Source: a virus. Taken from it: a stretch of 31,808 nucleotides of DNA. The DNA lies in UHGV virus genome UHGV-0195917. One strand, written 5' to 3'. Made by a program: the position numbers and the translations under genes. The notes beneath the pieces are model-generated. The model ran no database searches. It was not told where the DNA came from and worked only from the letters and a program-made list of their open reading frames with translations. Every line of letters starts with the position of its first letter. Positions within the stretch are counted from its first letter, which is position 1. Positions 1 to 31,808 of the stretch are shown here, one piece after another.

Positions 1-3000
1 ATGGCGGTGAGTATCGGCCCGAAGCTGGGCATCGATGGAGAAGCTGAGTACAGAAAGCAGATCAATCAAATCATCCAGCAAGCCAAAACCCTAAAAAGCG
101 AGATGGACGCCGTTGCGTCATCTTTTACCAAAGAGACGACAGCGGAAGAGAAAAACCGCGCCACAAAAGCTGTGCTGACGAAGCAGATCGAAGCGCAGGA
201 GCAAAAGACGAAGCTTTTGGCGCACATGGTCGAAGAAGCTGCAAAAGCAACAGGCGAAAATAGCACTGAAACCTTAAAATGGAAAGACCAGCTCAACAAA
301 GCAACGGCAGAACTTGGGAAAATGAACCGGCAGATGGAGGATCTGGACGACAGTCTCGACGACACCAGCGACGGTTTTGATGATAACCAAAAAGCGGCAA
401 AAAAATTTGGTGACGAGCTGGACGACGCGAAGATCACGGCGGCGGACTTTGGGGACATCCTGCGCGCAAATATCCTGTCGGACGTGATTGTAAGCGGCTT
501 CCAAAAGCTGGCGGATTATGCCAAAGATTTTGCAAGCGGCACCATCGAAGCGGCGGCCAATGCAAACGCACTCGCGAGCCAGATGGAGCAGACTTTCGGC
601 GCGCTGAAAGGCGAAGCCGACGCGGCGATCGGCCGGGTGGCAAAAAATAGCGGGATTTTGGAGACGCGTCTGCAAGGCGCGGCCGCACAAATCTATGCTT
701 TTGCGCGATCTTCCGGGGGCGACGCAAAGGAAAGTTTACAACTTATGGAAACCGCCCTGCAAGCGGCGGCAGACAGTGCGGCATACTACGACAAAAGTCT
801 CGACCAGACCGTCGAGACAATGCAAAGTTTTCTAAAAGGAAATTTTGCCAACGACGCGGCGCTGGGGCTGAGCGCGACGGAAACCACTCGCAATGCGGCG
901 GCTACCAAACTTTTCCGCAAAGAGTATAACAAACTGACTGAAATCCAGAAGCAAAAAGTGCTGCTGAGCATGGTCACGGACGCCCAAAAGCTATCCGGCG
1001 CGATGGGACAGGCCGCGCGCGAGGCGGACGGCTGGGAAAACGTACAGGGCAACTTGAACGAAACTGTAAAACAATTCCAGGCGCAGGTTGGAAAGCCGGT
1101 GCTGAAAAATCTGATCCCGATCGTGCAGACAAGCACGCAAAAATTTTCAGCATGGCAAAAGTCGGTAAACTGGACAAAATTCAACAAGCAGGTTGCGGCG
1201 GCGTTCGATTTTCTCCTGACAAATGGCCCGAAAATCATCAAAACTGTCGGCGCGATCGGCGGCTCTTTTGTGGCGATTTCTGGCGGCATCAAGACAGTGA
1301 ACGGATTGGCATCCGCTGGGAAAACGCTTGTCGCGGTTCTGGGCGCTGGCGGCGGTGCGGTCGGGATCGTCGGTGCGGCTGCCGCTGCGGCGGTGGGCAT
1401 CGGACTTTTCATCTCAAAGACTTTTGACGCGCGAAATCAGACGGCGGAACTCAATAAAATAGAAAAGTCAAATATTTCCACAATGAGCCAGTTGCGGGAT
1501 ACATATCAGGCGGTATCAGACGCGGCGGCCGAAAAAGCGGACGCGGAAATGGCGGAAGTCGGTCACTTGCAAAATTTGGCAAAAGAACTCGATCTTTTGG
1601 TGGATGCAAATGGCAAAGTAAATGAAGCCAACCGCACGCGTGTGAATTTCATCCTTGGCGAGCTGAATGAAGCGCTCGGCACCGAGTACAAGCTGACCGG
1701 CGACCAAATAAAGGGATATGAAAAACTCCAAAAGAGTGTGGCCAGCTATGTGGAGACACGCCGCGCGGAAATTCTTTTGGAGGAAGCCGAAGCAAAATAC
1801 AGCGAAGCGATAAACCAAAAATCAGAAGTCGAAAATTCCCTTTATAAGCAGAGGCAGGCATTGATTCAGCGTGAGATGGATCTGAAAGAAGCAAATCTCG
1901 CGGTGACAGAGTACGTGCAGAAACGCGGCGACCGCGCGGGTGACTTAGAGCTGGCTAATCTGCGGCTCGTTGCCGGGCAAAAAAAACTTCTTTACCAGGA
2001 ATCGGCAAATACATACGCGGAGTTTTCAAAGCAGTACGACCAGATCAATCAGAACATCGTGGCATATGAGACGGCATCCGCGGAGCTGATGCAGGGACAC
2101 GCTGAAAAGACGATCGAAATCCTTGACAAGCAGAACCGCGCTTTCAAGACGGCGCAGGATGTGGCGTTGGCGGACGCAGAAGAGAGAAAGCGAATCCTTG
2201 GTGAGCAGTACGCGTATGCGGAGGGCATTCTCGAAGAGTATAAAAAAAGGTATGTGGCCGGTATCGAAGGATATACAGCCGAAGGACTGGCCATTTTGGA
2301 ACAAAATGCCAAAGATGCAGCGGAGGAAGCGCGAAAAGTCGGAGTTGAAATCGCGACCGGCACCGAAGCCGGTGCAAAGTCCCAGCTGCCGTCCCTGGAG
2401 GAAGCGCTGAAATCCGGGCTTTTTGATGTGACTTCTGGATTGACATTTGATGTCAACGAGGACGCGCAAGAGATCGGAAAGACCCTCACATCTGGCGTGA
2501 GCGCCGGAGCGCAGGCCACGCTCGCAGGACTGGATGAGACACTGAAAAGGGACTTTTCCGGTGTAACGTCCGGAATTTTGGGAAATGTTGGCGCAGACGG
2601 GCAGCAGATTGGGAAAGCGCTCACCAGCGGCACGGAATCCGGGGCAAAATCCCAAATCCCGACATTAGAGGAAGCGCTGAAAGCTGGCTTTGGTGAAGTG
2701 ACATCCGGTCTGTCCTGGGATGCAAGCAAAGACGCGCAGGATATCGGCAAAAATATCGCGGACGGCACCGAAAAAGGATTTAATTCCAAAAAGTGGACAT
2801 TAAAAGCGCGGATCACGAGCTACTTCCAGGAAATGGTGAAAGGCGTAAAAAAAGCGCTGGGCATCGCGTCCCCGTCCAAAGTTTTTGCAGAAATTGGCAA
2901 ATTTACGGTGGAGGGCTACACCATCGGGCTGGAAAAGACGATGGCGAAAGATATGCGGTCGATCCAGTCCGCTTTTGAGCTGAGCGCCGATGTGGCCGCG

Positions 3001-3159
3001 GCTGCTGGTGCACCGCAGCCGGTCACATACGCGACGACGGAATACGGCGGATTCACAATAAATGTAAACGCCGCACCGGGCCAGAACGAGGAAGCGATCG
3101 CGGACGCGGTATCCGCGCGCATCCAGCAGCAGATCAATCGACGGGAGGCGGTATGGTAA
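1..3159 (+). CDS. Tail tape measure protein
   Basis: 1052-aa Ala/Glu/Lys-rich helical protein. It has a hydrophobic central segment, C-terminal ~44-aa repeats and a GIASPSKVF motif typical of TMP C-termini. It follows the tail chaperones across the circular junction. Confidence 0.93.
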   Translation: MAVSIGPKLGIDGEAEYRKQINQIIQQAKTLKSEMDAVASSFTKETTAEEKNRATKAVLTKQIEAQEQKTKLLAHMVEEAAKATGENSTETLKWKDQLNKATAELGKMNRQMEDLDDSLDDTSDGFDDNQKAAKKFGDELDDAKITAADFGDILRANILSDVIVSGFQKLADYAKDFASGTIEAAANANALASQMEQTFGALKGEADAAIGRVAKNSGILETRLQGAAAQIYAFARSSGGDAKESLQLMETALQAAADSAAYYDKSLDQTVETMQSFLKGNFANDAALGLSATETTRNAAATKLFRKEYNKLTEIQKQKVLLSMVTDAQKLSGAMGQAAREADGWENVQGNLNETVKQFQAQVGKPVLKNLIPIVQTSTQKFSAWQKSVNWTKFNKQVAAAFDFLLTNGPKIIKTVGAIGGSFVAISGGIKTVNGLASAGKTLVAVLGAGGGAVGIVGAAAAAAVGIGLFISKTFDARNQTAELNKIEKSNISTMSQLRDTYQAVSDAAAEKADAEMAEVGHLQNLAKELDLLVDANGKVNEANRTRVNFILGELNEALGTEYKLTGDQIKGYEKLQKSVASYVETRRAEILLEEAEAKYSEAINQKSEVENSLYKQRQALIQREMDLKEANLAVTEYVQKRGDRAGDLELANLRLVAGQKKLLYQESANTYAEFSKQYDQINQNIVAYETASAELMQGHAEKTIEILDKQNRAFKTAQDVALADAEERKRILGEQYAYAEGILEEYKKRYVAGIEGYTAEGLAILEQNAKDAAEEARKVGVEIATGTEAGAKSQLPSLEEALKSGLFDVTSGLTFDVNEDAQEIGKTLTSGVSAGAQATLAGLDETLKRDFSGVTSGILGNVGADGQQIGKALTSGTESGAKSQIPTLEEALKAGFGEVTSGLSWDASKDAQDIGKNIADGTEKGFNSKKWTLKARITSYFQEMVKGVKKALGIASPSKVFAEIGKFTVEGYTIGLEKTMAKDMRSIQSAFELSADVAAAAGAPQPVTYATTEYGGFTINVNAAPGQNEEAIADAVSARIQQQINRREAVW

Positions 3160-3160
3160 A

Positions 3161-3940
3161 ATGGGATATTTTGAGTATAACGGAAAGAAATCCTCAGACT
3201 TCGGGATCGAGATCGAGCGGTATCCGTACATCCCCAGCGGCGCGCGGCTTTTTGAAGCCGTGCAGGTGCCGGGACGATCCGGCACGCTGACGCTGGACAC
3301 GGGCGCATTTTCCAATTACACCCAACCATATGAAGTTTACTACAATACCCAAAAAATGACGCCGAAGATGAACGCCGGGTACTGGGCACAGCGCATCCGC
3401 GGGTGGCTGGCTATGGACGCGGGATATCACCGGCTGCTCGACAGCTACGACGTGCAGACTTTTCGCTTTGCGCGGTACGTCGGCGGGGACGAAATCGAAA
3501 GCATCCGCAATCGATACGGACGCTTTACGGTAAATTTTGACTGTTCTCCGCAGCGATACTTTGTATCGTCGTACGACGAGCCGGAGGAAATCACGGCGAC
3601 TGCCGCCGTGATGAACCCATATTTTACCGCACACCCCTTGCTGCGCATCAAGCTATCGAGCGGCCAGACGTCCGGGACGATCACGATCGGCGGATACACG
3701 ATCCAGATCACCGGCGCGCAGACTGCGTCCGGGCGCGAGCTGGTCATCGACTGCGAGACTGGCGTGGCGTACTACTCCGACACGCCGACGATCAGCCGGC
3801 TTTCGCTGCTGACGGTGACAAATACCGTCACCGGCTTCAATGAATTCCCAATTCTTCCCCATGTTGACGAACCGGGCACCATCGCCGTGGACAGCGGCGG
3901 CTTTGCCATCGACTTTTACAGCCGACTTTGGACGCTATAA
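3161..3940 (+). CDS. Distal tail protein (Dit)
   Basis: Directly after the TMP. N-terminus YFEYNGKKSSDFGI...VPGRSG and FTVNFDCSP are typical of Firmicute siphophage Dit proteins. Confidence 0.85.
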   Translation: MGYFEYNGKKSSDFGIEIERYPYIPSGARLFEAVQVPGRSGTLTLDTGAFSNYTQPYEVYYNTQKMTPKMNAGYWAQRIRGWLAMDAGYHRLLDSYDVQTFRFARYVGGDEIESIRNRYGRFTVNFDCSPQRYFVSSYDEPEEITATAAVMNPYFTAHPLLRIKLSSGQTSGTITIGGYTIQITGAQTASGRELVIDCETGVAYYSDTPTISRLSLLTVTNTVTGFNEFPILPHVDEPGTIAVDSGGFAIDFYSRLWTL

Positions 3941-3954
3941 GGAGGATGAAAAAA

Positions 3955-6261
3955 ATGATTTTTCTTTACGAGCAGACCGAAAAAAATTTCACGACGGCGG
4001 GACTTTGCACGCTGCCGGATGCGACGTCTTGCGTGGTGACAGAGGAAAGAAATGGCGCGTACGAGCTGGAAATGCAGTATCCAATAAATGGTATCGCGTA
4101 TTCTTCCATCACCGCGCGCCGGATCATCTTTTGCCGCCCAAATCCTTACGAGCGCGAGCAGCCTTTCAGAATCTATAAAATTTCAAAGCCAATAAACGGC
4201 ATTGTGACCGTTTACGCCCAGCACATTTCGTACGATCTCAAAGGTATCCCGCTTTCTCCCTTTACTGCGGAGAATATCCTCACGGCGCTGCAAGGCTTCA
4301 CGACGTACGCGGTCGGCGACCAGCCGTTCACTTTCACTACGGACAAAACAACGACGGCAAATTTTGCCGTAACCGTCCCATCGTCCGCCCGGTCGATGCT
4401 CGGCGGGACGGATGGGTCGCTGTTGGATGTGTACGGCGGCGAGTACGTCTTTGATCAATATATCGTCGCGCTGAAAGCCGCGCGCGGAGAAAATCACGGC
4501 GTGGAAATCCGGTACGGGAAAAATTTGACAGACGTCACGCAAGAGGAAAACATTTCCAAAGTCGCGACCGGCGTTTATCCGTACTGGAAAAGCATGACCG
4601 ACGACACGCTGGTGATGCTGACGGAAAAGACGCTGGCCGCGCCCGGCACATACACTTTTTCCCACGTCGTGCCGCTCGATCTTTCGACGGAGTGGGACGA
4701 AGCGCCGACCGAAGCGCAGCTGCGCGCCAGAGCGCAGAAATACATGGAAGATAATGCCATTGGTGTGCCGGAAGTCTCGCTTTCCGTATCTTTTCAACCG
4801 CTGGCGGACACGGTCGAGTATAAAGACCTCGCGCCGCTGGAAGAGGTGCGGCTGTGCGACACGGTGACGGTGCTTTATCCGGAGCTGGGCGTATCGGCGA
4901 CGGCCAAGGTCATCCGCTGCGTGTACAATGTACTGCTGGGACGATATGACAAAATCGACATCGGCGACGCGCGCACGACGTTGGCGGACACGATCGCCGG
5001 GCAGGGTGATGCGATTTCCAATCTTCCCCTTGGCGACGTCGCGAAGCAAGCGACGGAGAGCAGCACAAATATTTCCCAAGAACTGCAAAAACTGCTGGCA
5101 AATGGCATGGGACTTTATACCTCAACCGTGGATGCAGAAAACGGCGGAAAAATTTTCTATATGCATGACAAACCGACGCTGGCACAGTCTACCAATATTT
5201 GGCGTATCCAAGGCGGCGTTTTCGCGGCCAGTGCGGACGGCGGGAACACATGGACGGCAGGATTTACCACCAGCGGGAACTCCGTGACAAAAGTCATCCA
5301 AACGGAAAAGATCGTGTCGCCGGTCGATGATGATGTGTATATCGATATGGTAAACGGTGACATTTCCGCAAAAACTTTGCGAAACTCCGACACGGAAAGC
5401 TACGTGCAGATCGGCTCTGATGGTACGACGTCACAGGGGCTTTTCCTATATCGAGATGATGTTCTTCGTGCCATGATGGCGACGCAACCGGAAACTACGT
5501 CAAAAAATGGAATGAGAACTTGGCTTTTATCTACGGTGGATTTATGGCTGCAAGGCGCACCAAGCCAAAACGGTGAGCCGTGCAGGCTGATCTTTAAGCG
5601 TGATGAAAATGACAAAGCCAACATTTTTTTTGAGATCGGATCGTCCCGAAGTTTTACAATTACACCCAGTCAATATTCTTTTGGCGTCATCGGTGGAGAG
5701 GCTGGATCGATCGATAGCGACGGATATCACGGCTGGGTTAATACAGACAGACTAAGATATGGGATTAATGCAGTAATTGGGAAGAATGCATATGGTGACA
5801 CTATCCATATTCGGGAAAATTCTGGCGATTATACATCGTGGAAAAGCTACGCGGGTACGGAAATCGCAAAGATGGACATGGAAAGCGGAGACTTTTCCAT
5901 CGAGGGAATTTTCAAGTCAAAAGGGAAAGAGTATAGCGGATACGGTACAGGAGAATCCGGATATGTAAAACTCGGCGGAATGGGAATTTGTTGGGGATAT
6001 GAACAATTTACGGTAGATATCTCGACGGCATGGGCTGGTATATACTACGCGAAAACGCAAACTGTTTTCCAATATCCCATACAATTCCAAACCGCACCAT
6101 CATTTTCCATGCAAGTTGAAGATCCGGGAGGAAATGTCATAGGTGCAACAATCGGACAAACGTCAAAAGACTATGCCCAAATCCTGTATACATACAGCCC
6201 GGCATCCGGGACGAGGACGTTTTACATCCATTGGCAAGCATTTGGATTATTGGCAGAATAA
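3955..6261 (+). CDS. Baseplate hub/Tal (prophage endopeptidase-tail family) with C-terminal fibre-like domain
   Basis: GGAGG SD 9 nt before ATG 3955. Motifs VTEERNGAYELEMQYP, QPFRIYKI, YGKNLT. C-terminal GYVKLGGMGICWG...WQAFG resembles gp53-like fibre tip domains. Confidence 0.85.
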   Translation: MIFLYEQTEKNFTTAGLCTLPDATSCVVTEERNGAYELEMQYPINGIAYSSITARRIIFCRPNPYEREQPFRIYKISKPINGIVTVYAQHISYDLKGIPLSPFTAENILTALQGFTTYAVGDQPFTFTTDKTTTANFAVTVPSSARSMLGGTDGSLLDVYGGEYVFDQYIVALKAARGENHGVEIRYGKNLTDVTQEENISKVATGVYPYWKSMTDDTLVMLTEKTLAAPGTYTFSHVVPLDLSTEWDEAPTEAQLRARAQKYMEDNAIGVPEVSLSVSFQPLADTVEYKDLAPLEEVRLCDTVTVLYPELGVSATAKVIRCVYNVLLGRYDKIDIGDARTTLADTIAGQGDAISNLPLGDVAKQATESSTNISQELQKLLANGMGLYTSTVDAENGGKIFYMHDKPTLAQSTNIWRIQGGVFAASADGGNTWTAGFTTSGNSVTKVIQTEKIVSPVDDDVYIDMVNGDISAKTLRNSDTESYVQIGSDGTTSQGLFLYRDDVLRAMMATQPETTSKNGMRTWLLSTVDLWLQGAPSQNGEPCRLIFKRDENDKANIFFEIGSSRSFTITPSQYSFGVIGGEAGSIDSDGYHGWVNTDRLRYGINAVIGKNAYGDTIHIRENSGDYTSWKSYAGTEIAKMDMESGDFSIEGIFKSKGKEYSGYGTGESGYVKLGGMGICWGYEQFTVDISTAWAGIYYAKTQTVFQYPIQFQTAPSFSMQVEDPGGNVIGATIGQTSKDYAQILYTYSPASGTRTFYIHWQAFGLLAE

Positions 6262-6272
6262 GGAGTGATACA

Positions 6273-6938
6273 ATGACAAAAATTTTAGAAAGAATTCCCA
6301 ATTATCCGCCCATCCTCTGCAACAGCAGCAAGCTCGGTCTCATCACCCGCCGCTACGGCTGGGCGCACACCGGGATCGACAGCTGCACCATCACAGGGCT
6401 GGACGTCTGCACGATCTGCGCCGGTACCGTGCAAAAGGTGTATAAAACGGTAACGCATGGGAACTGCATCGAGTACGGATATGACGGCGTCACCGTCCGG
6501 TACTGCCATATGGCGAGGATCACCGTAAAAGTCGGCGCGCAGCTGCCGAAAGGCGCGGTTGTCGGACAGATGGGAGACACTGGGACGATGGCGCACGGCA
6601 TCCATCTGCACCTGGCGCTTTTACTGGATGGCAAGCTGGTTGATCCGGAGCCGTATCTCAAAGGTCAAAAAATGCTGCCAGATCCGGCAGCGAAAAATAC
6701 ATTTGTTGGGGGTAATCTTATGATCCGAAAAGTTACAAATTCTGGGCTGAATCTTCGCAGCGCGGCCGGGGTGGGAAATCCCATCGTGTACGGCAGTATG
6801 CCGATCGGGACGATCCTGATCTGCGGCGAGACGAAGAAAATCAGCGGCGCGACCTGGGCACAGGTGTATGCGCTGATCGATGGCAAGCAGTATGCCGGCT
6901 GGTCGAACATCGGCACCGCGTGGAGCAAGGAGGTCTAA
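6273..6938 (+). CDS. Endolysin: M23 metallopeptidase plus SH3b-like cell-wall binding domain
   Basis: AGGAG SD. HTGID (HxxxD) and HLH (HxH) M23 motifs. C-terminal GLNLRS...W SH3b pattern. Adjacent to the holin. Confidence 0.85.
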   Translation: MTKILERIPNYPPILCNSSKLGLITRRYGWAHTGIDSCTITGLDVCTICAGTVQKVYKTVTHGNCIEYGYDGVTVRYCHMARITVKVGAQLPKGAVVGQMGDTGTMAHGIHLHLALLLDGKLVDPEPYLKGQKMLPDPAAKNTFVGGNLMIRKVTNSGLNLRSAAGVGNPIVYGSMPIGTILICGETKKISGATWAQVYALIDGKQYAGWSNIGTAWSKEV

Positions 6939-6942
6939 AATT

Positions 6943-7467
6943 ATGCTGAACTTTTTCCGTTCTTTGACAATCAACCGACTTGGCGCGGCCGAAGTCGGGC
7001 TGACCGCTGGCGTGGCCGCGCTCGGCGCATGGATGCTGGCGCGCGTCGGCGCGCTGCTCCCGGTCCTGCTGGTACTGCTGGCCGTGATGGTGCTGGACTA
7101 CATCACCGGAATGGTAAAAGCCGGAATCGCTGGGACACTTAACTCCACGCGCGGGTGGCAAGGGCTACTGAAAAAGCTCATGTATGCCGTGACCGTCGCG
7201 ATCGCTATGGTGGCCGACTACCTGCTGTATATCGGGGGCAGCCAGATCGGCATCGATATGCACGAAAGTGCATATTTTGGGACACTTGTCTCGATTTGGC
7301 TAATCATCAATGAATGCATCTCGATTTTGGAAAATCTTTCCGAAATCGGCGTACCCATGCCGGGCTTCCTGGGACGGATTTTGCAGCGCGTCCAGGACAA
7401 AGTGGACGAAACCGGAAAAGATTTGGCAGAATCCGGCAATTCTGAAAGTGAGGATGATGCGACATGA
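6943..7467 (+). CDS. Holin (phage holin 4 / toxin-secretion family)
   Basis: Several hydrophobic segments. Motifs LDYITG, LNS..GWQGLLKK and NECISILENL..GVP.P.FL. Confidence 0.9.
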   Translation: MLNFFRSLTINRLGAAEVGLTAGVAALGAWMLARVGALLPVLLVLLAVMVLDYITGMVKAGIAGTLNSTRGWQGLLKKLMYAVTVAIAMVADYLLYIGGSQIGIDMHESAYFGTLVSIWLIINECISILENLSEIGVPMPGFLGRILQRVQDKVDETGKDLAESGNSESEDDAT

Positions 7468-8576
7468 TGGAGCTGAGCGACTACCGGCGCGGACTTTTCC
7501 AGTGGGACACCGGCCGATCTCTGATCGTGACAGAAAAAGACATCACGGAAGTGCATTTCCAACTGCTGCCGCCGCCCAGCGGCAGCACGGAAACCACCGA
7601 TGTCCCCGTGACGGAAGGCATCGCCCAAATCCCGGACGAGCTGCTGCAAGTCGGCTTGCCGCTGCGCGCGTATGCGTGGGGCGACGGGTACAGTCACTAC
7701 GACCAAACTTTTTGTGTCACAAAAAGGGAAAAGCCGACCGGGTATGCGTCCACGCCTGCCGACGCGATCACGCTGGAAAGCGTGCAAGCAAAACTGCAAG
7801 CGGAAATCGATGGTAAAATAGGGCTTCCGAACCCCGCCACAGGAGTGCCAGGTGATCCAGTCATCCTCACATCCGCAGGTGATGCAGCATATGGTGGTCG
7901 TACGCTTCAAGCCGCAAAGTACATCATAAATGCGGACTCGAATATCCAGACCTCACGAATCGGAAAATATTTTTTCATAAATGAATTGTATATTTTCCCA
8001 AAATCTGAAATTCGCGTTTCTTTTGTAGATAGCGAAACAGCTGAAAGTATGGAAAATTATACCAATTCTAAACCTGCTGGAAGCCCCGATGTCGGGGTGT
8101 GGATACTAAAGTCGCGGCAGCTCTACATCGCGTCAGTATATGGAATCGGCACATGCATTTTTGATATGGGAAACGATAACGCACTAGGAATGTTTTCCAG
8201 TTTTGAGTTCACATCATACAGCAAAGACTATGAAACAGAAATCCCAGAAATTACCGTTTGCGCAAATAACATCGATGAGGATGGTGGAATTAGCAGACTG
8301 GTGATAAAAAACGCTTGGTTAAATGGGAAAAAGTTGGGATCACCTGACTATGCGGTTTTAGCGCTCGCGCTTGCGGTTTTTTACTTTATCGACGCCACAT
8401 CAAAAGAAAATGTTCCAGACATAAAAATATATGCAAATTTGAATGGGATTATTTCCCCGCTTTACGCCATCCACAAGGATGATCTGGGATACTTTGATGG
8501 TAAATTCTTCCTTCCGAGCATAATCTCGACAGGCGAAGAACACGGCATATCGGAAAAACTTGTGACATTATTCTAA
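7464..8576 (+). CDS. Putative structural/receptor-binding protein with BppU-like N-terminus and AT-rich variable C-terminus
   Basis: N-terminal LFQWDTGRSL...IPDELLQ...V.KREKP.GY resembles upper-baseplate N-domains. Composition turns more AT-rich after ~7810. Confidence 0.55.
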   Translation: MMELSDYRRGLFQWDTGRSLIVTEKDITEVHFQLLPPPSGSTETTDVPVTEGIAQIPDELLQVGLPLRAYAWGDGYSHYDQTFCVTKREKPTGYASTPADAITLESVQAKLQAEIDGKIGLPNPATGVPGDPVILTSAGDAAYGGRTLQAAKYIINADSNIQTSRIGKYFFINELYIFPKSEIRVSFVDSETAESMENYTNSKPAGSPDVGVWILKSRQLYIASVYGIGTCIFDMGNDNALGMFSSFEFTSYSKDYETEIPEITVCANNIDEDGGISRLVIKNAWLNGKKLGSPDYAVLALALAVFYFIDATSKENVPDIKIYANLNGIISPLYAIHKDDLGYFDGKFFLPSIISTGEEHGISEKLVTLF

Positions 8577-8584
8577 AGTATGCA

Positions 8585-8613
8585 TTGACAATAAGCGGGG
8601 ATTATGGTATAAT
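8585..8613 (+). promoter_or_regulatory. Consensus sigmaA promoter driving a short rightward transcript
   Basis: TTGACA (8585-8590), 17 bp, TATAAT (8608-8613), with TG extension. Confidence 0.85.
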
Positions 8614-8619
8614 TAAGTC

Positions 8620-8747
8620 AACGCGAAAAGGCGAAAAATCCAAATGCGCGGTCAGCTGCCGCGCGGGTTTTGCGGCGTGGGATTGGTGCACCGATCTCGC
8701 GCTATTTTTATGCAAAGAAAAAGAGACTGTTTCCAGTCTCTTTTTTT
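8620..8747 (+). ncRNA. Candidate structured small RNA
   Basis: Lies between a perfect promoter and an intrinsic terminator. Stems GCGCGG/CCGCGC (8646-8664) and GGGATTGG/CCGATCTC (8679-8698). No ORF with a good SD. Confidence 0.5.
8718..8747. terminator. Bidirectional intrinsic terminator
   Basis: AAAAA-GAGACTG-TTTC-CAGTCTC-TTTTTTT. Confidence 0.88.
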
Positions 8748-8820
8748 GGATTAGGCGATACGCTTTCGACTTTTTACAGTCACCCCCGCACACGCGGGGA
8801 CTGGGTATCGCCTGATCACA
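8718..8820 (-). ncRNA. Solitary type I-E CRISPR repeat-like RNA (candidate Racr / crRNA mimic)
   Basis: Minus strand reads CCAG-TCCCCGC-GTGT-GCGGGGGTGA-CTG (core 8780-8800), matching the Firmicute I-E repeat form. Single copy, with its own promoter and terminator. Confidence 0.6.
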
Positions 8821-8825
8821 TATAC

Positions 8826-8854
8826 AGTATATCATGGATGCGGGCGGATGTCAA
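8826..8854 (-). promoter_or_regulatory. sigmaA promoter for the repeat-like RNA
   Basis: Minus strand TTGACA (8854-8849), 17 bp, TATACT (8831-8826), with TG extension. Confidence 0.8.
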
Positions 8855-8873
8855 GAGGGCAACGACAAAATTT

Positions 8874-9203
8874 TTAGATATCGTATACGCCAAAGCCCTG
8901 ATCGATGTACTCGGCACCATCGTACCGGCTTTCAGTCCCCAGCCGCTCATACAGGCGCGCCGCGCGGTCGTTGTCCGGGGCGATGGCCACACCGCCATAG
9001 ATATCGGACACTTGCAAGAGGGCATCCGTTCCGATCCCGCGGCCGCGGTACTGCTCGTCGATGTCGATCCGCTCCACGTACGAGCCGTCGTCGCTGTCCA
9101 TGACGGTCATGGCTCCCACCGTCACGCCCTCGGAAACGATCTCATATCCGATCGCCGTGTAACTATCTTCGATCTGCTCGCGTACTTTAACCAACTTCGT
9201 CAT
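8874..9203 (-). CDS. Minimal GNAT family acetyltransferase
   Basis: Acetyl-CoA motif A IDIDEQYRGRGIGT and motif B DNDRAARLYERLG. GGAGG SD and own promoter. Confidence 0.85.
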   Translation of the reverse strand: MTKLVKVREQIEDSYTAIGYEIVSEGVTVGAMTVMDSDDGSYVERIDIDEQYRGRGIGTDALLQVSDIYGGVAIAPDNDRAARLYERLGTESRYDGAEYIDQGFGVYDI

Positions 9204-9232
9204 GATTTTTGCCCTCCGTGTTTCTCTTTGAC

Positions 9233-9273
9233 TGTGATTATATTATACCACGTAATCCGTGGAAAGTCAAGAG
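9233..9273 (-). promoter_or_regulatory. Promoter with palindromic operator (copy 1)
   Basis: Minus strand TTGACT, 17 bp, TATAAT; the spacer contains CCACG-GATTA-CGTGG. 40/41 identical to 10574-10614. Confidence 0.85.
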
Positions 9274-9299
9274 GTTTTGCAAAAAAAGTTCGGATTTTT

Positions 9300-9662
9300 T
9301 CAAAAATTTTTCCGGTTAAAAGCCCCGACCAGCTGCGCCAGCATAAGACGAAGATATGGCGGGCATTTAGATATGCCGCGCTCCCAATCTTCCAATGAAC
9401 GGTAGGGAATACAAAATTTGTCGCAAAATTTCCGCTGCGTCAGCCCAGTATGTCGCCGGATATCTCGCACGCTGAGATGCGCGACGTCCCATAAGCTTTC
9501 CAGCTGATCCAGCAGATAGAGGTCCGGATCGGCGTCGTCCGGGATTTCGTCCTGCTCGATCTCGGCACCGTGATGCATCCAGTAGTCCAGGAAAGCATCC
9601 CGGCCATCGGCCGGGAGCGACACCGCAGCGGAAAAAATATCGTGGAAATGCTTGTCATCCAT
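9300..9662 (-). CDS. HTH regulator with acidic N-domain (Aca-like)
   Basis: C-terminal XRE HTH IRRHTGLTQRKFCDKFCIPYRSLEDWERG. GAGGTG SD. Last gene of a small-gene operon whose promoter holds a palindrome. Confidence 0.75.
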   Translation of the reverse strand: MDDKHFHDIFSAAVSLPADGRDAFLDYWMHHGAEIEQDEIPDDADPDLYLLDQLESLWDVAHLSVRDIRRHTGLTQRKFCDKFCIPYRSLEDWERGISKCPPYLRLMLAQLVGAFNRKNF

Positions 9663-9683
9663 GGGGGATCACCTCAAATTCGT

Positions 9684-9698
9684 TTAATTTTTTTCCAT
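9684..9698 (-). pseudogene. 4-codon mini-ORF (MEKN*) with full translation-start module; probable deleted-gene remnant
   Basis: AGAAAGGATGTCAAATC-ATGGAAAA is nearly identical to the start of the 10122 gene (AGAAAGGATGCAAAATC-ATGGAAAA). Confidence 0.45.
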
Positions 9699-9725
9699 GA
9701 TTTGACATCCTTTCTCATCGTGCAT

Positions 9726-9745
9726 CCGGGGGCTTTCGCCCCCGG
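9726..9745. repeat. GC-rich intergenic hairpin
   Basis: CCGGGGGC-TTTC-GCCCCCGG (GAAA loop on the coding strand). CGCCCCCGGC recurs at 10155-10164. Confidence 0.7.
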
Positions 9746-9759
9746 CGCGGTTTTAGTGT

Positions 9760-10122
9760 TTACAGGCATCCGATGCGGTGGCACTTTTCGATGACGCTCA
9801 TGTCGTTCCACTCGTCGATCTTTTGGTTGATTTCTTCCGTCATCGCTTCGATGGCTTCGCGGAAAGCGTCGCTTTCTGTGTCCCAGCGTCCGTAGATTTC
9901 GCCGATGTCGCTGTCATCATCTTCAAGCCACTCGCGGTACTCGTCGTCTGTCATGCCGGTGACGCCGGTGATTTCCGGGTAGTACATGACGTACTCATCG
10001 AAGTGCTCGCTTTTGTCCTCCACTCTGATGCTGATCCGGAGATCGCCATCGTCGTCCAGCTCAAGCGCAGCATAGTCGGTCATCCAAAGGTCGAACATTT
10101 TTTCAGTAGTGAAATTTTCCAT
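9760..10122 (-). CDS. Small highly acidic hypothetical protein (anti-defence candidate)
   Basis: 120 aa with 36 D/E versus 10 K/R by hand count. AGAAAGGA SD. Confidence 0.75.
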   Translation of the reverse strand: MENFTTEKMFDLWMTDYAALELDDDGDLRISIRVEDKSEHFDEYVMYYPEITGVTGMTDDEYREWLEDDDSDIGEIYGRWDTESDAFREAIEAMTEEINQKIDEWNDMSVIEKCHRIGCL

Positions 10123-10174
10123 GATTTTGCATCCTTTCTGGGCGGGTTAGCCGCCGCCCCCGGCTATTTTTTAT

Positions 10175-10525
10175 TTATAAGTTCCCAAGATGTTCCGCCA
10201 GGCGTTTCGCAAGCTGGCACATAGCACCATAGAAAACCGGATTCTCAGGCGTGCAATATCTGTAAACGCCGGACACACGATAAAGATGCGGATCGTACTC
10301 ATCATCACGAAGCCCCATCAGCTTCGCACCATCGACACTAACGTCCACACAGCACTCATCGTCCCAATGAGAACCTGGAACCCAAACCATAAAATAGACC
10401 AAACCGGTTTTACGATCGATGTTGGTTTTTCCACGCAGGGAATTCCACCAAGCATACGCATGATCAACGGTCACATTTTTCATCCCTTTATGGGGGAACT
10501 CTTTAACTTCAATAAACTTTTTCAT
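10175..10525 (-). CDS. Hypothetical protein, apparent distant paralogue of 9760-10122
   Basis: 116 aa from ATG 10525 with AGAAAGGA SD. First gene after the 10574-10614 promoter. Confidence 0.72.
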   Translation of the reverse strand: MKKFIEVKEFPHKGMKNVTVDHAYAWWNSLRGKTNIDRKTGLVYFMVWVPGSHWDDECCVDVSVDGAKLMGLRDDEYDPHLYRVSGVYRYCTPENPVFYGAMCQLAKRLAEHLGNL

Positions 10526-10573
10526 GGTAGACATCCTTTCTAAAAGTGAGGGTTTTGTTATTTCTCTTGATCT

Positions 10574-10614
10574 TGTGATTATATTATACCACGGAATCCG
10601 TGGAAAGTCAAGAG
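10574..10614 (-). promoter_or_regulatory. Promoter with palindromic operator (copy 2)
   Basis: Minus strand TTGACT, 17 bp, TATAAT. Perfect inverted repeat CCACGGA-N-TCCGTGG at 10589-10603. Confidence 0.87.
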
Positions 10615-10682
10615 CTTTTACGAAAAAAACTTAAAAAATTTTTTCTTCCATCAATCACCAAAAAAGCAAATCCAAATCGGTT

Positions 10683-10966
10683 TTTGCCGCACTTTTTGCC
10701 GCACTTTTGCCGCACTTTTGCCCTTTGCCGCACCCCTGCCGCAGCCGTTTTGCACCCAAATGCACCTAAAATCCCCTTTGAAAAACGATACAAAAAATGC
10801 CAGTTTATCGCGATATACCGCAGCAAACCGGCACTTTCAAAGATCGGGCGTTAAAATATCCGCTAAATGGTAAAATGACAAGCATTTATTATGTTTTTTT
10901 CAAAATATCGCATGATAGCGCGGAAAATTTGGCTCCCATTTTACCCTTGCCGCACTTTTGCCGCAC
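10683..10966. repeat. Putative attP with arm-type integrase repeats (TTTGCCGCAC)
   Basis: Four full copies at 10683, 10695, 10706 and 10724. Two more at 10947 (9/10) and 10957, at the int 3' end. They flank an AT-rich non-coding gap directly downstream of int. Confidence 0.7.
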
Positions 10967-12050
10967 TTTCAGAAATTTCCGCTTTATGGGATTCCCTGTA
11001 ATCCCGCAGGGCTTGCTCTGCTGAAATTTCCATTTCATCCGTAAAATGGGTGTAGACGTTCGCTGTCATTTTTATGTCAGCATGTCCCATAAGTACCTTT
11101 GCGATGTTGAGCGGGACGCCTGCCGCTTGCATATCCGTGGCAAAAGTATGCCGCAGGCAGTATGCGGTGAGATCGGGCGCGAGCTTTGACACGGCTATGA
11201 GCTTTCCGCGCATCACAGCGCCCATCTCGATGTCCAGAGCGCGTCGAAAGCTCCGCCATAGCGCTGAACCGGTGTACTGATCTGGCGGCGTCACGCCGTC
11301 TTCCTTTGTAAAAATATGGACAGATCGAGCCTTGCGCTTTGCGGCTTGAAGATCGTCCATCAGCTCCGGTGGAGCTGGGACGCGACGCACACCGGCGCGT
11401 GTCTTGGTGGTGCCCCGCCATATCGAGTGGGACACAGATATGACGCCGCGCGGAAAATCGATATCCGACCACAGCAGATCGAGCGCTTCCGATGGACGCA
11501 GCCCGCAGTACAGCATGATTTTGACCCACAGACCAGCGCGGTGCGTCTCAGCGACTTTTAGTATGGCGGCGCGCTCCGCTTCGGTGATCGACCTGTGCGT
11601 GCCCTCCCATGTCTCTGGTAACTTTATCCCTCGCATGGGATTTTTCGGTATAATATCATCGTTCACTGCGCATTCCAGTATTTGGAATGCAGTTACGTGG
11701 ATTCTTCGGACTTTGCTCCTGCTTTCCCCAGCGTGCGATGATAGTATGCGAGCGCAGTGGCTTCGCCGGATGTCGGAAATACTTAAATTCCCAACTATTG
11801 GATTTATATGTAACCGTATATCCGCCTCATACGACTGGCAAGTTTTTTTGGCAACTGTACCCTTTTTATACGTTTCGAGCCAATATGCTGCATAGTCTTT
11901 GAATTTTGTATTACTGTTCATGACAGTAATCCCATTTTCAACCTTTATCCGCGCTTCCAGTATCTTTTTTTCCAGCTCCGCTTGGCTATCGGCCCGGATG
12001 GTCATCCGCCGCCCGCCCGGCAAAGTGATATCTTTTCTAAATTTTTGCAT
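10941..12050 (-). CDS. int: Tyrosine integrase
   Basis: Catalytic motifs GLRPSE (R), TKT (K), YCLRH, MGH and VYTH (Y). SAM-like core-binding domain. GAAAGGAG SD. Confidence 0.95.
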   Translation of the reverse strand: MQKFRKDITLPGGRRMTIRADSQAELEKKILEARIKVENGITVMNSNTKFKDYAAYWLETYKKGTVAKKTCQSYEADIRLHINPIVGNLSISDIRRSHCARILSSHAGESRSKVRRIHVTAFQILECAVNDDIIPKNPMRGIKLPETWEGTHRSITEAERAAILKVAETHRAGLWVKIMLYCGLRPSEALDLLWSDIDFPRGVISVSHSIWRGTTKTRAGVRRVPAPPELMDDLQAAKRKARSVHIFTKEDGVTPPDQYTGSALWRSFRRALDIEMGAVMRGKLIAVSKLAPDLTAYCLRHTFATDMQAAGVPLNIAKVLMGHADIKMTANVYTHFTDEMEISAEQALRDYRESHKAEISESAAKVRQG

Positions 12051-12068
12051 TTTTGTGCTCCTTTCCGC

Positions 12069-12097
12069 TTGACATTTCGCGCTTTATATAGTAAGAT
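12069..12097 (+). promoter_or_regulatory. Promoter pointing away from int, antisense to the int leader
   Basis: TTGACA (12069-12074), 17 bp, TAAGAT (12092-12097). Confidence 0.65.
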
Positions 12098-12338
12098 GTA
12101 GATGCACTCGACATGATGTGCATCCTTTCTCTGTATGTGGGGGTTTTCCCCAGCGGCCGGGGTTTGGCTCACCCCCTTTTCCCGGCCGCCCCTTGTGTGG
12201 CTTTTTCCTCTTTTTCATTGATACATCTCCTTTGGAAAATTCCGGTCATGTGCTTCAACTGTCTTTCGCACGTGGCCGGGATTTTTTGTATTGTCGGCAA
12301 CGTCTCGATTTGGTAATAATTTTTCCATAATTTACTCA

Positions 12339-12367
12339 TAGACTTTTTGAAATTGCACGCGTATAAT
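12339..12367 (+). promoter_or_regulatory. Promoter of the ImmA-like gene
   Basis: TAGACT, 17 bp, TATAAT, about 20 nt upstream of ATG 12387. Confidence 0.6.
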
Positions 12368-12386
12368 TATTTTGTGGTGACAAATT

Positions 12387-12950
12387 ATGAACTTTAGGGA
12401 CTATGAGAAATCGCGTGATAGCGCGTGGAAAATACTGATCGACTGCCACGTGGGTGGCCTCCCGGTTGAAGTGACTGGCATATGCCATCATCTCGGCATC
12501 TGTATACGCGCGCTGGATGTGGACGATATGCGCGACGGCGTGAGTACGGTCATCGACGGTGTGCCATATATCGGGATTAACCGCTTTCGGCCGGTCGAGC
12601 GGATACGCTTTACCATAGCGCACGAAGTCGGCCATATCATCCTGGGACACGTCGGCCGATATGACCATATAAATCGCGAGCCGTCCATGACAGATAACCC
12701 CATCGAGCACGCCGCGGACGTCTTTGCGTCGCGACTGCTAGCTCCGTCGTGTGTGCTGTGGGGGTGCCGGGTGCGCTGTGCAGAGGATATCCGGATACTA
12801 TGCGGCATCAGCCACGCCGCGTCCGTGTACCGCTGGGAGCGGATGCGCGTGCTGTACCAGCGAGGAAAATTTTTCAAATCCCCGCTAGAACGACAAGTGT
12901 ATTCCGAATTTTGGGATTTCATTCAGCACCATCAGTTTCCAGCTGTGTAG
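12387..12950 (+). CDS. immA: ImmA/IrrE family metallopeptidase (anti-repressor)
   Basis: RFTIAHEVGH (HExxH) and EHAADVFASRLLAP motifs. Located between int and the repressors. Confidence 0.9.
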   Translation: MNFRDYEKSRDSAWKILIDCHVGGLPVEVTGICHHLGICIRALDVDDMRDGVSTVIDGVPYIGINRFRPVERIRFTIAHEVGHIILGHVGRYDHINREPSMTDNPIEHAADVFASRLLAPSCVLWGCRVRCAEDIRILCGISHAASVYRWERMRVLYQRGKFFKSPLERQVYSEFWDFIQHHQFPAV

Positions 12951-13710
12951 TGGACGACACCCGGTACGCTTCCAGGCTCAAAATGGCATCTACGACGGCT
13001 TTTCCGTGCGCGTCGAGCGAACGGATTTTTTTTATATACAACTTTTCTTCGTCCGTGAAGATATCGCCGCTTTCGGGTGTGCCGAAATCGCAAAAATCAT
13101 ACAAATTTCTTCCCAACGCTTGTGAAATTGCCGCGATATTGCTCCACGTGGGGGATTTTGATATTCCGGCAACGATTTTATTTATGGTACTTTTTGGCAC
13201 ACCGGATTTTTCAGCGAGTTCATCGATCGTCAGCCCGGCGGCCTTTCTGTACATCGATATTTTTTCGCCTATCGGTATCGAATCGAAAGATTCCGGCCTT
13301 AAATTTCCTGTGCCTATCGATTTTACATCAAGACCCACTGCGCCGAAAATTTTTGTTACGATTCCGACACCGGCATTTGAAATTCCGCGTTGCAATATGG
13401 AATATATGGTTGAACCTAGGATTCCTATATCATTTGCCAAATCTGCGATAGAACCGTATTTTTTACATATCTCACGTCGAAGCTGCTCTTCCTCAGAAAG
13501 CGATTCTTCTTTTTCTTGATCCATCAGCAAAGAATTCGCATCGCACCCAAGCGCCTGCATGAGCTTTTGCAAAATCTCTTTGCGGGGCATACTGACATTA
13601 TTCTCATAATTTGCTATTGCACTGGCTGTCACGCCGACTATTTCCGCAAGCTGCTCCTGCGTCAACCCGGCTTCCTGTCGAAAATCCCGAAGATTTGTCG
13701 AAAAACTCAT
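12919..13710 (-). CDS. Triple XRE-HTH protein B with CI-like C-terminal helix
   Basis: Three HTH domains (aa ~1-63, ~72-137, ~147-207) and tail EEKLYIKKIRSLDAHGKAVVDAIL. AAGGAG SD. Confidence 0.85.
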   Translation of the reverse strand: MSFSTNLRDFRQEAGLTQEQLAEIVGVTASAIANYENNVSMPRKEILQKLMQALGCDANSLLMDQEKEESLSEEEQLRREICKKYGSIADLANDIGILGSTIYSILQRGISNAGVGIVTKIFGAVGLDVKSIGTGNLRPESFDSIPIGEKISMYRKAAGLTIDELAEKSGVPKSTINKIVAGISKSPTWSNIAAISQALGRNLYDFCDFGTPESGDIFTDEEKLYIKKIRSLDAHGKAVVDAILSLEAYRVSSTTQLETDGAE

Positions 13711-13713
13711 TTT

Positions 13714-14538
13714 TTACACTCCTTCACATCTTTCCGCTTCTTTTTCAAGCACAAAATCAACCATTTCCCTGCCATGCACGTCTAATATGCGGTATTTCCC
13801 CAACATTTCCATTTCTTCTTTTGATGGCGTGGGTTTCGGCGCGGCGGGCAGTCCGAGAAGATCGTTGGCGGATATGCCCAATTCTTTGCAAATCGTTTTT
13901 ATCATGTCTGCGTTCGGACGATTTATGCCAAGCTCCCAATTTGACAATCTTCCGGGAGATATATCCAATTTTTGTGCAAACTTTTTTTGTGACAGGCCAG
14001 CGCTTTCTCTCAGTGAACGGATTCTTTGTCCTATATCATAATTTTTTATTTCTGCCCCATCATCCCCGTGCGTCCCAAGAAGATACGATGGCGGAATTTC
14101 CAATGCTGCTGCCAATTTTTGTATCATATCACGCTTTAAGTCAATGCGACTGTTTTCATACTTGCAAACGGCCTGTTTTTGTACGCCAATCATTTTCCCA
14201 AGTTCTTCCTGCGTCATTCCGAGTTCAAGACGTCTGCATCGTATAAGTGATCCTATATCCATTATTACATTTTGTGGTAAATTTCGGCGCCCTGAGATGT
14301 TGGATATCTGTTCAATTTTTTCGGATTCTGGATATTCCTGGAATTCCTTTAATATATTTTCCACTTTGTAGATTTTACAAAGCAGCATCAGCATCTCGAT
14401 ATCTGGCTGGCCACGGCCATTTTCCCATGCGTTCACGGCCTTCCCGCTTCTCCCTATCATGGTGCCGACCTGATCGGCAGTAAGACCTTGATTTTCACGC
14501 ATTCTTTTCAGCGCTTTCGCGATAAATTCCCTCGACAA
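13714..14538 (-). CDS. Triple XRE-HTH protein A with CI-like C-terminal helix
   Basis: Three HTH domains (aa ~1-66, ~93-155, ~168-229) and tail EEMEMLGKYRILDVHGREMVDFVLEKEAER. AAGGAG SD with TTG start. Confidence 0.87.
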   Translation of the reverse strand: MSREFIAKALKRMRENQGLTADQVGTMIGRSGKAVNAWENGRGQPDIEMLMLLCKIYKVENILKEFQEYPESEKIEQISNISGRRNLPQNVIMDIGSLIRCRRLELGMTQEELGKMIGVQKQAVCKYENSRIDLKRDMIQKLAAALEIPPSYLLGTHGDDGAEIKNYDIGQRIRSLRESAGLSQKKFAQKLDISPGRLSNWELGINRPNADMIKTICKELGISANDLLGLPAAPKPTPSKEEMEMLGKYRILDVHGREMVDFVLEKEAERCEGV

Positions 14539-14585
14539 AAAACCACTCCTTGCGTCTATAAAGGATGATAATGCTCGTGTATCTT

Positions 14586-15080
14586 CTATATCTTTTCGGT
14601 AAATTCTGGTAAATTCCGGATCGCATCCGCTTCTTCCTCGGTGATATCCTTTTCCTCGAAAGAACCATCAAAACCAGCGATTTTGACGTGGTACATCTTT
14701 GGTGTAGGTGCAGCTTCCGCGGCAACCCGCTCCGCTTCCTTTTCCAAAACTAAATTTACCATTTCTTTCCCATATTCGTCCAGCGTGTGATATTTTCTTA
14801 TAAGCGCGAGATCAGCAGCGGTTACGGGTGTGAGCGCGATGTTGGCATCTTCCCTTTCGGCTTTATCTCTTTGGAGGTCAGAAATCCGTATACCAAGAAC
14901 ATCCGCCAGTTTTTGTGCTTTTTCAGGCCGCGGATATTTTTTCCCGCTAAACCAATCGGACACTGTGGCGGTGCTCACCCCCAATCTTGTCGCGATTTCA
15001 ACCTGCGTAATGCCGCTTTGCTTTTGGTACCAACGCAAATTATCGGCAAAAATTGCCCTTGCTTCACTTTCTGTCGGCAT
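14586..15080 (-). CDS. cI: CI-like immunity repressor (ImmR type)
   Basis: N-terminal XRE HTH, KYHTLDEYGKEMVNLVLEKEAER helix and an extra tail with KIAGFDG. Divergent from cro. GAAAGGA SD before ATG 15080. Confidence 0.85.
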   Translation of the reverse strand: MPTESEARAIFADNLRWYQKQSGITQVEIATRLGVSTATVSDWFSGKKYPRPEKAQKLADVLGIRISDLQRDKAEREDANIALTPVTAADLALIRKYHTLDEYGKEMVNLVLEKEAERVAAEAAPTPKMYHVKIAGFDGSFEEKDITEEEADAIRNLPEFTEKI

Positions 15081-15102
15081 AAACTCACTTCCTTTCATAG
15101 CT

Positions 15103-15190
15103 ATTATATCACGCTAAAAGCGAAAAAATCAAGCGTTTTTTCAAAAAAATTGATTTTTAGCTTGACAATTAGCTTTTAGCGAGTTATAAT
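15103..15190. promoter_or_regulatory. Primary lysis/lysogeny switch: divergent promoters with operators
   Basis: Rightward TTGACA (15162), 17 bp, TATAAT (15185). Leftward TTGATT, 18 bp, TGnTATAAT (15103-15132). Palindromes CGCTAAAAGCG (15112) and TAGCTTTTAGCGA (15170); a third copy TTAGCTTTAAGCTAA at 15417. Confidence 0.85.
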
Positions 15191-15218
15191 AGAAGTGCAA
15201 AAGGAGGGGATTGAAAAA

Positions 15219-15413
15219 ATGCCTGAAAAAATCACACTCGCAGCAGCAAGAGTAAATGCCGGATTATCTCAAAAAGATGCAGCAAAGCTGATTGGCGTCA
15301 GCCCGGCCACACTTCGCAACTACGAAACTGGGAAAACATCCCCGGGATGGGGTGTTGTAAGAAAAATTGAAAAAGTCTATGGTATGTCAATCGACTATAT
15401 TTTTTTACCGTAA
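15219..15413 (+). CDS. cro: Cro-like repressor
   Basis: 64-aa XRE HTH (ITLAAARVNAGLSQKDAAKLIGVS). First rightward gene of the switch, with GGAGG SD. Confidence 0.88.
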   Translation: MPEKITLAAARVNAGLSQKDAAKLIGVSPATLRNYETGKTSPGWGVVRKIEKVYGMSIDYIFLP

Positions 15414-15449
15414 AAGTTAGCTTTAAGCTAATAGAAAGGATGACGCAAG

Positions 15450-15507
15450 TGAGAAAAGAAAAAGGCGCAGCCCTCACACCGCAGGAGCGGGAGCTGCGCA
15501 CGATGAA
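15450..15507. repeat. 58-bp direct repeat, copy 1 (also a leftward intrinsic terminator)
   Basis: 57/58 identical to 16131-16188. GCGCAGC...GCTGCGC stem followed on the minus strand by CTTTTTCTTTTC. Confidence 0.9.
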
Positions 15508-15518
15508 GATGTGATCCC

Positions 15519-15737
15519 TCAGCGGTTCATCTCGGGGTTGTCCGTCCGGCCGCAGAGGTAGTCGAGCGACACGCCGTAGAAGTCAGCGAGGGAAATTAAG
15601 ACCGTAGCAGATGGAATGACTTTACCATACTCATAGGACTGATAAAGCCTTTCAGCAACACCGGCACCCGCGGCGGCTTGCTTTTGCGTGATACCAAGAG
15701 ATTTTCTGAATCGTTTAAAAGCATCTGATAATTCCAT
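15519..15737 (-). CDS. Small XRE repressor of a second switch
   Basis: 72-aa HTH ending LADFYGVSLDYLCGRTDNP. Recognition helix ERLYQSYEY. Confidence 0.88.
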   Translation of the reverse strand: MELSDAFKRFRKSLGITQKQAAAGAGVAERLYQSYEYGKVIPSATVLISLADFYGVSLDYLCGRTDNPEMNR

Positions 15738-15769
15738 GACAATACCCCCAAAAAGATTTTAAAAAGGTA

Positions 15770-15826
15770 TTGACACGATATAAATAGCGTGATATAATAA
15801 TATCAGATCACGATAAATATAGCGTG
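15770..15826 (+). promoter_or_regulatory. Second switch promoter with two 18-bp operators
   Basis: TTGACA (15770), 17 bp, TGnTATAAT (15793). Operators CACGATATAAATAGCGTG (15774-15791) and CACGATAAATATAGCGTG (15809-15826). Confidence 0.88.
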
Positions 15827-15849
15827 CAATCCCGGAAAGAGAGGACGAT

Positions 15850-16041
15850 GTGAACATGAAGCTACGCGCAGCCCGCGAGGCGTCCGGTAAGACGCAGGCG
15901 CAGGTTGCAAGGGAAGTCCAAATCAGCGAGCGCATGTATCAGTCATATGAGTATGACAGATGCGAACCCGGCGTGCAGACGGCAATCCGCATCGCTCGGG
16001 TGCTGAAATCCACCGTCGAAGCGCTTTTCAGTGATGATTGA
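15850..16041 (+). CDS. Cro-like XRE protein of the second switch
   Basis: 63-aa HTH with recognition helix ERMYQSYEY. The start could instead be ATG 15856. Confidence 0.87.
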   Translation: MNMKLRAAREASGKTQAQVAREVQISERMYQSYEYDRCEPGVQTAIRIARVLKSTVEALFSDD

Positions 16042-16070
16042 ATTATAGCACGGACGGCGGAGAAAAGCAA
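16042..16070 (-). promoter_or_regulatory. Leftward promoter antisense to the second cro-like gene
   Basis: Minus strand TTGCTT, 17 bp, TGnTATAAT. Confidence 0.65.
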
Positions 16071-16130
16071 GAAGATTTTTTGAGACAGAAAGGATGACGC
16101 GAGTGCGACTGATAGAAAAAATGAAGCGGC

Positions 16131-16188
16131 TGAGAAAAGAAAAAGGCGCAGCCCTCACACCGCAAGAGCGGGAGCTGCGCACGATGAA
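16131..16188. repeat. 58-bp direct repeat, copy 2 (leftward terminator)
   Basis: 57/58 identical to 15450-15507. Confidence 0.9.
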
Positions 16189-16231
16189 CATCCTGATCTT
16201 TAGCATCATAGCGGTGCAGTCGATCACGACA

Positions 16232-16768
16232 TCACGCCTGACGCAAGGGAACCGAACCGGGGATCTCAATTTCCAGATGTTGGAAAAAATCGTTGACATC
16301 CTCCAAAATCATAATCGCATTTTGGGAAATATTTTCATCGTTCTTCGGGATATCAGCGACAAGGTCACGGCGATCTACAACGTACTGCCCCACTGAGATC
16401 GGCAAATCCGGCGGCTTTGGCTGCTCGGCGGTGCACCCCTGAAAAGTCTGTATTGCTTGCAAGATCAGTGCGGCAATTGCCGCAAGCTTGTCGATGGAAA
16501 GCTTGTGTGGTACGCGGATCGGATTCCGCTCCGGTGCAAGTGCGTTGGCTTTCTCCGCGATCCGCTCCACCTTTTTCGTGTCAGCGGCCGAAAGGATGAT
16601 ATCCTTTGGGTCCGCTCCGCACTGTGAGATGGACGCGGACAGCTCGACAAGCCGGGCACGTATGAGCATGATCTTTGCTTCAAACTCCGGATCACTACGC
16701 ATGGAAAAGGCTTTTGCAGCCGCCACAAGCTGCTCATCCAAATCCCGGTAGAATATGTCAAAAGTCAT
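16232..16768 (-). CDS. Leftward moron gene, hypothetical 178-aa protein
   Basis: GAAAGGGGGTG SD before ATG 16768. Own promoter at 16793-16821 and terminator in repeat copy 2. Confidence 0.7.
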   Translation of the reverse strand: MTFDIFYRDLDEQLVAAAKAFSMRSDPEFEAKIMLIRARLVELSASISQCGADPKDIILSAADTKKVERIAEKANALAPERNPIRVPHKLSIDKLAAIAALILQAIQTFQGCTAEQPKPPDLPISVGQYVVDRRDLVADIPKNDENISQNAIMILEDVNDFFQHLEIEIPGSVPLRQA

Positions 16769-16792
16769 ATTTATCACCCCCTTTCCGATTGG

Positions 16793-16821
16793 ATTATACC
16801 ATGGGGGCAGTGAAAATGCAA
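16793..16821 (-). promoter_or_regulatory. Promoter of moron gene 16232-16768
   Basis: Minus strand TTGCAT, 17 bp, TGnTATAAT. Confidence 0.75.
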
Positions 16822-16855
16822 GAAATTTTTTGAGACAAGAAAGGTAGGTAACAAA

Positions 16856-17155
16856 ATGGGAAAATATCACTTTAACATAATCCTGAAAGAAAAAGGGCTT
16901 GGGCTTGAAGATATCACAAAAGCCCTGGGGATCAAGGACGACCCGATCCACCATGTGGACAAAGGGCAGATCACTTTGCAGCGGCTCCATGAGATCGACC
17001 CGGACGGGTGGCCGTGGATGGGGTACGACATGACGATGCGCGACGTTCGGCGGATCGTGAAGCTGATGGAGCTGACGCCGGAGCAGATCATCGACGTCTT
17101 TTTCCGGGAAAATCCGGAGGGATGGCCGTACGTCGATCCGGACGATCCGGAGTAA
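16856..17155 (+). CDS. Hypothetical protein, possibly degenerate Cro-like
   Basis: AAAGGTAGGT SD. LKEKGLGLEDITKALGI and IVKLMELTPEQIIDVFF resemble the two halves of a Cro-type fold. Confidence 0.6.
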   Translation: MGKYHFNIILKEKGLGLEDITKALGIKDDPIHHVDKGQITLQRLHEIDPDGWPWMGYDMTMRDVRRIVKLMELTPEQIIDVFFRENPEGWPYVDPDDPE

Positions 17156-17187
17156 AGAAAAGGCCGCCGTTGCAGCGGCAGCCTTTT
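17155..17187. terminator. Intrinsic terminator, strongest for leftward transcription
   Basis: AAAGAAAAGGCCGCCG-TTGCAG-CGGCAGCCTTTT. Confidence 0.6.
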
Positions 17188-17194
17188 GAGGGAT

Positions 17195-17353
17195 TCACTT
17201 TTCTTCCAGCGCATCGAGGATTTGCGCGATCGCCGTATGTAGTACATCAAAAGCGGCGCGCACATCCCGCTGGGTGGCGGGATCATCCGTACGCTCTGGA
17301 ATAAATACTTTTCGATTTGTCGCGCGCTGGGCGTTCCTCTGGATCAGTTCACG
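17195..17353 (-). pseudogene. Start-less leftward ORF remnant
   Basis: Protein-like frame RELIQRNAQR...AIAQILDALEEK* ends just before a leftward terminator. No start codon or SD at its 5' end before an upstream in-frame TAA. Confidence 0.4.
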
Positions 17354-17385
17354 CGGTGAGAAAGACGAAGGAAGGATGTGATTTT

Positions 17386-17688
17386 ATGGGAAGAAAACGG
17401 AAATTCACCTGGGATGCATGGGACTATGACTGCGACGGCAGCGCGTACATCATTGCGAAAGACGAATGCCCACGCCGCGAGGACGTCCCGGACTTTATCG
17501 TCCGGGAAGACCACATTAACCCCGCCAGCAAGCCGGAGATGGTCGTGCAGGAAGGATGGTTGCGGTATGAGTGTCGCACCGACTGGGAAGAGTGCTACGG
17601 CGGCGCTGCCAGCGGCTACGTCGTGCACGATGAAAAAGTCCCGCACGCTTTTCCGGTGTGGATCGTGCGCCAAGAAGAATGGTACTGA
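17386..17688 (+). CDS. Hypothetical protein
   Basis: GAAGGA SD, 100 aa, in the early operon. Confidence 0.7.
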   Translation: MGRKRKFTWDAWDYDCDGSAYIIAKDECPRREDVPDFIVREDHINPASKPEMVVQEGWLRYECRTDWEECYGGAASGYVVHDEKVPHAFPVWIVRQEEWY

Positions 17689-17702
17689 AAGGATGAACAC
17701 AG

Positions 17703-17924
17703 ATGAAAATTCAGACCTTGACATTGATTTACAAACTTTTGCAAGATGAAGCTGCGCAGGCAGACAGGGAGTGCAAGAAAGCGCTTTCCCTCCGGCACAC
17801 CATAGAAGCTGCCGGCGATACGCTGACAGAGCTGCAAAAAAGGAGGCTTAATGCTTCTCGTGAAAGAGCGATTGAAGCCAGTGACGCGCTGGACGACTTC
17901 GAGTCGCAGGGGTGGGGAAGCTGA
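17703..17924 (+). CDS. Hypothetical helical protein
   Basis: GAAAGGA SD, tight operon spacing. Confidence 0.7.
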   Translation: MKIQTLTLIYKLLQDEAAQADRECKKALSLRHTIEAAGDTLTELQKRRLNASRERAIEASDALDDFESQGWGS

Positions 17925-17956
17925 TCGCCGTGGCAAAAGAGAGAGGACGGATAGAC

Positions 17957-18208
17957 ATGACACGGAGTGCAGAGATCGCGAAAGCGATCCGGGTGGTAGC
18001 ACCCAACCGCGCGGCGATGTGCATCGCGGAGTACGCGCGGGCGCTTGGATATGACGAGCGCACCATGCGCAAGCTGCTGGAAGCGCTGCCGTCGTGCGGC
18101 TTTGGACGGAAAAAGCTGTACCTGATCGCGGACGTATCCCAGCTTTTGGCACAAAACGAAATTAAAAATTTAGTCCCGGATCGTCCGGGCACTTTTGGGA
18201 GGGTATGA
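17957..18208 (+). CDS. Putative excisionase-like winged-HTH protein
   Basis: GAGAGG SD. IAEYARALGYDERTMRKLL...GRKKLYLIADV fits a Xis/MerR-type pattern. Confidence 0.55.
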   Translation: MTRSAEIAKAIRVVAPNRAAMCIAEYARALGYDERTMRKLLEALPSCGFGRKKLYLIADVSQLLAQNEIKNLVPDRPGTFGRV

Positions 18209-18211
18209 CAG

Positions 18212-18460
18212 ATGGAAGAGATGAAGCAGATCGTGATCGCCATGTTGGCGGGCGGAGGGATCGGGACGGCGGCCGTGGCAGCGCAGGAGATCGTGCAGGC
18301 CGTCGCCGAGCGCCGACGCCGCGCCGAATCGCTGCGGGAGGTACGCGCCCACGACATGGAAGCCCGCGCCGAGCGGATCAAGCGGGAGAGGATCGCCGAG
18401 TGCCGGCGCCAGCTTTGGATCGAGTATGCCGCAGACAAGCGCGAGGACACGAGCAGATGA
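18212..18460 (+). CDS. Hypothetical protein with hydrophobic N-segment and basic helix
   Basis: GGAGG SD. Stop overlaps the next start (ATGA). Confidence 0.65.
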   Translation: MEEMKQIVIAMLAGGGIGTAAVAAQEIVQAVAERRRRAESLREVRAHDMEARAERIKRERIAECRRQLWIEYAADKREDTSR

Positions 18461-18780
18461 AAGACCCACGCAGCATAGACGGGAAGATCGTGCAGAGATA
18501 TGCGACTCAGCGCCGAAAAAAGTGCTCGACGTGCCGGTATGAAGAAAAACTCGGGCCGATCTACATATGCGGATACATGGATCTGACCGGAGAGCGCCGC
18601 GGGTGTCCGCCCGGCGACGGATGCAAAAGATATGAGCGGGTGCAGGTGCAGCGCAAGCCGCCGCGCCCGCCGCAGCCGATGGTGCGACGCGAGATGCTGG
18701 ACGCTGACAAAGACGCACAGGAGCAAAAGGGCAGCAGCCACTTTGACGATACCATAAGACGGGAGAGTGACAAAAATTGA
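18457..18780 (+). CDS. Cys-rich hypothetical protein (possible Zn binding)
   Basis: CSTCRY...CGY...RRGCPPGDGC. ATGA overlap with the upstream gene. Confidence 0.7.
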   Translation: MKDPRSIDGKIVQRYATQRRKKCSTCRYEEKLGPIYICGYMDLTGERRGCPPGDGCKRYERVQVQRKPPRPPQPMVRREMLDADKDAQEQKGSSHFDDTIRRESDKN

Positions 18781-19217
18781 GTTTTGAGGTTTTGAAGCTT
18801 GTGCCGGATATGCCGATGCAGTACGTCATGCTGGACACCAGCGATATCGGCGCGGCGATCCGGTGCGAGCTTGGCACCGGTCTGGATGGCGAGCTGAGAT
18901 ATGAAAAGCGCGGTGACTATATGGTCATCAGCCCGTGCGTCCCGCTCGAGGGAGCGAAAGAAAATCCGTATATGCGGTGCAAGCGCGGCACGGTGCTGAT
19001 CGCGCGGTCGGTGCCCGCTCATGTGTCCGTATGCACATATACGCTGGCGCCGGAAGATCATGACCGGCTGCGCTGGCTGTACGGCGGCACCAGTATCACG
19101 CAGGAGCCGACGAAAAGAGCCGTTCCGCGTGACAAGCTCCACCCGATCCGCGGGCGTGAGTACACGCTGGCCGGGAAGCGATACACGATGTGTCTGGTAG
19201 AGGTGGATGCGCTATGA
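18777..19217 (+). CDS. Hypothetical protein
   Basis: TTG start overlapping the upstream stop. GGGAG SD. Confidence 0.65.
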   Translation: MSFEVLKLVPDMPMQYVMLDTSDIGAAIRCELGTGLDGELRYEKRGDYMVISPCVPLEGAKENPYMRCKRGTVLIARSVPAHVSVCTYTLAPEDHDRLRWLYGGTSITQEPTKRAVPRDKLHPIRGREYTLAGKRYTMCLVEVDAL

Positions 19218-19468
19218 GAGATATCATGATGCAAAGCCTGCTGCGTCAGGCGATGGAAGATCGGCTTTTGATGATCCAGGACGGGACGAAAAGCGCAGAG
19301 GATCCCGACAGCATCGACTACATCGCGCAGCTGGGGTATGCGTACATCATGCAGGGGATCATATACGGTGTCGGGGGTGATGCGGATGGATCGAAAAAGG
19401 TCACTGCGGGCAAATGCACTGATGTGGAGCCTATGCCAGAAAATAGCAAATCTGACTGGGACGACTAA
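19214..19468 (+). CDS. Hypothetical protein
   Basis: GAGGTG SD and ATGA overlap. Confidence 0.55.
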   Translation: MRDIMMQSLLRQAMEDRLLMIQDGTKSAEDPDSIDYIAQLGYAYIMQGIIYGVGGDADGSKKVTAGKCTDVEPMPENSKSDWDD

Positions 19469-19733
19469 AGACGACGTTTACCGCGACGCGCTGCGGCAGA
19501 TCGGATGCTTTCGGATGCTGCGGGTAGCACCGGAGCGGGAAGCGGACGTGCGCAGCCGATGGACGTCACGCGGTACCGGATGGATCGTCGAGCGGGTGGA
19601 CAGCACCGACGAGTACGTCGATCTGATCCTGTACTACGGCACCAGCACATACACGGATAGAGAGATGAACATCCTGCTCGACTATCTGCGGGCAGGATAC
19701 GATGAACTACAAGGGGATGTAAAAAATTGTTAA
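19386..19733 (+). CDS. NinB/Orf-like recombination protein (short form)
   Basis: KRSLRANALMWSLCQKIA...YYGTSTYTDREMNILLD pattern. Directly upstream of ssb. Confidence 0.65.
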   Translation: MDRKRSLRANALMWSLCQKIANLTGTTKDDVYRDALRQIGCFRMLRVAPEREADVRSRWTSRGTGWIVERVDSTDEYVDLILYYGTSTYTDREMNILLDYLRAGYDELQGDVKNC

Positions 19734-20194
19734 ATCACATTATCTTGATGGGACGACTGACGGCCGCCCCAGAGCTGAAAAGCACCACGAAAGGGACGCC
19801 GGTCCTATCGGCGACGCTGGCGGTCGAGCGCCCTGGATACAAGGAAAAGACCACAGATTTTCTTCCGATCGTCGCATGGCGCGGCACGGCGGAGATGATC
19901 GCCAAGTATTTCCACAAGGGCAGCATGATATGCATCGAGGGGATGCTGACGACGCGCAGGTGGGACACCAAAGAGGGCGAGCACCGCACAGCGTATGAGA
20001 TCGTCGTGGATCGCGTGCACTTTACCGGTGAGCGGCGAAGCGACGCACCGGCAGCGCCGGACGACGCCGACGAGCCGCCAGTGTATGGCGCGCCACAAGC
20101 GTATGCGACCACCAGTGAGCGGGCGGCGCCTACGGCTGGCGGCAAGGCACCGGATTTCGCTGCGGTCGATGATGACGGCGACCTGCCTTTTTGA
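19727..20194 (+). CDS. ssb: Single-stranded DNA-binding protein
   Basis: LNHIILMGRLT..PELK, TDF..IVAWR..AE and acidic DDDGDLPF tail. Confidence 0.96.
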   Translation: MLNHIILMGRLTAAPELKSTTKGTPVLSATLAVERPGYKEKTTDFLPIVAWRGTAEMIAKYFHKGSMICIEGMLTTRRWDTKEGEHRTAYEIVVDRVHFTGERRSDAPAAPDDADEPPVYGAPQAYATTSERAAPTAGGKAPDFAAVDDDGDLPF

Positions 20195-20210
20195 TGGGCG
20201 GTGGTAGCAT

Positions 20211-21056
20211 ATGCCAAACCGCATCATAAAAGAGACGATAAGGACGAGTAAAAAGCTTAATTCACTTACGGATTTTCAGTTCAGATTATGGGTGTATCTC
20301 ATCACATATGTAGATGACTATGGGCGCGGTAGCGCTGACCCGGAGATCATTAAAGGATTTGTTTTCCCGAGACGGAAGAAAGTGAACGAAACGGATATCG
20401 AAGACGCGCTTGCAGCATTGGCGAGTACGGGCTGCATTTCCCTCTATGACAAAGACGGGGAATCCTACTTCTGCTTCCCAAGCTGGGGCGAGCATCAGAG
20501 AATACAGACAAAACGGTCAAAATTCCCTGAACCACCGATATTGCCCGAATCGCACTTATTCGCAGTGGAGGATGATGCCTTACAGAAAGCCACCGTGGAT
20601 CACCGTGAAAAACCGCCTGAATCCGAATCCGAATCCAAATCCGAAGATACGCTTTCGTCTACGCCGAAAGCTGGCGCGGAGCCGTGCGACGTCTCCACGC
20701 TGGCGGCAGACGCAGCGGCAATTAAATTGCCATTGAATGACAGCACGGAGTTTGCCGTGCCGCAGAGCTTTGCGGACGAGATGGCGAAGCTGTACCCGGC
20801 AGTGGACGTGATGCAACAGCTGGCGGCCATGCGTGGGTGGCTGATCGGGAATCCGACGAAAAGAAAGACCCGCGCCGGGATCAAGCGCTTCATCACGTCG
20901 TGGCTGGCACGGGAGCAGGATCGGGGACGCCCGGCCGCCCAGCGACAGCCGTATGCACCGACGCCGAGCAAGACCGCGCTGGCCGGGGATGCGTCGTACG
21001 ATTTGGAGGCTTTTGAGCGCATGACGCTGTACGGGACAGGAGGTGGACGAGGATGA
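20211..21056 (+). CDS. Phage replication initiator / replisome organiser
   Basis: MPNRIIKETI...YVDDYGRG N-domain and C-terminal LYPAVDV...RGW...NPTKRKT..GIKRFITSWL. Follows ssb. Confidence 0.8.
   Translation: MPNRIIKETIRTSKKLNSLTDFQFRLWVYLITYVDDYGRGSADPEIIKGFVFPRRKKVNETDIEDALAALASTGCISLYDKDGESYFCFPSWGEHQRIQTKRSKFPEPPILPESHLFAVEDDALQKATVDHREKPPESESESKSEDTLSSTPKAGAEPCDVSTLAADAAAIKLPLNDSTEFAVPQSFADEMAKLYPAVDVMQQLAAMRGWLIGNPTKRKTRAGIKRFITSWLAREQDRGRPAAQRQPYAPTPSKTALAGDASYDLEAFERMTLYGTGGGRG
20591..20645. repeat. Short direct repeats inside rep (candidate origin iterons)
   Basis: CACCGTG twice at 10-bp spacing (20591, 20601). GAATCC three times plus AAATCC (20619-20642). Confidence 0.35.
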
Positions 21057-21547
21057 TCGAGTTCGACGAAAGCCTAGTGGGCGACTACCTGGGCAGCTGC
21101 CGATTTTGGGTGCCGGGCAAGCCCAGCGGGAAAGCCCGGCCACGATTCAACCCAGCCGCGCCGGGCGCCAGACCGTACACGCCAGCGGCTACGGCGGCGT
21201 ATGAGACACTGGTGGCGACAAGATATCGCGCCGAGCGGGTGGAAGCCGATCTTCGCCTGCCGCACGTCGCGATGGTGGACATCGTGGCATACTACCCGAT
21301 CCCGCAGCGGTACACCAAAGCCGAGCGCGCCCAGGCACTTACCGGCACGCTCCAACCGACAGCAAAGCCAGATATTGACAACGTCGCCAAAATCGTCCTG
21401 GACGCGCTGAATGGCGTGGCGTGGAGCGATGACCAGTGCGTCGTCGATCTCCATGTGGCAAAGTACTACGCGACGGCGCCCGGGGTGCAGATCACCATCC
21501 GGTGGTATCGGGCTTGGCGCAGAAAGCGTGGAGGGAAAAAGCCATGA
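21053..21547 (+). CDS. rusA: RusA family Holliday junction resolvase
   Basis: GKARPR...YTP and KPDIDNVAKIVLDALNGVAWSDD motifs. Confidence 0.93.
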   Translation: MIEFDESLVGDYLGSCRFWVPGKPSGKARPRFNPAAPGARPYTPAATAAYETLVATRYRAERVEADLRLPHVAMVDIVAYYPIPQRYTKAERAQALTGTLQPTAKPDIDNVAKIVLDALNGVAWSDDQCVVDLHVAKYYATAPGVQITIRWYRAWRRKRGGKKP

Positions 21548-21831
21548 CGAGAGGGCGAAAAATTTCTTTCACGGCAGACGAAGAAAAGATTTTGCGCGAT
21601 ACGAGCATATCCGCGAAAAAGGCCGGGCTTGCGATCGGATGCAGCCCGACCACAGTCCGACTATGGCGAGACCGTCACGGAGTGCTTACGAGACGATACT
21701 GGCGCGGATGCCAGGAGACGTGCCCGGACTACTGCCCATATGGCGAGTGCCTTATGCCGGCATATCTGGCCGGGATAGAGGACGACGAAGAGCGGGCGCG
21801 GAAGATGCAGCATGGAGGGATGCGAAAATGA
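21544..21831 (+). CDS. HTH-like protein with C-terminal Cys cluster
   Basis: AKKAGLAIGCSPTTVRLWR plus CQETCPDYCPYGEC. GGAGG SD. Confidence 0.6.
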   Translation: MTRGRKISFTADEEKILRDTSISAKKAGLAIGCSPTTVRLWRDRHGVLTRRYWRGCQETCPDYCPYGECLMPAYLAGIEDDEERARKMQHGGMRK

Positions 21832-22226
21832 TGACAAATGCAATGGCTTTACGCCCATCGTATTGGGCGAGTGTATCCGGTGGAAAAGACAGCTTATTCA
21901 CACCAGAAATTGACGGACTGACGCAAAATTGGGATATTGGGGGGGGGTCGGTGTACTGCAACCCACCATACGGGAGACAGATCGGAAGATGGATCCGAAA
22001 GGCATACGAAGAATCGCGCCGGTGCACGCACCCGATCGTGATGCTGATACCGGCGCGCACGGATACCAGCTATTTCCACGACTACATATACGGGAAAGCG
22101 GAAATCCGCTTTATACGGGGACGGCTGAAATTCACAGACGAGAGCGGGCAAGAAAAAGACGCTGCGCCTTTTCCGTCGATGGTGGTCATATACAGAGGAC
22201 AGAGACAGGAGGACAAAGACGGATGA
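21828..22226 (+). pseudogene. Chimeric ORF: PAPS-reductase-like N-terminal stub fused to the C-terminal part of a phage N6-adenine methyltransferase
   Basis: ASVSGGKDSL PP-loop is followed directly by DGLTQNW...CNPPYG...MLIPARTDT..FH...RGRLKF...APFPS. The N-terminal SAM-binding segment appears to be missing. Confidence 0.7.
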
Positions 22227-22489
22227 AGGTCATAAAGGAGCGATACCGGACACACACCGCCGACGCGATGGACACGGCGATGTCGCTGGGGATCACGCTG
22301 ACGATGGTCGTCATGGCGCGCGAGTTTGGATTTGGTAAAAAACGCCTTTTGCGATTGCAGAAAGCGGCGGTCGAGTTTTTGGAGACAGAAATCCGTCCGC
22401 ACGGTGCCAGATACACGCAGCAGTATCAAGACGAGCTGGACTATGCTTTGGAGCGGATGCAGCAGGCGCTCGCAGAAAGGTTGGAATGA
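22223..22489 (+). CDS. Hypothetical protein (conserved phage early type)
   Basis: AGGAGG SD and EFGFGKKRL motif. Confidence 0.72.
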   Translation: MKVIKERYRTHTADAMDTAMSLGITLTMVVMAREFGFGKKRLLRLQKAAVEFLETEIRPHGARYTQQYQDELDYALERMQQALAERLE

Positions 22490-22490
22490 A

Positions 22491-22586
22491 ATGGAAATCG
22501 TATGGATTATTGGCGCTTTCGTCGGTGCGATAGTCACGGCGCTTTTGATGGCGTGCTGCAAAGCGGGCGGAGGTGGTGACAGATGA
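22491..22586 (+). CDS. Small membrane peptide (DUF3789-like)
   Basis: MEIVWIIGAFVGAIVTALLMACCKAG. Stop overlaps the next start. Confidence 0.6.
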   Translation: MEIVWIIGAFVGAIVTALLMACCKAGGGGDR

Positions 22587-22906
22587 AGAGAGAAGATTTC
22601 TATGCGTACTATCACCATCAGATCGAGCTTGCGATGCTGAAAAAGAAAAGCCGACGTGGTATACTCACCCCAGAGCAAAAGAGCCGCATGCGGGCGCTGG
22701 AAGCGTCACAGGACGATGAGAGATTAGACCTTGCCATGACGATAGGCGAGTGCACCGACCCGCAGACGCGTGCGATGCTTTTCATGCGCTTCTTGGACTT
22801 CCGGTCCTGGGCGGAGATCGCGCAGGCCATGGGCGGCGGAAACAAATCGAGCGGGTGCAGGATGAGGGTAGAGCGTTACATCCAGCGCGTGGATCGACTG
22901 GATTAA
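22583..22906 (+). CDS. Late transcription activator (RinA/ArpU-like)
   Basis: Last early gene before HNH/terminase. C-terminal MRFLDFRSWAEIAQAMG sigma-region-4-like HTH. Confidence 0.75.
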   Translation: MKREDFYAYYHHQIELAMLKKKSRRGILTPEQKSRMRALEASQDDERLDLAMTIGECTDPQTRAMLFMRFLDFRSWAEIAQAMGGGNKSSGCRMRVERYIQRVDRLD

Positions 22907-22923
22907 AACCGGGGAAAGATATA

Positions 22924-22965
22924 AAAACTGCCGTGAGCGGGTTCCGCCACGGTAGTTTTCTTTTT
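22924..22965 (+). terminator. Intrinsic terminator ending the early operon
   Basis: AAAACTGCCGTG...CACGGTAGTTTT followed by CTTTTT. Confidence 0.7.
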
Positions 22966-23054
22966 ACTGGAAAATGTTGTGCGTTTTTCTCTGATAGATA
23001 TGATACGATATCCATGGAGCCGGTATAGGATAGGCTGGCGGGAGGGCGTGCGGG

Positions 23055-23306
23055 ATGTTCGACTACACTTCCGGAAAATGGAAAAAATTCAGAGCGTCGA
23101 TTTTGCGTCGGGATGGATACCGCTGCAAGATATGCGCGCGCTATGGCCGGATGGTACCGGCGACGGAAGTGCATCACATTAGGCACGCGGATGAGTATCC
23201 GGAGCTGGTATATGATCCGCAGAACCTCATCAGCCTTTGCAAATCTTGCCATAACCGCCAGCACCCAGAAAAAGGCGGCGAAAAGTCATTTTATACCAGA
23301 AATTGA
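23055..23306 (+). CDS. Terminase-associated HNH endonuclease
   Basis: ILRRDGYRCKIC...EVHHI...NLISLCKSCHN..H. Confidence 0.93.
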   Translation: MFDYTSGKWKKFRASILRRDGYRCKICARYGRMVPATEVHHIRHADEYPELVYDPQNLISLCKSCHNRQHPEKGGEKSFYTRN

Positions 23307-23465
23307 TCCGGGTAGCGGCCATTTGGGAGTGATTGGGCGGCATGGGCGGCGGTTGGGATTTTTTGACGCCCCCCCGGTCATCGGGACGTCCCTCCCCGGG
23401 GCTTCTACTGGCGGGGTATAACTTTTTCTAACCGCGCGCCAAATTTTGATAGGAGGGGAACCGCC
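23307..23465. other. Probable cos packaging region
   Basis: GC-rich non-coding gap between HNH and a P27-type terS, the usual cos location for such phages. Exact cut site not determined. Confidence 0.45.
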
Positions 23466-23849
23466 GTGACGGAAAATGAGCGCGAAAAGCGTGTGAAAAA
23501 ATGGAAAAGCACGATAAAAAAACACTGCACGATCGTGGGGACATACAAAAGCACTTTTGACCCGGTCATCGCCACACTGGCGGAAGTCCTCACCCAGCGC
23601 GACGCGACGTATGAGGAGTTTTTGGCGACAGGCGCGCAGCCGGTCTTGGAGTACACCAACAAAGCGGGCGCGACCAATCTTTCAAAAAATCCTTTGCTTG
23701 TGCTTTGGGACGAGCTGAACAAATCCGCGCTATCTTTTTGGCGCGATCTAGGGCTGACCCCGGCCGGACTGCGAAAGATCGACGAGACGGCGATGAAGCA
23801 GCAAAAGCGGAATGCGCTGGCGGAGGTGCTGAGCAGCCTTGACCCGTAA
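23466..23849 (+). CDS. terS: Terminase small subunit (P27 family)
   Basis: [12 protein letters not shown]...[16 protein letters not shown]. Confidence 0.92.
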
Positions 23850-25575
23850 AAGCTACAAAGCCGCCGCCATGGCATATGCGCGCGCCGTGACGTCCGGCGA
23901 GAAAATCGCCGGGAAAGAGATCGTGCAATCGTGTGAGCGCTTTCTGAAAGATATCGAGCGCGACGACATGGAACTGCGCAGCCGGGAACCCGATCTGGTG
24001 ATCTCCATTATCGAAAAGACGATGGTGCACAAGCAGGGCGAAACGCTGTCCGGCGAATCGCTCCTAGGGAAACCGCTGCGGCTCGAACCGTGGCAAATCT
24101 TTCTGGTGTATAACCTCTTGGGCTTCTACTACAAAAACACCGACGAACGGCGCTACAAGGAAGCCTTTATCATGGTACCGCGAAAAAATGGGAAAACGAC
24201 TTTCATTGCTGCTCTGGCGTGGGGCGTCGCGCTGCTCGAACGGAAATCCGGCGCGACCATCTACATCGTGGCCGGGAGCCAGAAGCAGGCGTGCCAAAGC
24301 TTTGACTTTATCCTGCATAGCCTGCGCGCATCTCACATGATCGAGGATTTTCGCGTACTGAACAATAATGCCGAACATAGCATTTATTACCAATTCAAAG
24401 ACGATGCGGGCCAGCCGGTCGGCAGCGTGCGGATCGAAGCATTGGCGGCCAACCCGGATGCGCAGGATAGCTTCAACTGCAACATAGCGATCGCGGACGA
24501 AATCCACAGTTTCAAGAAAGCGAGCCAATACAATCGCTTTAAGGAAGCTATGAAAGCATATACCAACAAACTCATGATCGGGATCACCACGGCCGGAGAT
24601 AATCAAAACTCATTTTGCTATCGCCGCTTGGAGTACGCGCTGAAAGTCCTCGACGGGACGGTAAAAGATGACACGCTTTTTGCGTACATCGGCCGCGCGG
24701 ACAAAGACGACGCCGGAAATGTAGACTACACTTCCCCCATCCAGCATGAGAAAGCGAATCCAAACTACGGGATCACGATCCGGCCGGAGGATATCATGGC
24801 CGAAGCGATGCAGGCGCAAAACGATCCGCAGCAGCGGAAAGACTTTCTTTCCCGTTCTTTGGATATATATACCAGCGCGATGAACGCATACTTCAACATC
24901 GACGAAATCCGCGCGTCCGACGCGCAGTACAACTGGACGTTGGATGAACTTGCCAAAATGAAAATCGATTGGTACGGCGGTGCCGACCTGTCGAAGCTGC
25001 ACGACCTAACCGCCACAGCGCTTTACGGGATGTATGGCGACGTCGGGATTATCATCCCGCACGCTTTTTTCCCCATCGTCGCAGCACACCAAAAAGCCGA
25101 TGAAGATAATATCCCGCTTTTTGGATGGGAGGAAGATGGCTGGCTGACGATGTGCAATGCACCGACCGTCAATCACGCAGATGTAATAAATTGGTTCTTA
25201 GATATGAAAAAGCGCGGCTTCCGGATCAGGCAAGTCGGGCATGACCGGAAATTTTGTCGCGAGTACTTTGTCGGTATGAAAGATGCCGGGTTTGCCATAT
25301 TTGACCAACCGCAGTATTACTTCAAAAAATCCGAGGGTTTCCGTTATCTGGAAAAGATGGCGAAGAATAAAAAGCTTTACTATCTGCACAGCGATGCTTT
25401 CGAGTACTGCATCCAAAACGTGCGCGCCGTGGAAAAAACAGACGATATGGTTCAATTTGACAAAATACGGCCGACGCAGCGGATCGACGTCTTTGATGCA
25501 TCCGTCTTCGCGGCGATCCGGTACCTCGAAAACATGGAGAGCACTCAGAAAGCAAAATCTTGGTGGGGTAAATAA
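23839..25575 (+). CDS. terL: Terminase large subunit
   Basis: Walker A PRKNGKTT, Walker B IAIADEIH, nuclease motifs GADLS and RIDVFDA. Confidence 0.96.
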
Positions 25576-25597
25576 TGGTAATTTCGGAGGATAGAGC

Positions 25598-26794
25598 ATG
25601 AGCAAAAAGCACAGAGCAAAACCGACCGCGCGGGACGAACCCGCACAGAATCGCAGTCTGGTGTGGGTGGCGGATCAAAACAGCTGGAAAAGTCTGGAAT
25701 GCAAAGGGTATGTGCCGCTGTCGCAAAATCCGGAGGTATGTACAGCCGTGGACACCATCGCGCGGCTGATCGGCAGCATGACCATCCATCTCATGCGCAA
25801 CACCACAGCCGGGGATGTGCGCGTGATTGACGAGCTGGCGAAGAAAGTGGATATAAATCCCAACCAAAATCTGACGCGCAGCGAGTTTGTCCGGTGGATC
25901 GTCCGCACGATGATGCTGGATGGCGATGGAAATGCGGTCGTCTATCCAAAGACGCGCGCGGGGTACCTGAAAGATCTGATACCCATCCCTGCCGCCTACA
26001 CGGCTTTTGTGCCGGATGGCGAGTACGGATATAAGATCATGATCTCCGGGCAGGAGTATAAGCCGGATCGGCTGCTGCACTTCCGATGCAATCCCGGCCG
26101 CTTTTATCCCTGGCTGGGCGAGGGATACCGGCTGACGCTGGCGGATGTGGCGCAAAATCTGCGGCAGGCCGCAGCGACGGAAAAGGGATTTATGTCCAGC
26201 GAGTACAAGCCGTCGCTGATCATCAAAGTGGACGCGCTTGTGGATGAATTTTCCAGCCCAGAGGGACGCGACAAACTGCTCGAAAGCTACTGCCGCGCCG
26301 GACAAGCTGGCGAGCCGTGGCTGATCCCCGCGCAGCAGTTTGATGTCCAGCAGGTGAAGCCGCTGACGCTGTCCGATCTTGCGCTGGCGGATTTTGTAAA
26401 ACTGGACAAGCAAACCGTTGCATCGATCCTCGGCATCCCATCTTTTGTACTGGGCGTCGGAGACTTTTCACGGGATGCATGGAACAGCTTCATAAATACC
26501 ACAATCATGCCCATGGCGCAAAACATCCAGCAGGAGCTGACGCAAAAGCTTCTACTCAGCCCGGATTTGTATTTCCGGTTTAACTCATGGAGCCTATATA
26601 GCTACTCCATGACTGAAATGGTAGAAGCAGGTGGACAGATGGTAGACCGCATGGCGCTGCGCCGAAATGAATGGCGTGACTGGCTCGGCTTACCACCCGA
26701 TCCGGATATGGACGATCTTTTGGCGCTCGAAAACTACGTCCCGGCCGACCGGCTGGGCGATCAAGCAAAGCTGAATGGTGGTGATGGAAAATGA
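25598..26794 (+). CDS. Portal protein (HK97 family)
   Basis: Follows terL. Motifs AVDTIARLI, NP, DGNAVVY and RRNEWRDWLGLPP. Confidence 0.93.
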   Translation: MSKKHRAKPTARDEPAQNRSLVWVADQNSWKSLECKGYVPLSQNPEVCTAVDTIARLIGSMTIHLMRNTTAGDVRVIDELAKKVDINPNQNLTRSEFVRWIVRTMMLDGDGNAVVYPKTRAGYLKDLIPIPAAYTAFVPDGEYGYKIMISGQEYKPDRLLHFRCNPGRFYPWLGEGYRLTLADVAQNLRQAAATEKGFMSSEYKPSLIIKVDALVDEFSSPEGRDKLLESYCRAGQAGEPWLIPAQQFDVQQVKPLTLSDLALADFVKLDKQTVASILGIPSFVLGVGDFSRDAWNSFINTTIMPMAQNIQQELTQKLLLSPDLYFRFNSWSLYSYSMTEMVEAGGQMVDRMALRRNEWRDWLGLPPDPDMDDLLALENYVPADRLGDQAKLNGGDGK

Positions 26795-27357
26795 TGAAAA
26801 GAACACTATTTCATGATGGCGTCGGCTTTAAGACGCGCGAAGAGAACGGCGAAAAGCACATCGAGGGATATTTTGCCGTTTTTGACGGCAAGTACTGGCT
26901 ATGGGATGATGCATACGAGACGGTGGACGTCGGAGCTTTTGATCTCGCCAGAGACAAAGACGTGCGCGCCCTGTGCAATCACGACACGACGCTGGTGCTC
27001 GGACGCACGACGGCCGGGACGCTGACGCTGGAAGTGGACGATCATGGGCTTTGGGGAGATGTAAAAATCAACCCGAACGACCAAGATGCGGTAAACTTAT
27101 ATGAGCGTGTCAAGCGCGGCGACGTCACGCAGTGCTCTTTCGGCTTTGACATCCTCGACGAGCTGATGGAGCAGGAAAAAGGGCAGCCGACCGTATGGCA
27201 CATCCGAAAAGTCAAGCTGTACGAGGTGTCGGTGGTCACTTTTCCCGCGTATGAGGAAACCGGCGTAAAAGCCCGGAAAAAGGAAATCGACACCATCAAA
27301 GAGCGGAAGCTTGAAGAATGGAAAAAATCGCAGGCGAACCGCCTGAAAGGAGTATGA
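26791..27357 (+). CDS. Prohead protease (HK97 family)
   Basis: IEGYFAVF, ALCNHD..LVLGRT, CSFGF and LYEVSVVTFPAYE. Confidence 0.95.
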   Translation: MMKRTLFHDGVGFKTREENGEKHIEGYFAVFDGKYWLWDDAYETVDVGAFDLARDKDVRALCNHDTTLVLGRTTAGTLTLEVDDHGLWGDVKINPNDQDAVNLYERVKRGDVTQCSFGFDILDELMEQEKGQPTVWHIRKVKLYEVSVVTFPAYEETGVKARKKEIDTIKERKLEEWKKSQANRLKGV

Positions 27358-27361
27358 AAGT

Positions 27362-29035
27362 ATGGCACTGAAAGCGCTGATGCTGCGGCGCAGCATCGAA
27401 AACAAAAAGGCAGAGCTTGCCAAACTCACCGAGAAAGATGCAGAGATGCAGACGCGCGAGGCTGAGCTGGAAAAAAGCGTTGCCGAAGTCGAAACCGAGG
27501 AACAGCAAAATGCCGTTTCTGCCGAGATTGACCAGTTTGAAGCTGATCGAGCGGCACACGAAAAAAGTAAGTCCGATCTGCTGGAAAGCATTTCCGCCCT
27601 CGAAAGAGAGCTGGAAGAGCTGGAAAGATCTGATCCGGCTTTGCAGAAAAAAGAAGAACCGAAATCCGAAAGGGGTATGAACATGGCAAATTTTGACGTG
27701 CGGTCGCTGCCGATTGGCAAGGCGGTCGTGGATGCGCTGCCGACTGAGCAGCGGGAAATCATGATGCAGCGGGAGGATGTGAAAAAATTCCTTTCCGAAC
27801 TGCGGGCGTACAAGGGCCAGACGCGCGCGATCACGGGCGGCAGTCTGACGATCCCGACCGTGCTGCTGGACTTGGTGGCGGAAAATATGTACCGGTACAG
27901 CAAGCTCATCAACCGCGTGCGCGTGCGCAACGTCGCGGGCGTTGCCCGTCAGGTCGTGGCGGGTGTCATCCCGGAAGCGGTGTGGACGGAGATGTGCGGC
28001 GCAATCAACGAGCTGACGCTGGAATTTAATTCCTACTCGCTCGACGGGTACAAAGTCGCTGGATACGTCCCGGTGTGCAACGCGCTGCTGGAAGATAACG
28101 ACATCGCCCTCGCATCGTACATCGTGGAGGCGCTGGCGCAGGCGATCGGTCTGGCGCTGGACAAAGCGATCCTGTACGGCAAAGGATCCGGCAGCAAGAT
28201 GCCGATGGGTATCGTCACCCGGCTGGCGCAGCAGACGAAGCCGACCGACTATCCGTCCGACGCCCCGGCCTGGACTGATCTGCACACCACCAACATCCAA
28301 TCGATCGACGCGACCAAGACCGGCGCGGACTTTTGGTCGGCGCTGGCTCTGGCGGCGGGGAACACTTATACCAAATATTCCCGTGGGATTCAGTTCTGGG
28401 CGATGAACTCCAAGACCTACGCGAAACTGAAATCCAAAACCATCACATTTACGGCACAGGGTGACATTGTTTCCAATGTTTTCGGCGTCCTCCCGATCGT
28501 GAACGGGGACATCGATATTTTGGAATTTATGCCAGATGGTGACATCGTCGGCGGCTATGGCGATCTGTATCTGCTGGCGCAGCGCGCGGGCATGGAGATC
28601 GAAAGTGACAGATCGGTCCAGTTTATCCAGGATAACACTGTTTTCCGCGGCAAACAGCGCGCGGACGGCGTGCCGATCGTCCCGGGCGCTTTTGTGGCGA
28701 TCAACATCGACGGATCGACCGTCACGACCGCGATGGATTTTGCGGGAGATACTGCCAACGATGCGACGCTGTCCAGCCTGACGGTGGGCACCGAGACGCT
28801 GGCGCCGACCTTTGCGGCCGGTACGACGTCGTACGCGATCACCGCGTCCGGCACTTCGGCCGCCGTGACAGCGACCCCGGCGCAGGCCGATGCCGTGGTG
28901 GCAATTGCCTATAATGGCAAAAACGTCTCCAACGGCGCGTCCGTCACCTGGACGTCCGGCGCGCATCCGCTGACGATCACCGTCAAGCGCGGAAACTCTA
29001 CCCGCGTCTACACGGTCACGGTCACGAAGTCTTGA
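27362..29035 (+). CDS. Major capsid protein (HK97 fold) with N-terminal scaffold domain and C-terminal cadherin/Ig-like domain
   Basis: Coiled-coil N-terminus, LDKAILYGKG..MPMGI, and C-terminal NDATLSSLTVG..LAPTFAAGTTSY...YTVTVTK. Confidence 0.93.
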   Translation: MALKALMLRRSIENKKAELAKLTEKDAEMQTREAELEKSVAEVETEEQQNAVSAEIDQFEADRAAHEKSKSDLLESISALERELEELERSDPALQKKEEPKSERGMNMANFDVRSLPIGKAVVDALPTEQREIMMQREDVKKFLSELRAYKGQTRAITGGSLTIPTVLLDLVAENMYRYSKLINRVRVRNVAGVARQVVAGVIPEAVWTEMCGAINELTLEFNSYSLDGYKVAGYVPVCNALLEDNDIALASYIVEALAQAIGLALDKAILYGKGSGSKMPMGIVTRLAQQTKPTDYPSDAPAWTDLHTTNIQSIDATKTGADFWSALALAAGNTYTKYSRGIQFWAMNSKTYAKLKSKTITFTAQGDIVSNVFGVLPIVNGDIDILEFMPDGDIVGGYGDLYLLAQRAGMEIESDRSVQFIQDNTVFRGKQRADGVPIVPGAFVAINIDGSTVTTAMDFAGDTANDATLSSLTVGTETLAPTFAAGTTSYAITASGTSAAVTATPAQADAVVAIAYNGKNVSNGASVTWTSGAHPLTITVKRGNSTRVYTVTVTKS

Positions 29036-29053
29036 TGAAAGAGGTGGGCGCAG

Positions 29054-29332
29054 ATGACCGAAGCGGAAATTTTGACCATGACAAAATCCAACCTGGCATT
29101 ACTTACCAGCGCGCACGATGCATATCTCGCCCACCTCATCACTGCTGCGTCCAGCATGATCGCCCGTGAGGGGATCACGCTGGACACCAGCAAAATCGAG
29201 GACTGCAATCTGATCGTCATGTACGCATCGTACCTTTTTCGGAAAAGAGCGGAAGATAATGGACCCATGCCGCGGATGCTGCGGTACGCGCTCAATAACC
29301 GGCTTTTTAGCGAAAAGGTGGGAAGCGTATGA
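29054..29332 (+). CDS. Head-tail connector
   Basis: Position after the capsid gene. MPRMLRYALNNRLF motif. Confidence 0.8.
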   Translation: MTEAEILTMTKSNLALLTSAHDAYLAHLITAASSMIAREGITLDTSKIEDCNLIVMYASYLFRKRAEDNGPMPRMLRYALNNRLFSEKVGSV

Positions 29333-29718
29333 CGTACGACGACGGCGTGGTGCTGATCTGCGATCTGAAAAATGTCGCTATCCCTCCGGCTATGCCGGTG
29401 CAGCGGCTCGCTGCAAAATCGCAGCACTTCTATGCAGAACGCACCGTTGGATATAATCGCCAATATGCGGCAATGGGTGTAAATGAGTATGTGGATATGC
29501 TGATCCGGGTGTGGATGGATCGATCCATTCACATCGGACAGTATGCCGTACTCGAAGATGGCAGCCAATACAGGATTGCCAATATCGCCCAGATCGTGGA
29601 CGAAGATGGACTGCGCGCGACCGAAATCACCATGCGGAGGATGGACGATCTTTATGATGTGGAAAATGCAAACCAGTTTGGAAGCATTTGGGAGAATGCT
29701 TGCAGAAATCACCAGTAG
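29329..29718 (+). CDS. Head closure / head-tail adaptor
   Basis: Synteny, and VGYNRQYAA...D.LIRV...DGSQYRI..I pattern. Confidence 0.7.
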   Translation: MTYDDGVVLICDLKNVAIPPAMPVQRLAAKSQHFYAERTVGYNRQYAAMGVNEYVDMLIRVWMDRSIHIGQYAVLEDGSQYRIANIAQIVDEDGLRATEITMRRMDDLYDVENANQFGSIWENACRNHQ

Positions 29719-30007
29719 CGTCTATCACTACTGGCGCCCGAAAATGCAGCCGCCTTTTATTTGCTGGGCAGAAACGGGCGAAAATGCCAGCTTATGGGCG
29801 GATGATCGCAAGCAAGAAATGCAGATCGATGTGACCGTGGACTACTACACGGCGACGGAGTACGATCCGACCATCGACAAAATCCAAAATGCGCTAAATC
29901 TTGCATATGGTGGCTGGACGCTGGAAAATGCTTCGTATGAGGATGAAACCGCGCTGATTCATTACCAGTGGCAAGGCACCATTAGCGTGGCAAAATCGGA
30001 CGAATAA
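29654..30007 (+). CDS. Tail terminator-like neck protein
   Basis: VYHY...PFICWAE...VDYYT..EYDP...YEDET.LIHYQW. Start uncertain (29654-29666). Confidence 0.7.
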   Translation: MMWKMQTSLEAFGRMLAEITSSVYHYWRPKMQPPFICWAETGENASLWADDRKQEMQIDVTVDYYTATEYDPTIDKIQNALNLAYGGWTLENASYEDETALIHYQWQGTISVAKSDE

Positions 30008-30123
30008 TCCCAAAATACAGCAAAAACGGCCGATTTACAGCCCACAGCGTGCGGAAAAACGACCTACGGTACGGAATCGCACACGGTGATTTTGGGTGGA
30101 TTGTAAAAAGTAGGTGATTTTGG

Positions 30124-30633
30124 ATGGCAAAGAATGCCCCGTTTACCTTTAAGGGACTGGAAGAATATGAACTCTTTCTGTCAAAACTTGGAGAAGCCGC
30201 AAAGACGATGATCGGCGCAGCGCTATATCGCGGTGGTGAGATCATGGCGGACGCGCTCAAAAAAAGCGTGCGCGCCCTGCCGACCATATCCCCGAAGCTA
30301 CACGGAAGCCCGGAGAAGAAAATCGACGGGATCACGACTGAGCAGAAAAAGGGACTGATCGATGGCTTCGGCATTTCCAAAATGCGGAAAGATAACGGCG
30401 TATACAACATCAAATTGGGATTTGATGGGTACAACAGCGTGAAAACAAAAAAGTATCCGCAGGGACAGCCGAACGCACTGATCGCGCGGTCGGTGGAAAG
30501 TGGCACATCTTTCCGAAAGCCCCATCCCTTTGTGCAGCCGGTCGTGCGGCAGGTGCGGCAGGCGTGCGAGGATGGCATGGCCGAAGTGCTTCTCGAGGAA
30601 ATCGAAAAATTTGTAAAAAAGCAGGAGGACTGA
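30124..30633 (+). CDS. HK97 gp10-like tail completion protein
   Basis: KGLEE...ARSVESGTSFRKPHPFVQP. Confidence 0.8.
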   Translation: MAKNAPFTFKGLEEYELFLSKLGEAAKTMIGAALYRGGEIMADALKKSVRALPTISPKLHGSPEKKIDGITTEQKKGLIDGFGISKMRKDNGVYNIKLGFDGYNSVKTKKYPQGQPNALIARSVESGTSFRKPHPFVQPVVRQVRQACEDGMAEVLLEEIEKFVKKQED

Positions 30634-30639
30634 TTCAAA

Positions 30640-31251
30640 ATGGCAAATGGTAGAATTTGCACTGGGTACAGCAAGCCGTATGTGGCGAAATACAGCGCGT
30701 CCGGCAGTACGGTTACGTACACCGAGCCGACCGTGCTGGCGCGCGGCGTCAGCGTGTCGATCTCACCGGAAACTTCTGACAATAATGTCTTTCGTGCGGA
30801 CAATATTGCCGCGGAAACAGAAGCGGGAACTTTTACCGGCGGATCGGCGACGATCACGGTGGATGGCCTGAAAGACGAGGCCGCGACGCTGGTGCATGGG
30901 CTGCCGGAAGCGTCAACGATCACGGTAGGCTCCAACAACACCGTGAATGTTATGGAATATGGTGACAATGCAAATCCGCCATATCTTGGGTTTGGATGTC
31001 TCATCCGGTATATGGAGGACGGTGTCACGTCCTGGGTGCCGGTCGTGCTGACCAAAGTGCGGTTTGACACGTCTGCGCTGGATGCGGCAACTCAAGAGGA
31101 AAATATTGACTGGCAGACGCAGGAACTCACTGCCCAAATTTTCCGTGATGATAGCACGAACCATAACTGGAAGAAAATCGCAGCTGCGCAGACTTCCGAA
31201 GCGGCAGCAGAGACGGTGCTGAAAGTCATGCTTGGAGGGACTGCGTCGTGA
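30640..31251 (+). CDS. Major tail protein
   Basis: GYSKPYVAKY, FRADN..AE and TQEENIDWQTQEL. GGAGG SD. Confidence 0.88.
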   Translation: MANGRICTGYSKPYVAKYSASGSTVTYTEPTVLARGVSVSISPETSDNNVFRADNIAAETEAGTFTGGSATITVDGLKDEAATLVHGLPEASTITVGSNNTVNVMEYGDNANPPYLGFGCLIRYMEDGVTSWVPVVLTKVRFDTSALDAATQEENIDWQTQELTAQIFRDDSTNHNWKKIAAAQTSEAAAETVLKVMLGGTAS

Positions 31252-31622
31252 AAAAATACCATCTTTTCGGGCGCGACATCGATCTGGAAATGACCGTGGC
31301 GGCTTTTGCGGAAATTTCTGACCTTTGCCCAGATGGTGACATTTCCAGCATCGACAAGATGCTGGGCGCGCCGTCCGGGCAGCGGGCGCGATTCACTGCG
31401 CGGTGCATCGCTGCACTGAGCCGCGGCGCAGAGGGTCAAAAGGCATATGACGATCCGGCCTACAAGCCGCAGCCGATCACCGAGGGCGAAATCCTCCAAA
31501 GACCGGTGCGGGAATTTAAGGCAGCAGACGAGCAGATGATGCGCATCCTGCTCGACGCGATCGGCACGCCGGAAGTGGAAGCCGAGGACGCAAAAAAAAA
31601 CGGCGATCCGGCAGCGGAATAA
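31248..31622 (+). CDS. Tail assembly chaperone (gpG-like)
   Basis: Between the major tail gene and the TMP. Ends with AKKN encoded on a slippery A-run. Confidence 0.8.
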   Translation: MKKYHLFGRDIDLEMTVAAFAEISDLCPDGDISSIDKMLGAPSGQRARFTARCIAALSRGAEGQKAYDDPAYKPQPITEGEILQRPVREFKAADEQMMRILLDAIGTPEVEAEDAKKNGDPAAE

Positions 31623-31804
31623 AAATTAACAAAACTTGGCTGCTGTTCTATGGGCGGCGGCTGGGGATGGGAAAGCGGGAGATTATGGTGACGTCATACA
31701 GGGAAATGATGGACATGATCTCCTGTTTTGCCATTGCGAACGGCGCGAAGCCGAAAAGCAAACGGAAAAAAATGACGCTCGACGAAGCGTTGATGTTGAG
31801 GTGA
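31595..31804 (+). CDS. Tail chaperone extension (gpT-like) reached by -1 frameshift; absent from the ORF track
   Basis: Heptamer A AAA AAC (31595-31601). The -1 frame stays open to TGA 31802-31804 and reads ...INKTWLLFYGRRLGMGKREIMVTSYREMMDMISCFAIANGAK... Confidence 0.8.
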   Translation, partial: KKRRSGSGIKINKTWLLFYGRRLGMGKREIMVTSYREMMDMISCFAIANGAKPKSKRKKMTLDEALMLR

Positions 31805-31808
31805 CGAC

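Follow-up and report, generated by a model that had tools for sequence, protein, structure and literature searches.

The question raised by this locus is what RNA a lone type I-E CRISPR repeat-like unit in a phage genome would produce, and what that RNA would do to the CRISPR machinery of the host. The window, meaning the entire 31,808-nt stretch of UHGV virus genome UHGV-0195917 that was analysed, appears to comprise nearly the whole of a temperate tailed phage, with terminase, portal, capsid, tail, holin, M23 peptidase, integrase and repressor genes, and no Cas family was found among the 51 ORFs scanned with Pfam (256 ORFs are listed in the window). The best annotated relatives of the terminase were phages of Exiguobacterium, Geobacillus and Ruminococcus (50–63%), and named relatives of the integrase came from Oscillospiraceae, Desulfitobacterium and Dialister; because of these relatives, the host is likely a Bacillota bacterium. 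No close prophage was present in 401 genomes of the family of G004, where phage genes matched at 65–73% at best, and 404 CRISPR spacers fetched and compared with the window gave nothing beyond one 15-nt match. Cse1 was present in 15 of 401 and 18 of 401 genomes in Oscillospirales-type samples. Elsewhere in the window, short repeats at 10695–10743 and 10928–10984, between the accessory operon and the integrase, likely mark the attachment-site region, and the stretch 12919–14538 carries two neighbouring repressor-like genes with three HTH domains each, within an immunity region of seven HTH genes.

All parts of the unit lie on the minus strand. As the preliminary description had stated, a sigma70-type promoter (8826..8854) precedes the repeat, with a −35 box TTGACA at 8854–8849, a 17-nt spacing, and an extended −10 element (TG at 8834–8833, TATACT at 8831–8826); it was predicted by consensus match (11 of 12 positions), lies directly upstream of the repeat unit, and was retained in runs X3 and X7. 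The 5′ arm of a closing helix (8805..8817) starts 8 nt past the −10 box and stops at the edge of a single 28-nt type I-E repeat-like unit (8777..8804), which consists of a hairpin (8800–8784) and a handle (8783–8777) and contains the previously reported 21-nt core at 8800–8780. From known I-E processing, Cas6e would be expected to cut between 8784 and 8783. A 15-nt pseudo-spacer outside the closing helix (8762..8776), which may form a weak 5-bp hairpin with the handle, is followed by the 3′ arm (8749..8761), and the inverted repeat 8817–8805/8761–8749 was verified as 13 bp, with 12 Watson-Crick pairs and one A-C mismatch. The unit ends in an intrinsic terminator (8714..8745, hairpin 8745–8718) with an A-run ahead and a U-tract behind, which is likely bidirectional; its stem was retained, with an altered loop, in X2, X7 and L269, and a pattern-based terminator scan did not list it.

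The repeat is intergenic and, since the best similarity of any 28-nt segment within 100 nt on either side was 46%, it is solitary, as had been claimed; the second repeat required of a viral CRISPR mini-array is absent at the RNA unit. The I-E core pattern occurred once in the window and in none of 300 first-order Markov simulations. Folding of the RNA 8820–8746 gave a z-score of −5.6, and that of the terminator −5.05, with none of 200 shuffles as good, and the predicted fold is a three-way junction of closing helix, repeat hairpin and the weak handle/pseudo-spacer hairpin. No Rfam family reached its gathering score for this RNA (best local E-value 0.47), and likenesses to pistol, twister-sister and hammerhead ribozymes were dropped for want of an Rfam match. 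On its sequence, the unit is a promoter-driven phage element with one I-E repeat-like hairpin inside a conserved leader/trailer inverted repeat.

A separate promoter of perfect consensus (12 of 12) faces this RNA from the opposite side (window 8585–8745, plus strand), with a similar promoter in L269. It would yield a folded non-coding transcript of 90–125 nt (z-scores −3.9 to −6), ending at a hairpin or at the shared terminator.

For the repeat itself, 15 consensus I-E array repeats were fetched, and the 28-nt unit was identical to them at 14–20 of 28 positions. The likeness to I-E repeats was borne out, with hairpin and handle agreeing with Oscillospirales I-E array repeats at all of the fixed positions and the stem and GGGGGTGA part agreeing with most of the 15, while both repeat ends are degenerate. 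SRUFinder calls at least 90% identity and at least 90% coverage to a known repeat, with a score of at least 41.1, against 17,823 repeats; the best value here (20/28) lies below these cut-offs as judged on the 15 fetched consensus repeats. A 20-nt core string, searched in one orientation, had no match in the accessible supplements of PMC10651486. Because the repeat is degenerate at both ends, recognition by Cas6e and Cas5e is not assured.

Conservation was assessed on contigs of related phages. Runs X3 and X7 come from two studies, and in their contigs the cassette was retained although both flanks had been swapped. Nine of the 14 differences of X7 and four of the six of X3 were listed by position, the remainder lying near the ends of the pieces, and the listed changes within 8820–8749 were 8813 with 8753 (A-U to G-C), 8755 (G-C to G-U) and 8767 (U-G to U-A), that is one compensatory pair and one G-U change in the helix, one change in the small hairpin, and none in the repeat. 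The probability that four random changes would preserve every pair and avoid the repeat was 0.012; as X3 and X7 carry the same changes, they count as one set of events. The leader/trailer helix is thus conserved in related phages by pairing-preserving changes, with the repeat unaltered. The earlier classification as a solitary repeat, Racr or crRNA mimic is likely right in view of the match to I-E array repeats, the solitary state, the phage setting, the unit's own promoter and the unchanged repeat in two related phages, and fell short in treating the helix as minor. The pseudo-spacer showed a single change in 15 nt among four relatives, and the allele of X3, X7 and L269 preserves the handle hairpin.

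Two other relatives carry only part of the unit. A metagenome scan returned 18 loci, one of them homologous (L269, a relative at 81–89% identity), in which terminator, 3′ arm and pseudo-spacer are present with the same alleles and promoter, 5′ arm and repeat are missing; this state is most simply a deletion, and the unit is therefore dispensable. In X2, terminator and 3′ arm were retained, and the stretch upstream differs, its complement, as judged on 30 of 51 letters, resembling a ribosome site and start codon, so that it is either a swapped spacer or an unrelated insertion and the unit was apparently replaced. X4 and X8 had no contig over 8640–8900 and have no bearing on presence, and no RNA data were listed among the 10 runs, which have no bearing on expression. 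Two exact-pattern scans of viral contigs for close homologues gave 13 and 42 loci, none homologous; scans for related loci by the GNAT, HTH and 120-aa proteins of the neighbourhood gave 1, 0 and 0 loci, with no such RNA in the 2 kb covered in L056; and BLAST against annotated phages and plasmids gave terminator-only matches or none.

These losses, together with the degenerate repeat ends and the failure to find a target, could be taken to mean that the unit is a decaying mini-array remnant, or else a folded small RNA that has nothing to do with Cas proteins. Such a reading is very unlikely, given that the core is perfect and the promoter intact, that the changes preserve pairing, that the cassette persists in X3 and X7 despite both swapped flanks, and that the same layout occurs in unrelated phages.

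A scan for the core returned 24 viral loci, two of which (L072 and L076) showed the same promoter distance and a leader/trailer helix. A promoter-plus-repeat scan returned nine viral loci and 120 loci in genomes, the latter mostly ordinary arrays. Seven of the nine viral loci had a leader/trailer helix, unrelated in sequence, and the L072 and L076 contigs accounted for two of these seven. The unrelated single-repeat viral units L081, L082, L083, L085 and L330 are closed by 10–15-bp arms of differing sequence, and in six single-repeat units the 5′ arm starts 5–8 nt past the −10 box, at the predicted +1, and stops 4–9 nt ahead of the hairpin, at the repeat edge. By a shuffle test (fixed windows, 200 shuffles; 47 of 130 loci unscored with the trailer beyond the locus end), 10 of the 12 units that combine an extended −10 element with no more than three repeats scored p ≤ 0.01, as did L082, compared with 1 of the 70 remaining testable loci. 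Over all loci in the study, a helix of at least 9 bp from +1 was present in 6 of 7 single-repeat units, 14 of 21 repeat-bearing loci and 4 of 57 repeat-free strong promoters, and raising the threshold to 10 bp gave 4 of 7 single-repeat units against 3 of 57 repeat-free promoters; the 9-bp threshold is the window's own value, and since the window, L085 and L087 had framed the hypothesis, these counts are not fully independent.

A scan carried out after the hypothesis had been framed returned 18 loci: two re-finds, L330, L342, ten two-repeat units and four arrays. L330 was a new single-repeat unit and was clamped by such a helix (p = 0.005); L342, a single hairpin with no −35 box, was unclamped, as were all ten two-repeat units (nine of one family) and the four arrays. 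The chromosomal unit L277 was also unclamped. Closing helices were found around two- and three-repeat units too (L087, L089, L094, L099, L181, L186, L193), which have no need of a stand-in cap, and since multi-repeat units are also clamped and ten two-repeat viral units are not, the helix may merely stabilise or terminate the RNA. G-U outnumbered A-C pairs in the arms by 5 to 4 over 22 loci (in L059, L062 and L079 a helix other than the leader arm was taken), a count by which pairing at the RNA level is therefore not demonstrated, and free lengths of 27, 37, 38, 39, 41 and 45 nt gave no clear 6-nt step. Five of the seven clamped viral units scanned adjoin lysis-type genes, as in the window. 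The closing helix recurs in unrelated phages and appears to be undescribed: searches of the open-access literature, exclusive of the preprint supplements, whose 219 Cracr candidates may include relatives, turned up no account of a solitary repeat enclosed by a leader/trailer helix.

Several further loci came to light in these scans. Gut phages carry a family of two-repeat I-E mini-arrays (L331, L332, L333, L335, L336, L338, L340, L343, L344; about 2500) with their own promoter and terminator, a short self-folding spacer and no closing helix, a candidate Cracr family. L094, L186 and L193 have an opposite-strand promoter after the 3′ arm, and these units may therefore be transcribed from both ends. 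In two high-GC viral contigs (L007, about 1390–1470; L013, about 1445–1530), a 30-nt spacer is flanked by an I-E repeat and a degenerate second one, and in L089 (2756–4033) an RRXRR-HNH (IscB-like) gene and a resolvase directly follow a clamped two-repeat unit.

For the product of the window unit, the preliminary description had proposed a handle, a spacer-length segment and a 3′ terminator hairpin. The distance on which this rested holds, as 35 nt separate the last base of an 8-nt handle (8776) from the GC part of the terminator stem (8740), but the 35 bases do not stand as a free guide, only the first 14 (15 with a 7-nt handle) being outside the helix and the A-run. The proposed product omits the conserved leader helix, with which 15 free bases would remain.

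The reading preferred here, to which we give an even chance, is that an RNA of about 105 nt is cut once by Cas6e and that its helix-held halves load a shortened, non-cutting Cascade, acting as an anti-CRISPR decoy. Transcription from the 8854 promoter would give the predicted three-way fold, and Cas6e, as the repeat match suggests, would cleave once at the stem base; in the accessible text of PMC4499155, Cas6e cleaves there and remains on the hairpin, and Cas5 and Cse1 take the 5′ handle. Cleavage at 8784/8783 would produce a 36-nt 5′ piece (arm and Cas6e-bound hairpin) and a 70-nt 3′ piece (handle, 15-nt guide, arm and terminator), with a predicted binding energy between the two of about −16.5 kcal/mol. 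The two pieces would stay paired, which would bring the Cas6e hairpin directly to the guide's end, its place in a normal crRNA. In an antiparallel helix the guide end and the repeat start exit on the same side, so the guide/repeat junction would look like the usual joint between spacer and repeat, except for the helix that branches off there. With the pieces held together, one repeat would therefore provide both 5′ handle and 3′ cap.

From the cut to the 3′ arm there are 22 nt, a 7-nt handle and 15 nt of guide, and such a guide, at the standard 33 nt minus 18 nt, would hold three Cas7 fewer. In the accessible text of PMC6859484, StCascade assembles on spacers of 15–57 nt, and its −6, −12 and −18 forms show no locking and no Cas3 cleavage. 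A short-guide complex would thus be expected to consume Cas subunits without risk to the phage, and would probably titrate Cas5, Cas7, Cas8 and Cas6 away from immune crRNAs. The predicted pairing of the handle with the guide counts against the decoy reading. In E. coli Cascade, Cas6e and the 3′ handle are dispensable (PMC4499155, accessible text), and tethering is therefore not required.

The helix might instead be a generic end-protecting stem, shielding the 5′ end or doubling as a terminator and opening after the cut, whereupon the 3′ piece (handle, about 35 nt and hairpin) would load a near-normal Cascade. The spacer-sized distance from handle to terminator, the function of terminator-ended crRNAs without Cas6e (accessible text of PMC4499155), the U-run after the 3′ arm in L083, L085, L087 and L330, and the closing of multi-repeat units are all consistent with this. 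It is nevertheless decidedly improbable, as L083, L085 and L330 leave no space for a full spacer outside the helix and need no separate hairpin, the arms stop at the repeat edge in 6 of 6 single-repeat units, and the predicted duplex is strong.

The decoy could also work as RacrIF1 does, with Cas6e on the upstream product nucleating a Cas7 filament without Cas5 and Cas8. This is the tested Racr mechanism (accessible text of PMC10651486), and clamped units with 38–68 nt upstream and 10–16 nt downstream of the cut (L061, L064, L067, L073) could work so. It requires a long single-stranded upstream product, 70–76 nt in active RacrIF1 by the same source, whereas the window RNA would offer 36 nt with about five unpaired bases predicted, leaving only a slim chance of RacrIF1-type action here.

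The units just named belong to a second viral family (L059, L061, L062, L064, L067, L073, L079; about 1390–1600) that combines one or two I-E repeats with a long 5′ segment; from the cut to the 3′ arm there are only 10–16 nt, and the arms of the closing helix vary between members yet pair. A RacrIF1-type decoy fits this family better than the window unit.

The same processing is also compatible with a guide of the Cracr or crlRNA type, in which the 15-nt pseudo-spacer would direct Cascade to repress a host promoter (of cas genes, a CreT toxin or another defence gene) or that of a rival phage. In favour of such a guide, short guides bind without cutting (accessible text of PMC6859484), viral Cracrs include units of a single repeat with a terminator as well as I-E cases (accessible text of bioRxiv 10.1101/2024.10.29.618823), the pseudo-spacer is nearly constant among the four relatives, and it is complementary to a −35-like motif, exactly so in the X3/X7/L269 allele. 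Ruminococcus chromosomal mini-arrays, both clamped and unclamped, also match neighbouring DNA, with an AA PAM in five of nine cases (binomial p = 0.001, for matches chosen by eye).

A promoter to be guided to, as had been suggested for this RNA, was not found. No match of PAM and seed was present at cas promoters in 28 I-E loci (398 kb), and the pattern of PAM and guide gave 14 matches in 29 I-E genomes against 46 for a control; of six matches inspected, none lay at a cas gene. These negatives are weak, since the sequences searched apparently do not cover the true host. The phage's own 10611 promoter agreed with the guide at 11 of 15 positions at best, two of the mismatches falling in the seed, and lacked an AA PAM there; the mini-arrays ahead of cas8e in L317 and L318 have spacers unrelated to the pseudo-spacer. 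A promoter-directed guide is unlikely, though the likeliest of the alternatives to the decoy.

The preliminary description had further drawn support from an acr/aca-like operon beside the unit. Directly upstream, in a variable slot, lies a GNAT acetyltransferase gene (8874..9203, minus strand; Pfam PF00583, E-value 1e-7), with another gene in its place in X7 and L269, and its slot has its own promoter (9242..9270, minus strand), 93% like the promoter 10611–10583. Next is a gene for an HTH protein (phrog_25567; 9300..9662, minus strand; weak HTH_3 match below the Pfam cut-off), a candidate Aca-like autoregulator, and under the 10611 promoter are two small genes of 119 and 120 aa (9760..10534, minus strand) without family or structure match. 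The promoter 10611–10583 carries a palindrome between −35 and −10 that is nearly repeated at 9270. In L269, paired promoters (minus strand, 157 and 1903) share a palindrome unlike that of the window, and the sequence of the HTH helix also differs, which likely reflects co-variation of operator and regulator. Aca-like autoregulation would fit, because palindromes and HTH helix differ together between the window and L269. Within the window, the acr/aca likeness goes no further than a resemblance: an HTH gene with palindromic promoters is there, but for the small proteins no Acr counterpart turned up in Pfam, NCBIfam, PDB sequences or the Atlas, nor in a fold search (on a weak model).

The GNAT-slot gene of L269, and likely also that of X7 (30-nt junction), belongs to phrog_16123, as do genes that flank L330 and L086. 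A nine-sequence phrog_16123 profile matched AcrIF23 at an E-value of 0.0011 over one motif, and a fold search (E-value 3.1) brought no confirmation for the L269 gene. Neither the structure model of the 120-aa protein (pLDDT 58) nor that of the L269 protein (pLDDT 64) matched any fold at E ≤ 0.001. AcrIF23-like genes have been reported beside viral mini-arrays (accessible text of bioRxiv 10.1101/2023.03.03.530964).

Ruminococcus genomes hold many promoter-driven two-repeat I-E mini-arrays dispersed away from cas genes: L246, L255, L257, L258, L301–L310, L372 and L373 in G001 (the genome behind L099), L313 and L314 in G003, and L094. The mini-array promoter had seven matches in G001, two in G003 and none in 27 other I-E genomes. 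Several spacers of G001, G003 and L094 match neighbouring DNA over 25–32 of 33 nt or by 10–11-nt seeds, often with an AA PAM; one spacer matches the start of a gene that presumably encodes a protein resembling ribosomal protein L28, and some mini-arrays sit in 5′ leaders right ahead of the ribosome site. These arrays possibly form a Cascade-run host regulon.

Solitary repeats are detected by repeat similarity alone, and what flanks them counts as filler. A functional closing helix would mark out a structural class of I-E RNA anti-CRISPRs, one that current filters overlook where the repeat is degenerate; it would also allow the size and composition of the Cas complex to be predicted from sequence, and would offer a one-repeat guide design for type I-E tools. 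A wider idea, possible but doubtful, is that Bacillota phages repeatedly evolved a circularly permuted, two-piece crRNA in which one repeat with one cut is used twice, a helix replaces the covalent spacer-repeat link, and the position of the helix determines how long the guide is, from 15 nt in the window up to full length in L082, so that Cascade is tuned as decoy, repressor or killer without a second repeat.

Among known systems, RacrIF1, RacrIE1 and RacrIE2, as presented in the accessible text of PMC10651486, are alike in that a single repeat-like hairpin lies between genes of a phage, has its own promoter and is not accompanied by cas genes, and the window RNA is likely a Cas6 substrate and Cas titrator too. 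It differs in that its repeat lies below the SRUFinder cut-offs against the repeats fetched, that its upstream product would be short and paired where RacrIF1 has 70–76 nt, and that it has a conserved leader/trailer helix, which that text does not mention for Racrs. CracrVA1, CracrIE1/2 and CracrIF (bioRxiv 10.1101/2024.10.29.618823) and CreR/CreA (bioRxiv 10.1101/2023.03.03.530964), in the accessible portions of both preprints, share the arrangement of repeat, short spacer-like segment and terminator, and the short guide of the window would likewise bind but not cut, in competition for Cas proteins. Unlike for those Cracrs, no promoter target was found for the window, and the I-E Cracr tested there is an array of several repeats; neither "stem" nor "leader" occurs in the accessible main text of the Cracr preprint. 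Terminator-ended I-E crRNA and shortened StCascade (accessible texts of PMC4499155 and PMC6859484) indicate that handle and guide suffice and that 15-nt guides are non-cutting, but those RNAs are engineered and single-chain, whereas the window is predicted to give a two-piece RNA held by a helix. Leader-repeat hairpins (accessible texts of PMC13187072 and PMC12080349) are alike in that pairing of the leader RNA shapes the yield from a lone repeat; they block extraneous crRNAs in type VI and II-C host arrays by pairing leader with repeat, whereas in the window the leader pairs with the trailer and the repeat is left free. As judged from sequence comparison, the window unit is a conserved, promoter-driven mimic of an I-E repeat and belongs to the known SRU/Racr/Cracr kind; its closing helix, recurrent and apparently undescribed, alters the product to be expected from it.

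Follow-up and report, generated by a model that had tools for sequence, protein, structure and literature searches.

Two adjacent genes beside the cI repressor gene of a temperate phage encode proteins, here called A and B, which we read as fused arrays of repressor heads. Each head would bind the early operators of one rival, heteroimmune group of phages, and together they would make the lysogen immune to superinfection by up to six further groups. On the evidence of the sequence comparisons that follow, we regard this reading as probable. The broader statement that the heads bind such operators, whether for superinfection defence or for the silencing of co-resident elements, is one that we hold with rather more confidence. 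An earlier note, made from the letters of this DNA, had proposed a similar interpretation, which is supported here with corrections.

The window, i.e., the whole stretch of 31,808 nucleotides that was analysed, contains most of a temperate siphovirus, including genes for the tape measure, Dit and tail proteins, a holin, a tyrosine integrase, replication proteins, terminase, portal and capsid. The genes of the control module are ordered integrase, immA, gene A, gene B, cI and cro, and the main features are as follows:

10941..12050, minus strand: tyrosine integrase, which marks a temperate phage
12387..12950, plus strand: immA, an ImmA/IrrE-type M78 metallopeptidase with HEVGH (PF06114, E 9.7e-10, and alignment), convergent with cI-B-A
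12919..13710, minus strand: gene A, 263 amino acids, with XRE heads A1, A2 and A3 and a helical hairpin, without the CI tail
13714..14538, minus strand: gene B, 274 amino acids, TTG start, with XRE heads B1, B2 and B3 and a helical hairpin, without the CI tail
14586..15098, minus strand: primary cI, a head followed by a hairpin (14724-14816) and a tail (14589-14702)
15099..15218: cI-cro switch with divergent promoter-like sites at 15103-15132 (minus strand) and 15162-15190 (plus strand)
15219..15413, plus strand: cro-like XRE gene

The 3' ends of gene A and immA overlap, and the ATG at 15080 is the likely true start of cI. We predict that ImmA is an anti-repressor and that the IAGFDG motif in the CI tail (14664-14681) is the protease site. 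As judged from the sequence, cI has the layout of an ImmR/ImmA switch, namely an XRE repressor beside an HExxH M78 peptidase and divergent from a lytic promoter that bears operator-like repeats. An XRE repressor beside an M78 metallopeptidase is also described for ImmR/ImmA of ICEBs1, MpaR and the CI-like repressor of Listeria and IrrE/DdrO of Deinococcus; unlike those switches as presented in the accessible text of the sources, the one here has multi-head companions, and its motif, where the cut is predicted, follows a helical hairpin (PMC6872733, PMC12828697, PMC12637031).

Genes A and B lie directly 3' of cI in the same orientation, as the earlier note had claimed, and the six recognition helices that it listed (GKAVNAWENG, KQAVCKYENS, PGRLSNWELG, ASAIANYENN, GSTIYSILQR and KSTINKIVAG) all read as given, as do those of CI (TATVSDWFSG) and Cro (PATLRNYETG). 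The claim of three complete XRE HTH domains per gene stands for five of the six heads. Scanned singly, A1, A3, B1, B2 and B3 each pass the Pfam HTH_3 model (PF01381) with 41-64 bits against a cut-off of 23, but A2, scanned alone, gave no Pfam hit at E<=0.05. Two identities and a model lead us to count A2 as an XRE head that has diverged. It shares 60% with the head of cI in a close sibling (L014) and 49% with L263, a stand-alone repressor adjoining cro and an integrase gene that matches HTH_3 below the cut-off (E 5e-4), and its AlphaFold2 model is helical, with low to moderate confidence. In the models of the two array proteins, with moderate mean pLDDT values of 60.8 and 65.4, each of A and B has three units of helices and a hairpin at its C-terminus, connected by low-confidence linkers. 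Fold and PDB searches returned generic XRE matches alone, none of them at E<=0.001, and the profile that counted three heads per gene included the window's own heads, so this count is not independent. The C-terminal helical hairpin is common to A, B and CI, and the tail with IAGFDG is present in CI only; the earlier note had mentioned neither.

Among themselves the six heads share 19-35% identity, and with the phage's own CI and Cro they share 15-35%. Simple internal duplication of the heads, which had already been argued against, is thereby rejected, a recent one being ruled out. Wmk-like, internally duplicated multi-HTH regulators were rejected as well, since the repeats are this dissimilar and the Wmk model scored 44 and 68 bits against a cut-off of 300. 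The same applies to CapH/CapP and RmrA defence regulators; the PADLOC hits span no more than single HTH or peptidase stretches, and the neighbouring genes are integrase and cro. The array DNA is indeed richer in AT than the structural genes (45.3% GC in gene A and 43.6% in gene B, against 51.8-58.5% in four structural genes), but the values for cI (46.6%) and cro (43.1%) lie in the same low range. The bias covers the entire control module, and AT-richness was therefore rejected as a mark of foreign origin.

The gap between cI and gene B is 47 bp and that between genes B and A is 3 bp. An RBS-like AAGGAGTGG precedes the TTG start of gene B, the RBS-like GAAGGAG of gene A overlaps the final codons of gene B, and a scan of this strand from cI to A found one weak terminator-like match, which is within the cI coding sequence. 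Because of these short gaps, RBS-like sites and the single weak match, we infer read-through from the cI promoter, which suggests that cI, B and A form one transcript.

Each of the six heads has a relative among single-head repressors (percentages are identities):

14341..14538, minus strand: head B1, 89% to single-head P0012, which bears the CI tail of the window's phage
14074..14262, minus strand: head B2, 57% to the single-head S24 repressor P0125
13852..14037, minus strand: head B3, 73% to the single-head S24 repressor P0018
13522..13710, minus strand: head A1, 49% to the head of the primary cI in L007, where the immA neighbour and the tail are the same
13312..13494, minus strand: head A2, divergent XRE, 60% to the primary cI head of the close sibling L014
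13087..13275, minus strand: head A3, 66% to the head of the primary cI in L006 and 71% to P0043

The diagonal of the identity matrix, in which each head matches a different single-head repressor, lies at 49-89%, and the off-diagonal values are 13-38%. The check that the earlier note had proposed, i.e., whether the best hits of the separate domains are distinct single-head repressors, is therefore answered positively for all six. In a tree of 36 rows and 65 alignment columns, A2, A3, B1 and B3 group strongly with their cognates, and A1 and B2 weakly. The genomic context is known for cognates of the A1, A2, A3 and B1 families, and those of B2 and B3 are known as proteins only. B2 is also the first head of the tail-bearing P0008 and P0009; a single-head form of B2 with the CI tail was not among the proteins found. 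The recognition helices differ from those of the cognates found at two or three positions in A1, A2 and B2 and at one or two positions in B1 and B3. Because the array helices of this family are not identical to those of the cognates found, the true targets may be unsampled variants, or the heads may have drifted.

These comparisons modify two of the earlier claims. The heads do match the repressors of rivals, as would be expected if they were captured from foreign phages; however, the donors appear to be largely heteroimmune phages with the same immA/CI module. Six immunity groups should be considered an upper bound, as several helices differ from their cognates at one to three positions and the operator comparison covers A1-A3 and B1.

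When metagenome contigs were scanned for the CI tail, 13 loci emerged, and four of these (L006, L007, L014 and L015) encode the tail of this family. All four have one single-head cI directly against immA, and the head is different in each. The head is A3-type in L006 and A2-type in L014, a sibling that is 92% identical over 3.9 kb. L007, which has a different backbone, the same tail and an ImmA of 74% identity, has an A1-type head, and the head of L015 is the window phage's own type (97%), with no array. Some contigs have joints that skip the array genes, 12942 to 14585 and 12933 to 14587 (two runs of two studies), and others bridge the A-B junction (runs X1 and X4) and the B-cI junction (X1). 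Since contigs of both kinds exist, the cassette is real and optional:

12943..14584, no strand assigned: optional cassette, 1.64 kb, missing in siblings

The array-less siblings also suggest that the cassette would be dispensable for lysogeny.

Relatives carry other head combinations, which was another check proposed for this locus. Among the tail-bearing relatives found in protein searches, P0012 has B1, P0008 and P0009 have B2+B3, P0075 has B1+B2+B3, P0010 has B1+C and P0011 has B1+A3+C; C denotes a seventh head, found by itself as well in P0094. Because P0008/P0009, P0010, P0011 and P0075, which are known as proteins only, are multi-head and bear the tail, tail loss is not obligatory in multi-head proteins. 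The proteins compared in the window's family comprise 28 that have array-type ends and lack the IAGFDG motif, and 51 that carry the motif, counts that include redundant cluster members. No family member was found in scans of viral contigs with B, A and the CI alignment or in genome contigs scanned with the CI alignment, and none of 51 annotated phage records covers 80% of B. The 401 genomes searched each for B, A1 and A2 gave single-head relatives only (two for B, two for A1 and one for A2).

The phage's own operator-like repeats are at 15110 and 15169 in the switch, with a third copy at 15417 after cro, and the siblings likewise have their own motif three times in each switch. Exact A2 sites are absent from the window, as are A3 sites with one mismatch allowed and the strict B1 motif; the loose B1 motif occurs twice, outside the control regions, and the one exact A1 site is inside terL. 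A weight matrix for A1-A3 and B1 gave no control-region site within the training range; the motifs were derived from repeats, those of A1-A3 from three training sites each, and the threshold is circular in that it comes from the training scores. An AT-rich, weak A1-like site at 15139, inside the phage's own switch, scored 14.9, the lowest score in training being 17.2. For the four heads compared, then, the cognate operator-like motifs of A2, A3 and B1 are missing from the control region of the window and that of A1 is represented by one sub-threshold site. The B1 family shows a similar pattern elsewhere. Its 65 viral loci, many of them near-identical, are all single-head, and 60 of these have B1 as the primary cI with a divergent cro-like gene just upstream. 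A TCTAY-N6-AGA-type motif is present within 200 bases in all 60 of the primary loci and in none of the four loci where B1 is the second repressor.

Two further lineages have comparable loci. In a search of representatives, 143 hits were new, and at least two heads are present in 109 of them. P0159 and P0147 were followed, and nine of the 87 resulting loci hold a multi-head ORF; P0147 has no locus of its own among the 87. Lineage 2 (L174-L178, five of the nine loci) shares only immA with the window (56% amino acid identity). Its layout is cro, cI, a two-head gene and a convergent immA, so that the two-head gene occupies the same slot as genes A and B. The two-head gene is the same in all five loci, but the primary cI heads are of three kinds. 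Its heads are 85% identical to the cI head of L182 and 71% identical to that of L179, both among the 12 array-less siblings compared, and the recognition helices are identical; the helices have remained unchanged while the linkers and the tail have diverged. A three-head form, P0159, adds an L190-type head (68%). The L182-type operator is present in three of three owners and in none of the five array carriers, and the looser L179-type pattern has two matches in carriers, both outside the switch. The motif IAGRDG is present in all 17 primary cI of lineage 2 and in none of the five array proteins, in which it is replaced and the helix after it is kept.

In lineage 3 (L108-L115, about 95% identical) the head copies are separate, unfused genes. 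L113 has B1 as the primary repressor plus an S24-less copy of the L108 head, and L108 has B1 without operators plus an S24-less copy of the L109 head. The displaced cI copies in this lineage come with remains of cro and the promoter. The L109-head copy in L108 is without a clear start codon.

We propose that the lysogen would make CI, B and A from the cI promoter by read-through. A and B would dimerise via the shared hairpin, so that each head would be displayed twice to a palindromic site, and each head pair would bind the early lytic operators of one rival immunity group. Having no predicted cut site, A and B would survive both the phage's own induction and the ImmA of an invader. Growth of the array presumably took place as sibling cI genes recombined and the displaced cI was kept and fused. 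The arrays are probably a multiplexed and induction-proof form of what is called immunity theft.

The cleavage part of this proposal depends on the CI tail. IAGFDG...EEADAI resembles TIAAHIDxxxxEExxxxI of Listeria, where MpaR cuts within TIAAHID (PMC6872733). Because of this resemblance to the Listeria site, TIAA/HID, we infer that the IAGFDG tail is where ImmA would cut; IrrE and ImmA are described as cutting their repressors after the head (PMC12828697). The predicted cleavage element is missing from secondary copies in three lineages, by truncation in the window, by substitution in lineage 2 and by loss of S24 in lineage 3, which suggests selection for copies that induction cannot remove. 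This pattern is also consistent with arrays that mainly silence co-resident heteroimmune prophages, especially where a shared ImmA activity would induce all of them, so that the phage would monopolise the cell. According to the accessible part of PMC6872733, repressors from several cohabiting elements can be targets of one M78 protease, and L007, as noted above, has a similar ImmA and the same tail on another backbone. However, copies that cannot be cleaved would suit superinfection defence just as well, and we consider silencing unlikely to be the main role.

Slightly less likely is the explanation that the arrays are relics, i.e., that incoming immunity cassettes push the old cI downstream, where it is fused and is now functionless. 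Lineage 3 shows such displacement, with its remains of cro and promoter; in addition, many siblings have no array, the helices of the window's family have diverged from the cognates found, and a partly deleted array form exists (P0060). Nevertheless, 17 of 30 changed codons in runs X1 and X4 are synonymous, compared to about 27% expected (p=0.006 against 33%), in a count based on 37 substitutions among those listed for these two runs, at low depths, and leaving out the X1 contig at 13889-14031, the loose ends of which show a different, CI-like form. The helix regions were not significantly more conserved than the remainder in the two comparisons made (9/69 versus 38/194, p=0.27; 6/66 versus 29/208, p=0.40). 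Relics would also hardly be expected to keep open frames at 90-95% identity, as do 14 aligned variants of A and nine full-length, tail-less variants of B, or to keep their RBS-like sites, and the two-head gene of lineage 2 is retained behind three cI with its helices unchanged.

It is improbable, in our opinion, that A and B tune the phage's own switch, either as partners of CI in hairpin heterodimers or as decoys for ImmA, with the heads mattering little. The hairpin common to the three proteins and the weak A1-like site at 15139 would fit such a role, as would the report that the N-terminal domain of DdrO contributes to IrrE binding (PMC12828697, accessible text). It would not explain, however, why there are six different heads and why each of them matches the cI of a rival, and lineage 2 has the same array behind three unrelated heads of its own. 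More improbable again is a novel regulator whose fused heads jointly read a new composite site, or host genes; multi-head XRE proteins are common, as the 109 of 143 hits indicate, but the order and number of heads vary freely and the linkers are long and of low confidence in both models.

Returning to the arrays as multiplexed immunity theft, the theft of a single repressor is already known, and what appears to be new, within the literature searched, is the fused, multiplexed and probably uncleavable form. In mycobacteriophages, theft of one repressor has been proposed for gp44 of LRRHood, which is 99% identical to its donor (PMC3029335), and shown for the Bxb1-like repressor of Mcgavigan, which lysogeny does not require but heterotypic immunity does (PMC12700041). 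As in these cases, the window has extra repressors that are related to the primary repressors of other immunity groups, that (for A1-A3 and B1) come without their cognate operator-like motifs in the control region and that are missing in close relatives (in four of four family loci and at the joints seen in two runs). The locus is set apart from known immunity theft because A and B are not one intact, stand-alone and near-identical donor copy. LRRHood and Mcgavigan each have one full-length repressor in the available accounts, whereas here there are six heads, three per chain on one hairpin, in arrays that are combinatorially variable and without the predicted cleavage tail; and, unlike the 99% of LRRHood, the identity to the cognates is 49-89%, with donors that are largely phages of the same module.

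The rstR alleles of CTXphi are another parallel: a single phage family has numerous heteroimmune alleles of its repressor, and several can coexist in a cell. Each rstR allele, however, is described with its own prophage copy and operator, and the heads here have neither operators nor genomes (PMC11509585, accessible text). No fused arrays are described in the parts of PMC6550527, PMC12637031 and PMC11509585 that were available. More generally, no description of fused or arrayed stolen repressors was found in the literature searched, largely papers available without subscription, in agreement with the earlier note's statement about the fused architecture. Engineered single-chain 434 repressors have covalently linked heads, and truncated CI gives phage resistance in Lactococcus. 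Linked heads and C-terminally shortened repressors of this kind, which A and B resemble, can still block phages; the constructs are artificial with one specificity, whereas the arrays are natural with several.

Repressor immunity is usually taught as one phage with one specificity, and single-gene theft is treated as a curiosity. If the arrays work as proposed, a single prophage would bar several immunity groups from its host, immunity between siblings would be one-sided, and multi-HTH 'repressor' genes in gut prophages would be readable records of past competitors. The loci would also show the route by which natural multi-specific DNA-binding proteins are assembled. The three lineages supply sets in which a head is matched with its predicted operator and its array copy. 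More speculatively, and with the odds somewhat against it, temperate phages of Firmicutes may keep a protein memory of rival groups at cI that is written by recombination, in which heads stripped of operators and cleavage sites are concatenated as induction-proof, multi-specific repressors, and many of the public proteins with 3-17 XRE heads would be such libraries. If this were true, it would be a layer of defence between phages that is widespread but so far unrecognised, with a head-operator code that is readable from sequence.

As for the host, of 80 genome loci the two with the closest ImmA belong to a Lawsonibacter MAG and a second MAG (51% and 55%), both of which have single-head repressors. 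Because a Lawsonibacter MAG is among the nearest relatives, a member of the Clostridia is the likely host. The sibling locus L015 comes from a human gut metagenome, and fragments of the locus are also present in wastewater runs.

The second lineage (L174-L196), which shares only immA with the window, carries a fused gene of two or three heads in the same slot as in the window, for example at L174:6362-6952. Across these loci, a single tail, the C-terminal part of the primary CI with its predicted protease site, occurs with at least six types of primary cI head. This lineage is the best experimental test set for the array idea.

The third lineage (L108-L115) displays an unfused, reciprocal version of the window's arrays. 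Here, copies of the cI heads of siblings lie 3' of the primary cI on a common short helix, without the S24 domain found in some single-head repressors (e.g., L108:2419-4402 and L113:5434-5766). A fourth lineage is possible and would consist of L104 and protein P0166. In L104, a B1-type cI is followed at a distance of about 1 kb by a second, tailless repressor (L104:5453-5806), and P0166 has a B1 head and another head fused onto the same C-terminal end.

Many of the proteins P0127-P0269 from the protein search have 3 to 17 dissimilar XRE heads; P0127 has 11 in 1002 aa. The unrelated three-head protein P0015 has a T-to-A helix change in its B1-type head that is also present in gene B.

A second divergent XRE pair lies beyond cro in the window:

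15519-15737, - strand, small XRE gene
15850-16041, + strand, small XRE gene
15428-15510 and 16109-16191, 83-nt direct repeat (89% identity) flanking the pair
16856-17155, unannotated 99-aa gene, single copy

Two promoter-like sites and an inverted motif present twice lie between the two XRE genes. This pair looks like a second swappable switch, because the pairs in the array-less siblings L014 and L015 differ from it in helices and motifs, yet keep the same C-terminal end. The direct repeat may mediate the gain or loss of the pair. Joints were found near the repeat and the pair in sequencing run X1. The 99-aa gene is present twice in L014 (10790-11097 and 12199-12498), and the copies flank that locus's second XRE pair.

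Two other features were observed in the window:

10645-10720, short tandem repeats with a unit resembling TTTTGCCGCAC, 3' of the integrase gene and close to the probable attP
27362-29035, major capsid protein gene

The tandem repeats also occur in L014, and the capsid protein ends C-terminally in a cadherin-like beta-sandwich domain.
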